From contig CAZSGP010000002.1 of NCBI GenBank assembly GCA_964606485.1, positions 74,766 to 138,765 on the forward strand: a stretch of 64,000 nucleotides of DNA, given 5' to 3'. How positions within the stretch are numbered: position 1 is the first letter of the stretch; each line of letters starts with the position of its first letter. Shown here in pieces: positions 1 through 64,000 of the stretch. The DNA comes from an uncultured Planctomycetia bacterium (GTDB taxonomy: Bacteria; Omnitrophota; Gorgyraeia; 2-02-FULL-51-18). Made by a program: the position numbers and the translations under genes. The notes beneath the pieces were generated by a model, which saw nothing but the letters and a program-made list of their open reading frames with translations, searched no databases and had not been told where the DNA came from.

Positions 1-210
1 AACGGTAAATTCGACACGTTGACTCCGTCCACCAAAATTTCCCCGCTGTCGGGCTGAATCAAACCAATGGTGTGCTTTAAAAAAACACTTTTCCCACAAC
101 CGGAGCGACCAATAATCACGAGCGTCTCACCCTTTCGAACTTCGAGGCTTAGTGAGTTTAAAACCGTTCGCCCGTTAAATGCCTTCACCACATTTTTAGC
201 TTCAATCATA
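1..210 (-). CDS. mlaF: ABC transporter ATP-binding protein, N-terminal part (continues past window start); MlaF-like
   Basis: Reverse-complement translation from 210 downward gives MIEAKNVVKAFNGRTVLNSLSLEVRKGETLVIIGRSGCGKSVFLKH..., with a Walker A motif (GRSGCGKS). It sits immediately downstream of the MlaE-like permease. Confidence 0.75.
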
Positions 211-217
211 AGATTGC

Positions 218-997
218 TCATGCGATGAAATAAAAAATCATTGTGAATAAAGCATCTGACGCAATGATAAGAATAAACGACGTCACGACCGCCTTGGTCG
301 TTGCGTTGCCAACTCCTTCAGCACCACCCTCCACCCGCATTCCCTCAAAGCAAGCAATGGTTGAGATGATGGACGCAAAAATGAGCGACTTGAATAGACC
401 GGTAAAAATATCCTTTAGAACCAGGGGGTCAAAACTCATTCGAATGTACAACGCATGCGTTAATCCCAATTTATAAACACAAACCAAATACCCCCCAAAA
501 ATACCGATCATGTCGGCGTAGATGGTTAGAAGCGGGAGCATGGTAAAGAGCGCAATGAATCGCGGGGTTACAAGGTATTTAATTGGATTTGCGGCAAGCG
601 TTTCGAGCGCGTCAATCTGCTCGGTGACTTTCATACTGCCTAGTTCCGCTGCAATCGAGGCTCCCACACGGCCCGCAACCACAAGCGCCGTGAGCATGGG
701 GCCGATCTCGCGCGTCATGGAAATGGAAACAAGGCTAGGGATATACATCTTCGCTCCCACCTTGCTCATTTGATAAGCACTTTGAAAAGCAATGACAACA
801 CCGATAAAAAGACTCGTCAGCGTTGCAATGGGGAGAGAATCCACACCAATTTTCACCATTTGTTGGTAGGTCTGCTTCGGTCGAAAGGGCGGCAACGCAA
901 TCCACATCAAAGTCCTTAAAAAGAGCGTGGTGGCACCCCCCGCATAATTGATAAACACCAACCCCTTTTTCCCTGCTTTTAAAATAAACTCTTTCAA
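218..997 (-). CDS. mlaE: MlaE/YrbE-family ABC transporter permease (phospholipid transport)
   Basis: 259-aa polytopic protein with strong family resemblance (…GVDSLPIATLTSLFIGVVIAFQ…EQIDALETLAANPIKYLV…). An ABC ATPase lies downstream. Confidence 0.85.
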   Translation of the reverse strand: MKEFILKAGKKGLVFINYAGGATTLFLRTLMWIALPPFRPKQTYQQMVKIGVDSLPIATLTSLFIGVVIAFQSAYQMSKVGAKMYIPSLVSISMTREIGPMLTALVVAGRVGASIAAELGSMKVTEQIDALETLAANPIKYLVTPRFIALFTMLPLLTIYADMIGIFGGYLVCVYKLGLTHALYIRMSFDPLVLKDIFTGLFKSLIFASIISTIACFEGMRVEGGAEGVGNATTKAVVTSFILIIASDALFTMIFYFIA

Positions 998-1006
998 AAA
1001 ATCTCC

Positions 1007-2458
1007 TTAAAATTTCATCTTATGCTCAACGCCGACGATTTCTTCGTCTTGACGAACGTCCACTTTAATCGACTCCTGACCCAGCAGACGGTATTCAAAA
1101 CCAACTTCCACCTTCTGCTTTTCAGGATCTTCATTTAAAACATCGCTTTCATCTTGGTTAAACTTCCGGAAACGTACTTTTGCGCCGTCGCTGAGCGAGT
1201 GTTCCATCACAAACTCAGTCTTGTCGTTAAAATCCTTCGGGCGGCTAAATTCCCAATTTTCCGTCACAACCGTTTCTTGCGCGGAGCCTCCGGCAACCAA
1301 TGCCCGGTAGGTGTGGCCTTTAAATAAATCTTTCACTTCGAGCGACGCATCTGGAATTTTCATAGAGGAGCCGTCCTCTAAAATCATACGCGAGCCGGTG
1401 AGTCGAACAAGTGGATAAGCACCTGTCGCATTGATCACCATGGACTTAAACCGCCGCTCACTCACCCAGCCGTCATAAATACTCACATGCGCGTCCACCG
1501 CAGGCGCCCAGGGGCTTCCTGAAAACCGCAAATCCAAATCCACGCTGCCCGATTGCGTCATATGTTTATCGGCGTTTAAAAATTCAGCCACGTTCGAAAG
1601 TGGGAAATTCGTTGCCTTGAGCTGAAGATCTAGCGCAAAGTCTTCGAGAAAATCAACCTTCCCATCCAAATGAACCCCACCCAATAAATCAGTGCTATGA
1701 ATTTCAAACTTTTCCGAGGAGAAAGAAAAATCAAAAGAAGATTCGCGGCTCATCGGCTTCCAGTCCACCACGGTTCCTTCGGTTTTAAACTGCCCCACGA
1801 ACGAATTGCTATCAAAACGGTCCCCCGACTCAAAATGACCGCTCGCGCGCAACACCGTCGAAAAATCTGCACCGTTTAAATTCATGTGAGAGACCGGTAA
1901 TTGCAATTCAAACGAGTCATCCACAAAACTAATATCCACACCCTCAAATTTCATGGGCGGATTTCCAATAGAAAGGTTCATACCCTCAATTTCCACACGA
2001 ATCCGGTTTTTTTGGGAAACAAGCCAATCCTTGAGCCACTCCATAAAACGAAAACGGGTTTTTCGTAAGCCCACTCGCGGATGCCAAAATATCTCCGGTT
2101 TCTTAAAGCTGATTGTTAATTTTGAATGAGTGTTTTTAGAAATAATATCCATGAAACTATATTGGAAGACAATGGATTTTGCTTTAAAAAGCAAGGATTG
2201 ATCGACGGACATAGAGGCCTGACGGATTTCTAGGTCATCAAATGCGATCATTCCAAAAATATTCCCTCGAATGTGGCCAATGTGGATATCCAGATCCGCT
2301 CCACGACTCACAGCGGATTCGAGGATTCGCGTAGACTCGCGGATCAACAATTCTTTACGCTCTTTCACAGCAAAAAAAAGAAGCGCCAAGAGAACGGTTA
2401 GAATTAGTAATTTCAGAAACCATTTTCTGCGCTTCTGAGATTTAGTAGCTGAGATCAA
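1007..2458 (-). CDS. hypothetical membrane-anchored beta-rich protein (possibly AsmA-like)
   Basis: N-terminal basic stretch plus a single TM helix (WFLKLLILTVLLALLFFAV). The rest is predicted periplasmic and beta-rich. No confident family. The ORF overlaps the clpC stop by 4 bp. Confidence 0.5.
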   Translation of the reverse strand: MISATKSQKRRKWFLKLLILTVLLALLFFAVKERKELLIRESTRILESAVSRGADLDIHIGHIRGNIFGMIAFDDLEIRQASMSVDQSLLFKAKSIVFQYSFMDIISKNTHSKLTISFKKPEIFWHPRVGLRKTRFRFMEWLKDWLVSQKNRIRVEIEGMNLSIGNPPMKFEGVDISFVDDSFELQLPVSHMNLNGADFSTVLRASGHFESGDRFDSNSFVGQFKTEGTVVDWKPMSRESSFDFSFSSEKFEIHSTDLLGGVHLDGKVDFLEDFALDLQLKATNFPLSNVAEFLNADKHMTQSGSVDLDLRFSGSPWAPAVDAHVSIYDGWVSERRFKSMVINATGAYPLVRLTGSRMILEDGSSMKIPDASLEVKDLFKGHTYRALVAGGSAQETVVTENWEFSRPKDFNDKTEFVMEHSLSDGAKVRFRKFNQDESDVLNEDPEKQKVEVGFEYRLLGQESIKVDVRQDEEIVGVEHKMKF

Positions 2459-4959
2459 CGCGCAACTTTGGCGGCACCCTGCTCAAACGACAGGTGCTCC
2501 TCGTCTTTGACCGTAATGAGAATCATTTCATTAGGCTTTATGCGCTTGGCGATCAACTCTTCGGCCATTGGATCCTCAACGTAGCGCTGAATCGTGCGCT
2601 TGAGAGGCCGCGCACCATAAGCTTGGTCAAAGCCTTTGTTTATTAAGAATTCTTTGGCCTTTTCATCGAGCTGAATTTCGATTTCACGCTCGCTCAAACG
2701 CTTGCGGAGATTATTGATTTCGATATCGATAATCTTTTCAAGATCCTGGCGAGTCAAGCGCTGGAACACGACCGTGTCATCGACGCGGTTCAGAAATTCG
2801 GGCTTAAACGCCTTTTTAACTTCGTCCATCAAACGATACTTCATATCTTTGTGATCCGTAGGATTTTCGGATGTCTTAAAACCAATGCTCCCCTGCTTCC
2901 TCAAAAGATCCGCGCCGATGTTGGACGTCATGATGAGAAGCACGTTCCGAAAATCGACTTTGCGACCCAAGGAATCCGTAAGCCGGCCCTCTTCGAGAAC
3001 CTGAAGCAGCATATTAAAAACATCCGGGTGTGCTTTTTCAATTTCATCCAGCAGCACAATGCAATACGGCCGACGACGAATGCGCTCCGTGAGCTGGCCG
3101 CCCTCTTCGTAACCCACGTATCCGGGAGGTGCTCCCACAAGACGCGAAACGTTAAATTTTTCCATGTACTCGGACATATCAAAAGTAATCAGCGCATTTT
3201 CATCGCCAAACATAAATTCAGCCAAGGCCCGCGCGAGTAACGTTTTTCCAACGCCGGTGGGTCCTAGGAATATAAATGACCCAATCGGGCGGCGGGGATC
3301 TTTAAGCCCTGCGCGTGAACGACGAACCGCGTGTGCAATAGCAGAGATCGCTTCTTCCTGACCCACCACATGGCCTCTTAAGTCATCTTCCATGCGCAAA
3401 AGACGGTTGCTTTCTTTTTCTTCAAGACGGGTAATCGGAATATTCGTGATCTTTGCAATCACTTTGGCAATCTCGTCTTCACCGATCTCAATTTCAATTT
3501 TAGAACGGGATTCAATCCACTCTTTTTTGGTGCGATCGAGCAATTTCTTGGCTTCGCGTTCTTGATCGCGAAGTGCCGCCGCCTTTTCAAAATCCTGCTC
3601 TTTGATGGTGTCTTCTTTTTCGCGGCGAATCACTTCGAGCCGTTTCTCCAAATCTTTGACCTCGGGGGGTGACGCGTGCGTTGAAAGACGGGCATGAGCA
3701 CCGGCTTCATCAATCACGTCAATGGCCTTATCTGGCAGAAAGCGCCCGGAAATATAACGGTCTGAAAGTTTTGCTGCCGCTTCAATGGCGGAGTCCAGAA
3801 AACGAACTTTGTGATGAGCTTCATATTTGTCACGAAGACCGCGTAAAATTAAAATAGTTTCTTCCACCGATGGCGGTTCCACCATGATGGTTTGAAAGCG
3901 CCTCTCAAGAGCTGCGTCTTTTTCGATGTATTTGCGGTATTCATCAAGAGTGGTCGCGCCAATGCACTGCAACTCGCCGCGCGCTAAGGCCGGCTTTAAA
4001 ATGTTGGAGGCGTCAATGGCGCCCTCCGCTCCACCCGCACCCACCAGCGTGTGAAGTTCGTCCACGAAAATAATAATATTGTCCGAGCGTTTAATCTCAT
4101 CCATCACCGCCTTGATGCGCTCTTCAAATTGACCGCGGTACTTTGTGCCGGCAACCATGAGCGCTAAGTCGAGCGAGATCACGCGTTTATTTTTTAAAAT
4201 TTCAGGAACGTCACCGCTAATGACTTTCTGGGCGAGCCCTTCTACGATGGCGGATTTTCCAACACCCGCTTCTCCTAAAAGAACCGGGTTATTTTTACGG
4301 CGGCGCGAAAGCGTTTGCATGACACGCTCGATTTCATCTTCACGACCAATCACAGGATCTAATTTTCCGTCTTTGGCAAGCTTCGTAAAATCGCGTCCAA
4401 AAGCGTCAAGCGCGGGCGTCTTCACTTTGCTCGACGAAGAAGATCCTCCGCCGCTGGAAGCTCCGGGTGGCGGTGCTGCCGGTCCTTGCGCAGGTGGCGG
4501 CGTATACGGCGAGCCCGGTGTGGTGGATCCTAAAAGTTTAATGACTTCTTCGCGAACTTTTTCGAGATCGAGTCCCATGTTCATAAATACGAGACTCGCT
4601 ACTCCTTCGCCCTCGCGGATCAGACCTAAAAGCAAGTGCTCGGTCCCAATATAATTGTGCCCTAGCGTGCGGGCTTCTTCCATCGCAAGCTCCATTACTT
4701 TTTTGGCTTTGGGAGTGAACGGCAAATCTCCCGTGACAACAGTGGTGGGGCCCGCCTGAACGAGCTTTTCAACTTCTAAGCGAATGTTGTTTAAATTCAT
4801 GCCGAGGCTTTGCAAAACCGCCGCAGCTACACCCTCTCCTTCACGCAGAAGGCCTAAAAGAATGTGTTCGGTTCCAATGTAATCGTGGTTAAAGCGCTTG
4901 GCTTCTTGCTTGGCGAGTAAAATGACTTTGCGGGCGCGTTCTGTAAATTTGTTAAACAT
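2455..4959 (-). CDS. clpC: ATP-dependent Clp protease ATP-binding subunit ClpC (two Clp_N repeats, D1 and D2 AAA+ domains, UVR motif)
   Basis: N-terminal [40 protein letters not shown] repeated twice. Two Walker A sites ([15 protein letters not shown] and [15 protein letters not shown]) and a UVR-like [29 protein letters not shown]-rich insert lies between the N-domain and D1. Confidence 0.95.
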
Positions 4960-5025
4960 ACATTCTCCGTTTCATAACAATCTAATTTATCAATTATAAA
5001 CGATTTTAACAAATAATGCTAATTT

Positions 5026-6078
5026 TTAGCGGCCTTCGAGTCTTCTCCGGATCAAATTGGCTCGTTTTACGTCCCGCTGAGCGGAGCTTAAGAGCCTGCC
5101 TTCAATGCGTTGCAAATGCGCAGGTTGCGTCAAAATAAAAAGCTCATTGACGGCGCGGCGGTCGATGTCTTCGATGAGACCCATATCGACCCCCAAACGA
5201 ACCATGGACAAAAGCCCCATCGTTTCCTTGGTATTAATGATATATGCCGAACGCAGCGTTCCGTTCGCGCGCCAAATTTTGTCTTGGAGCACTTCTCGGT
5301 TTTGCTTCATCAACGTTTTACGTGCATTCTCTTCGTGGCCGATCACCTGGCGAATAATTCTTTCCAGGTTATCAATGATGTCCTCTTCGGAGGAGCCGAG
5401 TGTAACTTGATTGGAAATTTGAAAAAAGTTTCCTTCCGCCTCAGTCCCCTCGCCGTAAAGACCTCGAGCCGTCATTCCAAGTTTCGTGATGGCCTGCAAC
5501 ACTTTTTGAATTTGCTTTGTCATGACGAGGGCTGGCAAATGCAGCATCACCGAAGCGCGAAGCCCTGTACCTGCGTTCGTAGGGCATGCCGTCAGAAACC
5601 CCCAGTCGGAGTCGTATGCAAATTTAATTTTTTTGGTGAGCGAGTCATCGATGCGGTTAGCAATTCTCCAACTTTCCTGGAGATTGAATCCGGACTGCAT
5701 CACCTGAATGCGCAGATGATCTTCTTCGTTGATCATGACACTCACCACTTCTTTGTCACCCACAACAGCCGCTTTGAACTCCGGATGAACAATCAGCTCG
5801 CGACTAATCAAATGGCGCTCGAGCATGAACTGCTTGTCGACATCATCCAGCTCCACCATTTTGATATAAAGCGAGCCGACCATCAGGTCAATTCCGGAAA
5901 TTGATTTTTCAAGATAATCGAGCGATTCTTTTTCCTGTTTTTTATTGGACCAATGCGTAAAGGGTGTTCCGTCTAAATTACGGGCCAGTCTCACGCGCGA
6001 GCTGAGCACGATGTCAGAGTTAGGTCCGGTTCCCTTTAACCATTCGCAGGTCTGCTTAATCAGGTGATCGATTTTCAT
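5026..6078 (-). CDS. mcsB: protein arginine kinase McsB (ATP:guanido phosphotransferase family)
   Basis: Phosphagen-kinase signature CPTNAGTGLRASVMLHLPAL. 350 aa. Positioned between mcsA and clpC. Confidence 0.9.
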   Translation of the reverse strand: MKIDHLIKQTCEWLKGTGPNSDIVLSSRVRLARNLDGTPFTHWSNKKQEKESLDYLEKSISGIDLMVGSLYIKMVELDDVDKQFMLERHLISRELIVHPEFKAAVVGDKEVVSVMINEEDHLRIQVMQSGFNLQESWRIANRIDDSLTKKIKFAYDSDWGFLTACPTNAGTGLRASVMLHLPALVMTKQIQKVLQAITKLGMTARGLYGEGTEAEGNFFQISNQVTLGSSEEDIIDNLERIIRQVIGHEENARKTLMKQNREVLQDKIWRANGTLRSAYIINTKETMGLLSMVRLGVDMGLIEDIDRRAVNELFILTQPAHLQRIEGRLLSSAQRDVKRANLIRRRLEGR

Positions 6079-6608
6079 TTGGCTTTCTGCTCTTTTAATT
6101 TATTTTCTAAAAATTGAATTTTGTCGCGAAGAGCCGCAGCCTCTTCAAACTCTTCTTTTTTAATCGCCTTGGTCAAGAGATCCTTGGCTTGCTGAAGTTC
6201 TTCGTGAACCTTGGAGTGCGCCTTCTGCTCTTTCATGCTCTCTTCGTTCTGAGATTTCCCTAAATGCGTTGTGGACCCATGAATGCGTTTTAAGAGTGGC
6301 GTGAGATTGGTCCGGAAACTGTTGTAACATTTGCTGCATCCGAGCCGGCCCATTTTTTTAAAGTCTTCGTAAACCATGCCGCAGGATGCGCATTTTAATT
6401 TCGAAACGGCTGGCGCTCCGGTCGTAGGATTTTTGGGCTCCACGTCCGAGAGAGCCGCTAGTAAATCGGCGATTCCAAAATGCTGCTCCACGTCCGAGCC
6501 TTTTTCTTTGGCGCAAGACTCGCAGAGATTCAGCTTTGAAACCTGTTCGTTGACAATTTCGGTTAGATGGACTGTTGCTTTATTTTTCCCGCATTCATCA
6601 CACAGCAT
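6075..6608 (-). CDS. mcsA: McsA-like activator of protein arginine kinase (CxxC zinc-finger pairs plus C-terminal UVR motif)
   Basis: MLCDECGKNKATVHLTEI…CESCAKEKG and a second CASCG…CSKC pair. C-terminal EEFEEAAALRDKIQFLENKL UVR motif. Overlaps mcsB by 4 bp. Confidence 0.85.
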   Translation of the reverse strand: MLCDECGKNKATVHLTEIVNEQVSKLNLCESCAKEKGSDVEQHFGIADLLAALSDVEPKNPTTGAPAVSKLKCASCGMVYEDFKKMGRLGCSKCYNSFRTNLTPLLKRIHGSTTHLGKSQNEESMKEQKAHSKVHEELQQAKDLLTKAIKKEEFEEAAALRDKIQFLENKLKEQKAK

Positions 6609-7476
6609 AACGGGTGCCTTCCTTGGTGGTGACTTTGTGGAAAGCCTCTATCAGTTTGAGCGTTGTTTTGCCTGGTTTTCCTTCACCAATCAAGCGATGG
6701 TCAATTTTAGAAATTGGCACAATTTCCGCCGCGGTTCCCGTCAAAAACACTTCATCGGCCGTGTAAAGATCATGACGCGTGAAAGGTGTTTCCTTCACTT
6801 CAAATCCCATTTGCCCAGCGAGTCGCATGGCCACGTCGCGCGTAATTCCTTTAAGGATTCCCACATACGGCGGCGGCGTCACAAGCGTTTTTCCTTTGAT
6901 ATAAAAAATATTTTCGCCGGTGCACTCGGTGACATAGCCCTGGGCGTTGAGCAGAATAGCTTCGCTCACCCCTGCGTTGATCGCTTCGATTTTTGCGAGA
7001 ATGTTATTGAGATAGTTCAAGGTTTTGAGTTGCGGGTTGAGCGCCTCCGGATGATTGCGCGTGGTCGCGACCGTCACAATCTCTAAGCCTTTTTCGTAAA
7101 ACTCTTTCGGGTAGAGCGCGATTTTATCGGCGATGATGAAAACAGTCGCCACTTTGCACTTGCGCGGATCAAGCCCCAGGTCTCCCACGCCGCGCGTCAC
7201 CACCAAACGAATGTAAGCATCTTTTAGTTTGTTGGCTTGAAGCGTTTGCACCACCGCTTTTTCCATTTCCTTCTTCGAGAGAGGAATTTCGAGCTTCAGC
7301 GTTTTCGCAGATTCCCAAAGCCGGTCCAAATGTTCGTCGAGTTTAAAAACGAGGCCATTGTACGAGCGAATTCCCTCGAACACGCCGTCGCCGTACAACA
7401 AGCCGTGATCAAACACACTCACCACGGCATTCTCTTTGTCCACCAAACGATCATTTAGAAAAATTTTAAGGCTCAT
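6598..7476 (-). CDS. ilvE: branched-chain amino acid aminotransferase (class IV PLP fold)
   Basis: 292 aa with VFDHGLLYGDGVFEGIRSY near the N-terminus and a fold-type IV C-terminal region. Overlaps the mcsA start by 11 bp. Confidence 0.85.
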   Translation of the reverse strand: MSLKIFLNDRLVDKENAVVSVFDHGLLYGDGVFEGIRSYNGLVFKLDEHLDRLWESAKTLKLEIPLSKKEMEKAVVQTLQANKLKDAYIRLVVTRGVGDLGLDPRKCKVATVFIIADKIALYPKEFYEKGLEIVTVATTRNHPEALNPQLKTLNYLNNILAKIEAINAGVSEAILLNAQGYVTECTGENIFYIKGKTLVTPPPYVGILKGITRDVAMRLAGQMGFEVKETPFTRHDLYTADEVFLTGTAAEIVPISKIDHRLIGEGKPGKTTLKLIEAFHKVTTKEGTRYAV

Positions 7477-7482
7477 ATTTTA

Positions 7483-8157
7483 TTAATCCCATTTTTTATC
7501 AACAATGTTCCAAACTCTGTCTGATACTTTCGCGATGCGCTCATCATGCGTCACGATCACCACTGTTTTTTTCTCTTGGGTAAAGAGATTTTTGAGAAGC
7601 GAAATAATTTCACTGCCCATCCCCGCGTCCAAATTTCCCGTGGGTTCATCACAAAATAAAATTTTTGGGTCATTCATCAGTGCGCGCGCAATCGCCACGC
7701 GTTGTTGCTCCCCTCCCGACAACTGATCGGGAAAATGCGTTGCGCGATTGCTCAAACCCATTTTTTGAAGAAGGCCTTCGGCTCGGCTACTAATTTCAGC
7801 TTTGGATTTAAGGCTCGTCCCCACCATCGCCGGAATCATCACATTCTCAAGTGCTGTGAGCTCCGGTAAAAGATGATAAAACTGAAACACAAACCCCATG
7901 CTTTGGTTGCGCAGACGCGCCTTTTGAGCTTCGTCCAGACTCTCTAGCCAGACTCCGTTAAACCGAACCCGGCCCTCCGTGGGTCGGTCCAGTCCCGACA
8001 GCAAATTAAGCAGCGTCGTCTTCCCGGTCCCGGACGGTCCCAAGATCGTAACCCCTTGCCCTTCTTCAATTTTCAAAGAAACGCCATGCAGAATTTCGAG
8101 CTTCCGTTGGCCGTCCCAGTATACCTTGCTCAAGCCCTCGGCTTCAATAGTCGTCAT
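7483..8157 (-). CDS. lolD: lipoprotein-releasing system ATP-binding protein LolD (FtsE/MacB-type ABC ATPase)
   Basis: Walker A GPSGTGKTTLLNLL, signature LSGGEQQRVAIARAL, Walker B ILFCDEPTGNLD. Adjacent to the LolC/E-type permease. Confidence 0.85.
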   Translation of the reverse strand: MTTIEAEGLSKVYWDGQRKLEILHGVSLKIEEGQGVTILGPSGTGKTTLLNLLSGLDRPTEGRVRFNGVWLESLDEAQKARLRNQSMGFVFQFYHLLPELTALENVMIPAMVGTSLKSKAEISSRAEGLLQKMGLSNRATHFPDQLSGGEQQRVAIARALMNDPKILFCDEPTGNLDAGMGSEIISLLKNLFTQEKKTVVIVTHDERIAKVSDRVWNIVDKKWD

Positions 8158-9332
8158 GACTTAAGGGCCTTAACGGGGTCCAGTCTGCCGGCTGTCCAAG
8201 CCGGATACACTGAACACGCGAGACTTAAAAGGATCGCCGTTCCTAAAACCAGACTCACATCGACCGGATTCATTCGAACAGGAAGACGGTCGAGATAATA
8301 AATTTCTCTGGGAAGCTGGATGATTGGATAATTTTTAAGCAGAAAACAAATTCCGGAGCCCGCTGCCAGCCCAAGCCCCGAACCCGCCACGCCAATACAC
8401 AGACCGTCTAGCATAAATATTTTGACGATCCCCGACGACGGCACCCCGAAGGATTTTAAGATGCCAATGTCCTTGGCCTTCCCCGTCACTAAAATTGTGA
8501 GGCTCCCTGCAATATTGAGCGAAGCGACTAAAATAATCAGCGCCAAAATTAAAAACATCACGATTTTTTCAAGCTGAAGCGCGCCGAACAAGGTTTGATT
8601 CATTTCCATCCACGTCGAGACAAAATACGGGTAGCCCAATTTTTTCTGATAACTTTTTTTAAACGCATCCGCACCTTCGGAATTTTTAAGCGCCACCGAT
8701 ACGCCGCTGACCTGAGCAGGTAGGGTGAAAAGTTCCTGCGCGCTCGCGAGCGGAATGAATAATAAATTGGCATCGTACTCGTACATGCCGAGTGAAAAAA
8801 TTCCGTCGACGGTAAACATCATTGGCTTGTCTTTATTCTGGGAAAGAATTTGAAATGTTTCGCCGGGACGAATGTGAAGGCGCTTGGCGAGCTCTGTTCC
8901 GAGAATCGCACTGCCAGGTGAAGTGTTTAAATTTCCACGCAGGAGATGTTTAAAAATTTTGGACGTTTTCTTTTCAGCAAGCGGATCAATTCCCCGGACC
9001 AGCACTCCGGTTCCCCACTCGCCGTGCTGGACCAGCGCCTGACCTTCCACAAACGGCGCCGCAGACAAAACGGAAGATTCTTTTTCTAAATTTTGAATGA
9101 CCTGGGGGTAATCCGAAAATCCGCCGTCCTTACTGACAATCGCGTGTGCGCGCGTTCCGATGATGCGGTCTTTTAAATCTTCGTCGAAGCCGCTCATCAC
9201 AGCCATGGTAACAATGAGAGACGCAGTGCCGAGTGCGATTCCGGCAAGGGATACGCCGCTCACCACTCCGACAAATGCGTGACGGCGCTTCGACCAGAGA
9301 TAACGTTTAGCGATGAACCATTCGTATTGCAT
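8154..9332 (-). CDS. lolC: LolC/LolE-family lipoprotein-release permease (MacB-like periplasmic domain plus FtsX 4-TM)
   Basis: 392 aa. N-terminal TM, large periplasmic domain, C-terminal FtsX-like TM bundle. Overlaps lolD by 4 bp. Confidence 0.85.
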   Translation of the reverse strand: MQYEWFIAKRYLWSKRRHAFVGVVSGVSLAGIALGTASLIVTMAVMSGFDEDLKDRIIGTRAHAIVSKDGGFSDYPQVIQNLEKESSVLSAAPFVEGQALVQHGEWGTGVLVRGIDPLAEKKTSKIFKHLLRGNLNTSPGSAILGTELAKRLHIRPGETFQILSQNKDKPMMFTVDGIFSLGMYEYDANLLFIPLASAQELFTLPAQVSGVSVALKNSEGADAFKKSYQKKLGYPYFVSTWMEMNQTLFGALQLEKIVMFLILALIILVASLNIAGSLTILVTGKAKDIGILKSFGVPSSGIVKIFMLDGLCIGVAGSGLGLAAGSGICFLLKNYPIIQLPREIYYLDRLPVRMNPVDVSLVLGTAILLSLACSVYPAWTAGRLDPVKALKS

Positions 9333-9337
9333 GGTTA

Positions 9338-9412
9338 CTGTAGGGGCGCGATTTATCGCGCCCTTCTCTTTGAATGATTCATCGTATTAAAAGTGGGCGC
9401 AATGAATTGCGC
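9338..9412 (-). terminator. nested GC-rich hairpin pair between the lysS 3' end and the lolC start; probable lysS terminator and possible lolC leader structure
   Basis: Two hairpins (gggcgcaattcattgcgccc and gggcgcgataaatcgcgccc on the minus strand) enclosed by an outer inverted repeat gtaggggcgc…gcgcccctac. The first is followed by acuuuuaau. Confidence 0.5.
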
Positions 9413-9414
9413 CC

Positions 9415-10881
9415 CTACGATTCTTTTTTCATCTGTGGGAATAAAATTACTTCGCGAATCGAGGGTTGACCGGTAAGCAGCATCACGAGACGATCGATGC
9501 CGATGCCGAGCCCTCCGGCCGGAGGCATGCCGTGCTCGAGGGCCATAATAAAATCTTCATCAATGGTGTCGTAGGTGCTCTCTTTGCCTTTTTCTTGGAG
9601 CTCTTCGGCGAAACGTTCACGCTGCTCGATGGGGTCGTTGAGCTCGGAGTAACCGTTCGCCAGTTCCATGCCGCCAACGTAAAGTTCAAAACGCTCGCTC
9701 AAGTAAGGATTGGATTTATTTTTTTTGGCGAGCGGACAAAGCTCGGTGAAATAATCCGTCACAAAAACCGGATGAACCACATTGTCTTTCGATTTTGAAT
9801 TTGCACCTGGCTCCAAAAGTTCAGCCACAATATTCACAATCTGCGAACGCGAAAGATCTTTGGAGGCAACATTCACGCCCTTCGCTTGAAGCTTGGTCAC
9901 CCACTCACTAATTTCCATATCGGGTGTAATTCCAAACGAATCTTTCATGAGCTGGGCAAACGACACGCGCTCCCATTTGGAAAAATCAATCACGCGGTCG
10001 GCGGTTTCAATTTTCAAAGTCCCAAAAACAGTCTGCGCGGCGTTCGTGACAATTTCTTGAGTCAAATCCATGACGTCGTTGACATCGGCGTACGCCGTGT
10101 ACACTTCGAGCATGGTGAATTCGGGATTGTGCCGCGTGGAAATTCCTTCGTTGCGAAAACTTTTATTCACTTCATACACTTTGTCGAAACCGCCGACGAG
10201 TAATTTCTTCAAATAAAGTTCGGGGGCCACACGCAAGTAAAGGCTCATATTCAGCGCTTCGTGATGCGTCTTAAAGGGTTTGCCGGCCGCTCCCCCGGGA
10301 ATCGGATGCATCATCGGCGTTTCGACTTCCAAGTACCCTTTGTCGTCGAGCACGCGGCGCACCGAGCGCACAATCAGTGAGCGGTTAATAAATATTTTTT
10401 TGACGTCGTCGTTGGAAATTAAATCCAAGTACCGATGGCGGTAACGCGTTTCCACGTCTTTTAGACCATGCCATTTTTCGGGCATAGGACGCAGACTCTT
10501 CGAAAGAAGCTTAAGCCCAACCACTCGAACGGAAATTTCTCCGGTCTTCGTTTTAAACAGTTCGCCCTCGACGCCAATGATGTCGCCAATATCGAGCGCT
10601 TCAAAAAGTTTAGTGGCATCAGGCCCGATCAAATCCGGCTTTACAAAAAGCTGGACGCGGCCGGTTTCGTCTTTTAAATCACAGAAAGTGGTTTTGCCCA
10701 TCGAGCGCACCGCAGAAAGTCGTCCCGCCGTCTGCACTTTGCGATGCTCTTCGAAATGCTCGACCATGGGGCCGATCATCTCGGTTTTAAGAAACTTTCC
10801 GCCAAAGGGGTCCACGCCTAGGGATTTGGCGGTTTCGTATTTCTTGAAACGTTCTTTTAGAATCTCATTTTGCTCGGACAT
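9415..10881 (-). CDS. lysS: lysyl-tRNA synthetase, class II
   Basis: 488 aa with an N-terminal OB anticodon-binding domain and class II catalytic motifs (…FRNEGISTRHNPEFTMLE…, GGLGIGIDRLVMLL). Confidence 0.95.
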   Translation of the reverse strand: MSEQNEILKERFKKYETAKSLGVDPFGGKFLKTEMIGPMVEHFEEHRKVQTAGRLSAVRSMGKTTFCDLKDETGRVQLFVKPDLIGPDATKLFEALDIGDIIGVEGELFKTKTGEISVRVVGLKLLSKSLRPMPEKWHGLKDVETRYRHRYLDLISNDDVKKIFINRSLIVRSVRRVLDDKGYLEVETPMMHPIPGGAAGKPFKTHHEALNMSLYLRVAPELYLKKLLVGGFDKVYEVNKSFRNEGISTRHNPEFTMLEVYTAYADVNDVMDLTQEIVTNAAQTVFGTLKIETADRVIDFSKWERVSFAQLMKDSFGITPDMEISEWVTKLQAKGVNVASKDLSRSQIVNIVAELLEPGANSKSKDNVVHPVFVTDYFTELCPLAKKNKSNPYLSERFELYVGGMELANGYSELNDPIEQRERFAEELQEKGKESTYDTIDEDFIMALEHGMPPAGGLGIGIDRLVMLLTGQPSIREVILFPQMKKES

Positions 10882-10883
10882 AG

Positions 10884-10919
10884 TTCGATTAGTGTATCGG
10901 CGAGGCTATTCGATGTCAA
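10884..10919 (-). promoter_or_regulatory. sigma70-like promoter for lysS (TTGACA, 17 nt spacer, TACACT); predicts a near-leaderless transcript
   Basis: On the minus strand: TTGACAtcgaatagcctcgccgaTACACTaatcgaactATG. The -35 is at 10914..10919 and the -10 at 10891..10896. Confidence 0.45.
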
Positions 10920-10925
10920 ACATCA

Positions 10926-10958
10926 AACCTAGTATGCATCCCGGATCCATACTAGGTT
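10926..10958 (-). terminator. rho-independent terminator hairpin (perfect 11-bp stem) downstream of the 1986-aa gene; T-tracts on both sides, so possibly bidirectional
   Basis: aacctagtatg-N11-catactaggtt, followed by tttgatgtttg on the minus strand and tttttattcggttt on the plus strand. Confidence 0.55.
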
Positions 10959-10986
10959 TTTATTCGGTTTAAAAGTTTGGGGACTA

Positions 10987-13900
10987 TTAAGCGGACGCTC
11001 CAACAAACTGGAGCGCAGTCTGGCGGGCCTTGATCATCTGGTCTATGAGCACGCGATCGACTTTGACGGTAAGCTTAGAATAAAGCGTGGCTAATGAATC
11101 TGAAAAATTCTGCAGCGCCTCAACAACTTTCTTGAGCCCCAAGTCTTTGACGGCTGCGATGCGGTCACTTAAAAAGGATTGGGTCTTATCCGGCAAAGTC
11201 GACAACGCTTCGGGTGAAACTCTAGCAATGATGCGCGCCACAGCAAACAAAGATTCCAAAACTAAAGCACTGTAACCGTCTTTTTGATCCTCAACAGGAA
11301 CTAACGTTAGCGCGAATCGTGCACCAAGCGCCTTGCGTTGATTTTCAGGAACGTGACTATCTGCCAATAATTTTAATAATTTTTCCCGGTGATTTTTGTT
11401 TCCGGCTGTCGTGATAAATACGACTTTGGAAGTTTGAATCGACACATCCCCCTGCCCAATCACCACGATCTGCTCAGGTCCCAGCACAGAGCCTCTTTTT
11501 TGAGCAGCTTCGAGCTGTGGTTTAATAAATCCGATTTTATTTTCACTTTCAGGATTCCCAAAAACTGCCGGATCAATGAGAAGCGCGATAGACGACTCCG
11601 TGTCCACCACCCCTTTTTGCTCAAGCGAATATTGTTTGAGTGCTTTTTGCGCTCCGAGTGCGGCCCTATAAACGCGTCCAAGCTCCACCGCTACTTCCCC
11701 AGCCTGAGCCGTATCCGTCTGACGAAGCGTTTGCACAAGCGGTGCTCTCACGTTTCCTTGCGAAATTCGGGCATTGATTTCTGTCTGCGTAAATGAAATG
11801 GTTTGTATAGCCTCGGGCTTGCTGCCTAGGTTTGCGGTGAAAATTACTTGGGCGCCGTTTGAAGTGGGCTCTACCTTAAAGAAGGAAAGCCTCTGTGAAT
11901 CCGGCTCCCCACTCTCAATCGACATCTCGAGAGGCGTCAACACGCTCACCCCTTTCGCAGTGCTCGCAGCCAAATCCAAAAGAATACTTTGATCTGAATC
12001 CGAAATTTTTTCTGCCCTTGAAAGAGTTTTACTGGCAAATCGTGCGCCGTTTGGTAAAAACGATTCTTTGGCTTGATTGAAATGAAAAGCGCCGGATACT
12101 GCTAACCGCGCGCCACTTGTCGCGTCGTCGCGAGTCTTGGGTGTAGACGATGCCTGAACCTCGTCTTTTTTGTGCCAGAGATTCAACACCCAAAATTTTG
12201 CGCCACTTGGGCTACTGACCTGGACCACTCCGTTTTTCTGAAGCTCCGTGTTTGGCGCTTTAAGAAAGTTGATAAGTATTTCAGCGCGCACGCGAGCTGT
12301 TCCCAGTGCGCTTAAGATATCCCGACCCGCTTCATTTCTATCTCCCGCAAAGTGAGGGTTTAAAGCGGCCTGAGCCATGCCCACGGCTGAAGCTAGCTTA
12401 TTTTTGATGTCGTAATTTCCCAAAAGTTCGTAGCGTGCTCCAAAGCTGACCGTCTGCGCAGTAATTTGTTCGCTAAGGTTTTTGGATTTTGCTTTTTGAT
12501 CAAGGAAATCTATAAGGTCTTGCATTGCTGAATCCGCCTGAGACAAAATAGCCAATTTTTTCTCGTCGCTATTATTTTCAAAGTCACTTAAAAGATTCTG
12601 CGTTTCTTCAATTTTCTCTCGAAGATGTGAAGCGATAGCGCGAGCCTCGACAAGCGCTCGAAGCGTTTTAAAAACCTCGGGCGCAGCATTTTTGTCCGCT
12701 GCCGGCGAAGCGTCGGGCATCTTCTTCTGCAAATCCTCAATCGCCGTGACGGCTAAGGCGTAGATAATGGCGAGCCAAGTGGAGCTCGGGTAGCTCGAAG
12801 AAATACGTGATCTTAGGCTCTCAGCCGAATCGCGACCGTTATGAATGTTATCAACATAAATAGGCCCCAAATTATCCTTGGCAGTAAAACCATTCGCCGC
12901 GCCTTTTTTTGCTTGGTTGATCGCCTGGATCGCTTCTTGTGCGTAACTAACCGCGGCTTCCCTCATATTTTTTTCGTGGGTCGAAGACCAATTTGGAGCG
13001 CTTTCAATTAGACGGATAAATTTTTCTAGAGCGCGGAGATTTTCATCAGCCAACCGCGCTCCCCCTACCGGATGAAGCTCAAACGTATTCAGAGTAGGCA
13101 ACGCCCTCATCCCCTGCTGTCCCTGTCCCGGCTCATCTGTAAAGCTAAACCCGATCACTTCAAAGTCATCCTTGATTTCCGTAATAATCACTCCGTCGGC
13201 CGGAAGCGTTGTAGCTTCGCTAGGGGCCGAGACAACAAGCTGAGTGAGATCATTTTTGAAATATCCAAAAAAACGGTAGCGGATTATAGTCGCGGGATCC
13301 GTTGAAGCGGGTGGATTAAATCTAAAAACAAAAATATCTCCTTTTTTAGAAAATAATCGGGGTGCGACTAGATGAAAGAGCTGCCCCCTAATGTCCATTT
13401 GTTGATAAACGTCTTCGGTCATGACACTGTCCTTTGGACGCTCCGGGTTCGTGCGTGGGTCAAAGAGAATCACGGTTTTATTTTTTTCAGCTTGATCCAA
13501 CGTCTCAGAAACTCCTGGATCAACGCTTAATTTGACGATCGACATCGGAAAGCCAACCGTGACATTGACAATCCCGCCCGGGTCAATGAACGCACCAAGT
13601 TCTCCCCGGTAAGGCATCTTGTCCTTTTGGTAGCCCTCCACAATAATTTTTACGTCTTTCATTTTGTCGCGAATGGCAGCCGGAAACGTCACGCGCAAAA
13701 TGTCTCCCGGCACAAGTTTCACTTGCGGATAAAAATTTAGAGTCAGTGCTGATCCGCTGTAATCCCAATTGTAAAATGACTTTTTACTGTCGTAAGCCTT
13801 CAGAAAATCAGGCAAGCTGACGGGAGTCAGATGATCGCCGAGGATTTGCCAAACACCTTCACGCTCTCTGCTTCTGCCGAAAAAATAAGAAGAAAAAATC

Positions 13901-16900
13901 AACAAAGTTACGGCAAGATAACGAAAAAGAGTTTGGCCCATTCCGGCCGGGCGGTTTTCATCAGCTTTAGCCATCCGCGCACCACTCTCTACTACTAATC
14001 CAGCCGAAGGTTGCACCCTTATTTTTCGTCCCTCAAAATAATCGTTCTCCAGATAAACGCGCCATTCTTTCGGCTGCGTTTCGTCAGAGGCCCGAGTAAC
14101 CACGGTAAATCCAATAGGCCCTAAATGATAAGATAGCTGATCTTGGTTATCATAATAAATTGGCGCAACGGAAATAACATTCTCAATTTTTTTTCGAGTA
14201 AATGTTTTCTGAGACCAAATTGTAATTGGGTGAGAGACGGTCACGGAACTTGGATCGCTTTCATTAAAACCCAAGGCGTACGACACATCACCCTTCTCAA
14301 ACGCTCCGGCGCCCTGCATAAAATAAACGTCAGCTGAATGGGGGTCTAGAAATCGCAAAGCAATCAAAGGAGACCCTGGCCCCATCAAGGATAGTGCCGG
14401 CCGATCCGCTACCCAAGGCACATCTAAACGATCATCGGTAATTCCCAAGCTATTTTTAGCTTTGTGCGTATGAAAATTATATTCAAGAAGAGTTGTCCTG
14501 TCTTCGCCGTGAATAAGGTCCAATGATATAAGTCCGTTTTGCTTTCTTGTATTCTTCAACTCTAGTTTGCGTCCATCCGGCAACACTCCACGATTTATAC
14601 GCCCAATGACACTTTCTGCAAAATCTGAAACTAACCATCGCGCCGCCAAAGATGCTGAGTGATGCCGCTGCTTCTCCCAGTGGGTAGATTCCGTGACCTG
14701 CTCTTCACGCGCCTCCTCCCAATCAGCAGGTACGCCATTAACCGGCTCGCAAATAAACAGCTTCCACGAAACGGGCTCACCGTTACTGTCGATCTGCCAT
14801 TTAAATTGGCTTGGGAGCAGTTGTGCTCCATTTTTTTCTAAAAGCGGGAGTCTCATGTAAGATCCGCCAACTAACACACCCTCTTTAACATTCACCTCTT
14901 CCTTAACTAGCCCATATTTCCGATTGACTTGGATTTCGGCTGACATAAATGCATTTTTATCTACTCGGAAGCTACTATCTTGGGTCTGCCATGCATCCCA
15001 AACGCGAACAAAATCTTTTTCGATTCGTAATAGATACCGATTAAGACCATTCCCCAAAATAACAACCGTGCCATCATCAAGCTTCGCCAACTCTACTTGC
15101 GGTACCTGCTGCCCGGAGATTTCATTTAAACGAGGTCGATACTCATCATCCAGCAATTCGGGCCTTGGCCAATTTTTTTGATCGGAAATTACATGTGGAG
15201 AATGAGCTTCCATGTGACGCAAAAATTCTAAAGATAAGCTATTTTTTGAAACACTTCGATTTAATTTTACACTTTGATAAAACCCGACAGCTCCGGTTAA
15301 AGCCACCGCGAGTACACCAAATAAAATGGGATTAAAATTGTTCGCAAACAGTATAATAGCCGGCAACAACCCCGCTACTCCTACTAGAAACAAAGAACCC
15401 CAAAAAAGAAGTGAGGTGTTAGAAAGCATCTCAGGATCTAGTCGCCAAACGGAATAATTATCTTCTGATTTATTTTCAAAAAATCTCATTGATGCGCTGG
15501 CCAACCTCGCCCCCGTCACAACCGACACACTGGGAGAAACATGGCGAACTATCGGCCCGATCTTATCGGCGGCCGCCCAATAAACTTTATCGCTTTCATC
15601 GACTTTTGAAAGCAGGTTGCCGTATTTTTCAAATTCAGGACGGCGCTTTTTAAACCAATCAAATACGGAGCGAAACGTAGGAATTCCCTGCTCACGCTCC
15701 CTTTTCCCAAATTCTGGCAAGACATCCAGCAAGGCTTTTGCGTCTTCGACCGTGCTTTTTTCGGAGATTTCATAAACCGCATTTCGCATGGCCGGGTATC
15801 TGGGGTCAGTTTTTTTAAGCCTTAGAAATCCCCATAAAAGATAATCAAAAACAATTTCGCGCAAAAGCAGATCTTCGATCTGCTTATCATTTACCGAAAC
15901 CCCTTTCTGGATTTGGGTTTTTGCTTGATCGAGCGGTTTAATCGCGTATGACAATGCAGTTGCGGCCTCCCGAATGTTTCCCCCCAACTCGTTTCGCACC
16001 ACACCGCTTATTTGATGAAGCGTTCCTCTTAAGAAAACAATAGTGTCGTTCGGATATTCATTCGCTATTTTCTTTAGCGCCTTTGCAAATATTTTATCCC
16101 GCTGAATATCACTCGACGCGCTTAGCTCCAAAGCCCTCTTAGCCACCCGAAGGTATTCCTCAGGAGATATTCTTTCGCGAGTCATTGAGTTTAAGATAGA
16201 GTCTCTCTGGAAAGAGGCTGTTTCATAATCTAAGGCGCTTTTAAAATAAAGCTCTCTGTCCTCCCTGGAATAGGTTTCATCTCCTTCTACCAGTAAATGC
16301 TTTATTTTATCCCTATTTCGGAGCAAGACCCCCATAACCCCCCTTTCAAATGAGGAAAGATTACGAATGTCCCTTTCAAAAAAAGCTTGCCGATAAATCT
16401 GCACGTTATAATCAACCGCCCTGTGAAACACGGCTTTAAATGAATCTAGCTGCGCTCGTGTTGCGCGGCCTGTAAAAAGAGCCTCTTTGGTAAGACCAGT
16501 CCTAACCGTTTCCGAGTCTCCTAACAACGCATTCATCTGTACTCCCCCAAACTCAAAGAAAAATGCAACTTGACCGGCCGGAAGAGATTCAAGCTGCTTT
16601 TCTAAAACCATAGCGGCGTCTTGAGCATCAGTCGCGTCGTCATGGGCGGAATAGACCCCGACAAATTTCTGCGGCCGCGTGCCGCTGCGCAACCCAAAGA
16701 AACCCAAGCTCGCCAGTACAAAAACTGAAATGACTGCGAAGAATTTTTGCTTATTCCAAAAACTTATTTTTTTGGATTGCTGAACCCCATTAGGGCTGTC
16801 GAATAATTGATCAATCGTGCCTAAGTATTCTTTAGGCTCCGTCTCTTTATAAATGCTCTGAGAAGGGACAAAACTAATCACATTTTGATCGGCCATCTCA

Positions 16901-16947
16901 AAAGTAAACCGTATCAATCCATCACTAGGCAGTCTCTCCAAAGTCAC
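10987..16947 (-). CDS. giant hypothetical protein (1986 aa). N-terminal TM, possible Tiki/TraB/GumN-like region, three further TM helices mid-protein, long helical C-terminal half
   Basis: Uninterrupted 5.96-kb ORF with a GTG start at 16947; an in-frame ATG also exists at 16896. TM segments: FFAVISVFVLASLGFFGL; LLFWGSLFLVGVAGLLPAIILF…ILFGVLAVALTGAVGFY; LFRYLAVTLLIFSSYFFG. The motif IVFLRGTLHQISG resembles the C-terminal GxxH motif of TraB/Tiki domains. This is weak, eyeball-level evidence. Confidence 0.6.
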   Translation of the reverse strand: MTLERLPSDGLIRFTFEMADQNVISFVPSQSIYKETEPKEYLGTIDQLFDSPNGVQQSKKISFWNKQKFFAVISVFVLASLGFFGLRSGTRPQKFVGVYSAHDDATDAQDAAMVLEKQLESLPAGQVAFFFEFGGVQMNALLGDSETVRTGLTKEALFTGRATRAQLDSFKAVFHRAVDYNVQIYRQAFFERDIRNLSSFERGVMGVLLRNRDKIKHLLVEGDETYSREDRELYFKSALDYETASFQRDSILNSMTRERISPEEYLRVAKRALELSASSDIQRDKIFAKALKKIANEYPNDTIVFLRGTLHQISGVVRNELGGNIREAATALSYAIKPLDQAKTQIQKGVSVNDKQIEDLLLREIVFDYLLWGFLRLKKTDPRYPAMRNAVYEISEKSTVEDAKALLDVLPEFGKREREQGIPTFRSVFDWFKKRRPEFEKYGNLLSKVDESDKVYWAAADKIGPIVRHVSPSVSVVTGARLASASMRFFENKSEDNYSVWRLDPEMLSNTSLLFWGSLFLVGVAGLLPAIILFANNFNPILFGVLAVALTGAVGFYQSVKLNRSVSKNSLSLEFLRHMEAHSPHVISDQKNWPRPELLDDEYRPRLNEISGQQVPQVELAKLDDGTVVILGNGLNRYLLRIEKDFVRVWDAWQTQDSSFRVDKNAFMSAEIQVNRKYGLVKEEVNVKEGVLVGGSYMRLPLLEKNGAQLLPSQFKWQIDSNGEPVSWKLFICEPVNGVPADWEEAREEQVTESTHWEKQRHHSASLAARWLVSDFAESVIGRINRGVLPDGRKLELKNTRKQNGLISLDLIHGEDRTTLLEYNFHTHKAKNSLGITDDRLDVPWVADRPALSLMGPGSPLIALRFLDPHSADVYFMQGAGAFEKGDVSYALGFNESDPSSVTVSHPITIWSQKTFTRKKIENVISVAPIYYDNQDQLSYHLGPIGFTVVTRASDETQPKEWRVYLENDYFEGRKIRVQPSAGLVVESGARMAKADENRPAGMGQTLFRYLAVTLLIFSSYFFGRSREREGVWQILGDHLTPVSLPDFLKAYDSKKSFYNWDYSGSALTLNFYPQVKLVPGDILRVTFPAAIRDKMKDVKIIVEGYQKDKMPYRGELGAFIDPGGIVNVTVGFPMSIVKLSVDPGVSETLDQAEKNKTVILFDPRTNPERPKDSVMTEDVYQQMDIRGQLFHLVAPRLFSKKGDIFVFRFNPPASTDPATIIRYRFFGYFKNDLTQLVVSAPSEATTLPADGVIITEIKDDFEVIGFSFTDEPGQGQQGMRALPTLNTFELHPVGGARLADENLRALEKFIRLIESAPNWSSTHEKNMREAAVSYAQEAIQAINQAKKGAANGFTAKDNLGPIYVDNIHNGRDSAESLRSRISSSYPSSTWLAIIYALAVTAIEDLQKKMPDASPAADKNAAPEVFKTLRALVEARAIASHLREKIEETQNLLSDFENNSDEKKLAILSQADSAMQDLIDFLDQKAKSKNLSEQITAQTVSFGARYELLGNYDIKNKLASAVGMAQAALNPHFAGDRNEAGRDILSALGTARVRAEILINFLKAPNTELQKNGVVQVSSPSGAKFWVLNLWHKKDEVQASSTPKTRDDATSGARLAVSGAFHFNQAKESFLPNGARFASKTLSRAEKISDSDQSILLDLAASTAKGVSVLTPLEMSIESGEPDSQRLSFFKVEPTSNGAQVIFTANLGSKPEAIQTISFTQTEINARISQGNVRAPLVQTLRQTDTAQAGEVAVELGRVYRAALGAQKALKQYSLEQKGVVDTESSIALLIDPAVFGNPESENKIGFIKPQLEAAQKRGSVLGPEQIVVIGQGDVSIQTSKVVFITTAGNKNHREKLLKLLADSHVPENQRKALGARFALTLVPVEDQKDGYSALVLESLFAVARIIARVSPEALSTLPDKTQSFLSDRIAAVKDLGLKKVVEALQNFSDSLATLYSKLTVKVDRVLIDQMIKARQTALQFVGASA

Positions 16948-17025
16948 CTTAGCAACCTGCCCGTAGCGCCGGGCATCATTGCTGATATGCGCTTTGAGAG
17001 CTTTTACGATAGACCCCGCAACAGG

Positions 17026-20000
17026 TTATTGCTTTGAGGACTCGACAATAGGGCCAGCTAACCGCGCGCCTGACCCAAATTGTGGTTTCGAAGGATCATT
17101 AAGGCCTTGTCTGCTCGCATTCCGCGCATATTCCTTAGCCTCACGTTTAATCTTAGCAGCTAATGCAGGGTTGATTTGCTCCTGAATTTTTGCTAAGCCA
17201 GCTTCTATCGCACCGTCGGTCAAATTAGGACGACCATCAAAAGCTGATGCGCTTAATCTGACTAATTCATCGTGCAAGCCTGTAAATGTCTCTACGCCTT
17301 CCTTGATTCGAGTGGCCACAAAACTAGCTATAGCACTCGCAAGAGGGGGGTAAGCTTCCACAGTGATTGGCGGACCATTGGAATCTGTAGCTTTTTCAAA
17401 TCTCGGATGCTCAAGCATTAACCGAGCATAACAATAGGCATAATACAACCTTTGAGCAACACCATCTTTGCGAAGAACATCTTTAGGCTCTTCTAGCATT
17501 GAAAAACTTTCGTCGTTGCGATCTAAAAATGATTCGGGTTCATTTTGAAGGGGAACGATTTGCTCTGAATTGAGTTCAGCTATTAAGTCCCGGAGTAAAT
17601 CCAGTGGATCCCAAGCATCCGATCCCAGAAACCGGCGCTGTATACTTGCCAGCTCGGCCGCGCGAGACCATGGAACTGGATACTCTTCCCAATTGTCCAA
17701 CACAAAACCAACTAACGACTCGAAGTCTGGATCTGCCATCAAATCTCGTCTTAACTTAGTTTCCGAAAACGGTGTATTCATTATCCGCATCAGACCCCGA
17801 CCAACTTCTTTTTCTAAAATACCCCTGGGAGCATCTTCCAGCAGCTCTGCGGGAGCACCATTCGGATAGACTTGTCTAAAATATGCCAAATTTCTTCGTA
17901 AAATGCGCACCGCTTGCTTTCTTTTATCGATCTCTATTTTGACATTTTGGGCTATTTGAAGTAACGCTTGGCAATCATTCGTTCGCAAAAGCGTCAGCGG
18001 AGAGGAAATAAAAAAACTTAAGCCAACGTTGTAATATTTTTTATCAAGAAGTAATTGCCGGTAGAAATCAATTTTTGATTCCTCTAAGGAGAATGGATCT
18101 GGGAGCAAAGAGGTGATTGTGGTTAATTCCGCGACAAGATTTGCAATTATTTCTGCATCCTTATTAACTCGATAACTTGATTTAAGGTACTCGTGGAGTG
18201 TATTTAGCATTTCAAGACTCACATACCTCTGCAAATCGAGTAACGTAGCCCTGTATAAAATTTCGCCTAATTCATCCCTTGCTTCTTCCCTTTCTTGTGG
18301 AGCTTTTGAAGTCAATCTAACCTTCAAGTCTTTATCATTATCTTTTTTCTCACCTATCATAGACGCGACGGTCTTATCTTGGAACCGACTGATCGCCTCC
18401 CTTTCTTGAGATTGAACGGTATCTAATAACTCTTGAAACCGATCTTCTAATCCACTGATCAATTGCCTACTTTTTCCACTAAGCGCTGGATAATAACCCT
18501 CTTCAACAACTAACTCCAAATTCAAAATATATTTACGAAACTCTAATCGAATCTCAAGGAGATCCGCTGACTTTAGATATAGTGAATTCCCTGTAAGAAG
18601 GGAATAATTAAGCTCTGAAACAACGTAGAGTAGATTTGCCAGTCCATCTTCAATTTTATACACATCTTGATGAGGGGTAGATTTCCATCGATCAAATATA
18701 TCCCGTAAGGTTCCTCTTTTGGTTATCGCCTCCCTTATTTCTTTTACCTCGTCAGATTCGTCCGCCATCCTCGCCCCGGCCTTTTCTGCAGCCTTAACCC
18801 CCGGCAGGGTATTAAGAGACACTAAAAATTGAATGCCCGTTCCTTGCTTTTCTGCGGCCTCTTCATAATCCTTGTCAATTTTAAAACCCCTTTCCTTTAA
18901 ATAAACGCGATAAAACGAAATCTCCGATTTTTTGCTGGCGACCCAAGTTACATTTGTAATTTTTTTATCTCTTAGATTTTTAAAAAATGCATCTAATAAA
19001 AATGACCCATGACTAGCTCTTTTAACCTTAACGGCTATCGCATCCATTTCGAGCGGCTTACCGCGCACTGCGCTAGAAGCAATAAATCCACCAAGAGAAC
19101 CATCTGGTTGAATTAACAGATAATGATCCTTATCTTCCAAATCATACCCCCATGCTTCAGCGGATTGTGGGCTATAGTCCCCTCGCCCCTTGAAAGCCGC
19201 GCGCTCTAAAATTGATAATTTTTCGGCCGCGTCATCCAGAATCACCTGAAAATCCTTTTCTTTTTGTAAGCGAGAATAAATTACTTTCCACTCCACAACT
19301 TTTCCAACTCCCTGTTTTTCTAAAATGGTGGGCAGTTGTTCGTATGGGATGGAATTTATCAACAAAAGTTTTTGGTTTTCTGTGTTTGTGCCGGAAAGCC
19401 GCGCTCCACTATCCACCCCCCTATCTTGAAACGCCTCCGAAACTTTTGCGTGATTGGCTTTGATTTGCTCCGCCAATCTCGACGCAACAAGTCGATCTGT
19501 AATTTCTGGAAGCCAATCCTCGTCCGCACTTCGATACATTTCAGCTAGAGCGCGTGCCGTCTCAAAGTTTTCACGTTTTCCGCTAGCCATTTGAATTTCG
19601 GAGGGTTTCAATCCCTCAAGAGGCTCAAGCAGCACCTTTTCGTACTTCGCCTGATTGGTTTCCTGCGTCACCTTCGGGGTTAAGACGATGTAAGAGTATC
19701 CGCTCTGCTGAAAAAGTTCTTTGAGATGTTCGGTATGATATCCACCTGTAATCAAAACGACTGCGTTGTCATTCCCGCGCAAGCGGGAATCTTGTGGTTC
19801 TGATCCCCGCCTTCGCGGGGATGACAGTTCTTTTTCAATATTTTTCAAAAATGCCAAATCTCTCTGATCCACCGAATCGTAAAAATCTTTGAGCGCTTGG
19901 CTTCCGGTTTCCAATAAATCTTTGTACGAAACCAAATCTTCAAAGTACCCGGTCTCGATGAGCTTTTTGTTCAAGAATGCCAAATAAGAGACGGTCGCAA

Positions 20001-21279
20001 AATCAGGTTCGTTGGCTTGAAACGAACGAAACTCTTCATTCGTCATTTGAATGTTGTAGGCCGTTTGAAGCAGATGAATGTACCGGTCTATGGCGTGGAT
20101 TAGCAGCGTGTCATTGCGAGAAGCCGAAGGCGACAAAGCAATCCCGTTCTCAGAGCGAGATTGCTTCGCTGTGCTCGCAATGACGGACTGATAAACTTCT
20201 TCTTCAAACTGAGCCTTCTCGTCTGCAAGCTTGCTCAGCTCAATAGAAGTAAACTCTTTCAAGTATTCTTCATAGCGAATTAAATTGGAATAAGGCTTGA
20301 GAGTTAAACCCTTTTCTCTAGCGCTATTTAAAGTATTTTGAAAGTAGCCAAATAAAGACATGCGGTCGTTGTAAATCTCATTTTTCTTGGCGAGATAATC
20401 CGCCAGATTCTGCCCGCCCTTTTTCTGAAGCTCCACCACGAGCGAGGCGAGCTCTAAGTTCGCTAGGTTAAAATCGAGAGACGCTTCTTTGGCTTGAAGG
20501 TTTTTTAGCTTTGAAAGATTGGGGTAGGTGGAAAGAGCGGGATTGCTTCGCTGCGCTCGCAATGACAAGCCCGCCTTTTCAGCTAAATCTAAAAGCCTCT
20601 TAAAACTCGTTTCAAAATTTCCATCTTTATCTTTTTCGTAATTCAGTAGTTCCTTCGGGTAAATTTTATTTTTCGCTTTTTGGAGTGCGGATTGGATGGT
20701 CTTTAAATATTCCAGCACCTCTTGCCGTGTGGCCGCGAGCTTCGAATACGCCTTGATGCTTTGCGCGTACAACGCTAGATTTTCGATTCCGATAATCTGA
20801 ATCGGGTGATTCGTGGTGAGATTTAAATACTCCTCACCTGAAATCTGCGCGTCCATCAAAAGGGTTTTCGCTTTTTGTTCCAGCGTGTTTTTGGAAATAG
20901 CATTTCGGACTTCAGTGAGCGAAACATCTCCCTCGCCGCCTTCAACGAGAATGGTGGATACGCCGTATCGCGTAATAATTTGGTCGAGCGCACCCGCAAG
21001 ATTTTGTTGTCCTGAAAAATTGGAGTGCGGATCTTGGATGTGGATCAGTAGGGGCGCAGTGCCTGCGCCCACGCCCACATGAATCTCCTTAAGCGCGCAA
21101 AAATCCATCGGCGTGACAAATTGAGCTGGATTTTGAATGAGCCCGGCAAGTTCCGCCGTCTTCGTGGGAGCCGGGGACACAGAAATTCCAGGGGCGGCAT
21201 AGGCCAATTCCTGAAAGAGGAAGGCCGCTATGAGACTTGCGGATATTAGCCTTATATTAAGTTTTTTCTTATTGGGCAT
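17026..21279 (-). CDS. giant hypothetical secreted protein (1417 aa). Signal peptide, Tiki/TraB/GumN-like N-terminal region interrupted by in-frame palindromic elements, GNAT-like segment, long helical C-terminal region
   Basis: ATG start with N-terminal signal peptide (LISASLIAAFLFQELAYAAPG). Motifs KEIHVGVGAGTAPLLIHIQDPHSN and VVLITGGYHTEHL resemble Tiki/TraB GxxH motifs. Residues ~700-790 (…GFIASSAVRGKPLEMDAIAVKVKRASHGSFLLDAFF…SFYRVYLKERGFKI) resemble GNAT motifs A and B. The family calls are inference. Confidence 0.6.
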   Translation of the reverse strand: MPNKKKLNIRLISASLIAAFLFQELAYAAPGISVSPAPTKTAELAGLIQNPAQFVTPMDFCALKEIHVGVGAGTAPLLIHIQDPHSNFSGQQNLAGALDQIITRYGVSTILVEGGEGDVSLTEVRNAISKNTLEQKAKTLLMDAQISGEEYLNLTTNHPIQIIGIENLALYAQSIKAYSKLAATRQEVLEYLKTIQSALQKAKNKIYPKELLNYEKDKDGNFETSFKRLLDLAEKAGLSLRAQRSNPALSTYPNLSKLKNLQAKEASLDFNLANLELASLVVELQKKGGQNLADYLAKKNEIYNDRMSLFGYFQNTLNSAREKGLTLKPYSNLIRYEEYLKEFTSIELSKLADEKAQFEEEVYQSVIASTAKQSRSENGIALSPSASRNDTLLIHAIDRYIHLLQTAYNIQMTNEEFRSFQANEPDFATVSYLAFLNKKLIETGYFEDLVSYKDLLETGSQALKDFYDSVDQRDLAFLKNIEKELSSPRRRGSEPQDSRLRGNDNAVVLITGGYHTEHLKELFQQSGYSYIVLTPKVTQETNQAKYEKVLLEPLEGLKPSEIQMASGKRENFETARALAEMYRSADEDWLPEITDRLVASRLAEQIKANHAKVSEAFQDRGVDSGARLSGTNTENQKLLLINSIPYEQLPTILEKQGVGKVVEWKVIYSRLQKEKDFQVILDDAAEKLSILERAAFKGRGDYSPQSAEAWGYDLEDKDHYLLIQPDGSLGGFIASSAVRGKPLEMDAIAVKVKRASHGSFLLDAFFKNLRDKKITNVTWVASKKSEISFYRVYLKERGFKIDKDYEEAAEKQGTGIQFLVSLNTLPGVKAAEKAGARMADESDEVKEIREAITKRGTLRDIFDRWKSTPHQDVYKIEDGLANLLYVVSELNYSLLTGNSLYLKSADLLEIRLEFRKYILNLELVVEEGYYPALSGKSRQLISGLEDRFQELLDTVQSQEREAISRFQDKTVASMIGEKKDNDKDLKVRLTSKAPQEREEARDELGEILYRATLLDLQRYVSLEMLNTLHEYLKSSYRVNKDAEIIANLVAELTTITSLLPDPFSLEESKIDFYRQLLLDKKYYNVGLSFFISSPLTLLRTNDCQALLQIAQNVKIEIDKRKQAVRILRRNLAYFRQVYPNGAPAELLEDAPRGILEKEVGRGLMRIMNTPFSETKLRRDLMADPDFESLVGFVLDNWEEYPVPWSRAAELASIQRRFLGSDAWDPLDLLRDLIAELNSEQIVPLQNEPESFLDRNDESFSMLEEPKDVLRKDGVAQRLYYAYCYARLMLEHPRFEKATDSNGPPITVEAYPPLASAIASFVATRIKEGVETFTGLHDELVRLSASAFDGRPNLTDGAIEAGLAKIQEQINPALAAKIKREAKEYARNASRQGLNDPSKPQFGSGARLAGPIVESSKQ
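19768..19825. repeat. 58-bp double-hairpin palindromic element inserted in-frame in the 1417-aa gene (encodes SSPRRRGSEPQDSRLRGNDN)
   Basis: gtcattcccgcgcaagcgggaatc-ttgtggttct-gatccccgccttcgcggggatgac. Two perfect 8-bp-stem hairpins in inverted orientation with gtcat…atgac termini. Confidence 0.75.
20110..20184. repeat. 75-bp nested palindromic element (gtcattgcgag…ctcgcaatgac) inserted in-frame in the 1417-aa gene (encodes …VIASTAKQSRSENGIALSPSASRNDT…)
   Basis: Terminal 11-bp inverted repeat gtcattgcgag / ctcgcaatgac. Inner inverted repeats caaagcaatc / gattgcttcg. Confidence 0.7.
20535..20566. repeat. partial (right-half) direct copy of the 20110..20184 element, 30 of 32 nt identical to 20153..20184, also in-frame
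   Basis: gagcgggattgcttcgctgcgctcgcaatgac compared with gagcgagattgcttcgctgtgctcgcaatgac. Confidence 0.7.
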
Positions 21280-21356
21280 AAATTTCGAGTATACCGTCCC
21301 TTTGGATCAAGTATACCCGAGATTTAAGCGATTACAAGTCTAGCTACCAACTCAAC

Positions 21357-22517
21357 TTACTGGCGCTTATTCTGTCCTTGACCACCCTGTTTAGCGCCTT
21401 TGCCAGCACCCTTATTCGGGTTATTTTGGGCTTGCCCATTGTTCGGATTGCCCGGTCCGCCCTCTTGGCGATTATTGTTCATCTGGTGGACTTGCTCTTG
21501 ACGATTGTCTCTCCGCTCCTGCATCTGTGCGTCTCGTGGACCATTGGGGCGATCCATCGGCCCGCCTTGACCCCGATCTCTAGGGCCTTCGCCAGGTCTA
21601 TTCATCTGGGGGCCACCTTCTTGTTTGAAGCGAGGACCGCGATCAGCTGAATTATTTTTCATTCGATCTAATTTTTGACCCGGCTCACGATTAGCAGGAT
21701 TCTGCTGTGCTCTTTCTTTTAATTTTTGCTCAAGCTCCTTTTGGCGACCGGGAGGGGCGGTATTTTTTAAAAATGCTTTCTCAGGATCTTTGCGCTGGCC
21801 GTTTTCATAAGCACGCTTCACCTGATCAATGCCCTGAATTTTCCCACGACGACCCATTCCCTCAACTTGCTGAATTTTCTTGTCGATGCCGCCTTGCATA
21901 AGCTTGCCGCGCTCAAATTCTTTCGACTCCATTTTGACCGGCGCAATCGGACGATCCCCTCTAAATTTCACGGCGGATTTTTCGTTGTTTTTAATGATTT
22001 GTGGGGTTTCATCCACACTGCCTTTTTCATTCATTCCAAAAACATAAACATCTGATTCCGAAAAGTTATAAATGTTCGTTTCACCGTTCTCAACTGCGGT
22101 GCGATATTCGGTTCCACGCGCGGCGGCAATGGCCGTTGGCGTTTCAACCGTAAAGCTCGACTCTGACGGGAGGGCTTTTAGTTTTGCGTAGATCCCACCC
22201 TTGTCCATTTTAAGATTCACCGGAAAAATAGATTGAATGCTGACGCTTGATTTCTCTTCGATGCGAGCGACGTTTTTCCAGTCACTGTCAAACGCCAAGT
22301 CCACCGAACCGCCTTCCGCAACCTCGACCCGGTCATCGGCCTTTAGAATGTCGCCTTCCTTGATAAGAGTTTTACCGCCATCGCCAATTTTAAAGGCGTT
22401 CCCTTCCACCGTCATCACCTCGCACTGATAGTCCTGATCTTGCGCGAAAACACTGTCATTGCAAAAGGGGGCTAAAATTAGTACGGCTAGACTCACGGCT
22501 TTCATCAAGGCTTTCAT
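21357..22517 (-). CDS. secreted FecR-domain protein with a long Q/N/G/P/R-rich low-complexity C-terminal tail
   Basis: Signal peptide MKALMKAVSLAVLILAPFCNDSVFA. A FecR-like beta-sandwich pattern (KEGDILKADDRVEVAEGGSVDLAFDSDW). The last ~130 aa are compositionally biased (…GPRDRGQGGPMDRPNGPRDAQMQERRDNRQEQVHQMNNNRQEGGPGNPNNGQAQNNPNKG…). Confidence 0.65.
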   Translation of the reverse strand: MKALMKAVSLAVLILAPFCNDSVFAQDQDYQCEVMTVEGNAFKIGDGGKTLIKEGDILKADDRVEVAEGGSVDLAFDSDWKNVARIEEKSSVSIQSIFPVNLKMDKGGIYAKLKALPSESSFTVETPTAIAAARGTEYRTAVENGETNIYNFSESDVYVFGMNEKGSVDETPQIIKNNEKSAVKFRGDRPIAPVKMESKEFERGKLMQGGIDKKIQQVEGMGRRGKIQGIDQVKRAYENGQRKDPEKAFLKNTAPPGRQKELEQKLKERAQQNPANREPGQKLDRMKNNSADRGPRFKQEGGPQMNRPGEGPRDRGQGGPMDRPNGPRDAQMQERRDNRQEQVHQMNNNRQEGGPGNPNNGQAQNNPNKGAGKGAKQGGQGQNKRQ

Positions 22518-22648
22518 CGGAAGCTCCTTTTTAATCTACCTATTAGACGAAGGTGATCGCCTAAAGGATTAAAAGCAATTTTAAGCAATTTTGAGCATTC
22601 AGGCTAGAGAATTTGTGTTAACATAAATGTCTACAGGAGATCATCGCC

Positions 22649-23182
22649 ATGAAAAAAACCTTTATTATTCTACTTTCTTGCCTAGCGCTGTCGGTCAATG
22701 CCTTTGCCGGGACCGCTAAGGAAATTGATGCGAGTGCTGACGCCACTCTTGAAAAATTTTATGACGATGTGAAAGCAGGTAAAAAGCTTGTAGGTGATGC
22801 AAAAGGGGTTTTGATTTTTCCAAGCGTTATTAAGGCGGGTATCGGAATTGGTGGCGAATACGGCGAAGGCGCGCTCCGCATGCACGGCCGCACCATCGAC
22901 TACTACAGCACAGCCGCTGCGTCAGTCGGTTTTCAGCTCGGCGCTCAGAAAAAATCAATTGTGATTTTGTTTATGGAAGATGACTCTCTCAAGAAATTCA
23001 TGGCTAGTTCCGGCTGGAAAGCTGGGGTCGATGCCTCGATCGCCGTAGTCACCGTCGGTGCCGGCGGCGAAATGGACACCTCCAAATACAAAGAGCCCAT
23101 CCTGGGATTCATTCTCGACCAGAAGGGGCTCATGTATAATTTGACGCTCGAAGGCGCCAAATTCACTAAACTTAAGAAATAA
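22649..23182 (+). CDS. SYLF (Ysc84/DUF500) lipid-binding domain protein with signal peptide
   Basis: 177 aa. MKKTFIILLSCLALSVNAFA signal. The body matches the SYLF-family pattern (…VLIFPSVIKAGIGIGGEYGEGAL…GWKAGVDASIAVVTVGAGGE…). The only substantial plus-strand gene in the window. Confidence 0.8.
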   Translation: MKKTFIILLSCLALSVNAFAGTAKEIDASADATLEKFYDDVKAGKKLVGDAKGVLIFPSVIKAGIGIGGEYGEGALRMHGRTIDYYSTAAASVGFQLGAQKKSIVILFMEDDSLKKFMASSGWKAGVDASIAVVTVGAGGEMDTSKYKEPILGFILDQKGLMYNLTLEGAKFTKLKK

Positions 23183-23687
23183 GCTCGATTACTCCACAAC
23201 CAATTCTTCCACCCGCATTTCCGGCGGGTTGTGAAAAATCGTCTTCTTTTTCGTGAAGAATAATCGCGCGACCGGCGACGTTGTATTTTCCATCGCTCAG
23301 TGTCAATCCTTTGACCAGTGTTTTAAAAGTTCCTGATCCGGAGCTACCGATTTCCAGGTTGCCCATGTCGCCCGCGTGAGCCATTTCCATTCCCTCTTTA
23401 AAAAGAGAGCCGTGCTCGTGGCCATCGGGATTAAAATGCGATCCCGCCGCTTTACCAGAGTCTCCGCACGCACCAATCTCATGAACGTGGAACCCGTGCT
23501 TGCCCGGAGGGACATTTTGAAGATTCACTTCCATGTTCACTCCGCCTTCCACTTCTTCCAGCTTCACAGTACCCGTAAGTGTTGATTCGGGCGCAGTCCC
23601 TTTAATTTGAGCAACCGCCGTTTTTGCAAAAGCCTGTGACGACAGGCTGATTCCAAACACCATTAACAACAACATGATTTTCTTCAT
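23172..23687 (-). CDS. sodC: periplasmic Cu/Zn superoxide dismutase
   Basis: Signal peptide, HGFHVHEIGACG, HFNPDGHEHG, and C-terminal GGRIGCGVI copper/zinc ligand motifs. Confidence 0.92.
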   Translation of the reverse strand: MKKIMLLLMVFGISLSSQAFAKTAVAQIKGTAPESTLTGTVKLEEVEGGVNMEVNLQNVPPGKHGFHVHEIGACGDSGKAAGSHFNPDGHEHGSLFKEGMEMAHAGDMGNLEIGSSGSGTFKTLVKGLTLSDGKYNVAGRAIILHEKEDDFSQPAGNAGGRIGCGVIELIS

Positions 23688-23712
23688 TTGGTTTCTCCTT
23701 GAAATATGATGC

Positions 23713-24453
23713 CTAGTATTTTACCTGAATTAACGTCAAACCGTGAGCTGGAACCGTCGGACCTGCTTTCCGGCGATCCCTAGCCTTCAGGATACTGGTC
23801 ATCTCATAGGGTTGCCGTCTTCCCCGCCCAATTTCGATCAGTGTGCCCGCAACCACTCTCACCATGTACCGCAGAAAACCATTTCCCTCCACTTGAATTT
23901 CAATCAGCTCATTTTTTTTAAGAATTTGAATCTTAATAATTTTTCGGATAGCATCTTTGATCTCTTCCTTGGCTTGGCTATCCATAAAAGATGAGAAGTC
24001 GTGCCGGCCCACAAGAATTTTTGCGGCAATGCGCATTTTTGAAACCTCCAGCTTTCCTGGCTGCCAAAGCACGAAGGACTCCTCGAAAAGTGGCCGAACG
24101 CGGCTATTCCAAATTTTGTAGGAGTAGATTTTAGATTTGGCATCAAATCGTGCGTGAAACTTGGGCGAAACCGTTTTCGACTGGAAAACAACAATGTCTT
24201 TTGGGAGATAAAAATTAAGCGCGTCGGTGATTTTATCATCCGGCAAGGCGGAGCTCGTTTTAAAATGGGCAACAAACTCCCGTGCGTGAACTCCGCTATC
24301 GGTGCGGGAGCAACCAACCACCGCTATTTTTTCTTTGAGGATTTTAGAGAGATTTGATTCGAAGGCTTCTTGAATCGTCTTATTCTTCTTCTGGCTCTGC
24401 CAGCCTTCGTAACGGGTTCCGATGAATCCGAGAGCAAGCCTCACGTTACGCAT
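23713..24453 (-). CDS. truA: tRNA pseudouridine(38-40) synthase TruA
   Basis: Canonical start MRNVRLALGFIGTRYEGWQSQ… and catalytic RTDSGVHA. The ORF-track extension to 24522 is rejected because it runs into a structured GC-rich intergenic element and lacks homology. Confidence 0.85.
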   Translation of the reverse strand: MRNVRLALGFIGTRYEGWQSQKKNKTIQEAFESNLSKILKEKIAVVGCSRTDSGVHAREFVAHFKTSSALPDDKITDALNFYLPKDIVVFQSKTVSPKFHARFDAKSKIYSYKIWNSRVRPLFEESFVLWQPGKLEVSKMRIAAKILVGRHDFSSFMDSQAKEEIKDAIRKIIKIQILKKNELIEIQVEGNGFLRYMVRVVAGTLIEIGRGRRQPYEMTSILKARDRRKAGPTVPAHGLTLIQVKY

Positions 24454-24462
24454 AATTTTAAT

Positions 24463-24614
24463 CTGTCGGATAATCGCTTGAAGCGGCCCATGCGCAGGCC
24501 GAGCGGCCATGGTGTCCGCCATTCATTTTGGCGGACGAGCGAGGCCGAGCAGCTGAGCGCGTTTTTCCACGGAGGGACAAAACGTGCGTGGCCGCGTAAG
24601 CGGTTATCCGACAA
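24463..24614. other. GC-rich structured intergenic element (candidate small RNA or regulatory structure) between asd and truA
   Basis: Imperfect 21-bp long-range inverted repeat (ctgtcggataatcgcttgaagcggcc … ggccgcgtaagcggttatccgacaag). It encloses about 100 nt containing a 7-bp hairpin (gtccgcc…ggcggac), a ggccgagc direct repeat and a further hairpin. The non-coding call follows from the truA start call. Confidence 0.4.
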
Positions 24615-24623
24615 GGTATACGA

Positions 24624-25658
24624 TTATTTGATAAGAATTTCAGCAATTTGAACGGCGTTTGTGGCAGCGCCCTTACGGATCTGATCGCCGGACACAAAAA
24701 GGCAGAGGCCTTTAGGATGAGAAATATCATTTCGAATGCGCCCCACTAGCACATCATCCTGTCCGGAGGCCTCGAGCGGCATGGGGAAATAGTTTTTGGT
24801 CGCGTCGTCCACAATGCGCACACCGGGTGACTTGGCGAGCAGCTTGCGAATTCCGGCGAGATCGGGCTTTGAAGCGAGTTCCAAGTATATCGTCTCCGAA
24901 TGCGCTCTCAAGATTGGAACGCGCACGCACGTTGCTGCGACGCGCAATTTTTTGTCGTGAAAAATTTTATGCGTTTCTTTCGTCATCTTGATTTCTTCTT
25001 CGTTGTACCCTTCTTCTTTGATCGCGCTATTGTGAGAAAAAAGGTTAAACGCAATTTGATGAGGAAAAATTTCTTTCTTAACCGTGCGGCCTTCCAAATA
25101 ATCTTTCGCCTGAACTTTAAGCTCTTCCATGGCCTTAGCCCCGGCGCCGGAAGCGGCTTGATAGGTTGAAACAAGAATGCGCTTCACGCCGTACTTTTTA
25201 TAGATGGGATATACGGGCACATTCATGATAATCGTCGAGCAATTAGGGTTCGCGATAATCCCTTTGTGTTTTTTAATGTCGCCCGGATTGACCTCAGGAA
25301 CAACGAGTGGGACGTTCGGATCCATGCGGTAAGCGCTGGTATTGTCCACCACAACCGCGCCCGCTTGAACAGCTAACGGCGCAAACTTTTTGGAAATCGA
25401 CCCCCCGGCGCTAGCGAGAACAATGTCCACGCCTTCAAACGAATTTTCCTTCAACTCTTGGACCGCGATTTCACGGCCATTAAATTTGTACTTTTTTCCG
25501 ACTGAGCGCGCAGATGCTAAAAGTCTCAGTTCAGCAACGGGGAACTTCCGTTCCTGAAGAATACTAATGAGTTCTTCCCCCACCGCACCGGTGGCACCCA
25601 TAATCGCAACGTTGTATTTGGATTTTTTCTTAAGCACGAACGAGAGCGCCTCCAACAC
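24624..25658 (-). CDS. asd: aspartate-semialdehyde dehydrogenase
   Basis: N-terminal NVAIMGATGAVGEELISIL Rossmann motif. 344 aa with the typical Asd layout, including the active-site Cys region NPNCSTI. Confidence 0.92.
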   Translation of the reverse strand: MLEALSFVLKKKSKYNVAIMGATGAVGEELISILQERKFPVAELRLLASARSVGKKYKFNGREIAVQELKENSFEGVDIVLASAGGSISKKFAPLAVQAGAVVVDNTSAYRMDPNVPLVVPEVNPGDIKKHKGIIANPNCSTIIMNVPVYPIYKKYGVKRILVSTYQAASGAGAKAMEELKVQAKDYLEGRTVKKEIFPHQIAFNLFSHNSAIKEEGYNEEEIKMTKETHKIFHDKKLRVAATCVRVPILRAHSETIYLELASKPDLAGIRKLLAKSPGVRIVDDATKNYFPMPLEASGQDDVLVGRIRNDISHPKGLCLFVSGDQIRKGAATNAVQIAEILIK

Positions 25659-26721
25659 GTTCTACGACAAGATCTCCCACTTCCTTCGTCCCGTAACCCA
25701 TTTTTCCGGCAGCCAGAGACTTGAGTTTATTCTTCGTCACATCCATCACTGCATTTTCGATCGCGTCAGCAGCTTCTTTTTCACCGAGCTGTTCGATCAT
25801 CATCGCACCCGCGCAAATCGCAGCCAGCGGATTGATCACATTTTTTCCGGTGTACTTCGGAGCGGAGCCGCCGATGGGCTCAAACATCGAAACGCCTTCA
25901 GGATTTAAATTTCCACCTGCTGCGATTCCCATGCCGCCCTGAATCATGGCGCCCAAGTCCGTGATAATGTCGCCGAACATGTTGTCCGTGACGATCACGT
26001 CAAACCATTCGGGGTTTTTCACCATCCACATGCAAGTCGCGTCCACATGCGCGTAGTCCGTTGTGACATCTGGGTATTCCTTAGCAAGCTCGCTAAACAC
26101 TCTCCACCACAGATCCATCGAGTAGGTCAGCACATTGGTCTTACCGCAAAGCGTCAGCTTTTTACGCTTGTTGCGAGCGCGTGTGAATTCAAACGCGTAG
26201 CGCAAGCACCTCTCCACACCCGCGCGTGTGTTGCGCGAAATCTGAATAGCTGTTTCATTTTTCTTGCCCTTGTTGATGAATTTTCCTTCACCCACATAAA
26301 GACCTTCGTTGTTTTCACGCACCACGACAAAATCAATGTCCTTCGGCTCTTTGTCTCTGAGCGGCGTCCACACACCTGGGTACAATTTCACCGGACGCAA
26401 ATTGATATACTGCTTTAAATCAAATCGAATTTTTAAAAGGAGACCCTTTTCCAAGATCCCAGGCTTTACATCGGGGTGCCCTACTGCGCCCAACAGAATC
26501 GAGTCGTATTTCTTTAAACCCTGACATTCTTTGTCGCTTAAAACTTTTCCGGTCTTCAAAAAACGTTCTCCACCAAAATCAAGCGGTGTGAGATTGAGTT
26601 TAAATCCAAAACGTTTGGAGGCTGCTGCTAAAACTTTGAGCGCCTCTGCCGTGACTTCCGGCCCCGTTCCGTCGCCACCGATAACTGCAATTTTGTAATT
26701 CCGATTTCCATTTTTTTTCAT
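25630..26721 (-). CDS. leuB: 3-isopropylmalate dehydrogenase
   Basis: [16 protein letters not shown]-terminus of the IDH/IMDH family. Immediately upstream of leuD/leuC in the same orientation. Confidence 0.85.
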
Positions 26722-26724
26722 GTG

Positions 26725-27336
26725 TTAATCCTTATCCGGTTCACTAGGTACCGTGTGTTTTTTTTCGTCAAGTGTGGTTTTAATCATTCCCTGCTTTTTG
26801 GCGTATTCAAAAACATTTCCCGCTTCGATAATCGGGAGCACGTCGCCAAGCGGCTTTAAAGAAAAATGTGTTTTTTGCGTTAAATTTTTAAAGTCTGCTT
26901 TCTCAAGATCAATCTCCACTTCGTCGCCGGTGTTGAACTTCGTTGAGAGATCTTCTTTGGATTCGAACGGGATCAAATACCCGCCGTTCACCGAGTTGCG
27001 GAAGAAAATTCGTGAATAAAAAAGCGCGACTGTGGCTTCAATGCCGGATTCTCTGAGACAAATTGACGCGTGTTCCCGAGAGGAGCCGCAGCCAAAATTT
27101 TTTCCGCCGATCACGACTTTGTATTCGGACAGATCAGCGCCCTCTTTCACAAACGGAATGGTCCCACTCGGAAGTCCCTGCTTGCCCGCCGGAAGACCAG
27201 ACATCGCAAACTTGCCGAACATTTTGCGCTCGGCCGGAATCGCCGGGTTATAACTTAGAAACTTTGCCGGAATAATTTGGTCAGTGTCGATATCATTGCC
27301 CACTACAAACGCTTTGCCGTGAATAATTTTTTTCAT
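26725..27336 (-). CDS. leuD: 3-isopropylmalate dehydratase small subunit
   Basis: 203 aa aconitase-swivel-domain protein (…GKNFGCGSSREHA…). Adjacent to leuC. Confidence 0.88.
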   Translation of the reverse strand: MKKIIHGKAFVVGNDIDTDQIIPAKFLSYNPAIPAERKMFGKFAMSGLPAGKQGLPSGTIPFVKEGADLSEYKVVIGGKNFGCGSSREHASICLRESGIEATVALFYSRIFFRNSVNGGYLIPFESKEDLSTKFNTGDEVEIDLEKADFKNLTQKTHFSLKPLGDVLPIIEAGNVFEYAKKQGMIKTTLDEKKHTVPSEPDKD

Positions 27337-28631
27337 CGAATATACTCCCTCGGATCCGTAATTGTTCCGTTTAAGGCCGAGGCCGCTACTGTTAAAGGTG
27401 AAGCGAGGAAAACTTCCGCTTCCTTAGAACCCATGCGACCCGGAAAATTCCGGTTCGTCGTTGAAATGCACTTGAGAGCGGTGTTCAGGCGTCCGAAGGT
27501 GTCCGCCGGTCCGCCGAGGCACGCGGCGCAAGAAGCATCGCCTAATTTTGCTCCGGCATTTAAGAAAATTTGTTCTAAACTCACGCCGTCCATTTTTTCG
27601 TCTTTTAATTCTTGGGCAATTTGCGTGGTCGCTGGCACAACAAACGTATCCACCTTCACTTGTTTGCCTTTTAAAATGCGAGCTGCTGCTCTGAAATCGG
27701 TGATTTTTCCACCGGTGCACGAACCGATATACGCACGGTCGAGCTTGGTGCCTTTTAATTCGCGCGCCGTGCCGCGATTATCGGGTGAATGGGGCTTCGC
27801 AATCGTTGGCTCAATATCCTTGGACTTGAAAATTTTCTTATAGAAATATTTGGCATCGGCGTCGTTTTTCACCACTTCGTAGGGCTTCGTCGTGCGCTTG
27901 TTGACGTAGTCGAGTGTCACCTGGTCCGGAACAATGACGCCGTTTTTTCCACCCGCTTCAATCACCATGTTGCAAAGCGTCATCCGCTCTTCCATGTTGA
28001 GCGAGTAAACTCCGTCGCCGCCAAATTCCATAGCGCGGTAAATCGCTCCATCCACCCCAATCTCACCGATCACGTGCAAAATTAAATCCTTGGCCATCAA
28101 GTAAGGCGGGAGAGTTCCCTCAAATCCAAAATACATCGTCTCGGGAACCTTTACCCACAATTTTCCGGTGCCGAGCACAAACCCTGCATCCGTGTTTCCG
28201 ATTCCAGTTGCAAACTCGCCAAACGCACCCGCATTGCAGGTGTGAGAATCCGTTCCAAATAATACTTCACCCGGACGGTCATGGCCTTCTTCGGCAAGCG
28301 CAATATGACAAACACCTTTGTACTTGGGCGAATTCACATCGTAAAAATGTTTAATCCCCTGCTCTTTAACAAAATCGCGCAGGATGTCGATGTTCCGGTG
28401 TGCTTTTTCGTCTGCTGTAAAAATATAGTGGTCTGGGATAATGACGACCTTATCAGGGTCCCAAACTTTCGCATTTTTTCCGAAATGTTCTTTGAATACG
28501 CCGATCGTACCAGGCCCACAGATGTCATGCGTCATCAACACGTCCACATCAATCCAGACATTTTCTCCAGGGTGAACGTTATTGCGTTTGGATTTTTTCG
28601 CTAAAATTTTTTCAGTTAAAGTCATTCCCAT
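27333..28631 (-). CDS. leuC: 3-isopropylmalate dehydratase large subunit
   Basis: Aconitase-family catalytic domain (…GVCHIALAEEGH…, DSHTCNAGAFG, GSCTGGK). The start is set at MGMTLTEKIL (ATG at 28631). The longer ORF-track start would overlap thiG and lacks homology. Confidence 0.9.
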   Translation of the reverse strand: MGMTLTEKILAKKSKRNNVHPGENVWIDVDVLMTHDICGPGTIGVFKEHFGKNAKVWDPDKVVIIPDHYIFTADEKAHRNIDILRDFVKEQGIKHFYDVNSPKYKGVCHIALAEEGHDRPGEVLFGTDSHTCNAGAFGEFATGIGNTDAGFVLGTGKLWVKVPETMYFGFEGTLPPYLMAKDLILHVIGEIGVDGAIYRAMEFGGDGVYSLNMEERMTLCNMVIEAGGKNGVIVPDQVTLDYVNKRTTKPYEVVKNDADAKYFYKKIFKSKDIEPTIAKPHSPDNRGTARELKGTKLDRAYIGSCTGGKITDFRAAARILKGKQVKVDTFVVPATTQIAQELKDEKMDGVSLEQIFLNAGAKLGDASCAACLGGPADTFGRLNTALKCISTTNRNFPGRMGSKEAEVFLASPLTVAASALNGTITDPREYIR

Positions 28632-28644
28632 AAAATTCTCTTTT

Positions 28645-29421
28645 CTACTCAATCGCGAGCGCGCCGACTGTACCCTTCGTGGGACTAGAGGCGTTCGCGT
28701 ATTTTTTGCGTTCCATTCTTCCGGCTTCAAATGCCAGCCGTCCAGCTTTGACTGCTAATTTCATGGCTTCGGCCATCTTGATTGGGTCCTTGGCGCTCGC
28801 AATCGCGGTGTTCATGAGAACTCCGTCGGCTCCAAGCTCCATCGCTACCGATGCGTCCGACGCCGTTCCAACTCCCGCGTCCACAATGACGGGAATTTTT
28901 ACTTTCTCAATAATCAGTTCGATATTGAGCTTGTTTAAAATACCCTGCCCTGAACCAATGGGCGACGCAAGCGGCATCACGCACGCCGCACCGGCGTCTT
29001 CTAATTTCTTGGCCATAATCGGATCATCGTTCGAGTATGGCATTACTACAAATCCATCTTTCACGAGTTCTTTCGTGGCTTCTAAAAGAGCCATGGTGTC
29101 GGGAAGCAGCGTTCTTTCATCCCCAATCACCTCAAGCTTCACAAGATTCGAAAGCCCCGCCGCGCGCCCTAAACGAGCGACTCGAACCGCTTCCTCTTTC
29201 GAGTAACAGCCCGCCGTGTTAGGCAATAAAATGTACTTTTTTAGATCGATAAAATCAAGCAGAGATTGTTTGGTGCGATCAAGCTCCACGCGTCTCACCG
29301 CCACGGTGACCATGTCTGCTCCGGAGATTTCGAGCGCCTTTTCCATTTCTTGGAACGTGGCGTATTTCCCCGTTCCGACAATGAGTCTTGATTTGAGTTC
29401 AAAATTGGCAATTTTTAACAT
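28645..29421 (-). CDS. thiG: thiazole synthase
   Basis: [20 protein letters not shown]… with the conserved ThiG TIM-barrel pattern. 258 aa. Confidence 0.9.
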
Positions 29422-30644
29422 TAGTTTTCGACGACCGCTCCCTTTTCGACAACGACGAGGCCCTTGGGAGTTACCGTAAATCGCTTCCTATCCTTTTCCA
29501 AGTTGTAGCCAATTTCAGCATTGGGCATGATTTTAACGTGCTTATCAATAATCGCATTTTTAATTTTGGCGTAGCGGCCGACGTCGACGCCTTCCAGCAA
29601 AATAGAACCTTCCACTTCAGCGTAACTATTCACGCGCACACAGGAGGACAGCACCGAACGCTGAACCAGACCACCGGAAATAATACAGCCATCGGCCACC
29701 ACTGAATCGAGTGCGGTTCCACGCCGCCCGCCAAGACTCTGAGCAAATACAAATTTTGCCGGCGGATACTGAAGCTGGTAGGTGCGAATCGGCCAGTCGC
29801 GGTCGTACAAATTAAACTGCGGCTGGACTTGAATCAAGTCCATGTTCGCTTCATAGTAAGAGTCGAGCGTACCCACGTCTCTCCAGTAAAGCGCTTCGTG
29901 TTTATTTTCATCCACAAACCGGTACGCCATAATCTTGCGTTTTCCTTTTTCGATCATCTGAGGAATCACGTTTTTTCCAAAATCATGCGCGGTATCTTTT
30001 TTGGCGTCTTCTTCAAGCTCTTCCTCTAAAACTTTTCGGTCAAAAATATAAATACCCATCGATCCAAAAACACTTTTAGGATCGCTTGGACTCGTCTTTG
30101 GATTTTCGGGCTTTTCTTCAAAACCTATGACGCGGTTGGAGCTATCAACCTCAATGACTCCAACATTTGGCGCTTCTTCCTTAGGCATTGGAACGACGCC
30201 GATTGTTAAATCAGCCCCTGCGCTGCGGTGAACTTCGAGCATCTTGGCGTAGTTCATTTTATAAACGTGATCGCCCGCTAAAATTAAAACTTGGTCCGGG
30301 TTTTCAGCTTGAATGGAGTAAAGATTTTGATAAATGGAATCGGCGGTGCCTTGATACCAATGGTCGTCAATTCTTTGCTGTGCCGGCACCACGTCGATAT
30401 ACTCGCCTACTTCGGCGTTCAGCACATTCCAACCCATGCGGATGTGACGCGCGAGCGACATGGATTTGTATTGAACCAAGATATGAATCCGGCGAATGCC
30501 AGAATTCACGCAGTTGGATAGCGTAAAATCAATGATCCGGTAGATTCCGCCAAATGGAACCGCGGGTTTCGCGCGATCTTTGGTGAGAGGCGATAAACGC
30601 TCGCCCTTCCCCCCGGCCATTACAAAAGTTAGTAGTTTTTTCAT
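29421..30644 (-). CDS. glgC: glucose-1-phosphate adenylyltransferase
   Basis: [42 protein letters not shown]… nucleotidyltransferase motif. 407 aa with a C-terminal left-handed beta-helix region. Confidence 0.92.
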
Positions 30645-30667
30645 CGATAAGCCTTCAAAAAGAAGGC

Positions 30668-31357
30668 CTATAGAATACCACTTATCCGGCCGTCTTTCAT
30701 CACCAGAATCGCGTCACTCATGTGGCGAACCACGCGGTGATCGTGTGAGATAAAAAGATAGGAAACCCCCATCTGACTTTGGAGCTTGAGAAGCAGATTG
30801 AGGATTTGTGCCTGCACAATCACGTCGAGCGACGTCACCGGCTCATCACAAATAATTAAGCTTGGATCGAGCGCCAACGCGCGGGCAATCCCCACCCGCT
30901 GACACTCCCCGCCGCTCAGTGTCTTCGGAAGGCGCTTCTTAAAAGGTGCTCCAAGCCCCACCAAGCCTAAAAGACTGTCGATTTTATGCTCCACCGACAA
31001 GGGTCCTGAATTGCCGTGAATTAAAAAGGGTTCTTCCAGTGCCTCGTACACCGTCATGCGCGGATCGAGCGCTTCGAGCGGCTCCTGAAAGATAATCTGT
31101 GTTTTTTTTCTAAAAATTTTCAAATCCTTTGACTTTAATTGATCAATCCGCTTTCCTTCGAAATAAATTTCTCCGGCGTCCAAATCTTCAAGACGTAGCA
31201 GCAGTTTTGCGAGTGTCGACTTGCCGCAACCCGACTCTCCGACAAGTCCAAGCGTCTTTCCCTTTTCAATTGAAAGCGATACATTTTCCACTGCCGTGAC
31301 GCGGGGACTTTTATAAATTTTCTTTAGATTTTTGGCTTCTAGAATAATATTTTTCAT
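30668..31357 (-). CDS. peptide/nickel-type ABC transporter ATP-binding protein (OppF/DppF-like)
   Basis: Walker A GESGCGKSTLAKLL, signature LSGGECQRVGIARAL, Walker B IICDEPVTSLD. Confidence 0.85.
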   Translation of the reverse strand: MKNIILEAKNLKKIYKSPRVTAVENVSLSIEKGKTLGLVGESGCGKSTLAKLLLRLEDLDAGEIYFEGKRIDQLKSKDLKIFRKKTQIIFQEPLEALDPRMTVYEALEEPFLIHGNSGPLSVEHKIDSLLGLVGLGAPFKKRLPKTLSGGECQRVGIARALALDPSLIICDEPVTSLDVIVQAQILNLLLKLQSQMGVSYLFISHDHRVVRHMSDAILVMKDGRISGIL

Positions 31358-32163
31358 TAAACGGGAATCATTTCTTTGTTTTTAAGTCCAAGCAGACTCG
31401 CTTTGAGTAAGCGTTGGGTGTAAGCATTTTTTGATTCGAAATTGTGCGACTTTTCGAGCCGCTCGAGAATTCGGCCGTGTTCCATGACAAATATTTTATC
31501 AGAGTATTTGAGCGCAAGATTAATGTCGTGTGTTACAAAAATCACCGAAAGTTTCCCGCTTTTCTGAAGCTCGGAAAGTAGCTGCATCACCTCTAGTTCG
31601 TTGACCGGGTCGAGTGCTGTGGTGGGCTCATCCGACACTAAAATATCGGGGCCCGCCACAAGCGCCATCGCAATCATGGCGCGCTGCTTCATTCCACCGG
31701 AGATTTGATGTGGGTAAGAGCCGTAAACCCGTTCAGGCTCCGAGATCCGCACTTTTCGAAGCCATTCGAGCGCCACGCGCCGAGATTCCTTTATCGCTTT
31801 AGGATGGTGCACCGCATAAGCCTCGGCAATCTGATCCCCCACTTTCATCACCGGATTTAAAGATGAGCCGGGGTCTTGAAATACAAACCCAATCTTCTTT
31901 CCGCGGATTTGGCGAAACTCTTCTTTTGAAAACCGTAGCACATTAGACTGTTTTTCTTTGTGCTGAATTAAAATATCGCCGCTAATGGACTCCGGCTCAA
32001 TTAACCCGCCAATAGACAGGGCCAGCGTACTTTTTCCAGAACCGGATTGACCCACCAGCGAAATGAACGCGGGCTCCGTGATTTCAAGATTCACATTGTT
32101 AACCGCAAAAACGTTCGGCATGTAAGAAATATTCAGATTAATAATTTTTAAAATCTCATTCAT
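31357..32163 (-). CDS. peptide/nickel-type ABC transporter ATP-binding protein (OppD/DppD-like)
   Basis: Walker A GQSGSGKSTLALSI, signature ISGGMKQRAMIAMAL, Walker B LVSDEPTTALD. The start is set at MNEILKI (ATGA overlap with the upstream permease stop). The longer ORF-track N-terminus is rejected. Confidence 0.85.
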   Translation of the reverse strand: MNEILKIINLNISYMPNVFAVNNVNLEITEPAFISLVGQSGSGKSTLALSIGGLIEPESISGDILIQHKEKQSNVLRFSKEEFRQIRGKKIGFVFQDPGSSLNPVMKVGDQIAEAYAVHHPKAIKESRRVALEWLRKVRISEPERVYGSYPHQISGGMKQRAMIAMALVAGPDILVSDEPTTALDPVNELEVMQLLSELQKSGKLSVIFVTHDINLALKYSDKIFVMEHGRILERLEKSHNFESKNAYTQRLLKASLLGLKNKEMIPV

Positions 32164-32855
32164 GGGTTTATTTTTTTTCTTAATTTGCTTCCGAGTAAAT
32201 TGGCACATAAAACGGTCAAAAAAATCATGAGCCCTGGGAAAAACATCATCCACCAGGCGGAACCCAGCGTGGATCGTGCGTCCATTAACAGATTTCCCCA
32301 GCTTGGGGTCGGAGGCTGAACCCCTAAACCCAAGAAACTTAAACCGCTCTCGGTTAAAATGGCGGAAGGAAAGCTGAGCACAGCGCTCACCACGACAGGA
32401 CCCAGCGCATTGGGCAGTAAATGCTTCAAAATAAGATGTCGCTCGGGTGCCCCCATGGCTCTCACCGCGAGCACAAATGGCCTATTTTTTAACGATAGAA
32501 CCTCTGCACGCACGAGCCGCGCGGTGCCCATCCAACTCGTCAGCCCAATAATCATCATCACATTAAAAAGGCTCGGCCCAAGGACGGCGATCACTGACAA
32601 AATTAAAAAAATTGTTGGAAAACAAAGCATGGCATCCGTGAAGCCCATGAGCAATTTTTCAACCCATCCTCCGTAAGAGCCGGCCACGAGACCCACCACC
32701 AGTCCAAGCGCCACCGCTAAACCCACAGCTAGGACAGCCACCCCAAGCGAAACCTGGGCTCCTTGCAACACACGCCACAGCAAATCCCGCCCTAGCGCGT
32801 CCGTCCCCATCCAATGCGACCAGGAAGGTGCGATTAAAATAAAATCGGAGTTCAT
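32160..32855 (-). CDS. ABC transporter permease (OppC/DppC-like), apparently lacking the usual first TM helix
   Basis: It starts in what is normally the periplasmic loop (…WMGTDALGRDLLWRVL…). Five predicted TM helices. 4-bp overlap with the upstream permease. Confidence 0.75.
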   Translation of the reverse strand: MNSDFILIAPSWSHWMGTDALGRDLLWRVLQGAQVSLGVAVLAVGLAVALGLVVGLVAGSYGGWVEKLLMGFTDAMLCFPTIFLILSVIAVLGPSLFNVMMIIGLTSWMGTARLVRAEVLSLKNRPFVLAVRAMGAPERHLILKHLLPNALGPVVVSAVLSFPSAILTESGLSFLGLGVQPPTPSWGNLLMDARSTLGSAWWMMFFPGLMIFLTVLCANLLGSKLRKKINP

Positions 32856-33829
32856 GCGCCCCCCTTCCGAGTGCGCGGATCTGCAATTTTGTAGGCGAAG
32901 TCCGCCAAAATATTTCCGAGTAGCGTCAAAGATGCGCCAATCACAAGAATCGCCATGATCACCGGGTAATCTCTTGAAAATACTGAGCTAAAAAACAAGC
33001 GGCCCATTCCTGGGATTGAAAAAAGTGACTCAAGCACCACGCTTCCACCTAGCAATCCTGGAATTGAAAGCCCCACAATGGTAATGACTGGCAGTAGCGC
33101 ATTGGCAAGCGCATGCTTCGCGTGCACGTCTTTTTCAGACAATCCTTTTGCGCGAGCAGTGCGAATATAATTTTTTCCGAGCACCTCCAAAACGCCGGAC
33201 TTGATAAAAGCAGTCATTGCGGCTACGCCGCTCACCGACGAAATAATTACCGGCAGCACCAAATGCCATGCGGTATCGAGAATTTTTTGACCAATGCTCC
33301 AATCCTCATAAAAAATACTGTTTAGGCCCGACACCGGAAACCAGTCGAGACTCACCCCAAAAAAACTCATCGCTAACAGCGCGAGCCAAAAACCTGGCAT
33401 CGCGTACAGCGCTAGTAAAAGGGCTGACAAAATCTTTTCTGTTTTAGTTCCCCGATGCTCCGCTGACCATACCCCCAGGGAAATTCCAAAACCCAAAGCA
33501 ATCATGAGCGACAATAGGCCAATGCACAGCGTCACCGGAATCGCTTCACCAACTTTTTCGGAAACCCGCCTTCCGTCGACAAAGGACTCTCCAAAGTCGA
33601 GACGCACAAGCCGCAGCGCCCAGTCTTTGTATTGTTCTAAAACGGGGCGATCCAGACCGTACAGCTTGTCCAATTTTTCACGGGCCTGACTCGAAACTTG
33701 CGGATTTAACCCGTAAACCGCCTCCGAAACGCTTCCCGGAGCCAAATGAATCACCATAAAACTGACCAAGGTAATTCCGATCAGCTGCGGCACTGCCATG
33801 GCTAACCTCTTAAAAAGAGCGCTCATCAT
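32852..33829 (-). CDS. ABC transporter permease (OppB/DppB-like)
   Basis: 325 aa, 6-TM BPD_transp_1-type permease. The conserved EAA-like region is …YIRTARAKGLSEKDVHAKHALANAL…. Confidence 0.85.
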   Translation of the reverse strand: MMSALFKRLAMAVPQLIGITLVSFMVIHLAPGSVSEAVYGLNPQVSSQAREKLDKLYGLDRPVLEQYKDWALRLVRLDFGESFVDGRRVSEKVGEAIPVTLCIGLLSLMIALGFGISLGVWSAEHRGTKTEKILSALLLALYAMPGFWLALLAMSFFGVSLDWFPVSGLNSIFYEDWSIGQKILDTAWHLVLPVIISSVSGVAAMTAFIKSGVLEVLGKNYIRTARAKGLSEKDVHAKHALANALLPVITIVGLSIPGLLGGSVVLESLFSIPGMGRLFFSSVFSRDYPVIMAILVIGASLTLLGNILADFAYKIADPRTRKGGA

Positions 33830-35451
33830 GACTCAAACCTGTACTTCTGTTGAGATTCCGGAACATGCCAATGGATAAAGTTATGCCCTATCCCCGCGGG
33901 TGAAAGCTCGACTCCCTGAAAGCGTTTATCCACCGTCATTAACGAATCGGGGACATATAAAAAAGTGTAGGGCTCCTCTTTAGCTAAGACTGCGTGAAGC
34001 TCACGATAAACATTCGCACGGCCAAGCGTGTCAAAAATACGGCGGCCTTGCATAAGCAGAATATCCGCCTGCAAATTGCTAAATCCCGTAAAATTAAATT
34101 CGCCGGGGTTTGTTTTGGAGGAGTGAAATAAATCAAAAACATCCGGATCCCTGGAAACGCTCCAACCCAAAATCACCGCCTGAAAACGCCGCGGCCCAAT
34201 GAACTCCTTTAAAAATGTCCCCCACTCCACAATTTGAATTTTCATATCGATTCCCGCCTCACCCAAACGCGCTTGAATCATTTCGGCGGCCATTTTCCGC
34301 TCGTCATTGCCCTGATTCGTTAAAAGCGTGAACGAAAATCGCTTCCCATCTTTGTCCAAAAATCCGTCGCCATCGTGATCCGACCAACCGGCGTCCTCGA
34401 GCAATTGCTTGGCTTTTACAGGATCGAACGCGGAAGGCTTTACATCCGAGTTATAGGCCCAGGAGCCCGGCAAAAATGGGCCTGTTGCCACTTGACCCAT
34501 CCCCTTTAAAACGACCCGCACGATTTCATCTTTGCGAATCAGAAGTCCGATCGCGTTTCGCACGCGCACGTCTGAAAAAAGAGGGTCTTTTAAATTGTAG
34601 GCAAGGTACGTGTAGCCGAAACTCGGGAAAACATATTTTTCGAATTTTTGTTTAAATTTTTTAGAATCCGTCTGCTTTTCAAACTGCAAAGGACTCAGGT
34701 CCATCGCATCTAAATTACCCCCCTGAAGCTCTAAAAACTGGGTGGCGTTTTCTGGAATAATCCGGCACACATATCGGGAAATATGCGGCTTGCCCTCGTA
34801 GTAGGCGGGATTCGCAGTAAGCTCAATCTGCGTTCCGGATTTCCATTTTTTTAAAAGGTAAGGACCTGTTCCAACCGGCGCTCGTGAAAAATTAGACTTA
34901 CGGATATTTTCATTTTCAAGCATGTGCTTGGGCACAATTCCCATTCCCCAGCTGGCAAGGCCGGGCGAAAAAGGCTCTTTGTAATTAACTTGAACGGTAT
35001 ACGGATCAATCGCCGTTACGGATTCCACTTTTTCAAAAGCGCCCGCATAGGGCGTCGCCGTTGCGGGATCCACAATTTTTTGATAGGTAAACACCACGTC
35101 GTCTGCTAAAAACGGTTCGCCGTCATGCCACAGCACACCGTGCCGCAGATGAAAAATAATACGCTCTCCCCCGAGCAAAACATCCCAACTCTCCGCTAAG
35201 TCGCCGATGAGGTTTAAATTTTTGTCATATTTAACGAGACCGTTGAAAATAAGTCCGGAGATTGAAGCGGAGGCGCTGTCGGACGCTAAGAATGGGATAA
35301 CGTTGACAGGTTCTGCGGATAAGGCCGCCACAAAAGCGTCACCATCTACAACTGGCGGTTCTTCCGCGATGGAAAATGAACTTAAAAAAAGAAGGCTAGA
35401 GAAAAAAAGGCCAAGAAAAAAAACAAGTTTTAAATTCGAGCGGGCGCTCAA
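33826..35451 (-). CDS. ABC transporter substrate-binding protein, family 5 (OppA/DppA/NikA-like)
   Basis: 541 aa with signal peptide/TM and the SBP_bac_5 pattern (…AESWDV…TFHLRHGVLWHDGEPF…). Confidence 0.85.
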   Translation of the reverse strand: MSARSNLKLVFFLGLFFSSLLFLSSFSIAEEPPVVDGDAFVAALSAEPVNVIPFLASDSASASISGLIFNGLVKYDKNLNLIGDLAESWDVLLGGERIIFHLRHGVLWHDGEPFLADDVVFTYQKIVDPATATPYAGAFEKVESVTAIDPYTVQVNYKEPFSPGLASWGMGIVPKHMLENENIRKSNFSRAPVGTGPYLLKKWKSGTQIELTANPAYYEGKPHISRYVCRIIPENATQFLELQGGNLDAMDLSPLQFEKQTDSKKFKQKFEKYVFPSFGYTYLAYNLKDPLFSDVRVRNAIGLLIRKDEIVRVVLKGMGQVATGPFLPGSWAYNSDVKPSAFDPVKAKQLLEDAGWSDHDGDGFLDKDGKRFSFTLLTNQGNDERKMAAEMIQARLGEAGIDMKIQIVEWGTFLKEFIGPRRFQAVILGWSVSRDPDVFDLFHSSKTNPGEFNFTGFSNLQADILLMQGRRIFDTLGRANVYRELHAVLAKEEPYTFLYVPDSLMTVDKRFQGVELSPAGIGHNFIHWHVPESQQKYRFES

Positions 35452-35873
35452 CTCGCTGGCTTAGTTTCAGCAGCGGTGCTCGTTGTAGTAGCGACAACCG
35501 GAGCTTCGACAGGAGCAACTTTTTCCGCTTCTGCTGCTTTAGCGGCTTCTTTCACCGGCAGAGCGACTTCTTTCTTGGGTGCCACGGCTTGGCTAACCGC
35601 GCCCTGCACCGCACGGGAAAGTTTAGTCTTATCAACCAACGACTTACTGCGCTGCGTCGAAAGAATTCCTAACGAAATGGAGGTCACGATAAATAAAACG
35701 GCGCAGACTTCGGTTGCGCGCGTCATAAACGTATTGGTCTGCGTTCCCAAAATAGCCTGAGGCTGACCCGAGGCCATATCAGACAACCCGCCACCACGGC
35801 CGGCTTGCAATAAAATAACCGCGATGAGAACGAAGCAAACAAAAACGTGAACAATGGTTAAAAAAATTGTCAT
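35448..35873 (-). CDS. secG: preprotein translocase subunit SecG with an extended A/P/V/K-rich C-terminal tail
   Basis: MTIFLTIVHVFVCFVLIAVILLQAGRGGGL… canonical SecG start. A second TM follows, then a ~70-aa low-complexity tail. Confidence 0.85.
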   Translation of the reverse strand: MTIFLTIVHVFVCFVLIAVILLQAGRGGGLSDMASGQPQAILGTQTNTFMTRATEVCAVLFIVTSISLGILSTQRSKSLVDKTKLSRAVQGAVSQAVAPKKEVALPVKEAAKAAEAEKVAPVEAPVVATTTSTAAETKPAS

Positions 35874-35881
35874 TTTATCCT

Positions 35882-36664
35882 TTACTTGACCGCAACTGCG
35901 ATCGAATTTTTGACGATGTCTGAAAAACTTTGAGCTTCGAGACTGGCGCCGCCAACGAGTGCCCCATCAATATCTTCCCGGGCCATTAAACTAGCAATGT
36001 TATCGGCTTTAACGCTTCCGCCGTACAGAATGCGGATTTGTTTAGCTGTCTCATCTTGAAAAAGTTTTGTGAGTTCACTTCGAACAAAAGCGTGCACTTC
36101 CTGAGCTTGCTCCGGAGTGGCTACTTTTCCGGTCCCGATGGCCCAAACAGGTTCATACGCAATAACGGTTTTAAGCATCTCCTCTTGGGATAAACCGCTG
36201 AGCGATCCTTTGAGTTGCTTTTCAATAATCTTAAAGGTGCTACCAGATTCACGCTCGGCAAGCATTTCGCCGATGCAAACAATGGGAGTCAGTCCCGCTC
36301 GGAGAGCGGCTTTGGTTTTTTTGTTCACTGTTTCATCGGTTTCACCAAAAAACTGGCGGCGTTCAGAATGGCCGATAATCACAAATTGTGCGCCGGCATC
36401 TTTAATAAAAGACGCTGAGACTTCACCGGTAAACGCGCCTTTTTCTTCCCAGTAAAGATCTTGCGCACCCAAATGAATATTCGATCCTTCGAGCGAATCA
36501 GCCGCTGTTGCAAGAGCTGTGTAGACCGGGCAAATCACAATATCCGCACCCGTCACACTCGACAGTGAGCGCTTGAGAAGCGTTACAAGCTCAATGGACT
36601 CTTTGATCGATTTATTCAGTTTCCAATTTCCAGCAATCAGTGGTTTTCTCATAGATTCGTCCAT
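35882..36664 (-). CDS. tpiA: triosephosphate isomerase
   Basis: IAGNWKLNKS…, catalytic …IIGHSERR…, and …YEPVWAIGTG…. Confidence 0.95.
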   Translation of the reverse strand: MDESMRKPLIAGNWKLNKSIKESIELVTLLKRSLSSVTGADIVICPVYTALATAADSLEGSNIHLGAQDLYWEEKGAFTGEVSASFIKDAGAQFVIIGHSERRQFFGETDETVNKKTKAALRAGLTPIVCIGEMLAERESGSTFKIIEKQLKGSLSGLSQEEMLKTVIAYEPVWAIGTGKVATPEQAQEVHAFVRSELTKLFQDETAKQIRILYGGSVKADNIASLMAREDIDGALVGGASLEAQSFSDIVKNSIAVAVK

Positions 36665-36666
36665 TT

Positions 36667-37860
36667 TTATTTATCTTGAAGTGCGGCGATCCCTGGCAGA
36701 ACTTTGCCTTCCAAATATTCAAGAGATGCGCCGCCACCAGTGGAGATATGCGTCATCTTAGAATCTAATCCAAATCCAATGACGCAGGCTGCCGTGTCTC
36801 CCCCACCAATCACGGTGGTGACATCTTTAAGCTCGGATAATTTTGTAGCGATCGCAAGTGACCCCTTGGCAAAAGGTTTCATTTCAAATACACCCATGGG
36901 ACCATTCCAAACCACGGTCTTGGCTTTGTCCAACACCCCGCAAAAAAGCTCGACCGTCTTCGGGCCGATGTCCACGCCCTCCCAGCCGTCTTTCATGCCG
37001 CCGGATTGAATTTCAATGGGCGCTGTCTCTTCAAATTTCTGAACGCATTGATTGTCGAGTGGCAAATAGATTTGAACTTTTTTATTTTGAGCTTTTTCAA
37101 GAATGGTTTTGGCGAGATCCAGCTTATCTTTTTCAATCCGCGAAGAGCCGGTGGGCAACCCCTTTACTTTCATAAAGGTGTAGGCCATAGCGCCGCCAAT
37201 CAAAATCGCATCGACTTTATCGATGAGATTTTCAACAATTCCGATTTTATCCGACACTTTGGAACCACCTAAGATAGCCACAAACGGTTTGCGTGGCTTT
37301 TGCATGGCGTCACCCAAATACTGGATTTCCTTTTCAAGTAGGAGCCCGGCACCCGAGGGAAGATACTTTGTGATCGCGTCAATCGACGCGTGAGCGCGGT
37401 GACTGGAGCCAAACGCGTCATTGATGTAAATATCGCCGCTTTGCGCAAGTTGTTTGGCAAACTCGGCGTTATTTTTTTCTTCGTCGGGGTAAAAACGCAG
37501 ATTCTCTAACACCGCAACCGGTGCCGCAGATCCATTCCCAGCCGCAAGTTCCTGTTGGACCTTGGGGCCAATGCAATCGGAACACTGCAGAACATTTTGC
37601 TTTAAAAGTTGTGACAAACGCGTGGTAGCGGGAGACAAGCTGTAAGCGGGATTCGGCTTTCCATCTGGACGACCCAAGTGACTCATGAGAACCACTTTTT
37701 TGGCGCCCGCTTTAAGCGCGTACTCAATCGTCGGAAGCGACGCCTTGATGCGATTATCATCAGTAACATTCTGGCTCTTATCCAGCGGGACGTTAAAGTC
37801 CACGCGGATAAGAACCCGTTTGCCTTTTAGATCAAAATCGCGAATCGTCTTCTTAGACAT
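36667..37860 (-). CDS. pgk: phosphoglycerate kinase
   Basis: Start at MSKKTIRDFDLKGKRVLIRVDFNVP (ATG 37860), immediately after the gap stop. The ORF-track N-terminal extension overlaps gap and is rejected. Confidence 0.93.
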   Translation of the reverse strand: MSKKTIRDFDLKGKRVLIRVDFNVPLDKSQNVTDDNRIKASLPTIEYALKAGAKKVVLMSHLGRPDGKPNPAYSLSPATTRLSQLLKQNVLQCSDCIGPKVQQELAAGNGSAAPVAVLENLRFYPDEEKNNAEFAKQLAQSGDIYINDAFGSSHRAHASIDAITKYLPSGAGLLLEKEIQYLGDAMQKPRKPFVAILGGSKVSDKIGIVENLIDKVDAILIGGAMAYTFMKVKGLPTGSSRIEKDKLDLAKTILEKAQNKKVQIYLPLDNQCVQKFEETAPIEIQSGGMKDGWEGVDIGPKTVELFCGVLDKAKTVVWNGPMGVFEMKPFAKGSLAIATKLSELKDVTTVIGGGDTAACVIGFGLDSKMTHISTGGGASLEYLEGKVLPGIAALQDK

Positions 37861-37862
37861 TT

Positions 37863-38949
<1,087 letters not shown>

Positions 38950-38954
38950 AATTT

Positions 38955-40865
38955 CTATTCTTGGGACAAGCTCAAGGCTTTCTTGGCCTGCTCGAAACCC
39001 GGGTCAATTAGAAGGGCTGCTTCCCACTCCTTTTTAGCAAGAGCGCTCTCTCCCAGTCGGTAAAGAATGATTCCGAGATTGGTGTGGGCGCGAGCGCTTG
39101 ACGGATTGAGCTTCAAAGCGATTTCAAGCTCTTGGCGAGCCTTCTCGTTTTCTTTGAGCCTCCCATAAACCATGGCTAAGTTATTGTGGGCTTCTGCAAG
39201 ATTGGGCTTTAGCTCAATCGCCTTCTCAAATAGCTCAATCGCCTTCTCTGAATCACCCGTCTGGTCATACCATAAGGCAAGGTTATTGTAAGCGTAGGCA
39301 TTAGTGGGGTTCGCCTCGATGGCTTTTAAAAGATATTCCTTGGATTCGTCGGCGTGGCCGGTTGCCCCCATCGCAACCGCCAGGCCCTCGCTTGCCTTGG
39401 AGGAATCCGGATGAATCTCTAGCGCGCTTCTAAAGAACGAAATCGCTTGTTCATAGTTATGGGCCTTAAGATAAACGTCACCGGCATTGGTGTAATTTTT
39501 TTCCCAATCAGTGTTAACGAGTTTGAGCTGGGTTACAAATACCCCAAGCGCTAAAATCGCTGCATATAAAAACGCACTCCCCCATCGTCGCTCGCGCACC
39601 AAATCCCACAGCACAAAAAAACCAATAGCCGCGACAACTAGTATCACACTCAAAATTGGCAAACGATACCGCGCATTGATAAAAAAAAGTGTCACGCCCA
39701 AAATGTAACTGGCAAGCCACCCAAGCGTGAGCGCTTTGTACTTTAATTTTGAAAAATGTGCGGCGAGTCCCACCAAAAATAACGGTCCAATAATTCCAAA
39801 CCCAAGCCATGGAAACCGGAGCAGCGGGTTAAATTTCTTGGCAAATTCATAATCATCCACGTCTGAAATTTCCCTAGCATCGAAAAATAAAAGCAGTTTA
39901 TGAAACCAAAGTCTTACAAAATCTTCAGGGTTATTTAAAATGTAATTCCACGCCTTCCCAGACCAGTACGACGACACCTCTGACGGTTTGAGCGAACGCC
40001 CCAGATCTTGCTCGGCCACCGTTCGCGAGTCTCTAATTTGAGTTTCAACATTATTGCCCGTTCCTTTAGGCGCAAGAAACACACCCTCAGCATCTAAATT
40101 ATTTCCGATATAAAAATTAAATCCTCCGTGTGACGTGGTTGGTACAAAATCTTTCCCATAAATCCAGTTGTGCGCCGTCACCGGAAGAATAGGGATAAAA
40201 AACGCCACTATGAAAATAATTCCGCACAGCGCTAACTTTTTCTTTTTGAGTAGTGTCAGCATCATCACGCAGAAAAAAAAGGCCAACACAAACAACATCA
40301 CGCCGGCCTTCGTGAGAGCGGCAAGGCCTAGCAGGATGCCTAGAAAAAAAGCACGTGCACGTGTTGGGTTATCCCAAAAAAGAAGAACGTTGTAAAAACC
40401 AAACGCATACAACGGAATAGCGAGCGCTTCGGGAATCTGAAGTGTTTCGTGAAAAAACAAAGGCCCGTAGGCTGCGGCAAAAATTCCCGCGAGAATCCCA
40501 ACTCTCTCCCCACTAATTTTTTTTCCGATCAGATAAATCGCATACACGGAAGCGACGCCTAGCAACGCTTGGATAATTTTTACGGCAACGATCGAGCTTG
40601 AAAAAAATTTATAGCAAAACGCTAGGAAGTACGGGTAAAGCGGCAAACCATAAAAAACAGAGTCCCCTATCCAGTCGCCCCCCACAATTCGAAGCGCCCA
40701 GCGGTGATAGTACTCGGGATCCAAAATGACGGGTGCAAAAAAAGGACTTTTCTGGCTCAGGAAAAGTGAGCCAAGCCTCACAAGAAACGCGAACACAAGC
40801 ACCGCCCAAATCCAGCGAGAAGTCTTGGAAGTAGAAGCCAGCGGAACCTTAACGAGACGAGGCAT
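38955..40865 (-). CDS. GT-C-fold (PMT/ArnT-like) polytopic membrane glycosyltransferase fused to C-terminal TPR repeats
   Basis: 636 aa. About 11 TM helices in the N-terminal 440 aa, laid out as in dolichyl-phosphate-mannose-protein mannosyltransferase/ArnT-family proteins. The C-terminal ~200 aa carry four or five TPR-like repeats (…AYAYNNLALWYDQTGDSEKAIELFEKAIELKPNLAEAHNNLAMVY…). Confidence 0.7.
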   Translation of the reverse strand: MPRLVKVPLASTSKTSRWIWAVLVFAFLVRLGSLFLSQKSPFFAPVILDPEYYHRWALRIVGGDWIGDSVFYGLPLYPYFLAFCYKFFSSSIVAVKIIQALLGVASVYAIYLIGKKISGERVGILAGIFAAAYGPLFFHETLQIPEALAIPLYAFGFYNVLLFWDNPTRARAFFLGILLGLAALTKAGVMLFVLAFFFCVMMLTLLKKKKLALCGIIFIVAFFIPILPVTAHNWIYGKDFVPTTSHGGFNFYIGNNLDAEGVFLAPKGTGNNVETQIRDSRTVAEQDLGRSLKPSEVSSYWSGKAWNYILNNPEDFVRLWFHKLLLFFDAREISDVDDYEFAKKFNPLLRFPWLGFGIIGPLFLVGLAAHFSKLKYKALTLGWLASYILGVTLFFINARYRLPILSVILVVAAIGFFVLWDLVRERRWGSAFLYAAILALGVFVTQLKLVNTDWEKNYTNAGDVYLKAHNYEQAISFFRSALEIHPDSSKASEGLAVAMGATGHADESKEYLLKAIEANPTNAYAYNNLALWYDQTGDSEKAIELFEKAIELKPNLAEAHNNLAMVYGRLKENEKARQELEIALKLNPSSARAHTNLGIILYRLGESALAKKEWEAALLIDPGFEQAKKALSLSQE

Positions 40866-40873
40866 TTCGATTC

Positions 40874-41530
40874 TTAGCCTAAAAGAAGGCTAAGATTAAA
40901 GGAGAGTTTTTGGAAATTAAGCTCTTTTGGAAACGATCCGAACGGTCCGGCCTCGCGAACACAATTGACGGCGAACTCCTTTGCTAGAAAATTGGCGTTT
41001 GATTCGCCCTCCTTGACCATGATTTGCTCAAGCCTTCCATCGGAACTCAGCACGAAAATCATGGAGATATTTCCTTTTCCGGTTGCTTCAGCCGAATAAT
41101 TTTTAAAAACGGTATTTTGAATGCGATCCTTGATTTGACCAAAATATTCAGTGAACACCTGTTTCTTGCGCGGGTCAGCGAGTATCGAAGAACTTTGCCG
41201 GATAAGGCTTGGGTCAATCCCTCTTGATCTGGCCGCCGAACTCATAGCTACCGAAGTCTTTTGTGCTGTGGTAGCCGGTAAAGTATTTAAAGATTTTTGG
41301 AATTCGGCTTTCGGAGAAACTTTTTTAGGAGACGCTTCACGCTTTGGCGCGGTCGCTCTAGAGGCGCGCGAAAAAGACGCTGATCGCTCAGCCGGTGCCG
41401 CTTCCGAATACGAAACCCAAACCACATCATTCGCATTGCTAGTCGAAACCACTCCGGGAAGCACGCTAGCGCCTGCGTGAAGCGCGAGAGACGCCGCAAA
41501 AAACAAACTGAATTTACTTAAGTCCGTCAT
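40874..41530 (-). CDS. TonB-family protein (N-terminal anchor, Ala/Ser/Pro-rich linker, TonB-C-like domain)
   Basis: N-terminal hydrophobic segment, a low-complexity linker, and a C-terminal ~90 aa resembling the TonB C-terminal fold. Directly downstream of a TonB-dependent receptor. Confidence 0.55.
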   Translation of the reverse strand: MTDLSKFSLFFAASLALHAGASVLPGVVSTSNANDVVWVSYSEAAPAERSASFSRASRATAPKREASPKKVSPKAEFQKSLNTLPATTAQKTSVAMSSAARSRGIDPSLIRQSSSILADPRKKQVFTEYFGQIKDRIQNTVFKNYSAEATGKGNISMIFVLSSDGRLEQIMVKEGESNANFLAKEFAVNCVREAGPFGSFPKELNFQKLSFNLSLLLG

Positions 41531-41564
41531 GGGCTCGTATTATACTAAATTTTAGTGAACTTCT

Positions 41565-43727
41565 TCACCAAGAATACGAAACGCTAGCGCTATAGCTTCT
41601 GCCGGGCGCTGGAACATAAAAATTATCGGTTAGCGTCGGATCGGTGACAAAGGCAGACGGCGCAAGGCCCAAGCTTCCCGCAGACTCATACTGCTCATCA
41701 AGAAGATTCTCAACCCCAAAATTAAATTCCCAACTCTTCAAGCGGTACGTCGTTTTCAAATTAAAAACCGTGTAGGCCGGCAGTCTACGGCCATTGCGAT
41801 CGTTGTCGAGATCGTTCACAAGCACTTGCTTTGAAACGGCAACCATATTGAGATTCATATTCAAATTTTCCATGGGCTCAATCAAGAATGCGGTAGTCAG
41901 GCGATTTCTGGGAACCATCGGGATATGGTCCCCACTCTTTTGAACACCGCCGTTGTCGTTGGATTTAAACGTGGCTTCGGTATATGTGTGGGACGTTTTG
42001 AGTATCAACCACGACAGGCACTTCACCTGAAAAGAATTTTCAATGCCGGCTCGTTGGGTTTTTCCAAAATTAGAGTTCTGTCCAAAAAGATGTGTAGCGT
42101 CTGTTAAGTTGGGGTCGAATCCTATTTCATTGGTAGTACGGTTTAAAAATAAGGTGCTCGCCGCACTCCACGCCTTAGCCGCCCACTTGACTCCCAACTC
42201 ATAATTTGAAGCCTCCTCGGGCTTTAGCCGGGGATTGCCACCGAACGCCGGGTTAGCGTACAAATCCGCAAGCGTCGGCGTCCGAAATGATTTGCTCAGC
42301 GTACCGGTTAGAGTGAGCGAATCTACCACTTTCGCGGAGACTCCAAACGAATGGCTAAATTTATGCATCGAAGCCGGGATGTTGTTTCCAATGTTTACAA
42401 GATCGTTGTTTGTGATGTCGACATCGTCATACCGCATTCCAAAGTAAGCGCCCACGCGGTCATTCCACGACAAGGATCCTTTTCCAAAAACACCGAGCAC
42501 GTCTTTTTCGGAAGTGGAGTCGACCGCGTTCCCCAAACGGGATAAGGTGACTTTGGAACGGTTAAAATCTTCCTCATCGATGGAGTTCTCAGCATAGTCT
42601 ACGCCGATTAAAAATCCCTCCACGAGATCCCACATCACGTCTTTGGAGTGATCGAGCTGAATCGTCGTTCCCCAAGTGTTGTTGGTGAGATCGAGTTCGT
42701 TGTCATCCCGCACAAACGTGGCGAAGTTCGCGACCGATATTTCATGACTCTGCCGCGCGTACACGTTTCCACTCAAAGCAGCACTTTCAATCGGCTGCAG
42801 CTGAAAATCCAAAATACCCAAATGCGTATCCATGTCCGCAAAATTACGCGGACGTTCGGTCGCTTTACGGCCCATGTCGCGCAGATAAGACTCGCGGATA
42901 CTGCCGGAGCGGTCAAGATGCGCGTCGGCGTACAAATATGACGCACCCATTTTCAATACGTCAGTTGGATTCCAAGAGGCCTTGGTGTAAAAATCCTCTT
43001 TTTCAACGGAGGTATTTTTACGAAATCCTCTGGAGTGATAAAGATCCCCGGTCATCGCTAAACCAAAACCATCTTGCTTCACCGTGGTCTCAAAACTTTC
43101 CTGCCATCCATCAAAACTTTCAACGCCGGTTTTTATTTTTGCGTGCACACCTTCCTGAGTGGGGGTCAGCGCCACCAAATTCACCGCGCCCGCCATCGCA
43201 CCCTCCCCATAAAGAAACGAGGCTCCCCCTCGATTAACTTCAATACGGTCAATCATGCTAATCGGAATCAGCGCATAGTTGATGTTATTAGACTTGGCTT
43301 CATTAAGTCGCACGCCGTCCAACAAAAATACAAAATCGTCTCCCTCGTTAAATCCTCTAAAATCAATCGTCGCCTCTTCCCCGTTGCCGGATAAATCGCT
43401 CAACAGCACACCCGGAACATCTTCGAATGCCTGAGGAATATTCTGCACGTCTCTTTGGATGAGTTCGCGACGGCCAATCACCGTTGTCGACGTCACCGAA
43501 TTTTCTGCAAATTCATTCATGGGACTCGATAGACGCTTACCGCCCACCACAATTCCCCCTAAATCAAAAATGGAGTCCGCCAAAGTGCCAGCCGCTTTAA
43601 ACGGAAGCTCCACAAGATCTTGCGCGGGATTATTTGGCTGAGTTTCTTTTTTTTCTGAAGCTCCAGCAAGAACGGGGTGAATAAGCATTGCTAAGAGAAG
43701 GGTCCAAACGGTTATTTGCTTGCGCAT
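41565..43727 (-). CDS. TonB-dependent outer-membrane receptor, probably a cobalamin/corrinoid transporter (BtuB-like) given the upstream riboswitch
   Basis: Signal peptide, plug domain, 22-strand barrel, C-terminal …SYSASVSYSW aromatic terminus. The start is set at MRKQITVW (ATG 43727) behind an AGGAAGG RBS. The ORF-track start at 43751 lies inside the terminator U-tract and RBS. Confidence 0.85.
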   Translation of the reverse strand: MRKQITVWTLLLAMLIHPVLAGASEKKETQPNNPAQDLVELPFKAAGTLADSIFDLGGIVVGGKRLSSPMNEFAENSVTSTTVIGRRELIQRDVQNIPQAFEDVPGVLLSDLSGNGEEATIDFRGFNEGDDFVFLLDGVRLNEAKSNNINYALIPISMIDRIEVNRGGASFLYGEGAMAGAVNLVALTPTQEGVHAKIKTGVESFDGWQESFETTVKQDGFGLAMTGDLYHSRGFRKNTSVEKEDFYTKASWNPTDVLKMGASYLYADAHLDRSGSIRESYLRDMGRKATERPRNFADMDTHLGILDFQLQPIESAALSGNVYARQSHEISVANFATFVRDDNELDLTNNTWGTTIQLDHSKDVMWDLVEGFLIGVDYAENSIDEEDFNRSKVTLSRLGNAVDSTSEKDVLGVFGKGSLSWNDRVGAYFGMRYDDVDITNNDLVNIGNNIPASMHKFSHSFGVSAKVVDSLTLTGTLSKSFRTPTLADLYANPAFGGNPRLKPEEASNYELGVKWAAKAWSAASTLFLNRTTNEIGFDPNLTDATHLFGQNSNFGKTQRAGIENSFQVKCLSWLILKTSHTYTEATFKSNDNGGVQKSGDHIPMVPRNRLTTAFLIEPMENLNMNLNMVAVSKQVLVNDLDNDRNGRRLPAYTVFNLKTTYRLKSWEFNFGVENLLDEQYESAGSLGLAPSAFVTDPTLTDNFYVPAPGRSYSASVSYSW

Positions 43728-43740
43728 AAATTTCCTTCCT

Positions 43741-43777
43741 AAAAAAGACAAAACCCTTGGAGAGAATTCTCCAAGGG
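43741..43777 (-). terminator. intrinsic terminator hairpin forming the expression platform of the cobalamin riboswitch (perfect 12-bp stem plus U-tract), immediately 5' of the receptor RBS
   Basis: Minus strand: cccuuggagaGAAUUCucuccaaggg followed by uuuugucuuuuuu, then AGGAAGGaaauuuAUG. Confidence 0.7.
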
Positions 43778-43870
43778 TCCATGTCCCTGATTGCAGGGGC
43801 CCTAAAATGTTTAGCGCTTTTTCCGGCCACGGGAAAAGGCAGCATTCTTATTCGAAGGTAGGTCTTCTGA

Positions 43871-44035
43871 CTTCCCAGCCCTAGCTTAGCTAGCCTTCCC
43901 AATCCGGTTTACGAATCAGTGGCGACAATTGCTAAAAGGTTTTTCTCGTTCCGAGAAAACTGAGTTACAGCGGCGGGACCGTAGCCGATTTAAACGGCTT
44001 TCCCTATTAATGTCCGATTAAGGACAGCCTTCGAA
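43871..44035 (-). ncRNA. cobalamin (AdoCbl) riboswitch aptamer
   Basis: Minus-strand RNA contains UAGGGAAagccGuuuAAAUCggcuacGGUCCCGCCGCUGUAA (core), GCCACUG…GGGAAGGC, and a B12-box AGUCAGAAGACCUACC. An 8-bp P1 pairs UUCGAAGG (5') with CCUUCGAA (3'). Confidence 0.75.
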
Positions 44036-44056
44036 CAGTTTTTTATTTCAAAAAGG

Positions 44057-44085
44057 AGTGTAGATCGACGAAGCTTTTGCGTCAA
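44057..44085 (-). promoter_or_regulatory. sigma70-like promoter (TTGACG, 17 nt spacer, TACACT) driving the riboswitch-receptor transcript
   Basis: Minus strand: TTGACGcaaaagcttcgtcgatcTACACTcctttttg. It lies about 15–20 nt upstream of the riboswitch P1 and overlaps the upstream methyltransferase stop. Confidence 0.45.
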
Positions 44086-45008
44086 CTTTTTTTACGTAAA
44101 AAAATGGATCCTAAGAATGGGGTGTCGGGTGAATCATCAGGTAAATCGGTGTTACCAAAAACTTCAAGTCCCGATGGTCGGATCACATCCGCATGAAATT
44201 TTTCGCGAAATCCAAAGCGAAGCCCTTTGTCGACTGTGAGTGGCACGTGATTCAAATCATAGCAAAAAGTGATCCCGGCAATCCCTCCCGGCTTCAAAAC
44301 ACGACCCACTTCTTGCATCATTTTCTGGCGAACCGGCGAAATCAAATGTTCGATGGTGCAAATAGAAAACACGCGGTCAAAGGCGTTGTCTTTGTAGGGA
44401 AACGGCTGGTCAATATCCCGATCATCCGCTTTTAACCTCCAACCCATCTTTCGGGCCACGTAATCAGCGTTGTAAAGCGTGCCACAATTATTCCAATCGT
44501 TGTCCAAAATGGAGACGTCGCAACCCATGGATGCCAAATAAAACGAAAAAGGAGTCGACGCACCTCCAATATCCAACACGCGCTCCCCTTTTCGGACTCC
44601 GGAGTGATAAATGGTCCACGCATTTTCCCAGGATTTTGTTTGCTCGGATCGCGGATAAAACATGCGCTCCAAAAAAGTGGCGGCTGTATTGGTAAAAAAC
44701 AACCCCCTCTTTTTCAGATCATTCTTTAATGCTTCAACGGCTTGATTGATAGCGACTATTTCTTTTAAAGCAAGATCCCGCTCAAGAGAGGACAGTGCAT
44801 TTTTATTAATAAAATGGTTTTGATCGCTCTGAGCCGAGGAAAGTGGCTTAAAGGGTCCATCAGCCACTACGCCAAAGCCACCCTGCACTCTCGCCATTTT
44901 TTCGAATTGCCGCACCTGAGCCTGTCGGCGCGCTTTTCGAATCCAAGTAAAAAACCGGTAGGCTGCCGGTACGTACGGAGGAAAACGGTCATTGAAACTC
45001 TCCTTCAT
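44082..45008 (-). CDS. class I SAM-dependent methyltransferase
   Basis: Motif I VLDIGGASTPFSFYLASMGCDVSILD and post-I acidic residue. 308 aa. 4-bp overlap with the upstream GT2. Confidence 0.75.
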   Translation of the reverse strand: MKESFNDRFPPYVPAAYRFFTWIRKARRQAQVRQFEKMARVQGGFGVVADGPFKPLSSAQSDQNHFINKNALSSLERDLALKEIVAINQAVEALKNDLKKRGLFFTNTAATFLERMFYPRSEQTKSWENAWTIYHSGVRKGERVLDIGGASTPFSFYLASMGCDVSILDNDWNNCGTLYNADYVARKMGWRLKADDRDIDQPFPYKDNAFDRVFSICTIEHLISPVRQKMMQEVGRVLKPGGIAGITFCYDLNHVPLTVDKGLRFGFREKFHADVIRPSGLEVFGNTDLPDDSPDTPFLGSIFLRKKS

Positions 45009-45694
45009 TTGCCTACTCGCCTTTTGATCGAATAGCCAAAAAGAAAACGAAAAAACCGCAACGTATCTCTGACGGGTCGAATTTGACTAACTTCATTTCC
45101 GTACGTACAAGAAATTGGAACAGATTCTATTTTAATTTTAAGACGTGCCGCCTCCAAAATCATCTCCGATTCTATTTCGTAACGGTTCGTCCGCAGATTC
45201 ATTTTTTTGAAGGCGGGCGTGCGAAGAGCCCTAAAACCGCAAGTGCAATCTGAAATTTTTTGCCCAGCTGACGAAGAGATGATAAAAGACATCGCAAAAT
45301 TTGTCCAAACACGCACCCAAGGCATGGAAGTGTGTTGAGCCATTCGATTTCCGATTACAAAATCGGCACTAGATTCATTGAGAGTTTTCAGAAAGAGATC
45401 AATCTCTTGAGGTTCATGCTGTCCATCCGCATCCATCAAAACAACAGCCTGAAAATTTTCGTTATCGGCCCACTCCAAACCCGTTCTCAGAGCAAAACCT
45501 TTTCCTCTATTGGGATTTAGATGAATACAGTGAACTGGTAGACTGCTTAGAATTTGTGGGGTTGAGTCGCGAGACCCATCATCAACGACGCAAACAAGAT
45601 ACCCGAGCGAAATGATTTTTTCACAAACGACCTTGATATTTTTTTCTTCGTTGTGAGCCGGGATCACAACGCAGATTTGCGATTTTTCAATCAC
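45005..45694 (-). CDS. family 2 glycosyltransferase (polyprenyl-phosphate sugar synthase/DPM1/ArnC-like)
   Basis: ICVVIPAHNEEKNI…VVDDGSRDST…VVLMDADGQH motifs (DXD). 229 aa. Confidence 0.8.
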   Translation of the reverse strand: MIEKSQICVVIPAHNEEKNIKVVCEKIISLGYLVCVVDDGSRDSTPQILSSLPVHCIHLNPNRGKGFALRTGLEWADNENFQAVVLMDADGQHEPQEIDLFLKTLNESSADFVIGNRMAQHTSMPWVRVWTNFAMSFIISSSAGQKISDCTCGFRALRTPAFKKMNLRTNRYEIESEMILEAARLKIKIESVPISCTYGNEVSQIRPVRDTLRFFRFLFGYSIKRRVGK

Positions 45695-46632
45695 GGTAAG
45701 TTTTTAAAATGAGCCTTTCTATGCTCGATTTCTTTTTTTAGGGCCTCGAATGAATCCTTAGCGTGAAACGAACTTCTGACGGTGGGGGCGCTTTCGACCC
45801 ATAAAAAACCTAAATCCTTAGCCTCTTGTCTGTATCGGCTAAATTCCTCCGGTCGAATATACTCAGCTACCGGCACTCCGGTCCGACTCGACTTTAAATA
45901 TTGCCCTAGCGTCAACATATCACATCCGGCTTCGCGTAAATCTTTTAAAACACTTAAGACTTCTTCATGTGTCTCACCCAGACCCAGCATCAGACCGCTT
46001 TTGGTCAACACCGCATTGCTCTGACGTTTAATTTCCCGGAAAATCTGGAGCGACTTGTCGTAAAAACTTTGAGCGCGCACTGCTTTATAAAGCCGAGGCA
46101 CCGTCTCGACGTTGTGATTAAAAACATCCGGCATAGCACCTAAAATAAGTCGAATGGAATCGATTTGAGTTCTGCGAAAATCAGGCGTTAGTATCTCAAC
46201 GATGATCGAATCTGAAATGTCTTTTATAGCCTTAATGACCCGAACAAAATGAGGCGCACCCTCATCAATTAGGTCGTCGCGGTTCACCGAGGTGACCACC
46301 ACATGCTCAAGGCCCAATTTTTTGACGGCTTCCGCCACGCGGCGTGGCTCATCAGCATCAAGCGCACTTGGCCTCCCAGTGCTCACCGAACAGAAACCAC
46401 ACGAGCGCGTGCACACATCGCCCATAATCATGAAGGTTGCTGTTTTTTGGGAATAACATTCGTTTCGATTGGGACAACGACCACTCTCGCAAATCGTATG
46501 CAATTCTAGTTCTTGCAAGAGAGAATCTGTCTTAGAAGCTTCCTGGCCAGGCGAAAGAGAGCGCTTAAGCCAATCTGGAAACTGTCTTTCGGAAACCGGA
46601 TTAAGTTTATAGTCCGGTAGCGGCCTCGACAC
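45691..46632 (-). CDS. lipA: lipoyl synthase
   Basis: Radical-SAM cluster motif CTRSCGFCSV plus the auxiliary-cluster cysteines CESGRCPNRNEC. Confidence 0.93.
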   Translation of the reverse strand: MSRPLPDYKLNPVSERQFPDWLKRSLSPGQEASKTDSLLQELELHTICESGRCPNRNECYSQKTATFMIMGDVCTRSCGFCSVSTGRPSALDADEPRRVAEAVKKLGLEHVVVTSVNRDDLIDEGAPHFVRVIKAIKDISDSIIVEILTPDFRRTQIDSIRLILGAMPDVFNHNVETVPRLYKAVRAQSFYDKSLQIFREIKRQSNAVLTKSGLMLGLGETHEEVLSVLKDLREAGCDMLTLGQYLKSSRTGVPVAEYIRPEEFSRYRQEAKDLGFLWVESAPTVRSSFHAKDSFEALKKEIEHRKAHFKNLP

Positions 46633-47720
46633 TAATTCATAGCCTTAATGATCGCATCGGCCATCTGGCTTGTGCCAACGGCAGTCGGATCGTTGCGATC
46701 CGCTTTGAGATCATAAGTGACAAATTTTCCTTCGCCTAAAATTTTAGCGACGGCATTTTCCAATTTGTCAGCAGCCTTCGCTTGACCGATATGGCGCAAC
46801 ATCAACACTCCCGATAAAATCATCGCAGTCGGATTGGCTTTGTTTAAACCCTTATATTTTGGCGCGCTGCCGTGTGTCGCCTCAAAAAGTGCGATATCAC
46901 CGCCGATGTTCGCACCCGGAGCAATCCCGAGACCCCCGATCAATCCAGCGCAGAGATCCGACAAAATATCTCCATAAAGATTCGGCAGCACCAACACGTC
47001 GTAATCATTGGGCTTTTGCACAAGCTGCATGCACATGTTATCGACAATGCGGTCTTCGAACGCAATTTTTCCTTCGTAATTTTTAGCCACTTCCTTGGCT
47101 ACGCGTAAGAATAAACCGTCGGTTGCTTTCATGATATTGGCTTTGTGAACGGCCGTGACTTTTTTACGGTTATTTTTAATCGCGGTTTCAAACGCAAAAC
47201 GGACAATGCGTTCAGTTCCATATCTAGAAATCGGCTTGATGCTGATCGCCGGGTCCGGGTGAAATTTTGCTTTTGGGTTCAGCTCTATAATTTTATCAAC
47301 CAACACGCGGGCAGCATCTGTTTTTTCTTCAAATTCAATACCCGCATAAAGATCCTCGGTGTTTTCACGCACGACGATCAAATCAATTTTGCTGAATGGG
47401 CTACGTACACCAGCATAAAGCTTGCAGGGCCTGAGACAGGCGTACAAATCTAGCTCTTTTCGAAGCGCTACGTTCACCGAACGAAAGCCAGAGCCCACCG
47501 GCGTCGTCACCGGTCCTTTGATAGCAATTTTATTGCGCCGCACGGATTCAATGACTTCGTCGGGAAGCGGAGTCCCCTTCTTTTCCATTATTTCAGCGCC
47601 AGCTTCTGCTATTTCCCAATCAATCGCCACTCCGGAAGCTTCAATGCATCTTTGGGCCGCTAGGGACACTTCAGGTCCAATTCCATCTCCCGGAATCAAC
47701 GTTACTTTTATTTTGCTCAT
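46632..47720 (-). CDS. isocitrate/isopropylmalate dehydrogenase family protein (probably NAD-dependent isocitrate or homoisocitrate dehydrogenase)
   Basis: [18 protein letters not shown]… family start. The start is chosen at ATG 47720 (ATGA overlap with the upstream aminotransferase stop). The ORF-track start at 47741 is possible but overlaps more. Confidence 0.8.
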
Positions 47721-48886
47721 TTTATATTTTTCCTCGTCCATTCGTTAATTTTGGATATTCCCTCTTCAATATCTTTTTCACTGCAGGCGAAACTAAGCCG
47801 GACATGCGCATCCGAACCAAAACTTTTCCCCGGAATCACCGCCACATGTGCTTCCTCTAAAAGACGGTCACATAAAACTTCAGAAGTAAATCCTGTCTTT
47901 GAAATATCGCAAAATGCATAAAAAGCGCCGGGCGCTTCAAACGGCTCGAAACCTTTAACCGCAGACAAAAGCTTGGTCATGAGATTGCGGCGCCTTTCGA
48001 ATATCGCACGAATGTCAGTCCGATAGCTCTTAGGTAGACCAAGCGCTGTAACAGCCATTTTCTGGCTAATCGATGTTGGGTTGGATGTCGAATGATCCTG
48101 AAGAATACCGATTTTTTTAATTACTTCCTTGTCGCCGGCCATGTATCCGATTCGAAGGCCGGTCATCGAGTAGCTTTTCGAAGTGCCATTCACCACAAAC
48201 GTCCGTTTTTTGATTTCAGGATTAAAACTCGCGATCGAAACGTGCTGTGCCCCACCGTAAACATAGTACTCATAAATTTCGTCGCTGATGCAGATTAAAT
48301 TTTTATCCACTACGACTTTCGCAATTTCACGAAGCGCTTTTTCATCAAGAACCGCACCCGTAGGATTCGATGGGCTATTGATAATTAAAATTTTAGACTT
48401 TGGTGTTAGCTTTGAGAGAATTGCCTCTGCTGAAACACGAAATCCGTCTTTTTGAGAGGTTGGAATGAACACCGGTTTTCCAGCGGCTAAATACACCATC
48501 TCCGGGTAGCTCACCCAGTAAGGCGTTGGAATTAAAACTTCATCTCCCGCCTGGCAAAGTACCTGAATGAGATTGTAAAGCGAGTGTTTGGCGCCGCAAG
48601 AAATAACAACTTCCTCAGGCAAATAGTCCAAACCCTGATCTTCTTTGAATTTTTTAGCGACTGCCTGACGCAGCTCCGGCGTTCCAGAAGTAGGCGTGTA
48701 TTTAGTAAAACCCGATTGAAGAGCTCGAACACCTTCGTCCTTTACGGCAGACGGGGTATCAAAATCAGGTTCTCCGGCACCAAAGCTAATCACCGGCAGC
48801 CCTTTTGACTTCATCTCCTTAGCCTTCGACGTAAGCTTTAGCGTCGCAGAGGGAGAAACTTGAGATAAGCGTTCAGCAATTTTCAT
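47717..48886 (-). CDS. pyridoxal-phosphate-dependent aminotransferase, class I (aspartate aminotransferase-like)
   Basis: 389 aa with the class I aminotransferase PLP-lysine region …[16 protein letters not shown]… and conserved N-terminal …GEPDFDTP…. Confidence 0.85.
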
Positions 48887-48897
48887 AAAGGTTAGAA

Positions 48898-48942
48898 ATT
48901 ATAACAAAAAACCCCTCTCCTGACTATCAAAAGAGGGGTTTT
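48898..48942 (-). terminator. rplQ intrinsic terminator (7-bp GC stem plus U-tract) with an embedded extended -10 (TGTTATAAT) promoter for the aminotransferase operon
   Basis: Minus strand: ccccucu-uuugauagucagg-agagggg uuuuuuGUUAUAAUuucuaaccuuuAUG. The -10 is at 48898..48903, the TG at 48905..48906, and the aminotransferase ATG at 48886. Confidence 0.55.
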
Positions 48943-48967
48943 CTTAAATTAAATGACTAAAGACCGA

Positions 48968-49519
48968 TCAAGAACCGCCCTTATTGCGGAAGAACTTGCC
49001 GATATTCTTGAAGAAACCGGGCTGTTGCTTGCTGTCTTTCTTGGTCTCCGGCTTCTTGTGTTCGGCGTCATGCGCATGACCTTCGTGAGAATGATCATGG
49101 CCCTCATGCGCTTTATCTTCAGCGGCTTTTTTCTTGGTTTTTTTGACTTCTTTAATTTTGATCTCTTTTTCGGTGAGCTCGAGCAGTGCGAGGCTTGCGC
49201 CATCGCCTTTGCGCCGATCCAGTTGCAAAATCCGGGTGTACCCGCCCTTACGATTTTTAAAACGAGGGGCAATTTCATTGAATAGCTTTGACGTGAGCTG
49301 GTGGTCTTGGAGATAAGAATACACCTGGCGTTTTGCCGCCAGCGTATTCGTCTTCCCAAGAGTGATCACATGGTCCGCTAAGCGCTTGGCTTCCTTAGCT
49401 TTCTGAACGGTGGTTTTAATCTGCTGATACGTCATCAGGCTTCCAACCAATCCTTCAAGAAGCGCTTTGCGTTCGCTGCCCGTGCGTCCAAATTTTTTGG
49501 TCCGGCGGTTATGCCTCAT
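48968..49519 (-). CDS. rplQ: 50S ribosomal protein L17 with a K/E/H-rich C-terminal extension
   Basis: [25 protein letters not shown]… canonical L17. About 60 extra C-terminal residues (…[19 protein letters not shown]…). Confidence 0.93.
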
Positions 49520-50532
49520 GACTGGCTTTCTCCGGAAAATTCTTTAAGTTTTTCCACGTCAACAGGCATTCCGAAGCCTAAGCCCATTTCTTTAAGAATC
49601 GCGCCGATTTCAAGCAGCGACTTCTTTCCAAAATTACGATACTTAAGCATTTCGGCTTCCGATTTTTTAACCAGATCGCCAATGGTTTTGATGTGGGCTT
49701 CTCTCAAGCAGTTTGCGCTGCGAACCGAGAGTTCCATTTCGGAAACCGGCTGAGCTAAACGCTTATAAAAATCACGATCTTTGTCTCCCGCAGTATCACC
49801 ACCGGGAGTTTGCACGTCCTCCTCCGGAAGCTTTCCAAAGTTAACGAACACGTCCAGATGTCTCTGGAAAATGTTTGACGCATAAAGCATGGCATCTTTC
49901 GGGGTTATGCTCCCGTTGGTCCACACCTCAATGATGAGCTTGTCGTAATCCGTCATCTGTCCGACGCGAGTGTCTTCCACATGAAAATTCACCTTGCGTA
50001 CGGGCGTGAAGATGGAATCAATAGGAATCACGCCAATCGGCTGACCTTCTTTTTTATTGCGCTCAGCAGGAACAAAGCCTCTTCCCTTCTGGACTTCTAG
50101 CTCCATGCGGAAAGGAATGTTCTTCGTCAGCGTAGCGATGTGCTGATCCGGATTCACTACTTCAATAGTCTCATCGCAGATGATATCCCGAGCGGTGATA
50201 TCTTTCTTCGAATTGACTTCGATGCGCACCACTTTGGGTGTGCGAGTGTGGGAACGGAAAATCACATTCTTCACGTTCAGAATAATTTCCGTCATGTCTT
50301 CGACTACGCCGGAAACGGTTCCAAATTCGTGCGAAATACCTTCCACCTTAATCGTGGTCGCAGAGGCGCCTTCCAGCGAAGACAACAGAACCCTGCGAAG
50401 AGAGTTACCAATCGTCACACCATAACCGCGCTCAAACGGTTCGGCAATAAACTTGCCATACGTTTCCGTCAAAGAATCTTCATCACACTGAAGCCTTTTG
50501 GGTATTTCAAAGGATCTTAACGCTATTCCCAT
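49516..50532 (-). CDS. rpoA: DNA-directed RNA polymerase alpha subunit
   Basis: 338 aa. N-terminal assembly domain and a C-terminal domain with …[21 protein letters not shown]…. Confidence 0.95.
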
Positions 50533-50556
50533 GGTCTTCGATCTCCTTTTTAATCT

Positions 50557-51183
50557 TTATTTTGAATAAAGCTCAACGATGAGCTGTTCTTGGATCGGCA
50601 TTTGGATATCCGAGCGTTCAGGCTGTTTCTTCACCGTCGCCTTAAAACCGGCCGCGTCGACTGCAAGCCACTCGGCTTTGCGCTGATCCTTGGTTTGTTC
50701 CAAAATTTCCTTGAAGCGCTGGCTCATCTTATCAGAACCTTTCACTTCAATGACGTCTCCTACCTTCACTGAATAAGAAGGGATGTTTACCTGGTGATTG
50801 TTCACATGCACATGACCGTGACGGACCACTTGACGCGCTTCATTGCGCGAGGCCGACATTCCCATGCGAAACACAACGTTGTCCAATCTCTTTTCTAAAA
50901 GAGAGAGCAGCGTCGCACCGGTTACGCCCTTGGAGCGCGAGGCGTTCTTAAAATAGAATTTAAATTGTCTTTCTAGCACTCCATAAATGCGTTTTACTTT
51001 TTGCTTTTCACGGAGCTGAACGCCATAATCCGACAACTTCTGGCGGCCTTGGCCGTGCATACCTGGAACATACTCGCGACGCTCGACTGCGCATTTCGGC
51101 GTATAGCAACGCGATCCCTTTAAAAATAATTTAACTTTTTCGCGGCGGCAAAGCCGGCAAACAGAACCCGTGTAACGGCCCAT
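50557..51183 (-). CDS. rpsD: 30S ribosomal protein S4
   Basis: MGRYTGSVCRLCRREKVKLFLKG… zinc-ribbon N-terminus. 208 aa. Confidence 0.95.
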   Translation of the reverse strand: MGRYTGSVCRLCRREKVKLFLKGSRCYTPKCAVERREYVPGMHGQGRQKLSDYGVQLREKQKVKRIYGVLERQFKFYFKNASRSKGVTGATLLSLLEKRLDNVVFRMGMSASRNEARQVVRHGHVHVNNHQVNIPSYSVKVGDVIEVKGSDKMSQRFKEILEQTKDQRKAEWLAVDAAGFKATVKKQPERSDIQMPIQEQLIVELYSK

Positions 51184-51186
51184 GTC

Positions 51187-51579
51187 TTAAACTCTCCTTC
51201 TCTTAGGAGGACGACAGCCGTTGTGAGGAATCGGCGTGGCGTCCTTAATCGCGCTGATCGAAAGACCGGCGGCTTGAATGGCGCGAATCGCAGATTCACG
51301 ACCCGATCCAGGGCCTTTTACAATCACTTCCACAGTCTTCATTCCATGTTCCAATGCTTTTTTGGCGGCTGCTTCAGCAGCAATCTGAGCGGCAAATGGT
51401 GTTGATTTTTTGGAGCCCGAAAAACCGGACGCTCCACAGCTGCCCCATACGATCACGTTTCCGTTCTTATCGGTAATCGTCACCTGGGTGTTGTTGAATG
51501 TCGCTAAAATGTGCGCCACGCCTTCAGCAACATTGCGTATAATCTTTTTTCTAGATTTGAACTTTTTAGTTTTTGCCAC
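51187..51579 (-). CDS. rpsK: 30S ribosomal protein S11
   Basis: 130 aa. …[22 protein letters not shown]… canonical. Confidence 0.95.
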
Positions 51580-51602
51580 TTGCCTTTTAACTCCTTTTTA
51601 AA

Positions 51603-52022
51603 TTACTTTTTTCCGCCAGCGGGTGCAGCCGGTTTTGCCGCAGGAGCTTTATCTTTAGCTCTTTGAGCTCCAATTGTTTTCTTCGGGCCTTTGCGCGTGC
51701 GCGAATTGGTGCGAGTGCGCTGTCCACGAACCGGTAAGCCCTTCTTGTGGCGTGAGCCGCGATAGGACTGAATATCCATCAATCGCTTGATGTTTACCGC
51801 CACTTCACGACGCAGGGCGCCTTCCACACGGTAATCCTTCTGAATAATGTTCGAGATTCTCGAAACCTCTTCTTCGGTTAAGTTTTTCGCCCGCACATCA
51901 GGGTTGATGTTGGCTTGCTTCAGGATAACAAGCGAATTATTCTGGCCGATCCCGTAAAGGTATCCAAGCGCCACATAAATTTTTTTCTCTTTCGGTAAAT
52001 CCACACCGGCGATTCTAGGCAT
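51603..52022 (-). CDS. rpsM: 30S ribosomal protein S13
   Basis: [26 protein letters not shown]… canonical. Basic C-terminal extension. Confidence 0.95.
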
Positions 52023-52031
52023 ATTCTTCCT

Positions 52032-52145
52032 TTAACCTTGTCTTTGTTTGTGTTTCGGAGTTTTACAAATCACCCGGACCACACGTTTACGTCTTACAAT
52101 TTTACAATGTTCACAAATTTTTTTTACGCTAGCACGTACTTTCAC
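52032..52145 (-). CDS. rpmJ: 50S ribosomal protein L36 (GTG start; not in supplied ORF track)
   Basis: Reverse-complement translation gives (M)[36 protein letters not shown], a zinc ribbon with CxxC…C…H. A GGGAGA RBS lies 7 nt upstream of the GTG. Confidence 0.88.
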
Positions 52146-52175
52146 TTTTTTCTCCCTGTCCGCTGTTTAAGCAGA

Positions 52176-52394
52176 CTATTTCACTCGGTAAATGATGCGT
52201 CCACGAGATAAATCGTAAGGGGACAATTCCATCATCACTTTATCTCCCGGCAAAATTCGAATGAAATTCATTCGCATCTTTCCAGAGACATGCGCCAAAA
52301 CTTTGTGCTCGTTTCCAAGATCCACGCGAAACATTGCGTTGGGCAACGCTTCGAGTACAACTCCTTCTACTTGGACTGCATCTTCTTTTGGCAT
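52176..52394 (-). CDS. infA: translation initiation factor IF-1
   Basis: 72 aa S1-like OB fold: [41 protein letters not shown]…. Confidence 0.95.
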
Positions 52395-52396
52395 AT

Positions 52397-53170
52397 TTAC
52401 TCGGTTATAATCTCCGCTTCCATCTTTCCCGCAAAAACTGTTTGCTCAAAATGAGCTGACCGCTTCCGGTCCTTTGTAACCACTGTCCAACCGTCTGCTA
52501 GCACAGTCACTTCTAATGCGCCCTGATTAATCATCGGCTCAATCGCCAGCGCCATTCCTTCAACGATTTTCACGCCTTCATGCGGCCTTCCGTAGTTAGG
52601 AACCTGCGGCTCTTCATGAAGATTTTTTCCGATCCCGTGCCCGACATACTCACGAACCACCGAAAAACCTTCTTTTTCCGCGTAACTTTGAACCGCCCAA
52701 GAAATATCGCCGATTCGGTTTCCGGCTTTTGCTTGTTCAATTCCCCGCCTGAGCGCTTCCTGCGTTACTTCCAAAAGTTTTTTACTCGCAGAATCAATAT
52801 TTCCAACCGCGAACGTTCGGGCTGCATCTGCGCAGTAATTTTTATACCGCACACCTACATCTACGCCGATAATATCTCCATCCCGTAAGACTCGCTTTCC
52901 GGGTATACCGTGAATCACCTCTTCATTAACTGAGGTGCAAATGCTTGCCGGATATCCGTAGTAGCCCTTAAAAAGCGGCTCTCCGTTTTGCGAGAGTATA
53001 AAATCCTCGGCAATCTCATCGAGTCTCTGCGTTGTGATTCCTGGCTTGGCCTCTCGCGCCATCAACTTCAAAAGACCGGCAACAATATTGCCGGCTTCGC
53101 GCATCCACTCCCGTTCTTGACGAGATTTAGCGAACCCCAACGAGGAGATTCTTCTTTTTAAAAAGAGCAA
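52397..53170 (-). CDS. map: type I methionine aminopeptidase
   Basis: Metal ligands in …[17 protein letters not shown]… and …[12 protein letters not shown]…. The coordinates give the maximal ORF (TTG at 53170). The homology-based start is probably near the TTG at 53140 (…[16 protein letters not shown]…). Confidence 0.85.
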
Positions 53171-53795
53171 TTAATTCATCATTCAGGGGCTCAACATCTA
53201 AATCGCCATCCACTTCGTACAAAACCCCTGTCTTCCTGTAGTACTCAATAAGCGGAGCCGTTTGGCTCTCATAAACTTTTAAGCGCTCGCGGATTGTTTC
53301 TTCCTTATCATCCGGCCGCTGAACGAGCTTTGCACCGCAAGCATCACAAACACCTTCAACCTTTGGTCTAAAATTTATCATGTGGAACGTTTTGCTACAT
53401 TGTGAGCAAACTCTACGTCCCGAAAGCCGGCGAATTATCATGCCAAGTGTGGTCCTAAAATATAACACGAGTGAAAGTGGCATTTTTAATTTACTTAAAC
53501 TCTCATCAAGACTTTTAGCTTGATCAGGAGTTCTCGGGAAACCGTCTAAAATAAAGCCGATCTTCGCATCTGGCTTCATTAACCGTTCTTCTACCAGCTT
53601 GATCACCACTTCATCCGGAACTAAGGCCCCGTTATCCATAAACGCCTTCGCTTCCAACCCTATTGGCGAAGAGACTCGTATCGCCTCACGAAGCATATCC
53701 CCGGTTGAAACATGAACCAGTTTTAAATCTTTTGAAAGAACTTGCGCGTGTGTTCCTTTACCTGCACCCGGAGGCCCAAGTAAAACCAAGCGCAT
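53127..53795 (-). CDS. adk: adenylate kinase (with zinc-binding LID)
   Basis: MRLVLLGPPGAGKGTHAQ P-loop. LID CSQC…CDAC cysteine quartet. Confidence 0.95.
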   Translation of the reverse strand: MRLVLLGPPGAGKGTHAQVLSKDLKLVHVSTGDMLREAIRVSSPIGLEAKAFMDNGALVPDEVVIKLVEERLMKPDAKIGFILDGFPRTPDQAKSLDESLSKLKMPLSLVLYFRTTLGMIIRRLSGRRVCSQCSKTFHMINFRPKVEGVCDACGAKLVQRPDDKEETIRERLKVYESQTAPLIEYYRKTGVLYEVDGDLDVEPLNDELIALFKKKNLLVGVR

Positions 53796-53800
53796 ATTTT

Positions 53801-55156
53801 TTATGCCGATCTCTGACGGCCTTTAATACGACCGCGTTTCATAAACCCTTCGTAATGACGCATCAAAAGCTGTGACTCAATCTGTTTGATTGTATCCAAG
53901 CTTACGCCCACCACGATAAGCAGCGCTGTACCACCAAAAAAATCTGCTACCTGATTGGGGATATTTAAAAGCTTACCTAGCACGTCTGGCGCAACGGCAA
54001 TCACCGCTAGAAAAATACCCGCTGGCAACGTTACGCGGTTAATAATAAAATTGATGAATTCAACAGTTGGCGTTCCCGGACGAACTCCCGGGATGAATCC
54101 ACCATATTTCTTCATGTTATCCGCTAGATCTACGGGATTAAAAGCAATGGCCGTATAAAAATAACTAAAAAATATGATAAGCAGCATTGTCAATACTGTG
54201 TAAAGCACATGTCCCGACGAAAGAGCTTGTGCCGCTTGCTGAATCCACGGATGCGGCATGAAAATTCCAATTGTCGCCGGGAAGAGAATGATGGACTGCG
54301 CAAAAATAATTGGCATCACACCACCATTGTTAACCTTAAATGGGATAAACACGGACTGACCACCCAACACTTTGCGCCCAACAACTCGCTTCGGGTATTG
54401 AACGGGAATTTTTCTTTCGCCAAGCGTTAGCGTGACAACAGCCATAATTGCCGCAACCATGATGCCAAGCATAAAGATTGCCGTCAAAGGATCCATCTGG
54501 CGCTGACCCGCTTGACCAGCGGTCGCTAATGAAATAATTTGAGAAATTGCTGAAGGCACCCTCGATAAAATACCGCAGGCGACAAGTAACGACATCCCGT
54601 TTCCAATTCCCTTTTCCTGGATTTGTTCACCCAACCACATAATAAAAGCTGAACCAGTGGTGAGTGTAATCACGGTCATAAACCTAAACGTCAGACCTGG
54701 AAACTGAACAATTTCAAGACCCCCAAAATGCTTCGGATTCTCAAGCCACATTGCAATAAAGTAAGACTGAATGATGGAGAGAACGATGGTGCCATAGCGC
54801 GTGTATTGATTGATTTGCTTGCGGCCCATCTCACCTTCCTTCGCCAACTTTTCAAGCGAAGGAATAACCACCGTTAACAACTGCATAATAATGGAACTTG
54901 AAATATACGGCATGATTCCGAGCGCAAATATGGTTAAACGGTGAATAGCTCCTCCCGAGAAGAGATTCATCACGCCGAACAACGATCCGCCCTGAGACCT
55001 TGATAAATTTTCAAAGAACACCGCTAGCTTCGCCCCATCAATTCCAGGCGTTGGGATATAAGTTCCTAAACGATATACCGCGATAATGGCAAATGTGAAA
55101 ATAAGCTTTTTGCGAAGATCAGGAATTTTGAAGGTATTGACGAACGCTTGAATCAT
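53801..55156 (-). CDS. secY: preprotein translocase subunit SecY
   Basis: 451 aa, 10 TM helices, …RGGSLFGVMNLFSGGAIHRLTIFALGIMPYI… canonical. Confidence 0.95.
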   Translation of the reverse strand: MIQAFVNTFKIPDLRKKLIFTFAIIAVYRLGTYIPTPGIDGAKLAVFFENLSRSQGGSLFGVMNLFSGGAIHRLTIFALGIMPYISSSIIMQLLTVVIPSLEKLAKEGEMGRKQINQYTRYGTIVLSIIQSYFIAMWLENPKHFGGLEIVQFPGLTFRFMTVITLTTGSAFIMWLGEQIQEKGIGNGMSLLVACGILSRVPSAISQIISLATAGQAGQRQMDPLTAIFMLGIMVAAIMAVVTLTLGERKIPVQYPKRVVGRKVLGGQSVFIPFKVNNGGVMPIIFAQSIILFPATIGIFMPHPWIQQAAQALSSGHVLYTVLTMLLIIFFSYFYTAIAFNPVDLADNMKKYGGFIPGVRPGTPTVEFINFIINRVTLPAGIFLAVIAVAPDVLGKLLNIPNQVADFFGGTALLIVVGVSLDTIKQIESQLLMRHYEGFMKRGRIKGRQRSA

Positions 55157-55590
55157 CAGATCTTCTTGGCCGAACCCCCGGCCTTGGCAATCTTTTCAAG
55201 CGCTGACTTGGAAAAAGCGTGCGCTTCAATCTTCAGAGCAACTTTCAACTCCCCATCTCCCAAAATTTTAACCGGCATATCCTTACGAACCAAACGAGAC
55301 TGTTTTAATAATTCGGGTGTAATGTTTTGTGTGGCACTAAACTGATTCAGCTTTTCCAAAGCGACAACTTCAAATTTCGCCTTCGGCGTAAATGTAAATC
55401 CACGCTTGGGGATACGGCGAATCAATGGCATCTGACCCCCTTCAAAACCGGGTCTCGTGCCCCCCGACGCTCTGGCTTTGGCGCCCTTATGTCCGCGCGT
55501 AGATGTTTTTCCGTGTCCTGAACCACGTCCACGACCCACAATCTTGCGACGCTTATTGCTTCCTTTGGGCGCTTTTAAATTATGTAACAT
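55156..55590 (-). CDS. rplO: 50S ribosomal protein L15
   Basis: MLHNLKAPKGSNKRRKIVGRGRGSGHGKTSTRG… canonical. Confidence 0.95.
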   Translation of the reverse strand: MLHNLKAPKGSNKRRKIVGRGRGSGHGKTSTRGHKGAKARASGGTRPGFEGGQMPLIRRIPKRGFTFTPKAKFEVVALEKLNQFSATQNITPELLKQSRLVRKDMPVKILGDGELKVALKIEAHAFSKSALEKIAKAGGSAKKI

Positions 55591-55591
55591 C

Positions 55592-56233
55592 TTAAACTCC
55601 CGCCACTAACTTTTGAAGGCCATTGACAGTTGCACGAACTACATTGATCGCATTGTCAGAACCTAGAGATTTCGTGAGAATATCTTTAATGCCAGCAGAC
55701 TCACAAATCGCGCGAACCGCACCACCAGAAATAACACCTGTTCCCGGCATAGCAGGCTTCATGAGTACGCGCGCCGCACCAAAATCACCAATAACTTCGT
55801 GAGGAATCGTAGTTCCCTTAAGCGTAACATTAAACAAATTCTTTTTAGCTTGATAGATGCCCTTTTTAATAGCATCCTGAACTTCATTAGCTTTTCCAAG
55901 CGCAAATCCAACTCGGCCTTTGAAATCACCAACAACCACAAGTGCGCTAAAAGAAAAGCGCTTTCCACCTTTTACCACCTTGGCAACACGATTCACCGCG
56001 ATTACGCGCTCAGTAAACTCTTGAGGAGTCTCTGCTCTTTGCGGCTTACGAGGCCCGCGTTTACCGCCCTGTCTTGAATGAGTCTGCTGCTCCGCGATAG
56101 GGGCCTTTACCGTCTCCTCTTTAACTTCCTCCACCGCTTGAATCACTGCGGCTGGATTGAGTGCTACGCCCAATACGTCCGATTTATCGGCTGCTTTTAC
56201 TTTCACTTTTGGCTTGAATTCTTTATTTTCCAC
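55592..56233 (-). CDS. rpsE: 30S ribosomal protein S5 with a ~70-aa N-terminal extension; no rpmD (L30) between S5 and L15
   Basis: The conserved core begins …[31 protein letters not shown]…. The preceding 70 aa are K/E/A-rich. Confidence 0.9.
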
Positions 56234-56251
56234 TCGGCTTAAACCCTTCTT

Positions 56252-56626
56252 TTAGAACGACAAACCCTGTTCGCGCGCAGAATCCGCAAATGCTTTGATG
56301 CGCCCATGATACAAAAAACCACCTCTGTCAAATACGACTTTCTGAATGCCTTTTTCTTTCGCTTTTTCAGCAGCAAATTTCCCAAACGAAACAGCCGCCT
56401 TAACATTTCCACCATTTTTTAATTTAGCGGATTTCAAAAAATCTTTGGACTTCGTTGAAACGCCCAACATTGTTTTTTGATCGTAATCGTTTACAAACTG
56501 AGCTTCCATATGCTGCAAGCTTGGGTAAAGCGACAAACGAGGGCGCTCCGATGTTCCAATTACTTTTTTGCGTAAGCGCAGATGACGAATAATTCGATTT
56601 GTTTTAACTTTATTCTTTTTTAGCAT
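56252..56626 (-). CDS. rplR: 50S ribosomal protein L18
   Basis: 124 aa; …RLSLYPSLQHMEAQFVNDYDQKTML… and C-terminal …FDRGGFLYHGRIKAFADSAREQGLSF. Confidence 0.93.
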   Translation of the reverse strand: MLKKNKVKTNRIIRHLRLRKKVIGTSERPRLSLYPSLQHMEAQFVNDYDQKTMLGVSTKSKDFLKSAKLKNGGNVKAAVSFGKFAAEKAKEKGIQKVVFDRGGFLYHGRIKAFADSAREQGLSF

Positions 56627-56628
56627 GA

Positions 56629-57168
56629 TTACTTAGTGACCGTCTTTCCGGCTTTTCTACGAACCACTTCACCCACATACCGAACACCCTTACCCTTGTA
56701 AGGTTCAGCTTCATACACCTTGCGGATTTTAGCGGCAAAAAAGCCAACTTTAGCTTTGTCGATGCCCTTCACAGTAATTTGAGTGGGCTTTGGTACTTCC
56801 ACTGATAAGCCTTCCGGAATTTCAAAATTAACAGGATGAGTAAATCCTAGCGCCAACGAAAGAACCTTGCCCTGCAAAGCGGCCTTAAAACCGACGCCCT
56901 CAATAGCCATTTCTTTGGAGAATCCTTCGGTTACACCCTTAATCATGTTTGAGATTACACTTCTCGAAGTTCCGTGTAACGCCTTATCAGACTTCTGGTC
57001 CGTCGCACGCTCCAATGTCAGTACGCCCTCTTTGATGGCGCCCTTCACCCGAGAGCTCATTTGAAATACGAGCTTTCCTTTGGGACCCTCTACCAAAACA
57101 GCATTTTTGTCGATAGATAACTTTACAGCTTTTGGAACTTCAATAGGTTTTTTTCCGACTCTTGACAT
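56629..57168 (-). CDS. rplF: 50S ribosomal protein L6
   Basis: MSRVGKKPIEVPKAVKLSIDKNAVLVEGPKGKL… canonical. Confidence 0.95.
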   Translation of the reverse strand: MSRVGKKPIEVPKAVKLSIDKNAVLVEGPKGKLVFQMSSRVKGAIKEGVLTLERATDQKSDKALHGTSRSVISNMIKGVTEGFSKEMAIEGVGFKAALQGKVLSLALGFTHPVNFEIPEGLSVEVPKPTQITVKGIDKAKVGFFAAKIRKVYEAEPYKGKGVRYVGEVVRRKAGKTVTK

Positions 57169-57174
57169 AAATTT

Positions 57175-57573
57175 TTACCAGATTTTCGCTAGCACTTCAC
57201 CGCCAACGCCCCTGCGTTTAGCCTCATCGCCACTTAAAATTCCCTCTGGGGTTGAGAGAATGCAAATACCCAATCCATTCAAAACCATCGGAATCGAATC
57301 TCTTTTCGAGTAAATTCTTAACCCAGGCTTAGAAATTCTTACAATCTTTGAAATTTTACGAATCGGCTCGTTCGCTTTTGACAAATATATCCTCAAGATT
57401 CCCTGCTTTTTGTCTTCAATTAACCGATAATCATGAATAAATTTTTCACGACGCAATATTTTAAGCATGTCCGTTAATAACTTGGACGCTTTGATATCTG
57501 CTCTGTCTTTTTTAGCGCGAACCGCATTACGGATAACGGTCAACGCATCGCCGATCGGATCACTCAGTGCCAT
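57175..57573 (-). CDS. rpsH: 30S ribosomal protein S8
   Basis: MALSDPIGDALTVIRNAVRAKKD… canonical. Confidence 0.95.
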   Translation of the reverse strand: MALSDPIGDALTVIRNAVRAKKDRADIKASKLLTDMLKILRREKFIHDYRLIEDKKQGILRIYLSKANEPIRKISKIVRISKPGLRIYSKRDSIPMVLNGLGICILSTPEGILSGDEAKRRGVGGEVLAKIW

Positions 57574-57593
57574 TCAATTCCTCTCTCGTCTAG

Positions 57594-57779
57594 TTACCAG
57601 CTCGCCTTAATCATACCTGGGATCTCACCTTTAGAGGCAAGCTCTCTCAAGCAGATGCGGCATAGTTTAAATTTACGATAAAATCCGCGTGTCTTCCCGC
57701 ATTGCATACAACGATTATAAGCGCGTGTGCTGAACTTGGGAGGTCTTTGCTGTTTAAGCATTAACGACAGTTTTGCCAT
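57594..57779 (-). CDS. rpsZ: 30S ribosomal protein S14, type Z (zinc-binding)
   Basis: 61 aa with [20 protein letters not shown] zinc ribbon. Confidence 0.93.
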
Positions 57780-57794
57780 AACTCTTATATTCCT

Positions 57795-58400
57795 TTACGC
57801 GGTCACGGCTGCCACTGAAGGCTTTGCCGGAGTCTGCGCTTTTTCAGTCTTTGTGCGGAAAGGAACGCCAAGAAGAGATAGAAGTTCATATGATTCTTCT
57901 CTTTTCTTTGCCCCACGCACAACGATCGTAATGTCCATCCCTTGCGGACGCACCACGCGATCCGACTCGATTTCAGGGAAAATATTTTGCTCATTAAGAC
58001 CAAAACTAAAATTACCCGCTTCATCAAATCCGCGAGGGCTTATCCCTCTAAAATCACGAACACGCGGCAGAGCAACTTTTAACAAGCGCTCTAAAAATTC
58101 ATACATCACGCGTTTGCGAAGCGTTACTCGGCATCCAACGGGAGAATTTTCACGAATCTTAAAATTGGATACGGCTTTTTTAGCGCGAGTGATGACCGCG
58201 TGTTGACCGGTAATCGTACTGAGTTCCACCTGCGCGGCTTCCACGATCTTGATATCTTCCGCACCTTTTCCAACACCCATATTCACCACGACTTTTTCAA
58301 TGCGTGGGACCTCAAGGACATTGGTATACCCAAATTTTTTAGTCATTTGGGGAACTATTTGCTTGACGTAAAATTCTTGTAAATTCGGTGTCTTTTCCAT
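57795..58400 (-). CDS. rplE: 50S ribosomal protein L5
   Basis: 201 aa; …VPQMTKKFGYTNVLEVPRIEKVVVNMGVG… canonical. Confidence 0.93.
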   Translation of the reverse strand: MEKTPNLQEFYVKQIVPQMTKKFGYTNVLEVPRIEKVVVNMGVGKGAEDIKIVEAAQVELSTITGQHAVITRAKKAVSNFKIRENSPVGCRVTLRKRVMYEFLERLLKVALPRVRDFRGISPRGFDEAGNFSFGLNEQNIFPEIESDRVVRPQGMDITIVVRGAKKREESYELLSLLGVPFRTKTEKAQTPAKPSVAAVTA

Positions 58401-58402
58401 AA

Positions 58403-58720
58403 TTAGTTGATTGCAACCTTACTTTTTAATGAGATTCTTTGCTTAGAGCCATCAGCAGAAACAGACGTCTTGAAGCGCGTTTGTTTATTAGTGCTGGGAC
58501 AAACCAAGCTTAAATTCGATAAATGGATTGGAACTTCTTGGCTAATAATTGCGCCTTGTGGATGCTGCTGACTTTTACGCATATGCTTTTTCATCATATT
58601 CACACCTTCAACCAAGGCGCGGTTGTTAGTGGGGTACACGTGAAGGACTTTTCCCGCCTTACCCTTATCTTTTCCAGCGAGCACTAAAACTTTATCACCT
58701 TTTTTAATCCGAAGACTCAT
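58403..58720 (-). CDS. rplX: 50S ribosomal protein L24
   Basis: MSLRIKKGDKVLVLAGKDKGKAGKVL… KOW motif. Confidence 0.95.
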   Translation of the reverse strand: MSLRIKKGDKVLVLAGKDKGKAGKVLHVYPTNNRALVEGVNMMKKHMRKSQQHPQGAIISQEVPIHLSNLSLVCPSTNKQTRFKTSVSADGSKQRISLKSKVAIN

Positions 58721-59089
58721 TTAAATAACCTCCGGAGCGAGTGAAATGATTTTCATAAATCCCTTATCTCTTAATTCTCTCGGCACAGGTCCAAAAATAC
58801 GTGTGCCCCTGGGGTTTCTCTGCGCATCAATAATGACAAGCGCATTTGAGTCAAATCGAAGCGAAGTTCCATCCATACGACGGATGCGGTTTTTCGTCCG
58901 GACAACAACCGCCTTCACAACCTCACCCTGCTTAACAGACGCGTCTGGTGTCGCTTCCTTAATGTTAGCGCTAATCACGTCTCCAACTTCCGCGATCAGA
59001 CGCCCCGAGCGCCCAATCACACCAATACACGAAGCTTTGCGAGCTCCGGTGTTGTCGGCTACTTCTAAAAGCGTTCTCATGCGAATCAT
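58721..59089 (-). CDS. rplN: 50S ribosomal protein L14
   Basis: [24 protein letters not shown]… canonical. Confidence 0.95.
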
Positions 59090-59093
59090 GGGT

Positions 59094-59393
59094 TTAAACT
59101 CCCTCTTTCAACTGAGCAGCATTTTTTTTCGAGTCTTGCTGCAAAATCTCAACAAGTCTCCAGTGTTTATCTTTGGAGAGCGGTCGCGTTTCCTGGATGC
59201 GGACAACGTCGCCAGTTTTCGCTTCGTTTTTCTCGTCATGGGCCTTGTATTTATTTGCTTTTTCCATGACTTTACCAAATTTAGGGTGGCGCGTTTTATG
59301 ACGCACTTGCACGACGATTGTTTTTTCCATCTTATCGCTTACAACCGTTCCGGTGCGCTCTTTTCTAAAATTATCTCTAACGTTATTTGACAT
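59094..59393 (-). CDS. rpsQ: 30S ribosomal protein S17
   Basis: Start chosen at [30 protein letters not shown] (homology-consistent; overlaps the L29 stop by 11 bp). The ORF-track extension to 59420 is also possible. Confidence 0.88.
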
Positions 59394-59589
59394 TTTTCTT
59401 TTCTCTTTTAATCGTTTCAATTTGGGCTACCTGCTTACGAATCAGTCTGAACTGATGCGGTTTATCCAGCTGCCCCAATCCTTTTTTTTGGCGTAGATCG
59501 AAAAGATCCTTCTCGAATGCGCTTTTCTTCTGGTCAAGTTCTGCGGCGCTTAACCCGCGTAAATTATTTACATTTTCCTTGCGGCTCAT
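59383..59589 (-). CDS. rpmC: 50S ribosomal protein L29
   Basis: 68 aa; …[27 protein letters not shown]… canonical. Confidence 0.93.
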
Positions 59590-60005
59590 GCCAGTGTCTT
59601 CCTTGTTACAAAACGTGTGCGAAATGATATTTTAGAGGCCGCTAAACGCATAGATTCTTTCGCAAGATCTTCAGGCAATCCTTCAACCTCAAAAAGAATC
59701 TTGCCTCTCTTAACTACACAAACCCAACCCTCAACCATTCCCTTCCCCTTACCCATACGAGTTTCAGCCGGCTTCTTGGTATAAGGACGATCTGGGAAAC
59801 AGCGGATAAAAACTTTGCCAAGCTTCACATTGCGCGAGATAGCTACACGCGCCGCTTCAATTTCGACGTTGGTCAACCAACCATTTTCAAGAACCTGTAA
59901 GCCGCAGTCACCGTAGCTAAGCGTATTTCCGCGATTAGCGGCGCCTTTTCTACGGCCACGCTGAAGCTTTCTGTACTTGACGCGTTTAGGAAGTAGCAGT
60001 GACAT
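59586..60005 (-). CDS. rplP: 50S ribosomal protein L16
   Basis: [33 protein letters not shown]… canonical. Confidence 0.95.
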
Positions 60006-60720
60006 TGTTATTCTCCAAACCTTCTACTTCCGTTACCGCGATAACTCCAGCTTCATCCTTTTTTAAACTATCATTTCGAAGGGAAGCCTTTTTCAAAATG
60101 TCTCCGCGATACACCAACACCTTGACTCCAATTTTTCCATATGTGGTCATTGATTCTGCAAAACCAAAATCAATATCTGCGCGGAGCGTGTGTAAGGGAA
60201 CCGTGCCTTCGTGGTACCCTTCTACTCGTGCAATTTCTGCGCCGGCTAAACGACCTTTAGTTTGAATCTTAATACCCTTGGCGCCGCTATCCATGCATTG
60301 CTGCATAGCTTTTTTCATAGCACGACGAAACGCAATACGTTTTTCAAGCTGCAGTGCAATGTTTTCGGCAATCAACTGAGCTTCCACGGAAGGGTTCTTA
60401 ATTTCTTTGATGTTAATGTGCACTTCTTTGTTTCCGGTCATCTTCTGAAGATCTTCTCTTAGGCGATCGATGTCCGCGCCTTTACGACCAATAATCACAC
60501 CGGGGCGCGCCGTATGTACGTTAACACGAATCTTATCGCTAGCACGTTCAACCTCAACTTTGGCAATCGCCGCTTGATTGAAAATTTTAAAAACATGCTT
60601 ACGGATTTTTAGATCCTCGTGGAGGAATCTGGCAAATTCTTTCTTAGAAGCATACCAGAGAGAGCTCCAAGTTTTGATGTAGCCGAGTCTAAACCCGATC
60701 GGATGTACTTTTTGACCCAT
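59986..60720 (-). CDS. rpsC: 30S ribosomal protein S3
   Basis: [40 protein letters not shown]… KH domain, canonical. Confidence 0.95.
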
Positions 60721-61178
60721 TATTTTGCTCCCGCCAATTTTTTCTTAGCCGCAGGCTTTTCCTTTTTTACAACGATTGGCCTTGCGGGCGTTTGAGTGGC
60801 CTTTGCTTTATTTTCTTTCTTGGGCATAAGGGCCTGTTCTGATTTTTTAGCTAAATCTAACTCTAAATAAATATGGCTTGTCCGCTTTCTAATTGTCATT
60901 CCACGACCCATCGTTGCAGCGCGAAAACGCTTCATCGTGGGTCCGCCGTCAGCCATCACACAAGAAACCATTAGACTCTTAGCTGAAATTTGCGAGTTCT
61001 TTTGAGCGGAATCCAATGCCTGATTTAAGAGGTTATTGATAATGAGGCCCGCTCTCCGAGGGGATCCATTCAAAATCTGCTGAGCCTCAGCAACGCTTTT
61101 CTTACGAATAAGGTCGATGACGTAACGTACTTTACGCGGTGAAATTCTAACAAAACTTGCTTTAGCGAATGAAATCAT
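60720..61178 (-). CDS. rplV: 50S ribosomal protein L22 (with basic C-terminal extension)
   Basis: 152 aa; …[26 protein letters not shown]… canonical core plus a K/A-rich tail. Confidence 0.93.
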
Positions 61179-61462
61179 TACGTTAACTCCGCTGTCATCT
61201 TGGTAATGCCACCATGCTTACGGAATGTTCTGGTTGGAGAAAATTCACCAAGCTTATGCCCTACCATGTTTTCCGTAATAAAAATTGGGTTGAAAACCTT
61301 CCCGTTATGAATCATCATTGTTAATCCAACGAAATCGGGCGTCACCGTCGAGCGGCGCGACCACGTCTTGATTGGTTTGCGCTCGCGCTGTTTCTGCATC
61401 GCAACCACTTTTTTGACTAACTTCTCGTCCACAAAGGGACCCTTGCGTGTTGATCTGCCCAT
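61178..61462 (-). CDS. rpsS: 30S ribosomal protein S19
   Basis: [19 protein letters not shown]…[23 protein letters not shown] canonical. Confidence 0.95.
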
Positions 61463-61463
61463 T

Positions 61464-62297
61464 TTATCTTGGTCTCTCGGTTACAATGTATTTAGAACTA
61501 TGTTTTTTCTTCGTGCGGGTTTTAAGACCCTTCGCTTGCTGTCCATTGCGTGAAACAGGCTGGCGACCACCGGAAGATTTTCCTTCACCACCGCCCATTG
61601 GATGATCAACGGGATTCTTAGCAACTGCACGTGAGGCAGGACGACGTCCCAACCAGCGATTGCGGCCGGCCTTGCCCTTTGAAAGATTTTCGTGATCAAT
61701 ATTTCCAATTTGACCAATAGTCGCATAGCAATCCAAATGAATCATTCTAATTTCACCTGAGGGTAGCTTGATGTTTGCAAAGTCGCCTTCTTTGGCCATT
61801 AAAATTGCATAGCCACCGGCTCCGCGCACCATCTGACCCCCACGACCCACGGCTAGTTCAATGTTATGAATCTGAGTACCCAAAGCGATCTCGCGTATCG
61901 GTAGAGCATTTCCGATTTGAATTTCAGATCCGGGTCCGCTGAAAATTTTTGCACCAATTGCAATTCCTAAGGGGGCTAGAATATACCGCTTCTCTTTATC
62001 GGTGTATTCAATTAAAGCGATACGAGCTGAGCGATTTGGATCATATTCCACCGAAATGACCTGTCCTTCAATACCGCGCTTGTCGCGCTTAAAATCAATA
62101 ATACGATAATTCTTCTTATGTCCACCGCCGCGACGACGTGAAGTCATGCGGCCATGTGAGTTGCGGCCACCCGAACGCTTCATGGGTTCTAGAAGCGATT
62201 TTTCCGGTTTCTTGTGCTTTGGCTGAATTTCAGCAAAATCTGAAACTGCTGTCCAGCGAAGCGATGGTGTAAATGATCTAAATGTTTTTATGCCCAT
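61464..62297 (-). CDS. rplB: 50S ribosomal protein L2
   Basis: 277 aa; …[17 protein letters not shown]…[35 protein letters not shown]…. Confidence 0.96.
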
Positions 62298-62298
62298 T

Positions 62299-62577
62299 TT
62301 ATGCTAAATCGATCTTATGGCCCGTTTTAAGGGTTACGATCGCCTTTTTCCAATCAGGGGTCATGCCTTGCTTATAGCGAACTCTTTTGAGCTTGCCGGG
62401 CATTACCGATGTGTTAACGGTTTCAACTTTCACCTTGTAAATATCTTCCACTGCCTTTTTAATTTCAATCTTATTCGCATTTTTTCTGACCGAAAAAAGA
62501 TACTGGCTAGACACTGCTTGACGAGTTCCTTTTTCCGTACGAAGCAATGAATTAATAATTCCGTATTGAATGCTCAT
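62299..62577 (-). CDS. rplW: 50S ribosomal protein L23
   Basis: Start set at [12 protein letters not shown]… (ATG 62577, TAATG overlap with the rplD stop). The ORF-track extension to 62631 would overlap rplD by 55 bp. Confidence 0.88.
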
Positions 62578-63314
62578 TACGACTTCAACCTCTTCACTAA
62601 ACCGGTGTACGCAGATTTGGTGATTAAGCATTCGTGGTGAGAAGCAATATCCAGCGCATTTACTTCCTGCGAGGTTTTTACCGAAACCGTTGAAATATTT
62701 CTTGAGGCTAATCTCAAATTTTCAGTTCTATTTTCTACCACGATTAACGGCTTCCTTAATTTTAGCGCTTCCAAAACACTTGAAAGACCCTGTGTCTTAG
62801 GAGTTTGCAAATTCAACTCATTGACCACAAAAATCTTTCCGGTATTCACTTTTTCCTTAAAAGTCTCGACAACAGCCTGCTGTCTCATCTGCTGAGGAAT
62901 GGCGTACGAATAATCTCTTTGCTGAGGACCAAACGTAACACCACCACCACGCCAGATTGGAGAACGCCTTGATCCATGACGCGCCTGACCAGTTCCCTTT
63001 TGCTTCCAAGGCTTTTTACCACCACCGCGAACATGTCCGCGATCCTTAGTAGCTGCAGTGCCTTCACGTTCTCCGGCGCGGTACATAACTACGGCCTGAT
63101 AAATAAGATCCGCGTGCACTTCTTCCTTTTGGAACATCGGATCAAGAGCCAAGCTCTCGACTGCCTTCCCCTTCAGATCATAAACTGAAAGGGTTGCAGA
63201 TTTTACCTCAACAGAGGCCTTCTTTGCACTAATTTTTTTTGGCTGTTTTTTTACAATAACTTTCTTAGCCTTGCTTGCTTTAGCTGTCGTTTTCTTCTTG
63301 ATCTCTTTCGCCAT
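62577..63314 (-). CDS. rplD: 50S ribosomal protein L4 with a ~38-aa lysine-rich N-terminal extension
   Basis: The conserved core starts …ATLSVYDLKGKAVESLALDPMF…YRAGEREGTAATKDRGHVRGGGKKPWKQKGTGQARHGS…, preceded by MAKEIKKKTTAKASKAKKVIVKKQPKKISAKK…. 1-nt overlap with the rplC stop. Confidence 0.9.
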   Translation of the reverse strand: MAKEIKKKTTAKASKAKKVIVKKQPKKISAKKASVEVKSATLSVYDLKGKAVESLALDPMFQKEEVHADLIYQAVVMYRAGEREGTAATKDRGHVRGGGKKPWKQKGTGQARHGSRRSPIWRGGGVTFGPQQRDYSYAIPQQMRQQAVVETFKEKVNTGKIFVVNELNLQTPKTQGLSSVLEALKLRKPLIVVENRTENLRLASRNISTVSVKTSQEVNALDIASHHECLITKSAYTGLVKRLKS

Positions 63315-64000
63315 TATTTCTTCTTTCCGGCCGCAGCGGCTTTGCTAGCCTTGAGCGGATCTTTTTTCTCTGATTTCTTGGGTGCTTGCTTGACTTTAAC
63401 GCCCTGAGGTTTTTTGAGTGAGCGGCGTATGTAAAGAAGAGCATCGCTTCCGCCGGGAACTGAGCCTTTTAGTAACAATAAATCTTTAGATGCGTCCACT
63501 CTCAAAACTTCTAAGTTTTGAATGGTTTTTGTCTCATCGCCCATACGTCCAGGCATATGATGTCCTGGCCATGTTCTTGAAGGAAACGAACTCGCTCCCG
63601 CAGAACCAATCCGGCGATGGAACATCGATCCATGTGAACCAGGACCACCTCTCCAATTCCATTTTTTCATACCGCCGGCAAATCCTTTTCCGATCGAGGT
63701 GCCCTGCACGTCAACCAGATCACCCGCTTTAAAAATATCTACTTTGATTTCTTGGCCCAATTCAAACTTTTCTTCACCAACAACAGGAACTTCTCTTAAA
63801 AACTTCTTAAGCGTGATTTTAGATTTTTCAAAAGGCGCGCGATAAGCTTTGCTAACATTTTTAGCTTTCACGTCACCCGTTCCAATTTGAACAGCCTGGT
63901 AGCCATGTTTTTCTTTGGCTTTGATTGCAGTCACCACACACGGCTTTACCTCGATGGCGGTTGCCGCGATCCACTTGCCATCTCCGGCAATATGTTGAGT
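63314..64000 (-). CDS. rplC: 50S ribosomal protein L3 (N-terminus lies beyond the window end)
   Basis: The frame stays open to the window edge (…QHIAGDGKWIAATAIEVKPCVVTAIKAKEKHGYQAVQIG…). Conserved …GFAGGMKKWNWRGGPGSHGS…. Confidence 0.9.
   Translation of the reverse strand, partial: TQHIAGDGKWIAATAIEVKPCVVTAIKAKEKHGYQAVQIGTGDVKAKNVSKAYRAPFEKSKITLKKFLREVPVVGEEKFELGQEIKVDIFKAGDLVDVQGTSIGKGFAGGMKKWNWRGGPGSHGSMFHRRIGSAGASSFPSRTWPGHHMPGRMGDETKTIQNLEVLRVDASKDLLLLKGSVPGGSDALLYIRRSLKKPQGVKVKQAPKKSEKKDPLKASKAAAAGKKK

Follow-up and report, generated by a model that had tools for sequence, protein, structure and literature searches.

Two adjacent giant genes, ORFs B and C, in the window analysed here (a 64,000-nucleotide stretch of an Omnitrophota contig) most likely make up a single, interrupted copy of a gene from an undescribed and very large family, whose proteins are exported and modular. 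In these 'beads-on-a-string' proteins, a Sec signal peptide and a conserved head of ~500 aa are followed by a varying count of unrelated, fast-evolving cargo modules and by a C-terminal domain (CTD) of ~350 aa. The architecture itself (head, motif-introduced modules and CTD) is held with high confidence. A profile of the head retrieves 9,793 clusters (E≤1e-3); a family of this size, about 10^4 clusters, has no entry in Pfam. In the 150 best matches listed, no more than about 90 residues precede the head, and the proteins reach 7,364 aa. A genome scan gave 572 confirmed loci with the family, and the 80 loci kept were nearly all labelled Omnitrophota (or 'uncultured Planctomycetia'), with many copies per MAG. 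Hits bear the name Candidatus Omnitrophota and, by record label, the family is confined to Omnitrophota. Family proteins in our sample span 1.2-7.4 kaa, and B plus C amount to about 3.4 kaa.

Omnitrophota are ultra-small, host-dependent bacteria that encode enormous and mostly unannotated proteins. Whether these giants act whole or cut is a question raised in published work. In this regard, the family described here brings together a protease-fold head, a punctuation motif enriched 50-350-fold around domain-sized modules, and a conserved tail. With the motif come the first concrete candidates for points of cleavage in these giants, as well as a rule for dividing them into units for structure prediction and annotation.

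The locus and its FecR neighbour

The three ORFs lie on the minus strand in the same orientation and at exactly the coordinates of the original prediction (Table 1), next to the Ysc84/SYLF and Sod_Cu genes that it placed on one flank; on the other, an ORF sits where lysS had been placed. An independent Logan assembly of SRR12487046 reproduces the same 20 kb without a difference, B/C junction included. GC is 0.42-0.45 over B and about 0.47-0.49 around it, a drop that makes 'island' a weak label for the locus.

Table 1. Features of the locus (window coordinates; aa numbering is that of the respective ORF)
Feature	Coordinates	Strand	Remarks
ORF A	21357..22517	-	386 aa; secreted FecR-domain protein with Q/N/G/P/R-rich C-terminal tail
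ORF B	17026..21279	-	1417 aa; signal peptide, head domain, two cargo modules
Sec-type signal peptide of B	21196..21279	-	aa 1-28, ...LAYA/AP; sequence reading and hydropathy scan
Head domain of B	19612..21171	-	aa ~37-556; TIKI/TraB/EreA/ChaN-fold alpha/beta core, helical insert of ~330 aa
Motif 1 of B, GARLS	19393..19407	-	aa 625-629, 69 aa past head end
Cargo module B1	18778..19392	-	aa 630-834; segment earlier called GNAT-like
Motif 2 of B, GARMA	18763..18777	-	aa 835-839
Cargo module B2	17071..18762	-	aa 840-1403, orphan sequence
Motif 3 of B, GARLA	17056..17070	-	aa 1404-1408; 10 residues, then stop codon
In-frame TAA (17026-17028) and 26 sense codons	16948..17028	-	keeps C in frame with B; direct sequence reading
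ORF C	10987..16947	-	1986 aa, GTG start; no canonical head; 3-4 hydrophobic helices, six GAR[LMF]A motifs, family CTD
Marginal likeness to RD...GGxH half of head	16015..16257	-	C aa 231-311, covers QRD and RGTLHQ
Motif of C, GARLA	15499..15513	-	aa 479-483
Motif of C, GARMA	13969..13983	-	aa 989-993
Motif of C, GARLA	13048..13062	-	aa 1296-1300
Motif of C, GARLA	12100..12114	-	aa 1612-1616
Family CTD of C	10990..12048	-	aa 1634-1986; starts exactly at GARFA (12034-12048)
Further GARFA inside CTD of C	11311..11325	-	aa 1875
Canonical tail of C, ...FVGASA-COOH	10990..11007	-	

ORF A is indeed the secreted FecR-domain protein that had been proposed: behind a signal-peptide-like N-terminus, residues 63-148 match Pfam PF04773 (E 1.4e-5, 25.9 bits, cutoff 24), and the C-terminal tail is rich in Q/N/G/P/R. 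Its similarity to models of Leptospira Lsa33/Lsa19/LipL45 is sub-threshold. ORF A thus shares an above-threshold FecR domain with the FecR/LipL45-like secreted proteins but differs from them in the long low-complexity tail that follows this domain. FecR is not kept beside the genes of ORF B's family, since it was seen next to a head-bearing gene in two of 81 related loci (L001, plus a weak match in L046). The FecR gene is a neighbour of the giants and not a conserved part of the head-bearing family unit.

Neither B nor C gave any Pfam or NCBIfam family match, whole or as slices (for whole B, none at E≤1), in agreement with the earlier view that both giants show no obvious known enzyme signature, are uncharacterised and belong to something undescribed. 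This is not a system specific to the locus, as had been imagined, but one copy of a family of roughly ten thousand clusters.

The head domain and its fold relatives

Conservation among the homologues of B is limited to aa 1-554, and the signal-peptide junction (S-Y-[SA]-A-P) is conserved as well. Within the head, D83, H85, E113, R473, D474 and H515 (B numbering) are invariant, and D83-x-H85, E113 and G-G-Y-H515 hold across 22 head sequences. The assignment of this region to the TIKI/TraB type, made at first by eye from GxxH-like motifs, is borne out for B: the motifs HIQDPH and GGYHT are invariant across the family, and the head has an alpha/beta core with a central parallel beta-sheet and helices on its flanks. 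As far as sequence tells, the head appears to keep the catalytic-type constellation of two His and two acidic residues, although the first acidic residue is an Asp where RRSP has its first Glu. The H-to-E spacing in the B head is the same 28 residues that separate H3902 from E3930 in RRSP (PMC6254334). H85, E113 and H515 make up a small set of residues for mutation.

The closest known fold relatives of the head are found in the superfamily of TIKI, TraB-PrgY, erythromycin esterases (EreA/B/C, Bcr135/136), ChaN, HopBA1 and RRSP, but the B head stands apart from all of them in several respects. It has no profile match to any Pfam member family or PDB sequence: the Pfam TraB, Ere and ChaN profiles (TraB_PrgY_gumN, Erythro_esterase and Cofac_haem_bdg) do not match the head of B, and a profile built from the 22 heads matches no PDB sequence. 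Besides the Asp in place of the first Glu, its core is split by the helical insert of ~330 aa, and heads of this type always stand, behind a signal peptide, at the start of a modular protein several kilo-residues long. A Foldseek search with the head gave no significant match; weak, non-significant matches of the insert pointed to helical bundles of sensors and alpha-pore-forming toxins. True endopeptidases occur among TIKI-fold proteins, such as RRSP (PMC6254334) and TIKI1 (PMC8191133). The head need not be a protease, however, because the same superfamily also holds esterases and non-enzymes (EreA/B, ChaN, PMT).

Three palindromic-element insertions lie within the B head, all in frame and in low-confidence loops, and the same loops are hit in intact homologues.

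The relation between ORFs B and C

In the original prediction, B and C were taken for two genes and for paralogues. Pairwise alignment, suggested at that time as a check, reveals no significant similarity between them (best BLASTP E 0.088, for segments other than the two N-termini). What each ORF lacks is found in the other one: B carries the signal peptide and the conserved head (head profile E 5.6e-181), which C alone does not, whereas C, devoid of a canonical head, keeps the motifs together with the CTD and canonical tail that are missing from B. In intact members the CTD runs from the last motif to a terminal ...A-[V/I]-G-[A/S]-[A/S]-A-COOH; the CTD HMM matches C at E 8e-46, with its position 1 on the motif and its match reaching the last residue (...GASA), and BLASTP of C against the CTD of the family member P0006 gives E 4e-4. 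B, on the other hand, ends in ...SSKQ ten residues past GARLA, a motif placed 13 codons before the TAA, so that the locus has a head and a CTD only when B and C are read as one unit. A comparable single in-frame TAG is seen at another locus (L054). We regard it as probable that B and C are the two halves of one interrupted family-type gene.

A different possibility, to which we attach a clearly lower probability, is that B and C are separate functional paralogues with TIKI-like N-termini of their own, B secreted and C membrane-anchored, which would form a three-gene system with the FecR protein. The case for an independent C includes the reproduction of the TAA in two assemblies, a GTG/ATG start, and a hydrophobic helix at residues 68-86 that may act as a signal anchor; the hydropathy scan found further segments in C at 517-535 and 541-559 and a weaker one at about 1003-1025, and in B an N-terminal signal-like hydrophobic segment. 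It also includes a stretch of C weakly aligned with the RD...GGxH part of the head, which would fit an N-terminal position because internal heads were seen nowhere else in the family. This alignment is nevertheless marginal (hhalign probability 40%, E 3e-4 for C 197-312; hmmsearch 4.5 bits for C 231-311), and no homologues of C 1-480 were found for building a profile. Two independent paralogues would also have to be reconciled with the non-significant similarity between B and C, with a FecR linkage that is not conserved, and with the odd end of B, which lacks the CTD and [AS]A tail. Canonical ends are present in 20 of the 29 complete genes in the loci and in 100 of 157 family proteins, and every other headless motif-rich ORF is simply cut by the boundary of its locus.

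B and C might also be decaying pseudogene remnants, with motif and domains as mere relics and no present function. The in-frame stop between them, the element insertions inside the B head and the frameshifts or stops that break about 10 of the 29 complete family genes in related loci speak for decay. We consider it improbable, given that long open frames (1417 + 1986 codons) are kept with no further stops, that the invariant head residues and the canonical tail are all intact, and that the insertions are in frame, in loops also occupied in intact homologues.

The pentapeptide motif and the fate of the giant proteins

Each module is preceded by a pentapeptide with consensus [G/A]-[A/S]-R-[L/M]-[A/S], which, like the conserved CTD, is among the most informative features of the locus and went unnoticed in its first reading. 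Three copies are present in B and six in C, and no other real gene of the window has any. In 158 proteins, GAR[LM][AS] occurs 479 times (9.6 expected), 474 of them downstream of the head, and the two 5-mers that lead an unbiased count are GARMA (349x over expectation) and GARLA (161x). Family-wide enrichment is 50-fold, with a density of 1.27 motifs per 1000 aa in head-bearing ORFs versus 0.039 elsewhere. The first motif lies a median of 58 aa past the head, and the spacing between motifs is mostly 200-1000 aa. Because the five core residues hold all the information, we are dealing with a short linear motif and not with part of a domain; moreover, its codons vary synonymously (AGG/CGG, GGN), which indicates selection on the peptide. 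Certain family members have few or no canonical motifs and show just variants of the ARMT/SRMT type.

In seven homologues scanned, Pfam domains fall between the motifs and are never cut by them. Cargo in homologues includes methyltransferase, metallo-beta-lactamase-fold, cNMP-binding, PGM/PMM, LOG, HAD and HEAT domains. For the segment of B once described as GNAT-like (625-834), the best Pfam hit (DUF2824, E 0.11) and the best acetyltransferase among the matches to PDB sequences (ARD1 4pv6, E 0.76) are both sub-threshold, and module B1 has no homologue among about 240 family proteins.

Motif statistics and analogy are the reasons to propose that the giant protein may be processed at the motif. 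The split gene would then encode a polyprotein-like carrier of effectors or enzymes, a statement that, taken whole and with its processing step, we rate slightly below an even chance. The giant would be exported as a polyprotein, and the pentapeptide would be a proteolytic site whose cleavage frees the modules. The cut could fall behind Leu/Met, in the manner of small-Leu-small sites, or behind Gly-Ala. The most likely protease would be the head, acting in cis; together with the tail it could form an export and processing chassis, the variable middle being the payload of host-dependent bacteria. A more ambitious version is that Omnitrophota encode thousands of self-processing secreted polyproteins, where a TIKI-fold head protease would cut at each [G/A]-[A/S]-R-[L/M]/[A/S] to free a lineage-specific cocktail of enzymes or effectors, and the CTD, with its ...A-A-COOH tail, would direct export or delivery; this we find rather unlikely.

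Should all four hydrophobic helices of C cross the membrane, its motifs would be distributed over both sides, an awkward situation for a single protease.

The motif might instead be left uncleaved, as a recognition or structural element of the mature protein (a helix N-cap or docking handle at the start of each module, an Arg-modification site, or a tag for an export or assembly machine), so that the giant would work intact as a surface-anchored multi-enzyme scaffold. Its flanks are rich in Ala/Leu/Glu/Arg and not in Pro/Ser/Gly, a composition that suggests location in helices and not in exposed linkers; in line with this, a low-confidence model of the CTD is helical at residues 2-11, and in some tails GARLA lies just 17 aa before the C-terminus, within the terminal helix. 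Clusters of motifs 10-40 aa apart (in P0007 and P0043) would moreover yield tiny fragments if every motif were cut. However, there is no conservation beyond the five residues and the modules that follow are unrelated, a pattern typical of sites read by one external enzyme, and the spacing of the motifs corresponds to domain-sized units. On balance, an intact scaffold seems to us a doubtful alternative to processing.

The motif might also be cut by some protease other than the head, though we see this as unlikely. Candidates would be a housekeeping protease of the periplasm, an enzyme of the host or prey, or a C39-type peptidase with its cut behind G-A. Gly-Ala is an accepted P2-P1 pair for double-glycine-type peptidases. 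Peptidase C39 domains are reported as recurrent in Omnitrophota giants, but Pfam scans of B, C and the seven homologues detect no peptidase domain, C39 or other, the positions upstream of the motif lack the hydrophobic periodicity of double-glycine leaders, and the motif co-occurs strictly with the head. The head would in that event have another task: it might be an esterase, bind haem or a ligand as ChaN does, or attach to the host by way of its helical insert. Such a role, equally unlikely in our judgement, would agree with the non-protease members of the TIKI superfamily (PMC6254334) and with the weak matches of the insert to sensor and toxin bundles.

Processing, if confirmed, would represent a new bacterial polyprotein strategy; were it to hold for thousands of self-processing polyproteins, polyprotein use and effector delivery of this kind would be without a described equivalent, and the question of whether and where the giants are cleaved would be answered. 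If processing is not confirmed, the motif is still an unexplained and strongly selected short linear signal. It names explicit peptide bonds for inspection in metaproteomes.

A precedent for processing comes from the MARTX toxins, whose effector modules are separated by cleavage at small-Leu-small sites (PMC2900308). The toxins share with the B+C family a conserved chassis at both termini, a variable middle of unrelated effectors or enzymes and short Leu-centred sites between modules, and one MARTX effector, RRSP, has a TIKI fold (PMC6254334). R-[L/M]-[A/S] resembles these sites in sequence, and the family motif has an obligatory Arg at P2 (if cut after Leu) with Gly-Ala ahead of it. Unlike MARTX toxins, B, C and the seven homologues show neither RTX/glycine-rich repeats nor a C80 cysteine protease domain in Pfam scans. 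The family has an N-terminal Sec signal in place of a type I C-terminal secretion signal, and the phylum and presumed targets differ. Viral polyproteins and C39-processed double-glycine leaders also use a short repeated recognition peptide between functional units, but the family has no viral context, no C39 domain in the proteins scanned and no leader-peptide pattern upstream of the motif.

The family also resembles the published Omnitrophota giants ('Archaeovorins', dockerin-type proteins and the 'multi-enzyme metabolic cluster' class). All come from the same phylum, carry signal peptides or TM helices and tile unrelated enzyme domains (methyltransferase, GNAT, HAD, PGM/PMM, HEAT) along largely unique sequences, the domains in our case being those of homologues, as B and C have none in Pfam. 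West-Roberts et al. describe the cleavage points of these giants as unknown. In the published accounts that were searched, with terms that differed between them, neither a conserved head nor a motif of the GARLA type is mentioned, and the tail, which was not searched by name, did not come up. The published catalogues set their lower limit at 10,000 or 30,000 aa and describe Pfam content, whereas members of the B+C family are smaller (1417 + 1986 aa here, and 7,364 aa for the largest relative sampled).

The locus and the FecR protein of ORF A

The three co-oriented ORFs that the original prediction had read from the sequence were recovered at the same positions and on the same strand.

Coordinates in the window of the three ORFs and of the palindromic insertions within the head (conserved ~500-aa N-terminal domain) of B
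Feature	Position	Strand	Length
ORF A	21357-22517	(-)	386 aa
ORF B	17026-21279	(-)	1417 aa
ORF C	10987-16947	(-)	1986 aa
Palindromic insertion, in frame	20110-20184	(-)	
Palindromic insertion, in frame (third copy of the ~75-nt unit's terminus)	20556-20566	(-)	
Palindromic insertion, in frame	19765-19825	(-)	

ORF A encodes a signal peptide and a Pfam FecR domain (E 1.4e-5), followed by a low-complexity tail of ~130 aa rich in Q/N/G/P/R (residues ~255-386), and its N-terminal half gave sub-threshold scores with models of the Leptospira surface adhesins/lipoproteins Lsa33, Lsa19 and LipL45. The FecR protein had been proposed to form a system with the two giants, a partnership that we reject because phmmer placed a FecR homologue near a head-bearing gene in only two of 81 related loci from MAG contigs, L001 and, weakly, L046. 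The FecR gene lies outside any conserved unit. Locus L001 (GCA_945877765.1, contig CAMDWQ010000001.1, 1-26486) carries three head-bearing giant genes in 26 kb, with toxin-antitoxin-like genes (YhaV; AbiEii) between them and a FecR plus BBP2_2 pair directly 5' of a 2502-aa family member with an FBPase_3 domain.

The N-terminus of B is signal-peptide-like, and C has three hydrophobic helices (residues 68-86, 517-535 and 541-559), with a fourth, less marked, at ~1003-1025. Pfam and NCBIfam gave no match to either giant, whole or sliced, and the GC content shows just a slight dip over B. An independent Logan assembly (SRR12487046) contains the same 20 kb with identical sequence.

The head domain and its family

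A word-seeded search recovered 22 relatives of B, several of them named Candidatus Omnitrophota, for which aa 1-554 of B are the only common part, all downstream sequence being different. Residues Q82, D83, H85, N87, Q91, E113 and G114, as well as E150, E166, R473, D474, G512, G513 and H515 (B numbering), are invariant in the alignment of 22 heads. The head gave no profile-level match in Pfam or NCBIfam, its profile found none among solved-structure sequences, and Foldseek of its model against the PDB returned nothing significant. The AlphaFold2 model itself was confident (pLDDT 84.9, pTM 0.81) and shows a small alpha/beta core interrupted by a ~330-residue helical insert. Structure comparison of this model gave values of 8.5 for Bcr135 (2rad), 8.0 for ChaN (2g5g), the erythromycin esterase EreC (6xcq) and HopBA1 (5t09), 7.6 for Bcr136 (2qgm) and a TraB-family protein (8bqs_DQ), and 6.0 for the MARTX effector RRSP (5w6l), which are the proteins of the TIKI superfamily list in the RRSP structure paper (PMC6254334); this superfamily also holds esterases and non-enzymes. 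The catalytic 2His/2Glu set of RRSP comprises E3900, H3902, E3930 and H4030 (PMC6254334), and its counterparts in B are D83-x-H85, E113 exactly 28 residues on, and H515 in GGYH. The Tiki/TraB-like GxxH call made for B was therefore right at the level of both fold and motif, with the caveat of the missing profile and Foldseek matches.

The helical insert (model ~141-460, B aa ~168-487) showed weak, non-significant structural matches to the periplasmic sensor bundles of TorS, McpZ and PilJ and to the alpha-pore-forming toxins ClyA, AhlB/SmhB and YaxA, a likeness that may reflect just a generic helical bundle in the model. In addition, small palindromic elements are inserted in frame in the head of B. 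One is a ~75-nt unit with inverted repeats GTCATTGCGAG/CTCGCAATGAC at its ends, and another segment contains a pair of GC-rich hairpins, ccccgc-gaag-gcgggg and ttcccgc-ttgc-gcgggaa; the inserts translate as '...AKQSRSENGIALSPSASRND...' and '...SSPRRRGSEPQDSRLRGNDN...'. Two of them map to low-confidence loops in the head model, and homologues carry other such inserts at the same head loops (e.g., IPAKAGI...SRFRGNDN; ATKQS...GLAMT).

A search of the head profile against 1.84 billion representative proteins gave 9,793 matching clusters at E<=1e-3, of which 6,616 also pass E<=1e-30. Among the best 150 of the 9,793 matched clusters, the head starts within ~90 residues of the N-terminus; some of these proteins are partial fragments, and the longest has 7,364 aa. 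Scanning a single genome for each species confirmed 572 loci, and nearly all of the 80 that were kept are labelled Omnitrophota, the others being some 'uncultured Planctomycetia' and one 'Eisenbacteria' MAG; single MAGs contain 8-10 or more family copies. Many family-bearing genomes carry the deposited name 'uncultured Planctomycetia' (TPA assemblies), and one is filed under 'Candidatus Eisenbacteria'; these names may be mis-assigned, since the family labels are otherwise exclusively Omnitrophota.

A short motif, its cargo modules and the C-terminal domain

Downstream of the head, the family shows a pentapeptide of the form G-A-R-[L/M/F]-[A/S], with copies at residues 625, 835 and 1404 of B and six more in C (479, 989, 1296, 1612, 1634 and 1875). 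A six-frame search found it in no other real gene of the 64-kb window, where the two further matches are both out of frame or in non-coding frames. Shuffling predicts 9.6 occurrences of the pattern in 158 family proteins, whereas 479 were counted; 474 of these 479 copies lie C-terminal to the head, mostly spaced by 200-1000 aa, and the distance from head to first motif has a median of 58 residues (69 in B). Unbiased k-mer counts likewise rank GARMA (349x) and GARLA (161x) at the top. Moreover, the 81 related loci show 1.27 motifs per 1000 aa in ORFs with a head versus 0.039 elsewhere, and each headless motif-rich ORF is truncated by a locus boundary. The codons vary between copies (GGA/GGG/GGC/GGT; CGG/AGG/CGA), synonymous differences that rule out a DNA-level origin such as a recombination site or repeat element and show that selection acts on the peptide. 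The motif is specific to head-bearing genes. In a position-specific profile only the five core residues carry information, apart from a slight bias towards S/A at -1, which makes this a short linear motif amid otherwise unrelated sequence. Where a lineage lacks the canonical form, ARMT, SRMT and SRMA are enriched in its place, so that the conserved core is small-Arg-Leu/Met-small with lineage-specific variants; members low in canonical motifs include the JBLINS loci L057, L060, L072 and L073 and proteins P0014-P0023. A signal-peptidase-type (AxA) reading was rejected: the nine copies in the window agree with it loosely, but its -3 position is unconserved in homologues.

Each Pfam domain of the homologues lies between consecutive motifs. 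These cargoes include a methyltransferase (P0005), Lactamase_B_2 with a cNMP-binding domain (P0006), HEAT with HAD (P0012), LOG (P0043) and an intein splicing domain (PF14890, E 7e-19) inside one module of P0009 (residues ~965-1149); P0020, a protein with no canonical motif, carries PGM/PMM. For the inner modules of both giants, phmmer returned no homologue among ~240 family proteins, from which it follows that the cargo evolves very fast. Slices of 200-570 aa from B and C gave nothing significant for GNAT or other enzyme signatures, including the GNAT-like segment noted in B.

At the other end, the homologues of B have C-termini that align with the last ~350 aa of C (aa 1634-1986). An iterated HMM for this C-terminal domain (CTD) matched 53 sampled proteins at the very end of the chain, and in most of these its first position coincides exactly with a GAR[LMF]A motif. 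The AlphaFold2 model of the CTD was of too low confidence (pLDDT 45.3) to be interpreted. The family ends in a conserved ...[R/K/Q]-A-[V/I]-G-[A/S]-[A/S]-A-COOH, with [A/S/T]-A in 100 of 157 family proteins and in 20 of the 29 complete genes in the loci. Altogether, the family architecture consists of a head, repeated motif-plus-module units, and a motif plus CTD. A non-canonical end was seen in 10 of 29 complete family genes in the related MAG loci (L017, L044, L048, L054, L066, L068, L075, L076, L078 and L081), most of them followed by overlapping ORFs in other frames or by a same-frame continuation, which in L054 comes after a single in-frame TAG; such ends suggest that family genes are often disrupted or turned over, or that assembly errors are common among them.

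One gene or two, and a possible processing of the family

B stops 10 residues past a motif with a non-canonical ...SSKQ and has no CTD, while C has motifs, the CTD and the canonical end ...FVGASA without a canonical head. Both are in one frame, and a single TAA and 26 sense codons lie between them; joined, they make a 3,430-codon gene with the exact family plan and a typical length. Frameshifted or same-frame continuations regularly follow other family genes with non-canonical ends, as in L054. We therefore lean towards a single interrupted gene, on the grounds of these complementary architectures and not of the frame coincidence, which alone is weak (about 0.1 by estimate). C could otherwise be an independent, divergent member, a rather unlikely reading in our judgement. 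In its favour, the second assembly reproduces the stop, C offers possible start codons as well as a hydrophobic helix near its N-terminus, and its residues 231-311 were weakly aligned by two methods with the RD...GGxH half of the head domain. Internal heads, which might have explained that stretch as a duplication, occur in none of ~240 family sequences. The paralogy of B and C suggested by the original prediction was not shown by direct BLASTP, and neither whole C nor its aa 1-480 yielded homologues. This copy is an ordinary, probably broken family member.

A five-residue signal with no flank conservation, ahead of unrelated domain-sized modules, is the pattern expected where one enzyme recognises every copy, and the simplest such enzyme would be a processing protease. 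The head would be the preferred candidate, given its conservation, its intact His/acid set and the TIKI-fold and MARTX precedents, and cleavage would preferably fall between [L/M] and [A/S] of R-[L/M]-[A/S], or alternatively between A and R of G-A-R. On Wnt3a, TIKI1 cuts between Leu and Ala. It is a TIKI-fold sequence-specific endopeptidase that trims eight N-terminal residues off this substrate (PMC8191133), and RRSP is another such endopeptidase (PMC6254334). MARTX toxins hold variable effector modules within a conserved chassis and undergo small-Leu-small cuts between modules (PMC2900308), a precedent that makes motif processing plausible. Against it stand the helix-like composition of the motif flanks, the tight motif clusters of some proteins, the possible location of C's motifs on both membrane sides, and the fact that TIKI-fold proteins are not always proteases. 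Some members have 3-5 copies in close succession directly behind the head, at intervals of 10-40 residues (P0007, residues 603-669), and P0043 and P0125 carry GARLA 17 residues from the C-terminus, within the conserved tail helix; these clustered and near-terminal motifs are hard to reconcile with a simple one-cut-per-module processing. The signal peptide and the reported host dependence of the phylum Omnitrophota suggest an exported payload.

Giant modular Omnitrophota proteins were described by West-Roberts et al. 2023 and Nielsen and Lui 2026; in these texts we came across neither the motif nor the head, nor any description of such a tail. These family-level features look undescribed and are directly testable; in cargo, the family resembles the 'multi-enzyme' class of Nielsen and Lui 2026, which has the same kinds of Pfam domains.

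Follow-up and report, generated by a model that had tools for sequence, protein, structure and literature searches.

A probable head-to-head pair of CGTC-1-type REP hairpins inserted in frame in a large Omnitrophota protein

What is a 58-bp double palindrome doing inside the coding sequence of a large bacterial protein, and what kind of element is it? We asked this of a locus within a 64,000-nucleotide stretch of DNA, referred to below as the window, in which a first-pass annotation had described two inverted copies of a 24-nt motif at 19768-19825, each a perfect hairpin with an 8-bp stem. It had placed the element inside the reading frame of a 1417-aa gene, where it would add a peptide just before a VVLITGGYH motif. 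Both descriptions agree with the DNA: the two copies read as quoted, and the translation runs through the element as SSPRRRGSEPQDSRLRGNDN and continues directly with AVVLITGGYH. We estimate, with a probability of roughly 0.8, that the element is a head-to-head heterodimer of CGTC-1-type REP hairpins (the same kind of repeat as dRS3, NTS, SRM, and RPE-6) that became inserted in the coding region for a large secreted protein of Omnitrophota. As for the host, the best named relatives of the window's aspartate-semialdehyde dehydrogenase (75-79% identity) belong to Candidatus Omnitrophica/Omnitrophota, and several homologues of the host protein carry the same label; judging from these relatives, the source organism is an Omnitrophota bacterium. 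The features on which the argument turns are as follows.

19768-19825: palindromic element of 58 bp, GTCATTCCCGCGCAAGCGGGAATC then ttgtggttct then GATCCCCGCCTTCGCGGGGATGAC, inside the 1417-aa open reading frame
19767-19794, plus strand: unit 1, with its TGTC tag at 19767-19770 and its stem ATTCCCGC/GCGGGAAT at 19771-19778 and 19783-19790
19792-19801, no strand assigned: spacer of 10 nt, ttgtggttct, which is AGAACCACAA on the gene strand
19799-19826, minus strand: unit 2, with a TGTC tag, the 8-bp stem ATCCCCGC/GCGGGGAT, the loop GAAG, and C plus the tail AGA
17026-21279, minus strand: host gene, 1417 aa, with a signal-peptide-like N-terminus
19765-19824, minus strand: codons of the element-derived peptide SSPRRRGSEPQDSRLRGNDN, aa 486-505, by in-frame translation
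19735-19761, minus strand: VVLITGGYH motif, aa 507-515, a conserved strand directly after the insertion
9340-9418: classical GTAG-tagged REP dimer, elsewhere in the window

Unit 1 is 28 nt long, with an 8-bp stem, the loop GCAA, and, after the stem, a C followed by the tail TTG. Unit 2 differs from it by a compensated stem change (T>C/A>G), so that the pair is a heterodimer, and inspection of the sequence shows tags facing outward at 19767 and 19826, the arrangement of a head-to-head dimer. In both units the stem is perfect and begins with AT, the loop has 4 nt, and the GTC ahead of the stem and the C behind it are intact. When folded as single-stranded DNA, each 28-nt unit adopts the same shape, an 8-bp stem closed by a 4-nt loop, at -9.0 kcal/mol (z -4.8) for unit 1 and -9.7 kcal/mol (z -4.3) for unit 2. 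The reading frame had been described as kept open, and it does stay open through all 1417 aa; the 58 bp are not by themselves divisible by 3, and it is together with the flanking T and A (TGTCAT...ATGACA) that the element measures 60 nt. Two of its three frames are free of stop codons.

An ordinary coding segment that happens to be palindromic, or an artifact of assembly, could in principle look like this, and it would fit with there being one copy in the window and with the absence of the exact 58-mer from the JGI metagenomes. However, the window has two matches to the unit pattern, inverted relative to each other, where 0.02 are expected by chance, and identical units are present at hundreds of other loci. 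Two assemblies also agree, as a second one (Logan, SRR12487046) encodes an identical host protein, and the segment is missing from most homologues. Chance and artifact are thus effectively refuted.

The homologues also indicate how the segment came to be in the protein. Among Omnitrophota homologues, conservation of the host protein is confined to aa 1-555, and the C-terminal two thirds of proteins in this family are unrelated from one homologue to the next. In a MAFFT alignment of 21 N-terminal domains, the extra segment at the element's loop is absent from 15 of the 20 homologues. The annotation had said that its reading would fall if the element were unique in the genome and conserved in orthologues, and this is not what we observed. 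Directly behind it, the GG.H of the following strand (G512, G513, and H515) is invariant in all 21 sequences. An AlphaFold2 model of aa 1-570 (mean pLDDT 83, pTM 0.76) places the segment between a helix (455-486) and a strand (506-512), with pLDDT falling below 50 at aa 491-501. Given its absence from most homologues and the low pLDDT of the loop, the segment is an insertion, and it lies in a loop at the surface of this large Omnitrophota protein. The net gain relative to insertion-free orthologues is only ~14 aa, so part of the native loop has been lost. A Pfam search of the host protein and its neighbors left the host without a family, although one homologue gave a weak DUF5694 hint, and a Foldseek comparison of the AlphaFold2 model with the PDB gave no significant match, only weak erythromycin-esterase-like ones.

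To identify the inserted element, we compared it with known families of short palindromic repeats. CGTC-tagged REPs carry the tag CGTC or its variants TGTC and CCTC (Di Nocera, De Gregorio & Rocco 2013, PMC3733652). In the CGTC-1 family, an 8-bp stem that starts with A-T pairs (complementary A/T at positions one and two) closes on a 4-nt loop and is followed by a short unpaired 3' tail, mostly CCA, and units are found mainly as head-to-head dimers with their tags outside (PMC3733652). The window element shares the unpaired (C/T)GTC tag, the AT-starting 8-bp stem, the 4-nt loop, and the head-to-head arrangement; heterodimers are known in the family, and dimers that lie inside genes account for 20-30 aa of the product, with repair genes (uvrA, uvrB, and similar) as frequent hosts (PMC3733652). 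It differs in its tails, CTT and CAG instead of CCA, in a spacer of 10 nt compared with the usual 20-100, and in its host, since Omnitrophota lie outside the five phyla given in PMC3733652.

The same family is known as dRS3 in Neisseria and as RPE-6 in R. conorii (PMC3733652). The Neisseria Transformation Sequence (NTS), 28 nt long (CGTCATTCCCGCGMAVGCGGGAATCYRG), contains dRS3, and the degenerate Ssn-related motif (SRM) is written HGTCWYN(0-2)YYVSBRHN(0-5)WNVSBRGN(0-2)RNCYNB (PMC11893778). Unit 1 is identical to the NTS at 26 of 28 positions and fits the SRM expression exactly over 19767-19794, whereas unit 2 fails it, in the tail only. SsnA, a GIY-YIG protein of 94 aa, binds and cuts the hairpin solely as single-stranded DNA. 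In N. meningitidis, cutting by SsnA depends critically on the GTC ahead of the stem, and binding on the C that follows the stem (PMC11893778); both units of the window element have kept both. A genome with the SRM would be expected to contain a cd10448-type GIY-YIG gene (ssn) as well, typically with the motif on its flanks. The NTS is reported to be rarely intragenic (2% in N. meningitidis 8013, PMC11893778), whereas the window copy lies in frame in a gene, and there are further differences from the NTS/SRM pattern in that the stem of unit 2 is compensated, its tail is off-consensus, and no ssn gene is present within the window.

The first-pass annotation had called the element an RPE-type, in-frame MITE, and this label has to be divided. 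The RPE-type part is essentially right: PMC3733652 equates RPE-6 with CGTC-1, and the window element would be linked to RPE-6 through that equation. With the Rickettsia palindromic elements (Ogata et al. 2000/2002, as summarized in PMC10969869 and PMC3733652) it shares the placement of a palindromic repeat in frame in a gene at a position compatible with the fold. Elements of the RPE-1 type, by contrast, are ~100-150 bp long with a conserved peptide, compared with 58-60 bp here in a host other than Rickettsia. The MITE part was rejected: long terminal inverted repeats are lacking, 125 dimers from other genomes gave no excess of direct repeats at k=2-5 such as a target-site duplication would leave, and in one homologue with a dimer of its own (P0007, discussed below) the net gain equals the 66-nt element.

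A search for further copies, the check that the annotation had proposed, gave a divided answer. The element is the only CGTC-type dimer in the 64-kb window, yet the same dimer occurs in more than 120 stretches of other genomes. The exact asymmetric dimer had at least 120 matches among 185,579 species genomes (one-genome-per-species GTDB contigs), with Pseudomonadota, Patescibacteria, Planctomycetota, Gemmatimonadota, Elusimicrobia, Chloroflexota, Actinomycetota, and others among the matches listed. The single unit had at least 120 matches in IMG/VR, and a plasmid BLAST with the element returned two trivial matches, each to a single unit. In the loci that we fetched, 144 adjacent unit pairs are in plus/minus orientation with a gap of at most 60 nt. 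Dimers elsewhere have spacers of 9-30 nt with a mode of ~22 (n=126), which puts the 10 nt of the window at the short end; these spacers start with CAG or CAT and end with CTG or ATG, and the dimers are flanked by a pyrimidine at -1 and a purine at +1 (n=125). Their tail after the stem is C-A-G/T (125 dimers), compared with CTT and CAG in the window.

About a quarter of the dimers elsewhere fall within some long open frame, most such frames being spurious ORFs of high-GC genomes. Still, six dimers lie in frame in five bona fide genes, namely those for UvrA, IleS (two), UvrB, a MurC/Mpl-like ligase, and a beta-CASP nuclease, and in translation we saw an in-frame dimer in a sixth gene, that for HsdS. 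These copies agree with the published intragenic dimers of 20-30 aa in repair genes (PMC3733652). The kind of repeat found in the window is one that has already been described and is very widespread in bacteria.

A different family with this architecture is REPIN/BIME, in which a REP doublet is mobilized by RAYT, an IS200/IS605-like tyrosine transposase. Here, too, two short hairpins stand in inverted orientation, can fold together into a single long one, and leave no target-site duplication, and the window itself contains the GTAG-tagged dimer at 9340-9418. However, the GTAG tag that defines these elements is replaced by TGTC in ours, and no transposase has been found associated with CGTC REPs (PMC3733652). 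Moreover, where unit pairs elsewhere are far enough apart to hold a gene, what lies between them is a GIY-YIG gene or a different small ORF: of the five inverted pairs separated by 201-700 nt, three have a GIY-YIG gene between their units, and the other two have a small ORF of no assigned family. None was matched to a Y1 transposase, in a protein-family scan that covered the GIY-YIG genes. We consider a REPIN-type origin quite improbable.

The enclosed genes instead suggest a relationship with the Ssn nucleases of Neisseria. In two loci (L111 and L243), a plus-strand unit is followed by CAG or CAT, a GIY-YIG ORF of ~100 aa, and a minus-strand unit, so that the cassette reads GTCAT-hairpin-CAG/CAT-gene-...-hairpin-ATGAC, and the enclosed ORFs match PF01541 at E values of 1e-12 to 1e-16. 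A third locus, L074, has the same layout with a variant plus-strand unit, GTCATGCCCGCG..., on a 57%-GC contig that is unrelated to the window. Over unit and ssn leader, this locus is identical at 35 of 36 positions to the left unit and spacer of the window element. The spacer string ttgtggttct opens the ssn leader in L074 and also the dimer spacers in L379, L376, and L378; apart from these three, a spacer-based scan gave mostly chance matches in coding sequence. Because unit pairs elsewhere enclose a ~100-aa GIY-YIG gene in inverted orientation, the dimer looks like a gene-less, internally deleted version of the same cassette.

By analogy with SsnA, and given that the positions critical to that enzyme are intact, a GIY-YIG nuclease of the Ssn type could recognize each unit in its hairpin form as single-stranded DNA. 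Spread of the repeat would depend on such a nuclease, or on recombination or repair at single-stranded hairpins. In the window, the element lies in a flexible loop, with a helix on one side and the conserved strand VVLITGG on the other. Three things would let it survive there: its position in that loop, the absence of stop codons from two of the element's three frames, and a net change in length that leaves the reading frame intact. The protein would then carry ~20 extra residues, which are probably disordered.

Several observations weigh against this explanation of the element. Searches by regular expression, phmmer, and profile, over the 64-kb window and a further ~99 kb of related loci from Omnitrophota (L001-L006), found no GIY-YIG or Ssn-like gene, and none of the best 120 matches of an Ssn profile in a set of 5.8 billion proteins is labeled Omnitrophota. 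The window has a single CGTC-type dimer, its tails depart from CCA, and unit 2 does not fit the SRM expression. Other repeat types of the same gene, including the GTCATTGCGAG type described below, have no neighboring GIY-YIG gene in 1 Mb of loci. For Ssn itself, the one activity demonstrated is that of a nuclease limiting transformation, and not transposition (PMC11893778), and no enzyme that copies or pastes CGTC REPs is established for any species. The window copy may be an old relic, or it may have arrived by recombination.

The transcript offers another possible explanation. A strong RNA structure had been predicted at this site, and folding of the mRNA strand confirms it, at -39.2 kcal/mol (z -5.8) with none of 200 shuffled sequences as stable. 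As many REPs have been argued to act as RNA elements (PMC3733652), such a structure could be functional, for example as a pause site in translation just ahead of the conserved strand, as a target of RNase III, or as an attenuator inside the gene. However, the element is absent from most homologues, and an Rfam scan of the window reported a cobalamin riboswitch only, with nothing at the element. The same sequence also occurs in intergenic DNA and unrelated genes across many phyla, a pattern that fits a repeat acting at the DNA level and not a regulator tied to one gene. A function in the mRNA is thus very improbable in our view, and we found nothing in support of regulatory RNA or phase variation, both of which the annotation had raised. 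Intrinsic-terminator hits were no commoner than in shuffled sequences, with the sole one on the antisense strand, and a tRNA scan of the window found none.

The element is not the only palindrome in the host gene, which contains three more.

20110-20184, no strand assigned: second in-frame palindromic dimer, of the TGTCATTGCGAG...GCAATC type, aa 366-391
20541-20566, minus strand: single in-frame unit of the GTCATTGCGAG type, aa 239-250
21048-21070: single GTAG-tagged hairpin, within the host gene

The first two belong to a related repeat type that likewise has a TGTC tag (GTCATTGCGAG...GCAATC). Neither is present in most homologues, and in the structural model pLDDT dips to 60 at aa 371-380 in the dimer and falls below 50 at aa 242-247 in the single unit.

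Insertions of this kind recur across the protein family, at the same loops in those homologues whose DNA we fetched. P0007, an Omnitrophota paralogue or orthologue, has at the loop of the window element a dimer of the same unit (GTCATCCCCGCGAAAGCGGGGATC-18 nt-GATTCCCGCTTTCGCGGGAATGAC), and its net insertion of exactly 66 nt equals the length of that element. At the same loop, P0002, P0006, P0012, and P0003 have different, heptamer-built palindromes. Palindromic insertions number 16 in five loops of the conserved domain, represent at least four repeat types, and are found in 7 of the 21 homologues. In L001, a 26-kb locus from a related Omnitrophota MAG, there are one dimer, a single unit, and two dimers of variant sequence. 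The window protein is an outgroup to the palindrome-bearing homologues (49-55% identity) and most of the proteins that separate it from P0007 have no insertion at this loop; on this pattern, the two dimers were most likely gained independently, and shared ancestry of the two insertions was judged unlikely from the identity matrix.

This recurrence raises the question of whether the repeats are kept for a function, as joints for recombination or Ssn cleavage that would promote or limit the exchange of segments between paralogues or with incoming DNA and so diversify giant surface proteins. The 16 insertions in five loops fit such a role, as does the occupation of one loop in both the window protein and P0007 with mostly empty intermediates. 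All GTCAT-tagged units of the window are within 1.7 kb of the host gene, the C-terminal two thirds of these proteins are unrelated between homologues, and there is a precedent in Neisseria, where dRS3/NTS repeats cluster around antigenic surface genes and a part in diversification has been proposed (PMC11893778). Even so, permissive, disordered loops would on their own predict recurrent survival at the same places, and no Ssn gene was found nearby, either in the window or in the ~99 kb of Omnitrophota loci. The same dimers also occur in the housekeeping genes uvrA, uvrB, and ileS, where diversification is implausible. We therefore regard a functional role as unlikely. An outside chance likewise attaches to its broader form, in which the conserved N-terminal domain would be an insertion hotspot where several unrelated hairpin families (CGTC-type, GTCATTGCGAG-type, GTAG-type, and heptamer palindromes) are preferentially targeted to, or replace each other at, the same few sites as segment-exchange joints, acting as a diversification device and not as passengers.

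Read as a CGTC-1-type dimer that inserted into a tolerant loop, the locus is a clear-cut case, in a phylum that has been little studied, of a selfish, cross-phylum hairpin repeat that has been absorbed into a protein. What is new here is modest and comprises the phylum, a structural view of how loops tolerate the insertions, the match between the spacer and an ssn leader, and the recurrent use of the same loops by multiple repeat families; this last observation leaves a small chance of a real hotspot or a role in diversification. According to the predicted structure, the sites that tolerate insertion are disordered loops. The comparison also brings together three literatures that have dealt with one object, those on CGTC REPs, on dRS3/NTS/SRM with their Ssn nucleases, and on RPE-6. 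For annotators, it carries the practical warning that a protein may contain peptides that derive from repeats, VIPAKAGI, SSPRRRGS, and DSRLRGND being examples. Finally, the spacer match to the ssn leader, together with the unit-ssn-unit cassettes, supports the view that the dimers are gene-less derivatives of an IS-like GIY-YIG element, an idea that bears on how CGTC REPs spread.

Besides the 58-bp CGTC-1 REP dimer, the 1417-aa gene contains further palindromic repeats of other types, and additional structured elements were found elsewhere in the window:

9340-9418, classical GTAG-tagged REP head-to-head dimer, GTAGGGGCGCG...CGCGCCCCTAC
20110-20184, second in-frame palindromic dimer, TGTC-tagged type GTCATTGCGAG...GCAATC, inside the 1417-aa gene
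20541-20566, single unit of this TGTC-tagged type, GTCATTGCGAG...GCAATC, inside the same gene
21048-21070, single GTAG-tagged hairpin, GTAGGGGCGCAGTGCCTGCGCCC, within the same gene at ~aa 70-77
43840-44047 (-), cobalamin riboswitch, matching Rfam RF00174 at 91.7 bits

The GTCATTGCGAG...GCAATC type differs from that of the 58-bp element. It has at least 120 matches in IMG/VR, and among the matches listed it is arranged mainly as +/- dimers with a gap of <60 nt; no GIY-YIG gene adjoining its units was found in 1 Mb of loci. Across the whole 64-kb window, all GTCAT-tagged units are confined to the 1417-aa gene. The GTAG REP dimer occupies the 82-nt gap separating the minus-strand ORFs 8154..9332 and 9415..10881, and its presence means that both REP superfamilies occur in the source genome. 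At the single GTAG hairpin, the protein reads VGAGTAPLL vs TNGTFII in homologues.

Conservation across the host protein family is limited to the N-terminal ~555 aa, and the long C-terminal portions are unrelated. One MAG (GCA_945877765.1; loci L001 and L006) encodes two paralogues, P0007 and P0012. A variant dimer is common to the orthologues P0007 and P0006 and lies at an identical site in both, where alignment indicates that ~20 native residues were replaced rather than simply added to. In other orthologues, the loop holding the 58-bp element carries unrelated palindromes, which combine heptamers repeated in tandem (GGATTGA/GGATCGA..., or else GGAAAGC...) with the complements of these heptamers. 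The dimers and the heptamer palindromes lie at:

L001 10921-10989 and L005 1305-1373, variant dimer GTCATCCCCGAAATCTTTAATCGGGGATC...GATTCCCGATTAAAACTCTCGGGAATGAC of the P0007/P0006 pair
L001 24984-25077 and L006 3171-3266, similar dimers, intergenic
L003 3139-3243, L004 2217-2306, L005 1849-1992 and L006 4736-4864, heptamer palindromes in the loop

In-frame copies also occur in the isoleucyl-tRNA synthetase gene (IleS) of Sphingobium (L232), which contains two CGTC-1 dimers and an additional third palindrome-like segment, PGLTRGP...APDQVRGDE.

Unit pairs from other genomes enclose genes or small ORFs:

L074 5379-5854, ssn (small GIY-YIG nuclease) cassette flanked on both sides by a 35-nt direct repeat (unit + gaaattcttta)
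L055 11722-12038 and L067 359-681, inverted unit pairs ~270 nt apart with small ORFs (79-104 aa) inside

The left end of the L074 cassette bears a variant unit, GTCATGCCCGCGTAGGCGGGCATC, which together with the direct repeat might be a trace of cassette integration beside a resident unit. The small ORFs in L055 and L067 are not GIY-YIG; therefore, unit pairs also carry other cargo.

Follow-up and report, generated by a model that had tools for sequence, protein, structure and literature searches.

Two segments of a large gene, here called E2 and E3, are probably copies from the CGTC/TGTC-tagged REP superfamily, whose members are also called Ssn-related motifs; their spread would be linked to Ssn nucleases, with copies surviving where they are harmless. 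We put the probability of this reading at about 75%. Both segments lie in a 64,000-nt stretch of DNA (the window), within a gene of 1417 codons on the reverse strand (positions 17026–21279) identified from the list of open reading frames and its translation. A single ORF stays open across E2 and E3. Two contigs, one of them a 20,238-nt Logan contig from run SRR12487046, encode exactly the same 1417-residue product, which makes an assembly error in the host gene unlikely.

The N-terminus of the host protein is predicted to resemble a signal peptide, and a Pfam search assigned it no family. The host protein and 22 other proteins have in common an N-terminal domain of about 555 residues (matches cover query residues ~1–555); four of the 22 are labelled Candidatus Omnitrophota by their source. 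The invariant residues of this domain include Q82, D83, H85, N87, Q91, E113 and G114 near its start and G512, G513 and H515 near its end. The C-terminal part of the host protein has no counterpart in the homologues.

Hairpin units in the host gene

E2 (20110–20184) is a 75-nt heterodimer of two units with their tags pointing outward, read as 25 codons (residues 366–390, VIASTAKQSRSENGIALSPSASRND). A unit scan placed the long unit (34 nt) on the forward strand at 20110–20143, with the structure GTC-ATTGC-GAG-AAGCCGAAGGCGAC-AAA-GCAAT-C and a preceding T that completes a TGTC tag. The short unit (26 nt, GTCATTGCGAGCACAGCGAAGCAATC) occupies 20159–20184 on the reverse strand and is preceded by a C, giving a CGTC tag. 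The 15-nt spacer between them (20144–20158) belongs to a central palindrome with 15-nt arms that match at 87%. The two ends of E2 are exact 11-nt inverted repeats, GTCATTGCGAG (20110–20120) and CTCGCAATGAC (20174–20184), and between the inner arms caaagcaatc and gattgcttcg 9 of 10 positions pair, as a preliminary description of this DNA had reported for both pairs. The palindrome of that description therefore stands, but its picture of a MITE-like element bounded by terminal repeats does not; the element is an inverted pair of a 34-nt and a 26-nt unit. As single-stranded DNA, E2 is predicted to fold with −22 kcal/mol (z = −3.4 relative to shuffled sequences). The idea that the elements are designed to be free of stop codons in all frames was rejected as weak: four of six frames of E2 are open (P about 0.10 against shuffles), and the lengths of dimers, taken modulo 3, fall equally often on each residue.

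E3 (20534–20566, reverse strand) consists of a solo short unit (GTCATTGCGAGCGCAGCGAAGCAATC, 20541–20566) followed by a 7-nt tail (20534–20540) that is shared with E2. Its 33 nt are read as 11 codons (residues 238–249, LSLRAQRSNPAL). In the same orientation, 31 of the 33 nucleotides of E3 are those of E2 positions 20152–20184. The likeness noted earlier (30 of 32 positions over 20535–20566) is thus slightly longer, and the copy is not a partial one, since it comprises a complete 26-nt unit plus 7 nt. A 26-nt pattern covering the E2 and E3 copies had no match in 100 shuffles of the window, and no further GTCATTGCGAG-type copy occurs in the 64 kb.

E1 (19768–19825), which encodes residues 485–504, is an inverted pair of 24-nt units, the left on the forward strand (19768–19791, GTCATTCCCGCGCAAGCGGGAATC) and the right on the reverse strand (19802–19825, GTCATCCCCGCGAAGGCGGGGATC), each with an 8-bp stem and a 4-nt loop. 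Of the 28 positions of the Neisseria NTS consensus, the left unit agrees at 26 and the right unit at 23. The GTCAT...ATGAC termini that E1 had been said to share with the E2-type elements are present. E2 and E3 do not really form the separate second family proposed at the outset: a YGTC tag, an AT-first stem and a C after the stem are common to all three elements, and E2/E3 and E1 are two types within one superfamily.

The host gene also contains a fourth in-frame palindrome, a GTAG-tagged hairpin on the forward strand at 21048–21072 (GTAG-GGGCGCAG-TGC-CTGCGCCC-AC) with a perfect 8-bp stem. It encodes residues 70–78 (VGAGTAPLL), where the host protein has extra residues relative to most homologues. 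The GTAG-type elements of the window are this hairpin and an intergenic pair at 9340–9418; both contain GTAGGGGCGC.

An Rfam scan of the window gave one match above the gathering threshold, a cobalamin riboswitch at 43840–44047. In the region 19700–20650, Rfam returned only sub-threshold matches at chance level, the highest being FtrB (25 bits against a threshold of 66).

Unit architecture and relation to tagged repeats

The consensus of 477 distinct units is Y-GTC-ATTGC-GAG...C-GAA-GCAAT-C, with length modes of 26 and 32 nt. In each unit an unpaired YGTC tag precedes a basal ATTGC/GCAAT stem; the stem is topped by a conserved internal loop (GAG...CGAA) and then a variable distal hairpin, and it is immediately followed by a C. 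The GTC and the trailing C were fixed by the search pattern that yielded the 477 units, so their invariance in that set is not independent evidence. Across the family, 56% of units have a T before GTC and 35% have a C; here the E2 short unit has C, and the E2 long unit, E3 and both E1 units have T. The arrangement GTC-stem...stem-C is found in all YGTC-tagged units of the host gene (counted as six), and an AT-first stem is found in all units.

The units of the window, the E2 long unit among them, are consistent with this consensus. Units within one substitution of the E2 short unit occur in 22 fetched loci, and units identical to the E3 26-mer occur in 13 fetched loci from other taxa. At least 120 stretches match the unit pattern, from Proteobacteria, Bacteroidota, Chloroflexota, Planctomycetota, Patescibacteria, Cyanobacteria and others. 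The family spans many bacterial phyla and is confined to no single lineage. Paired units in the fetched loci are arranged tag-out (106), tag-in (38) or in tandem (34), and solo units are also present.

Several of these properties are shared with the CGTC-tagged REPs, whose tag variants are CGTC, TGTC and CCTC and whose families 1–4 have stems of 8–9 bp starting A-T, A-T and loops of 4–5 nt (Di Nocera, De Gregorio and Rocco, 2013; PMC3733652). Members include Neisseria dRS3 (CGTC-1) and Rickettsia conorii RPE-6 and RPE-4 (CGTC-1 and CGTC-4), and intragenic in-frame singletons and dimers are known, the dimers coding for 20–30 residues, with sometimes two copies in a gene (PMC3733652). The units of E1, E2 and E3 have the unpaired CGTC or TGTC tag, the AT-first stem, the short tail after the stem and the spread across phyla in common with that group. 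Inverted dimers, often heterodimers, are frequent in it; here E1 and E2 are dimers, E3 stands alone, and each of the three is in frame. E1, with its 8-bp stem and 4-nt loop, is close to CGTC-1, but E2 and E3 have a 5-bp stem, an internal loop and a variable tip over 26–34 nt or more, which places them outside the sizes of families 1–4. The host phylum (Omnitrophota) and the host gene are new with respect to the survey, and repeated use of the same loops in orthologues is not described there (PMC3733652).

Units beside GIY-YIG nuclease genes

At one fetched locus (L066), a GIY-YIG ORF is enclosed by two inverted GCGAG-type units in the geometry of E2. The encoded protein has a single domain of ~95 residues that matches Pfam PF01541. 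With a gene between units that are otherwise arranged as in E2, this locus makes E2 look like the gene-less form of such a nuclease cassette.

The association extends to other loci, from many phyla. Nuclease ORFs near units were found by phmmer, and in 71 of 80 metagenome relatives a unit lies no more than 200 nt from the gene; 50 of the 80 have units on both sides. GTCATTGCGAG forms the start of 165 of the approximately 215 flanking units. Across these 80 loci there are 6.6 units per kb up to 200 nt from the nuclease gene and 0.22 per kb more than 500 nt away, so that units are locally enriched 30-fold. Among solved structures, only the UPF0213 GIY-YIG proteins 1zg2 and 1ywl are related.

A literature search with the exact sequence GTCATTGCGAG yielded no paper printing it in a relevant context; a search with GTCATTCCCGC led to the description of the Ssn proteins, which cut single-stranded DNA beside such hairpins and for which an NTS-ssnA-NTS layout was described (Chenal et al., 2025; PMC11893778). 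The GTC just 5′ of the palindrome and the C just 3′ of it are positions reported as critical for cleavage and binding in that system (PMC11893778), and the YGTC-tagged units of the host gene have both. Further points of agreement are repeats on one or both sides of a small single-domain GIY-YIG gene (for this unit type, in other genomes) and a wide phylogenetic spread. The published SRM pattern, HGTCWYN(0-2)YYVSBRHN(0-5)WNVSBRGN(0-2)RNCYNB, matches only the E1 left unit in the window (19767–19794) and matches neither E2 nor E3. A term search of the main text of the Ssn paper found no mention of in-frame or intragenic copies. Transposition by Ssn proteins has never been demonstrated, and the paper remarks only on the IS-like layout (PMC11893778).

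No GIY-YIG/Ssn gene was found in the 64-kb window or in about 190 kb of related Omnitrophota DNA, none of the 120 relatives listed is named Omnitrophota, and when the 80 metagenome loci were searched by neighbour similarity for an Ssn locus of Omnitrophota origin, none was convincing (identities of at most 48%). This differs from the Ssn systems described, and nuclease targeting of E2 and E3 is putative for this organism. With no nuclease gene found in the available DNA, the mobilization of E2 and E3, like the mobility of the E1, E2 and E3 repeats as a whole, is an inference. The repeats would spread, directly or indirectly, via single-strand-specific cutting by Ssn nucleases at the hairpins, and copies would persist only where harmless. 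In this compact genome the survivors would be those in intergenic spacers and in a handful of loops or turns of this large secreted protein that permit them, where they would be translated as 10–25 extra residues.

Insertion sites in orthologues and alternative origins

The inserts in the host gene are derived. Residues at the E2 site are absent in 19 of 23 homologues, in agreement with the earlier claim that E2 was inserted in frame, and the empty sites have a consistent xxLLxxQD pattern. In four other orthologues the same loops hold repeats of types particular to each genome; the types found there are GCGAG, TTCGAG, CCCG and CTGAG. Insert carriers are scattered on a neighbour-joining tree. 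A single ancestral insertion at the E2 site is less likely, given these scattered carriers, their differing repeat types and the conserved, ancestral-looking empty sites.

In a structure model, two of the three inserts (E1 and E3) fall in loops and E2 falls at the tip of a helical hairpin, all at low confidence. E1 is modelled as coil (pLDDT below 50 at residues 491–502), E3 lies in a predicted coil at residues 236–252 (below 50 at 243–247), and E2 is placed at the tip of the hairpin formed by H348–373 and H384–408 (pLDDT 61–71). The suggestion that the insertions would map to surface loops is borne out by the model to this extent, with loops for two of them and a helix-hairpin tip for the third.

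The ORFs run through elements whose length is not divisible by 3, and such elements must be translated for the frame after them to be preserved. In other loci, 30% of occurrences of the unit sequence are spanned by stop-free stretches of at least 300 codons, compared with 70% of random positions. The most likely reason for recurrence at the same loops is that selection removes insertions elsewhere. The preliminary proposal of repeated invasion by small palindromes that are tolerated when translated agrees with these results, most homologues being free of inserts and others having different types at the same loops. Passive tolerance does not obviously explain two observations: the neighbouring 1986-residue gene has no inserts, and the junctions at the E2 site are nearly the same in three lineages.

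A different view, which we consider unlikely, is that the gene family is a preferred target of the repeats or that the repeats have been co-opted, as recombination or transformation sites for a mosaic surface protein or as selected loop extensions. Six of the eight tagged hairpin units of the window are packed into the host gene, which takes up 6.6% of the window's length, and about 24 units lie inside five orthologous genes compared with about five in the surrounding ~98 kb. At least four palindromic repeat families occur, in different lineages, at the loop before the GGYH strand; that several unrelated families share one loop is better accounted for by a tolerance filter than by an enzyme with a specific target. 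A recombination or transformation role has been proposed for dRS3/NTS near variable Neisseria genes. The NTS repeats modulate transformation in Neisseria (PMC11893778). Only the N-terminal domain is common to the homologues, which suggests frequent recombination. Two orthologues (P0006 and P0007) share a dimer within an island of ~150 nt at 92–98% nucleotide identity (third positions 93%), compared with 62% over the whole domain (third positions 43%), but high-identity islands are also found without a repeat (P0005/P0006, residues 50–69, 93%), and the E2-site flanks of different orthologues are not unusually similar. The near-identical island around the shared repeat resembles a co-conversion tract. 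A more specific form seems to us slightly less likely still: the N-terminal domain would be a landing pad where at least five hairpin types entered the same three or four loops independently in separate lineages, with Ssn-associated repeats passing between diverged orthologues through homing-like or transformation-driven gene conversion, or with repeats selected as loop extensions that diversify a surface protein, as opposed to random insertion and passive tolerance.

It is improbable that a DDE or HUH transposase recognizing the 11-bp terminal inverted repeats moved E2, as it would move a classical MITE derived from an insertion sequence by deletion. The small size and perfect terminal repeats of E2, and the gene-containing version with the same ends at L066, are what such an element would have, but the gene enclosed there encodes a ~95-residue GIY-YIG nuclease and not a transposase, and CGTC repeats on either side of a transposase gene were not encountered in the 2013 survey (PMC3733652). 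The entity that is repeated is a single hairpin unit, found solo, in tandem and in both inverted geometries, and no direct repeats that could be target-site duplications flank E1, E2 or E3. That the segments are ordinary ancient coding sequence with incidental palindromes, or an assembly artefact, is very improbable: nothing interrupts the ORF, and the peptides have a hydrophilic, loop-like character, but the segments are missing from most homologues, no chance matches are expected, the same nucleotide sequence recurs in unrelated phyla and is rarer in long ORFs than at random positions, and the two contigs agree.

Under the preferred reading, of tagged REP units retained where harmless, close precedents are also the Rickettsia palindromic elements, reported as 'selfish DNA in protein-coding genes', which are in frame and translated and were predicted not to conflict with the three-dimensional fold or the function of the host protein (PMC10969869). 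As here, several families occur in one genome; the first reported RPEs were about 150 bp long (PMC10969869) and from Rickettsia, whereas the elements of this free-living or episymbiotic candidate phylum are 26–75 nt long, with four elements of three types in one domain. GTAG-tagged REPs and BIMEs, which are associated with RAYT transposases, are likewise short tagged hairpins with frequent dimers and occasional intragenic copies, but the tag of E2 and E3 is YGTC, and the gene linked to their unit type is for a GIY-YIG nuclease instead of an IS200/IS605-type tyrosine transposase.

In-frame REP dimers of 20–30 residues are already known (Rickettsia RPE-4/6), and the current understanding of CGTC/Ssn-linked repeats is unchanged by our findings. 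They add Omnitrophota to the bacteria with in-frame REP insertions, formerly Rickettsia and a small number of cultured species. The odd low-complexity peptides of this gene family (such as VIAS..AKQS, SLRA.RSN, ..SRND, ..LAMT and SRLRGND) are translated hairpin repeats, and the DNA repeats behind them are also present in genomes of many phyla. The unit type GTCATTGCGAG...GAAGCAATC, which the published SRM pattern misses, is tied to a large clade of ~95-residue GIY-YIG nucleases, and this tie could aid the choice of enzyme-target pairs for the proposed applications of Ssn proteins in cutting single-stranded DNA. The loops used recurrently in the orthologues serve as a natural map of where an uncharacterized domain permits insertions.

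Palindromic segments in the host gene

The host gene (17026–21279, minus strand, 1417 aa) is an uninterrupted ORF across three palindromic segments, E1, E2 and E3, in agreement with the in-frame positions given in a preliminary description made from the sequence alone. E2 (20110–20184, 75 nt, aa 366–390) is the nested palindrome reported there, and it was confirmed: its 11-nt termini (GTCATTGCGAG and CTCGCAATGAC) are exact inverted repeats, inner arms are present, and the centre is palindromic as well. It folds as single-stranded DNA with −22 kcal/mol (z = −3.4). E3 (20534–20566, aa 238–249) has the orientation of the right part of E2 and agrees with it at 31 of 33 positions (previously counted as 30 of 32), and a 26-nt pattern spanning the E2 and E3 copies had no matches in shuffled sequence. 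Related ends, GTCAT...ATGAC, are present in E1 (19768–19825, aa 485–504). The palindromes are unlikely to come from an assembly error, since the exactly identical 1417-aa product is encoded on two contigs.

We modeled residues 1–600 with AlphaFold from a 23-sequence alignment (mean pLDDT 81.9). In the model, E3 falls in coil between helices 222–235 and 253–267 (pLDDT <50 at 243–247), E1 in coil preceding strand 506–512 (pLDDT <50 at 491–502), and E2 at the tip of a helical hairpin (helices 348–373 and 384–408; pLDDT 61–71). The suggestion that the insertions map to loops is thus supported by the predicted structure. The N-terminal domain contains invariant Q/D/H/N/E/G residues (HIQDxHxN...EG...GGYH), and its fold matches to erythromycin-esterase-like proteins are weak and non-significant.

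A GTAG-tagged hairpin absent from the preliminary description (21048–21072; GTAG-GGGCGCAG-TGC-CTGCGCCC-AC, perfect 8-bp stem) lies in frame within the host gene as aa 70–78 (VGAGTAPLL), a position at which most homologues are shorter. It would be a fourth palindromic insertion, from another superfamily of REPs (tagged hairpin repeats). An intergenic, REP-like inverted pair of GTAG-tagged hairpins (GTAGGGGCGCGATTTATCGCGCCC / GGGCGCAATGAATTGCGCCCCTAC) occupies 9340–9418, and the GTAG tag of its right-hand unit provides the TAG stop codon (9417–9415, minus strand) of the lysyl-tRNA synthetase gene. Next to the host gene, within 10987–22517, are an ORF of 1986 aa, likewise very large and without a Pfam family, and a FecR-domain gene. 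Another giant ORF adjoins the orthologue at loci L124 and L208, with a FecR-domain gene about 6.6 kb downstream at L124; AbiEii genes adjoin the orthologues at L124, L125 and L207, L124 also having a YhaV toxin gene. A cobalamin riboswitch (RF00174, 91.7 bits) is present at 43840–44047 (minus strand), upstream of a 728-aa ORF (41565–43751).

The hairpin unit and its nuclease clade

Scanning the orthologous loci, together with about 200 loci fetched from other organisms, showed that what is repeated is the single hairpin unit rather than the 75-bp element. The consensus of 477 distinct units, with length modes of 26 and 32 nt, is Y-GTC-ATTGC-GAG-[variable distal hairpin]-C-GAA-GCAAT-C-Y. E2 is made up of two inverted units, one of 34 nt and one of 26 nt, which have their tags outward and are separated by a 15-nt spacer; short-plus-long pairs are common among those listed for other genomes. 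E3, formerly read as a 32-bp partial copy, consists of one complete unit of 26 nt and a further 7 nt common to E2, and units identical to its 26-mer occur in 13 fetched loci from unrelated bacteria. Pairs in the fetched loci are more often tag-outward (106) than tag-inward (38) or tandem (34). We looked for target-site duplications and found none.

The pattern GTCATTGCGAG-N(4-24)-GAAGCAATC matched at least 120 stretches in species-representative genomes; the matches listed include Alpha-, Gamma- and Deltaproteobacteria, Bacteroidota, Chloroflexota, Planctomycetota, Patescibacteria, Cyanobacteria, Zixibacteria, Helicobacter, Sporomusa and one Omnitrophota MAG. This class of repeat is described in two papers. 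CGTC-tagged REPs (tag CGTC or TGTC), defined by Di Nocera et al. 2013 (PMC3733652), have an A-T, A-T stem start and frequently form dimers; they take in Neisseria dRS3 and Rickettsia RPE-4/RPE-6, include intragenic in-frame singletons and dimers coding 20–30 aa, and have no dedicated transposase found. Chenal et al. 2025 (PMC11893778) demonstrated that Ssn, small proteins of the GIY-YIG type, bind ssDNA at hairpins of this kind, among them the Neisseria repeat NTS (CGTCATTCCCGCGMAVGCGGGAATCYRG), and cut it there; ssn genes are flanked by repeats in many phyla. The left unit of E1 passes that study's degenerate pattern for the Ssn-related motif (SRM) and agrees with NTS at 26 of 28 positions. 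The E2/E3 units retain GTC and the trailing C yet do not pass the SRM pattern, and their stem architecture lies outside CGTC families 1–4.

At one Planctomycetota MAG locus (L066), a GIY-YIG ORF lies between two inverted units of the E2/E3 (GCGAG) type, in the same geometry as E2 but with the gene in the middle of the pair. For this protein (~95 aa, single-domain, PF01541), the protein database contains at least 7,982 relatives. Among 80 metagenome loci encoding relatives at 55–71% identity, 71 have a tagged hairpin ≤200 nt from the gene (50 on both sides), and 165 of ~215 flanking units start with GTCATTGCGAG. Unit density is 6.6 per kb ≤200 nt from the nuclease gene vs 0.22 per kb at >500 nt. 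On these results, one large clade of Ssn-like nucleases has the E2/E3 unit type as its partner repeat. The 64-kb window and the other fetched Omnitrophota DNA contain no nuclease gene.

Derived inserts and recurrence in orthologues

The 1417-aa protein has no Pfam family. A database search gave 22 homologues (four with Candidatus Omnitrophota as named source, the others without organism name) that share only the N-terminal ~555 residues. The E2 position is empty in 19 of the 23 aligned sequences, in line with the central proposal of the preliminary description, repeated invasion by small palindromic repeats with coding insertions tolerated, which proved right. Empty sites have a consistent short motif (VY-xx-LLxx-QD-xxL-RAIDRY), and in a neighbour-joining tree the four carriers fall at scattered places; the empty state is therefore ancestral and the filled state derived.

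We compared the E2-site junctions of the window, L002, L003 and L125. They are near-identical in three lineages, in which the element's last codon, GAC (Asp), takes the place of the conserved Asp in the ancestral QD motif, with about five of the ancestral codons missing. The fourth lineage, L002, has a clean insertion five codons upstream of these junctions. At L125, the right end of the element is duplicated (18 nt), and the protein encoded there (P0009) has a Pfam intein-splicing match.

Each orthologue examined has its own repeat type in this gene: GCGAG in L002, GCGAG and TTCGAG in L003, CCCG types in L124 and CTGAG in L125. The E2 position holds an insert in four lineages, one of a different type, and the E1 loop has received at least four unrelated palindromic repeat families in different lineages. 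Other palindromic repeats occupy the equivalent loop at L002 3130–3222, L003 2208–2288 and L209 (homologue P0006, aa ~500–530), with peptides of the types SAIRNPKSAI, GKQKAES..FHFPLSAF and GLRMED..SSILNLRSS. The orthologue ORFs continue through elements of length not divisible by three, so the frame beyond each element is preserved only when the element itself counts as coding sequence. E2 has four of six frames open (P about 0.1) and dimer lengths that are multiples of three are not favoured; the repeats are not obviously built for translation.

Across genomes, stop-free stretches of ≥300 aa span 30% of units vs 70% of random positions; most units thus lie between genes and a smaller share within them. 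Filtering is the simplest reading: the only repeats to survive in compact genomes are those in intergenic spacers and at a small number of loops or turns that accept them. Copies within a genome are as similar to each other as, or more similar than, same-site copies of other genomes. A stronger but less likely reading would make the host gene a preferred target, or have recombination carry the repeats from one orthologue to another. The five orthologous genes contain ~24 units vs ~5 in the surrounding ~98 kb, and six of the eight bona fide tagged hairpins in the window, counting the GTAG-tagged one, are in the host gene. Two sister orthologues, P0006 (L209) and P0007 (L124 10889–11036), share a hairpin dimer of the CCCGA type, located at a fourth site. 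This common dimer, which speaks for the stronger reading, lies in a ~150-nt island of 92–98% nucleotide identity vs 62% background, but similar high-identity islands are present without repeats in other pairs. Third codon positions in the island are 93% identical vs 43% over the whole domain, and it could be a recombination tract or reflect DNA-level constraint.

Already on record are tagged hairpin repeats, the Ssn nucleases that go with them, and intragenic dimers read in frame, as in Rickettsia. New here are the host lineage and host gene, the finding that the same loops are used repeatedly in different orthologues, and the explicit link between a nuclease clade and the GCGAG unit type, a type overlooked by published search patterns.
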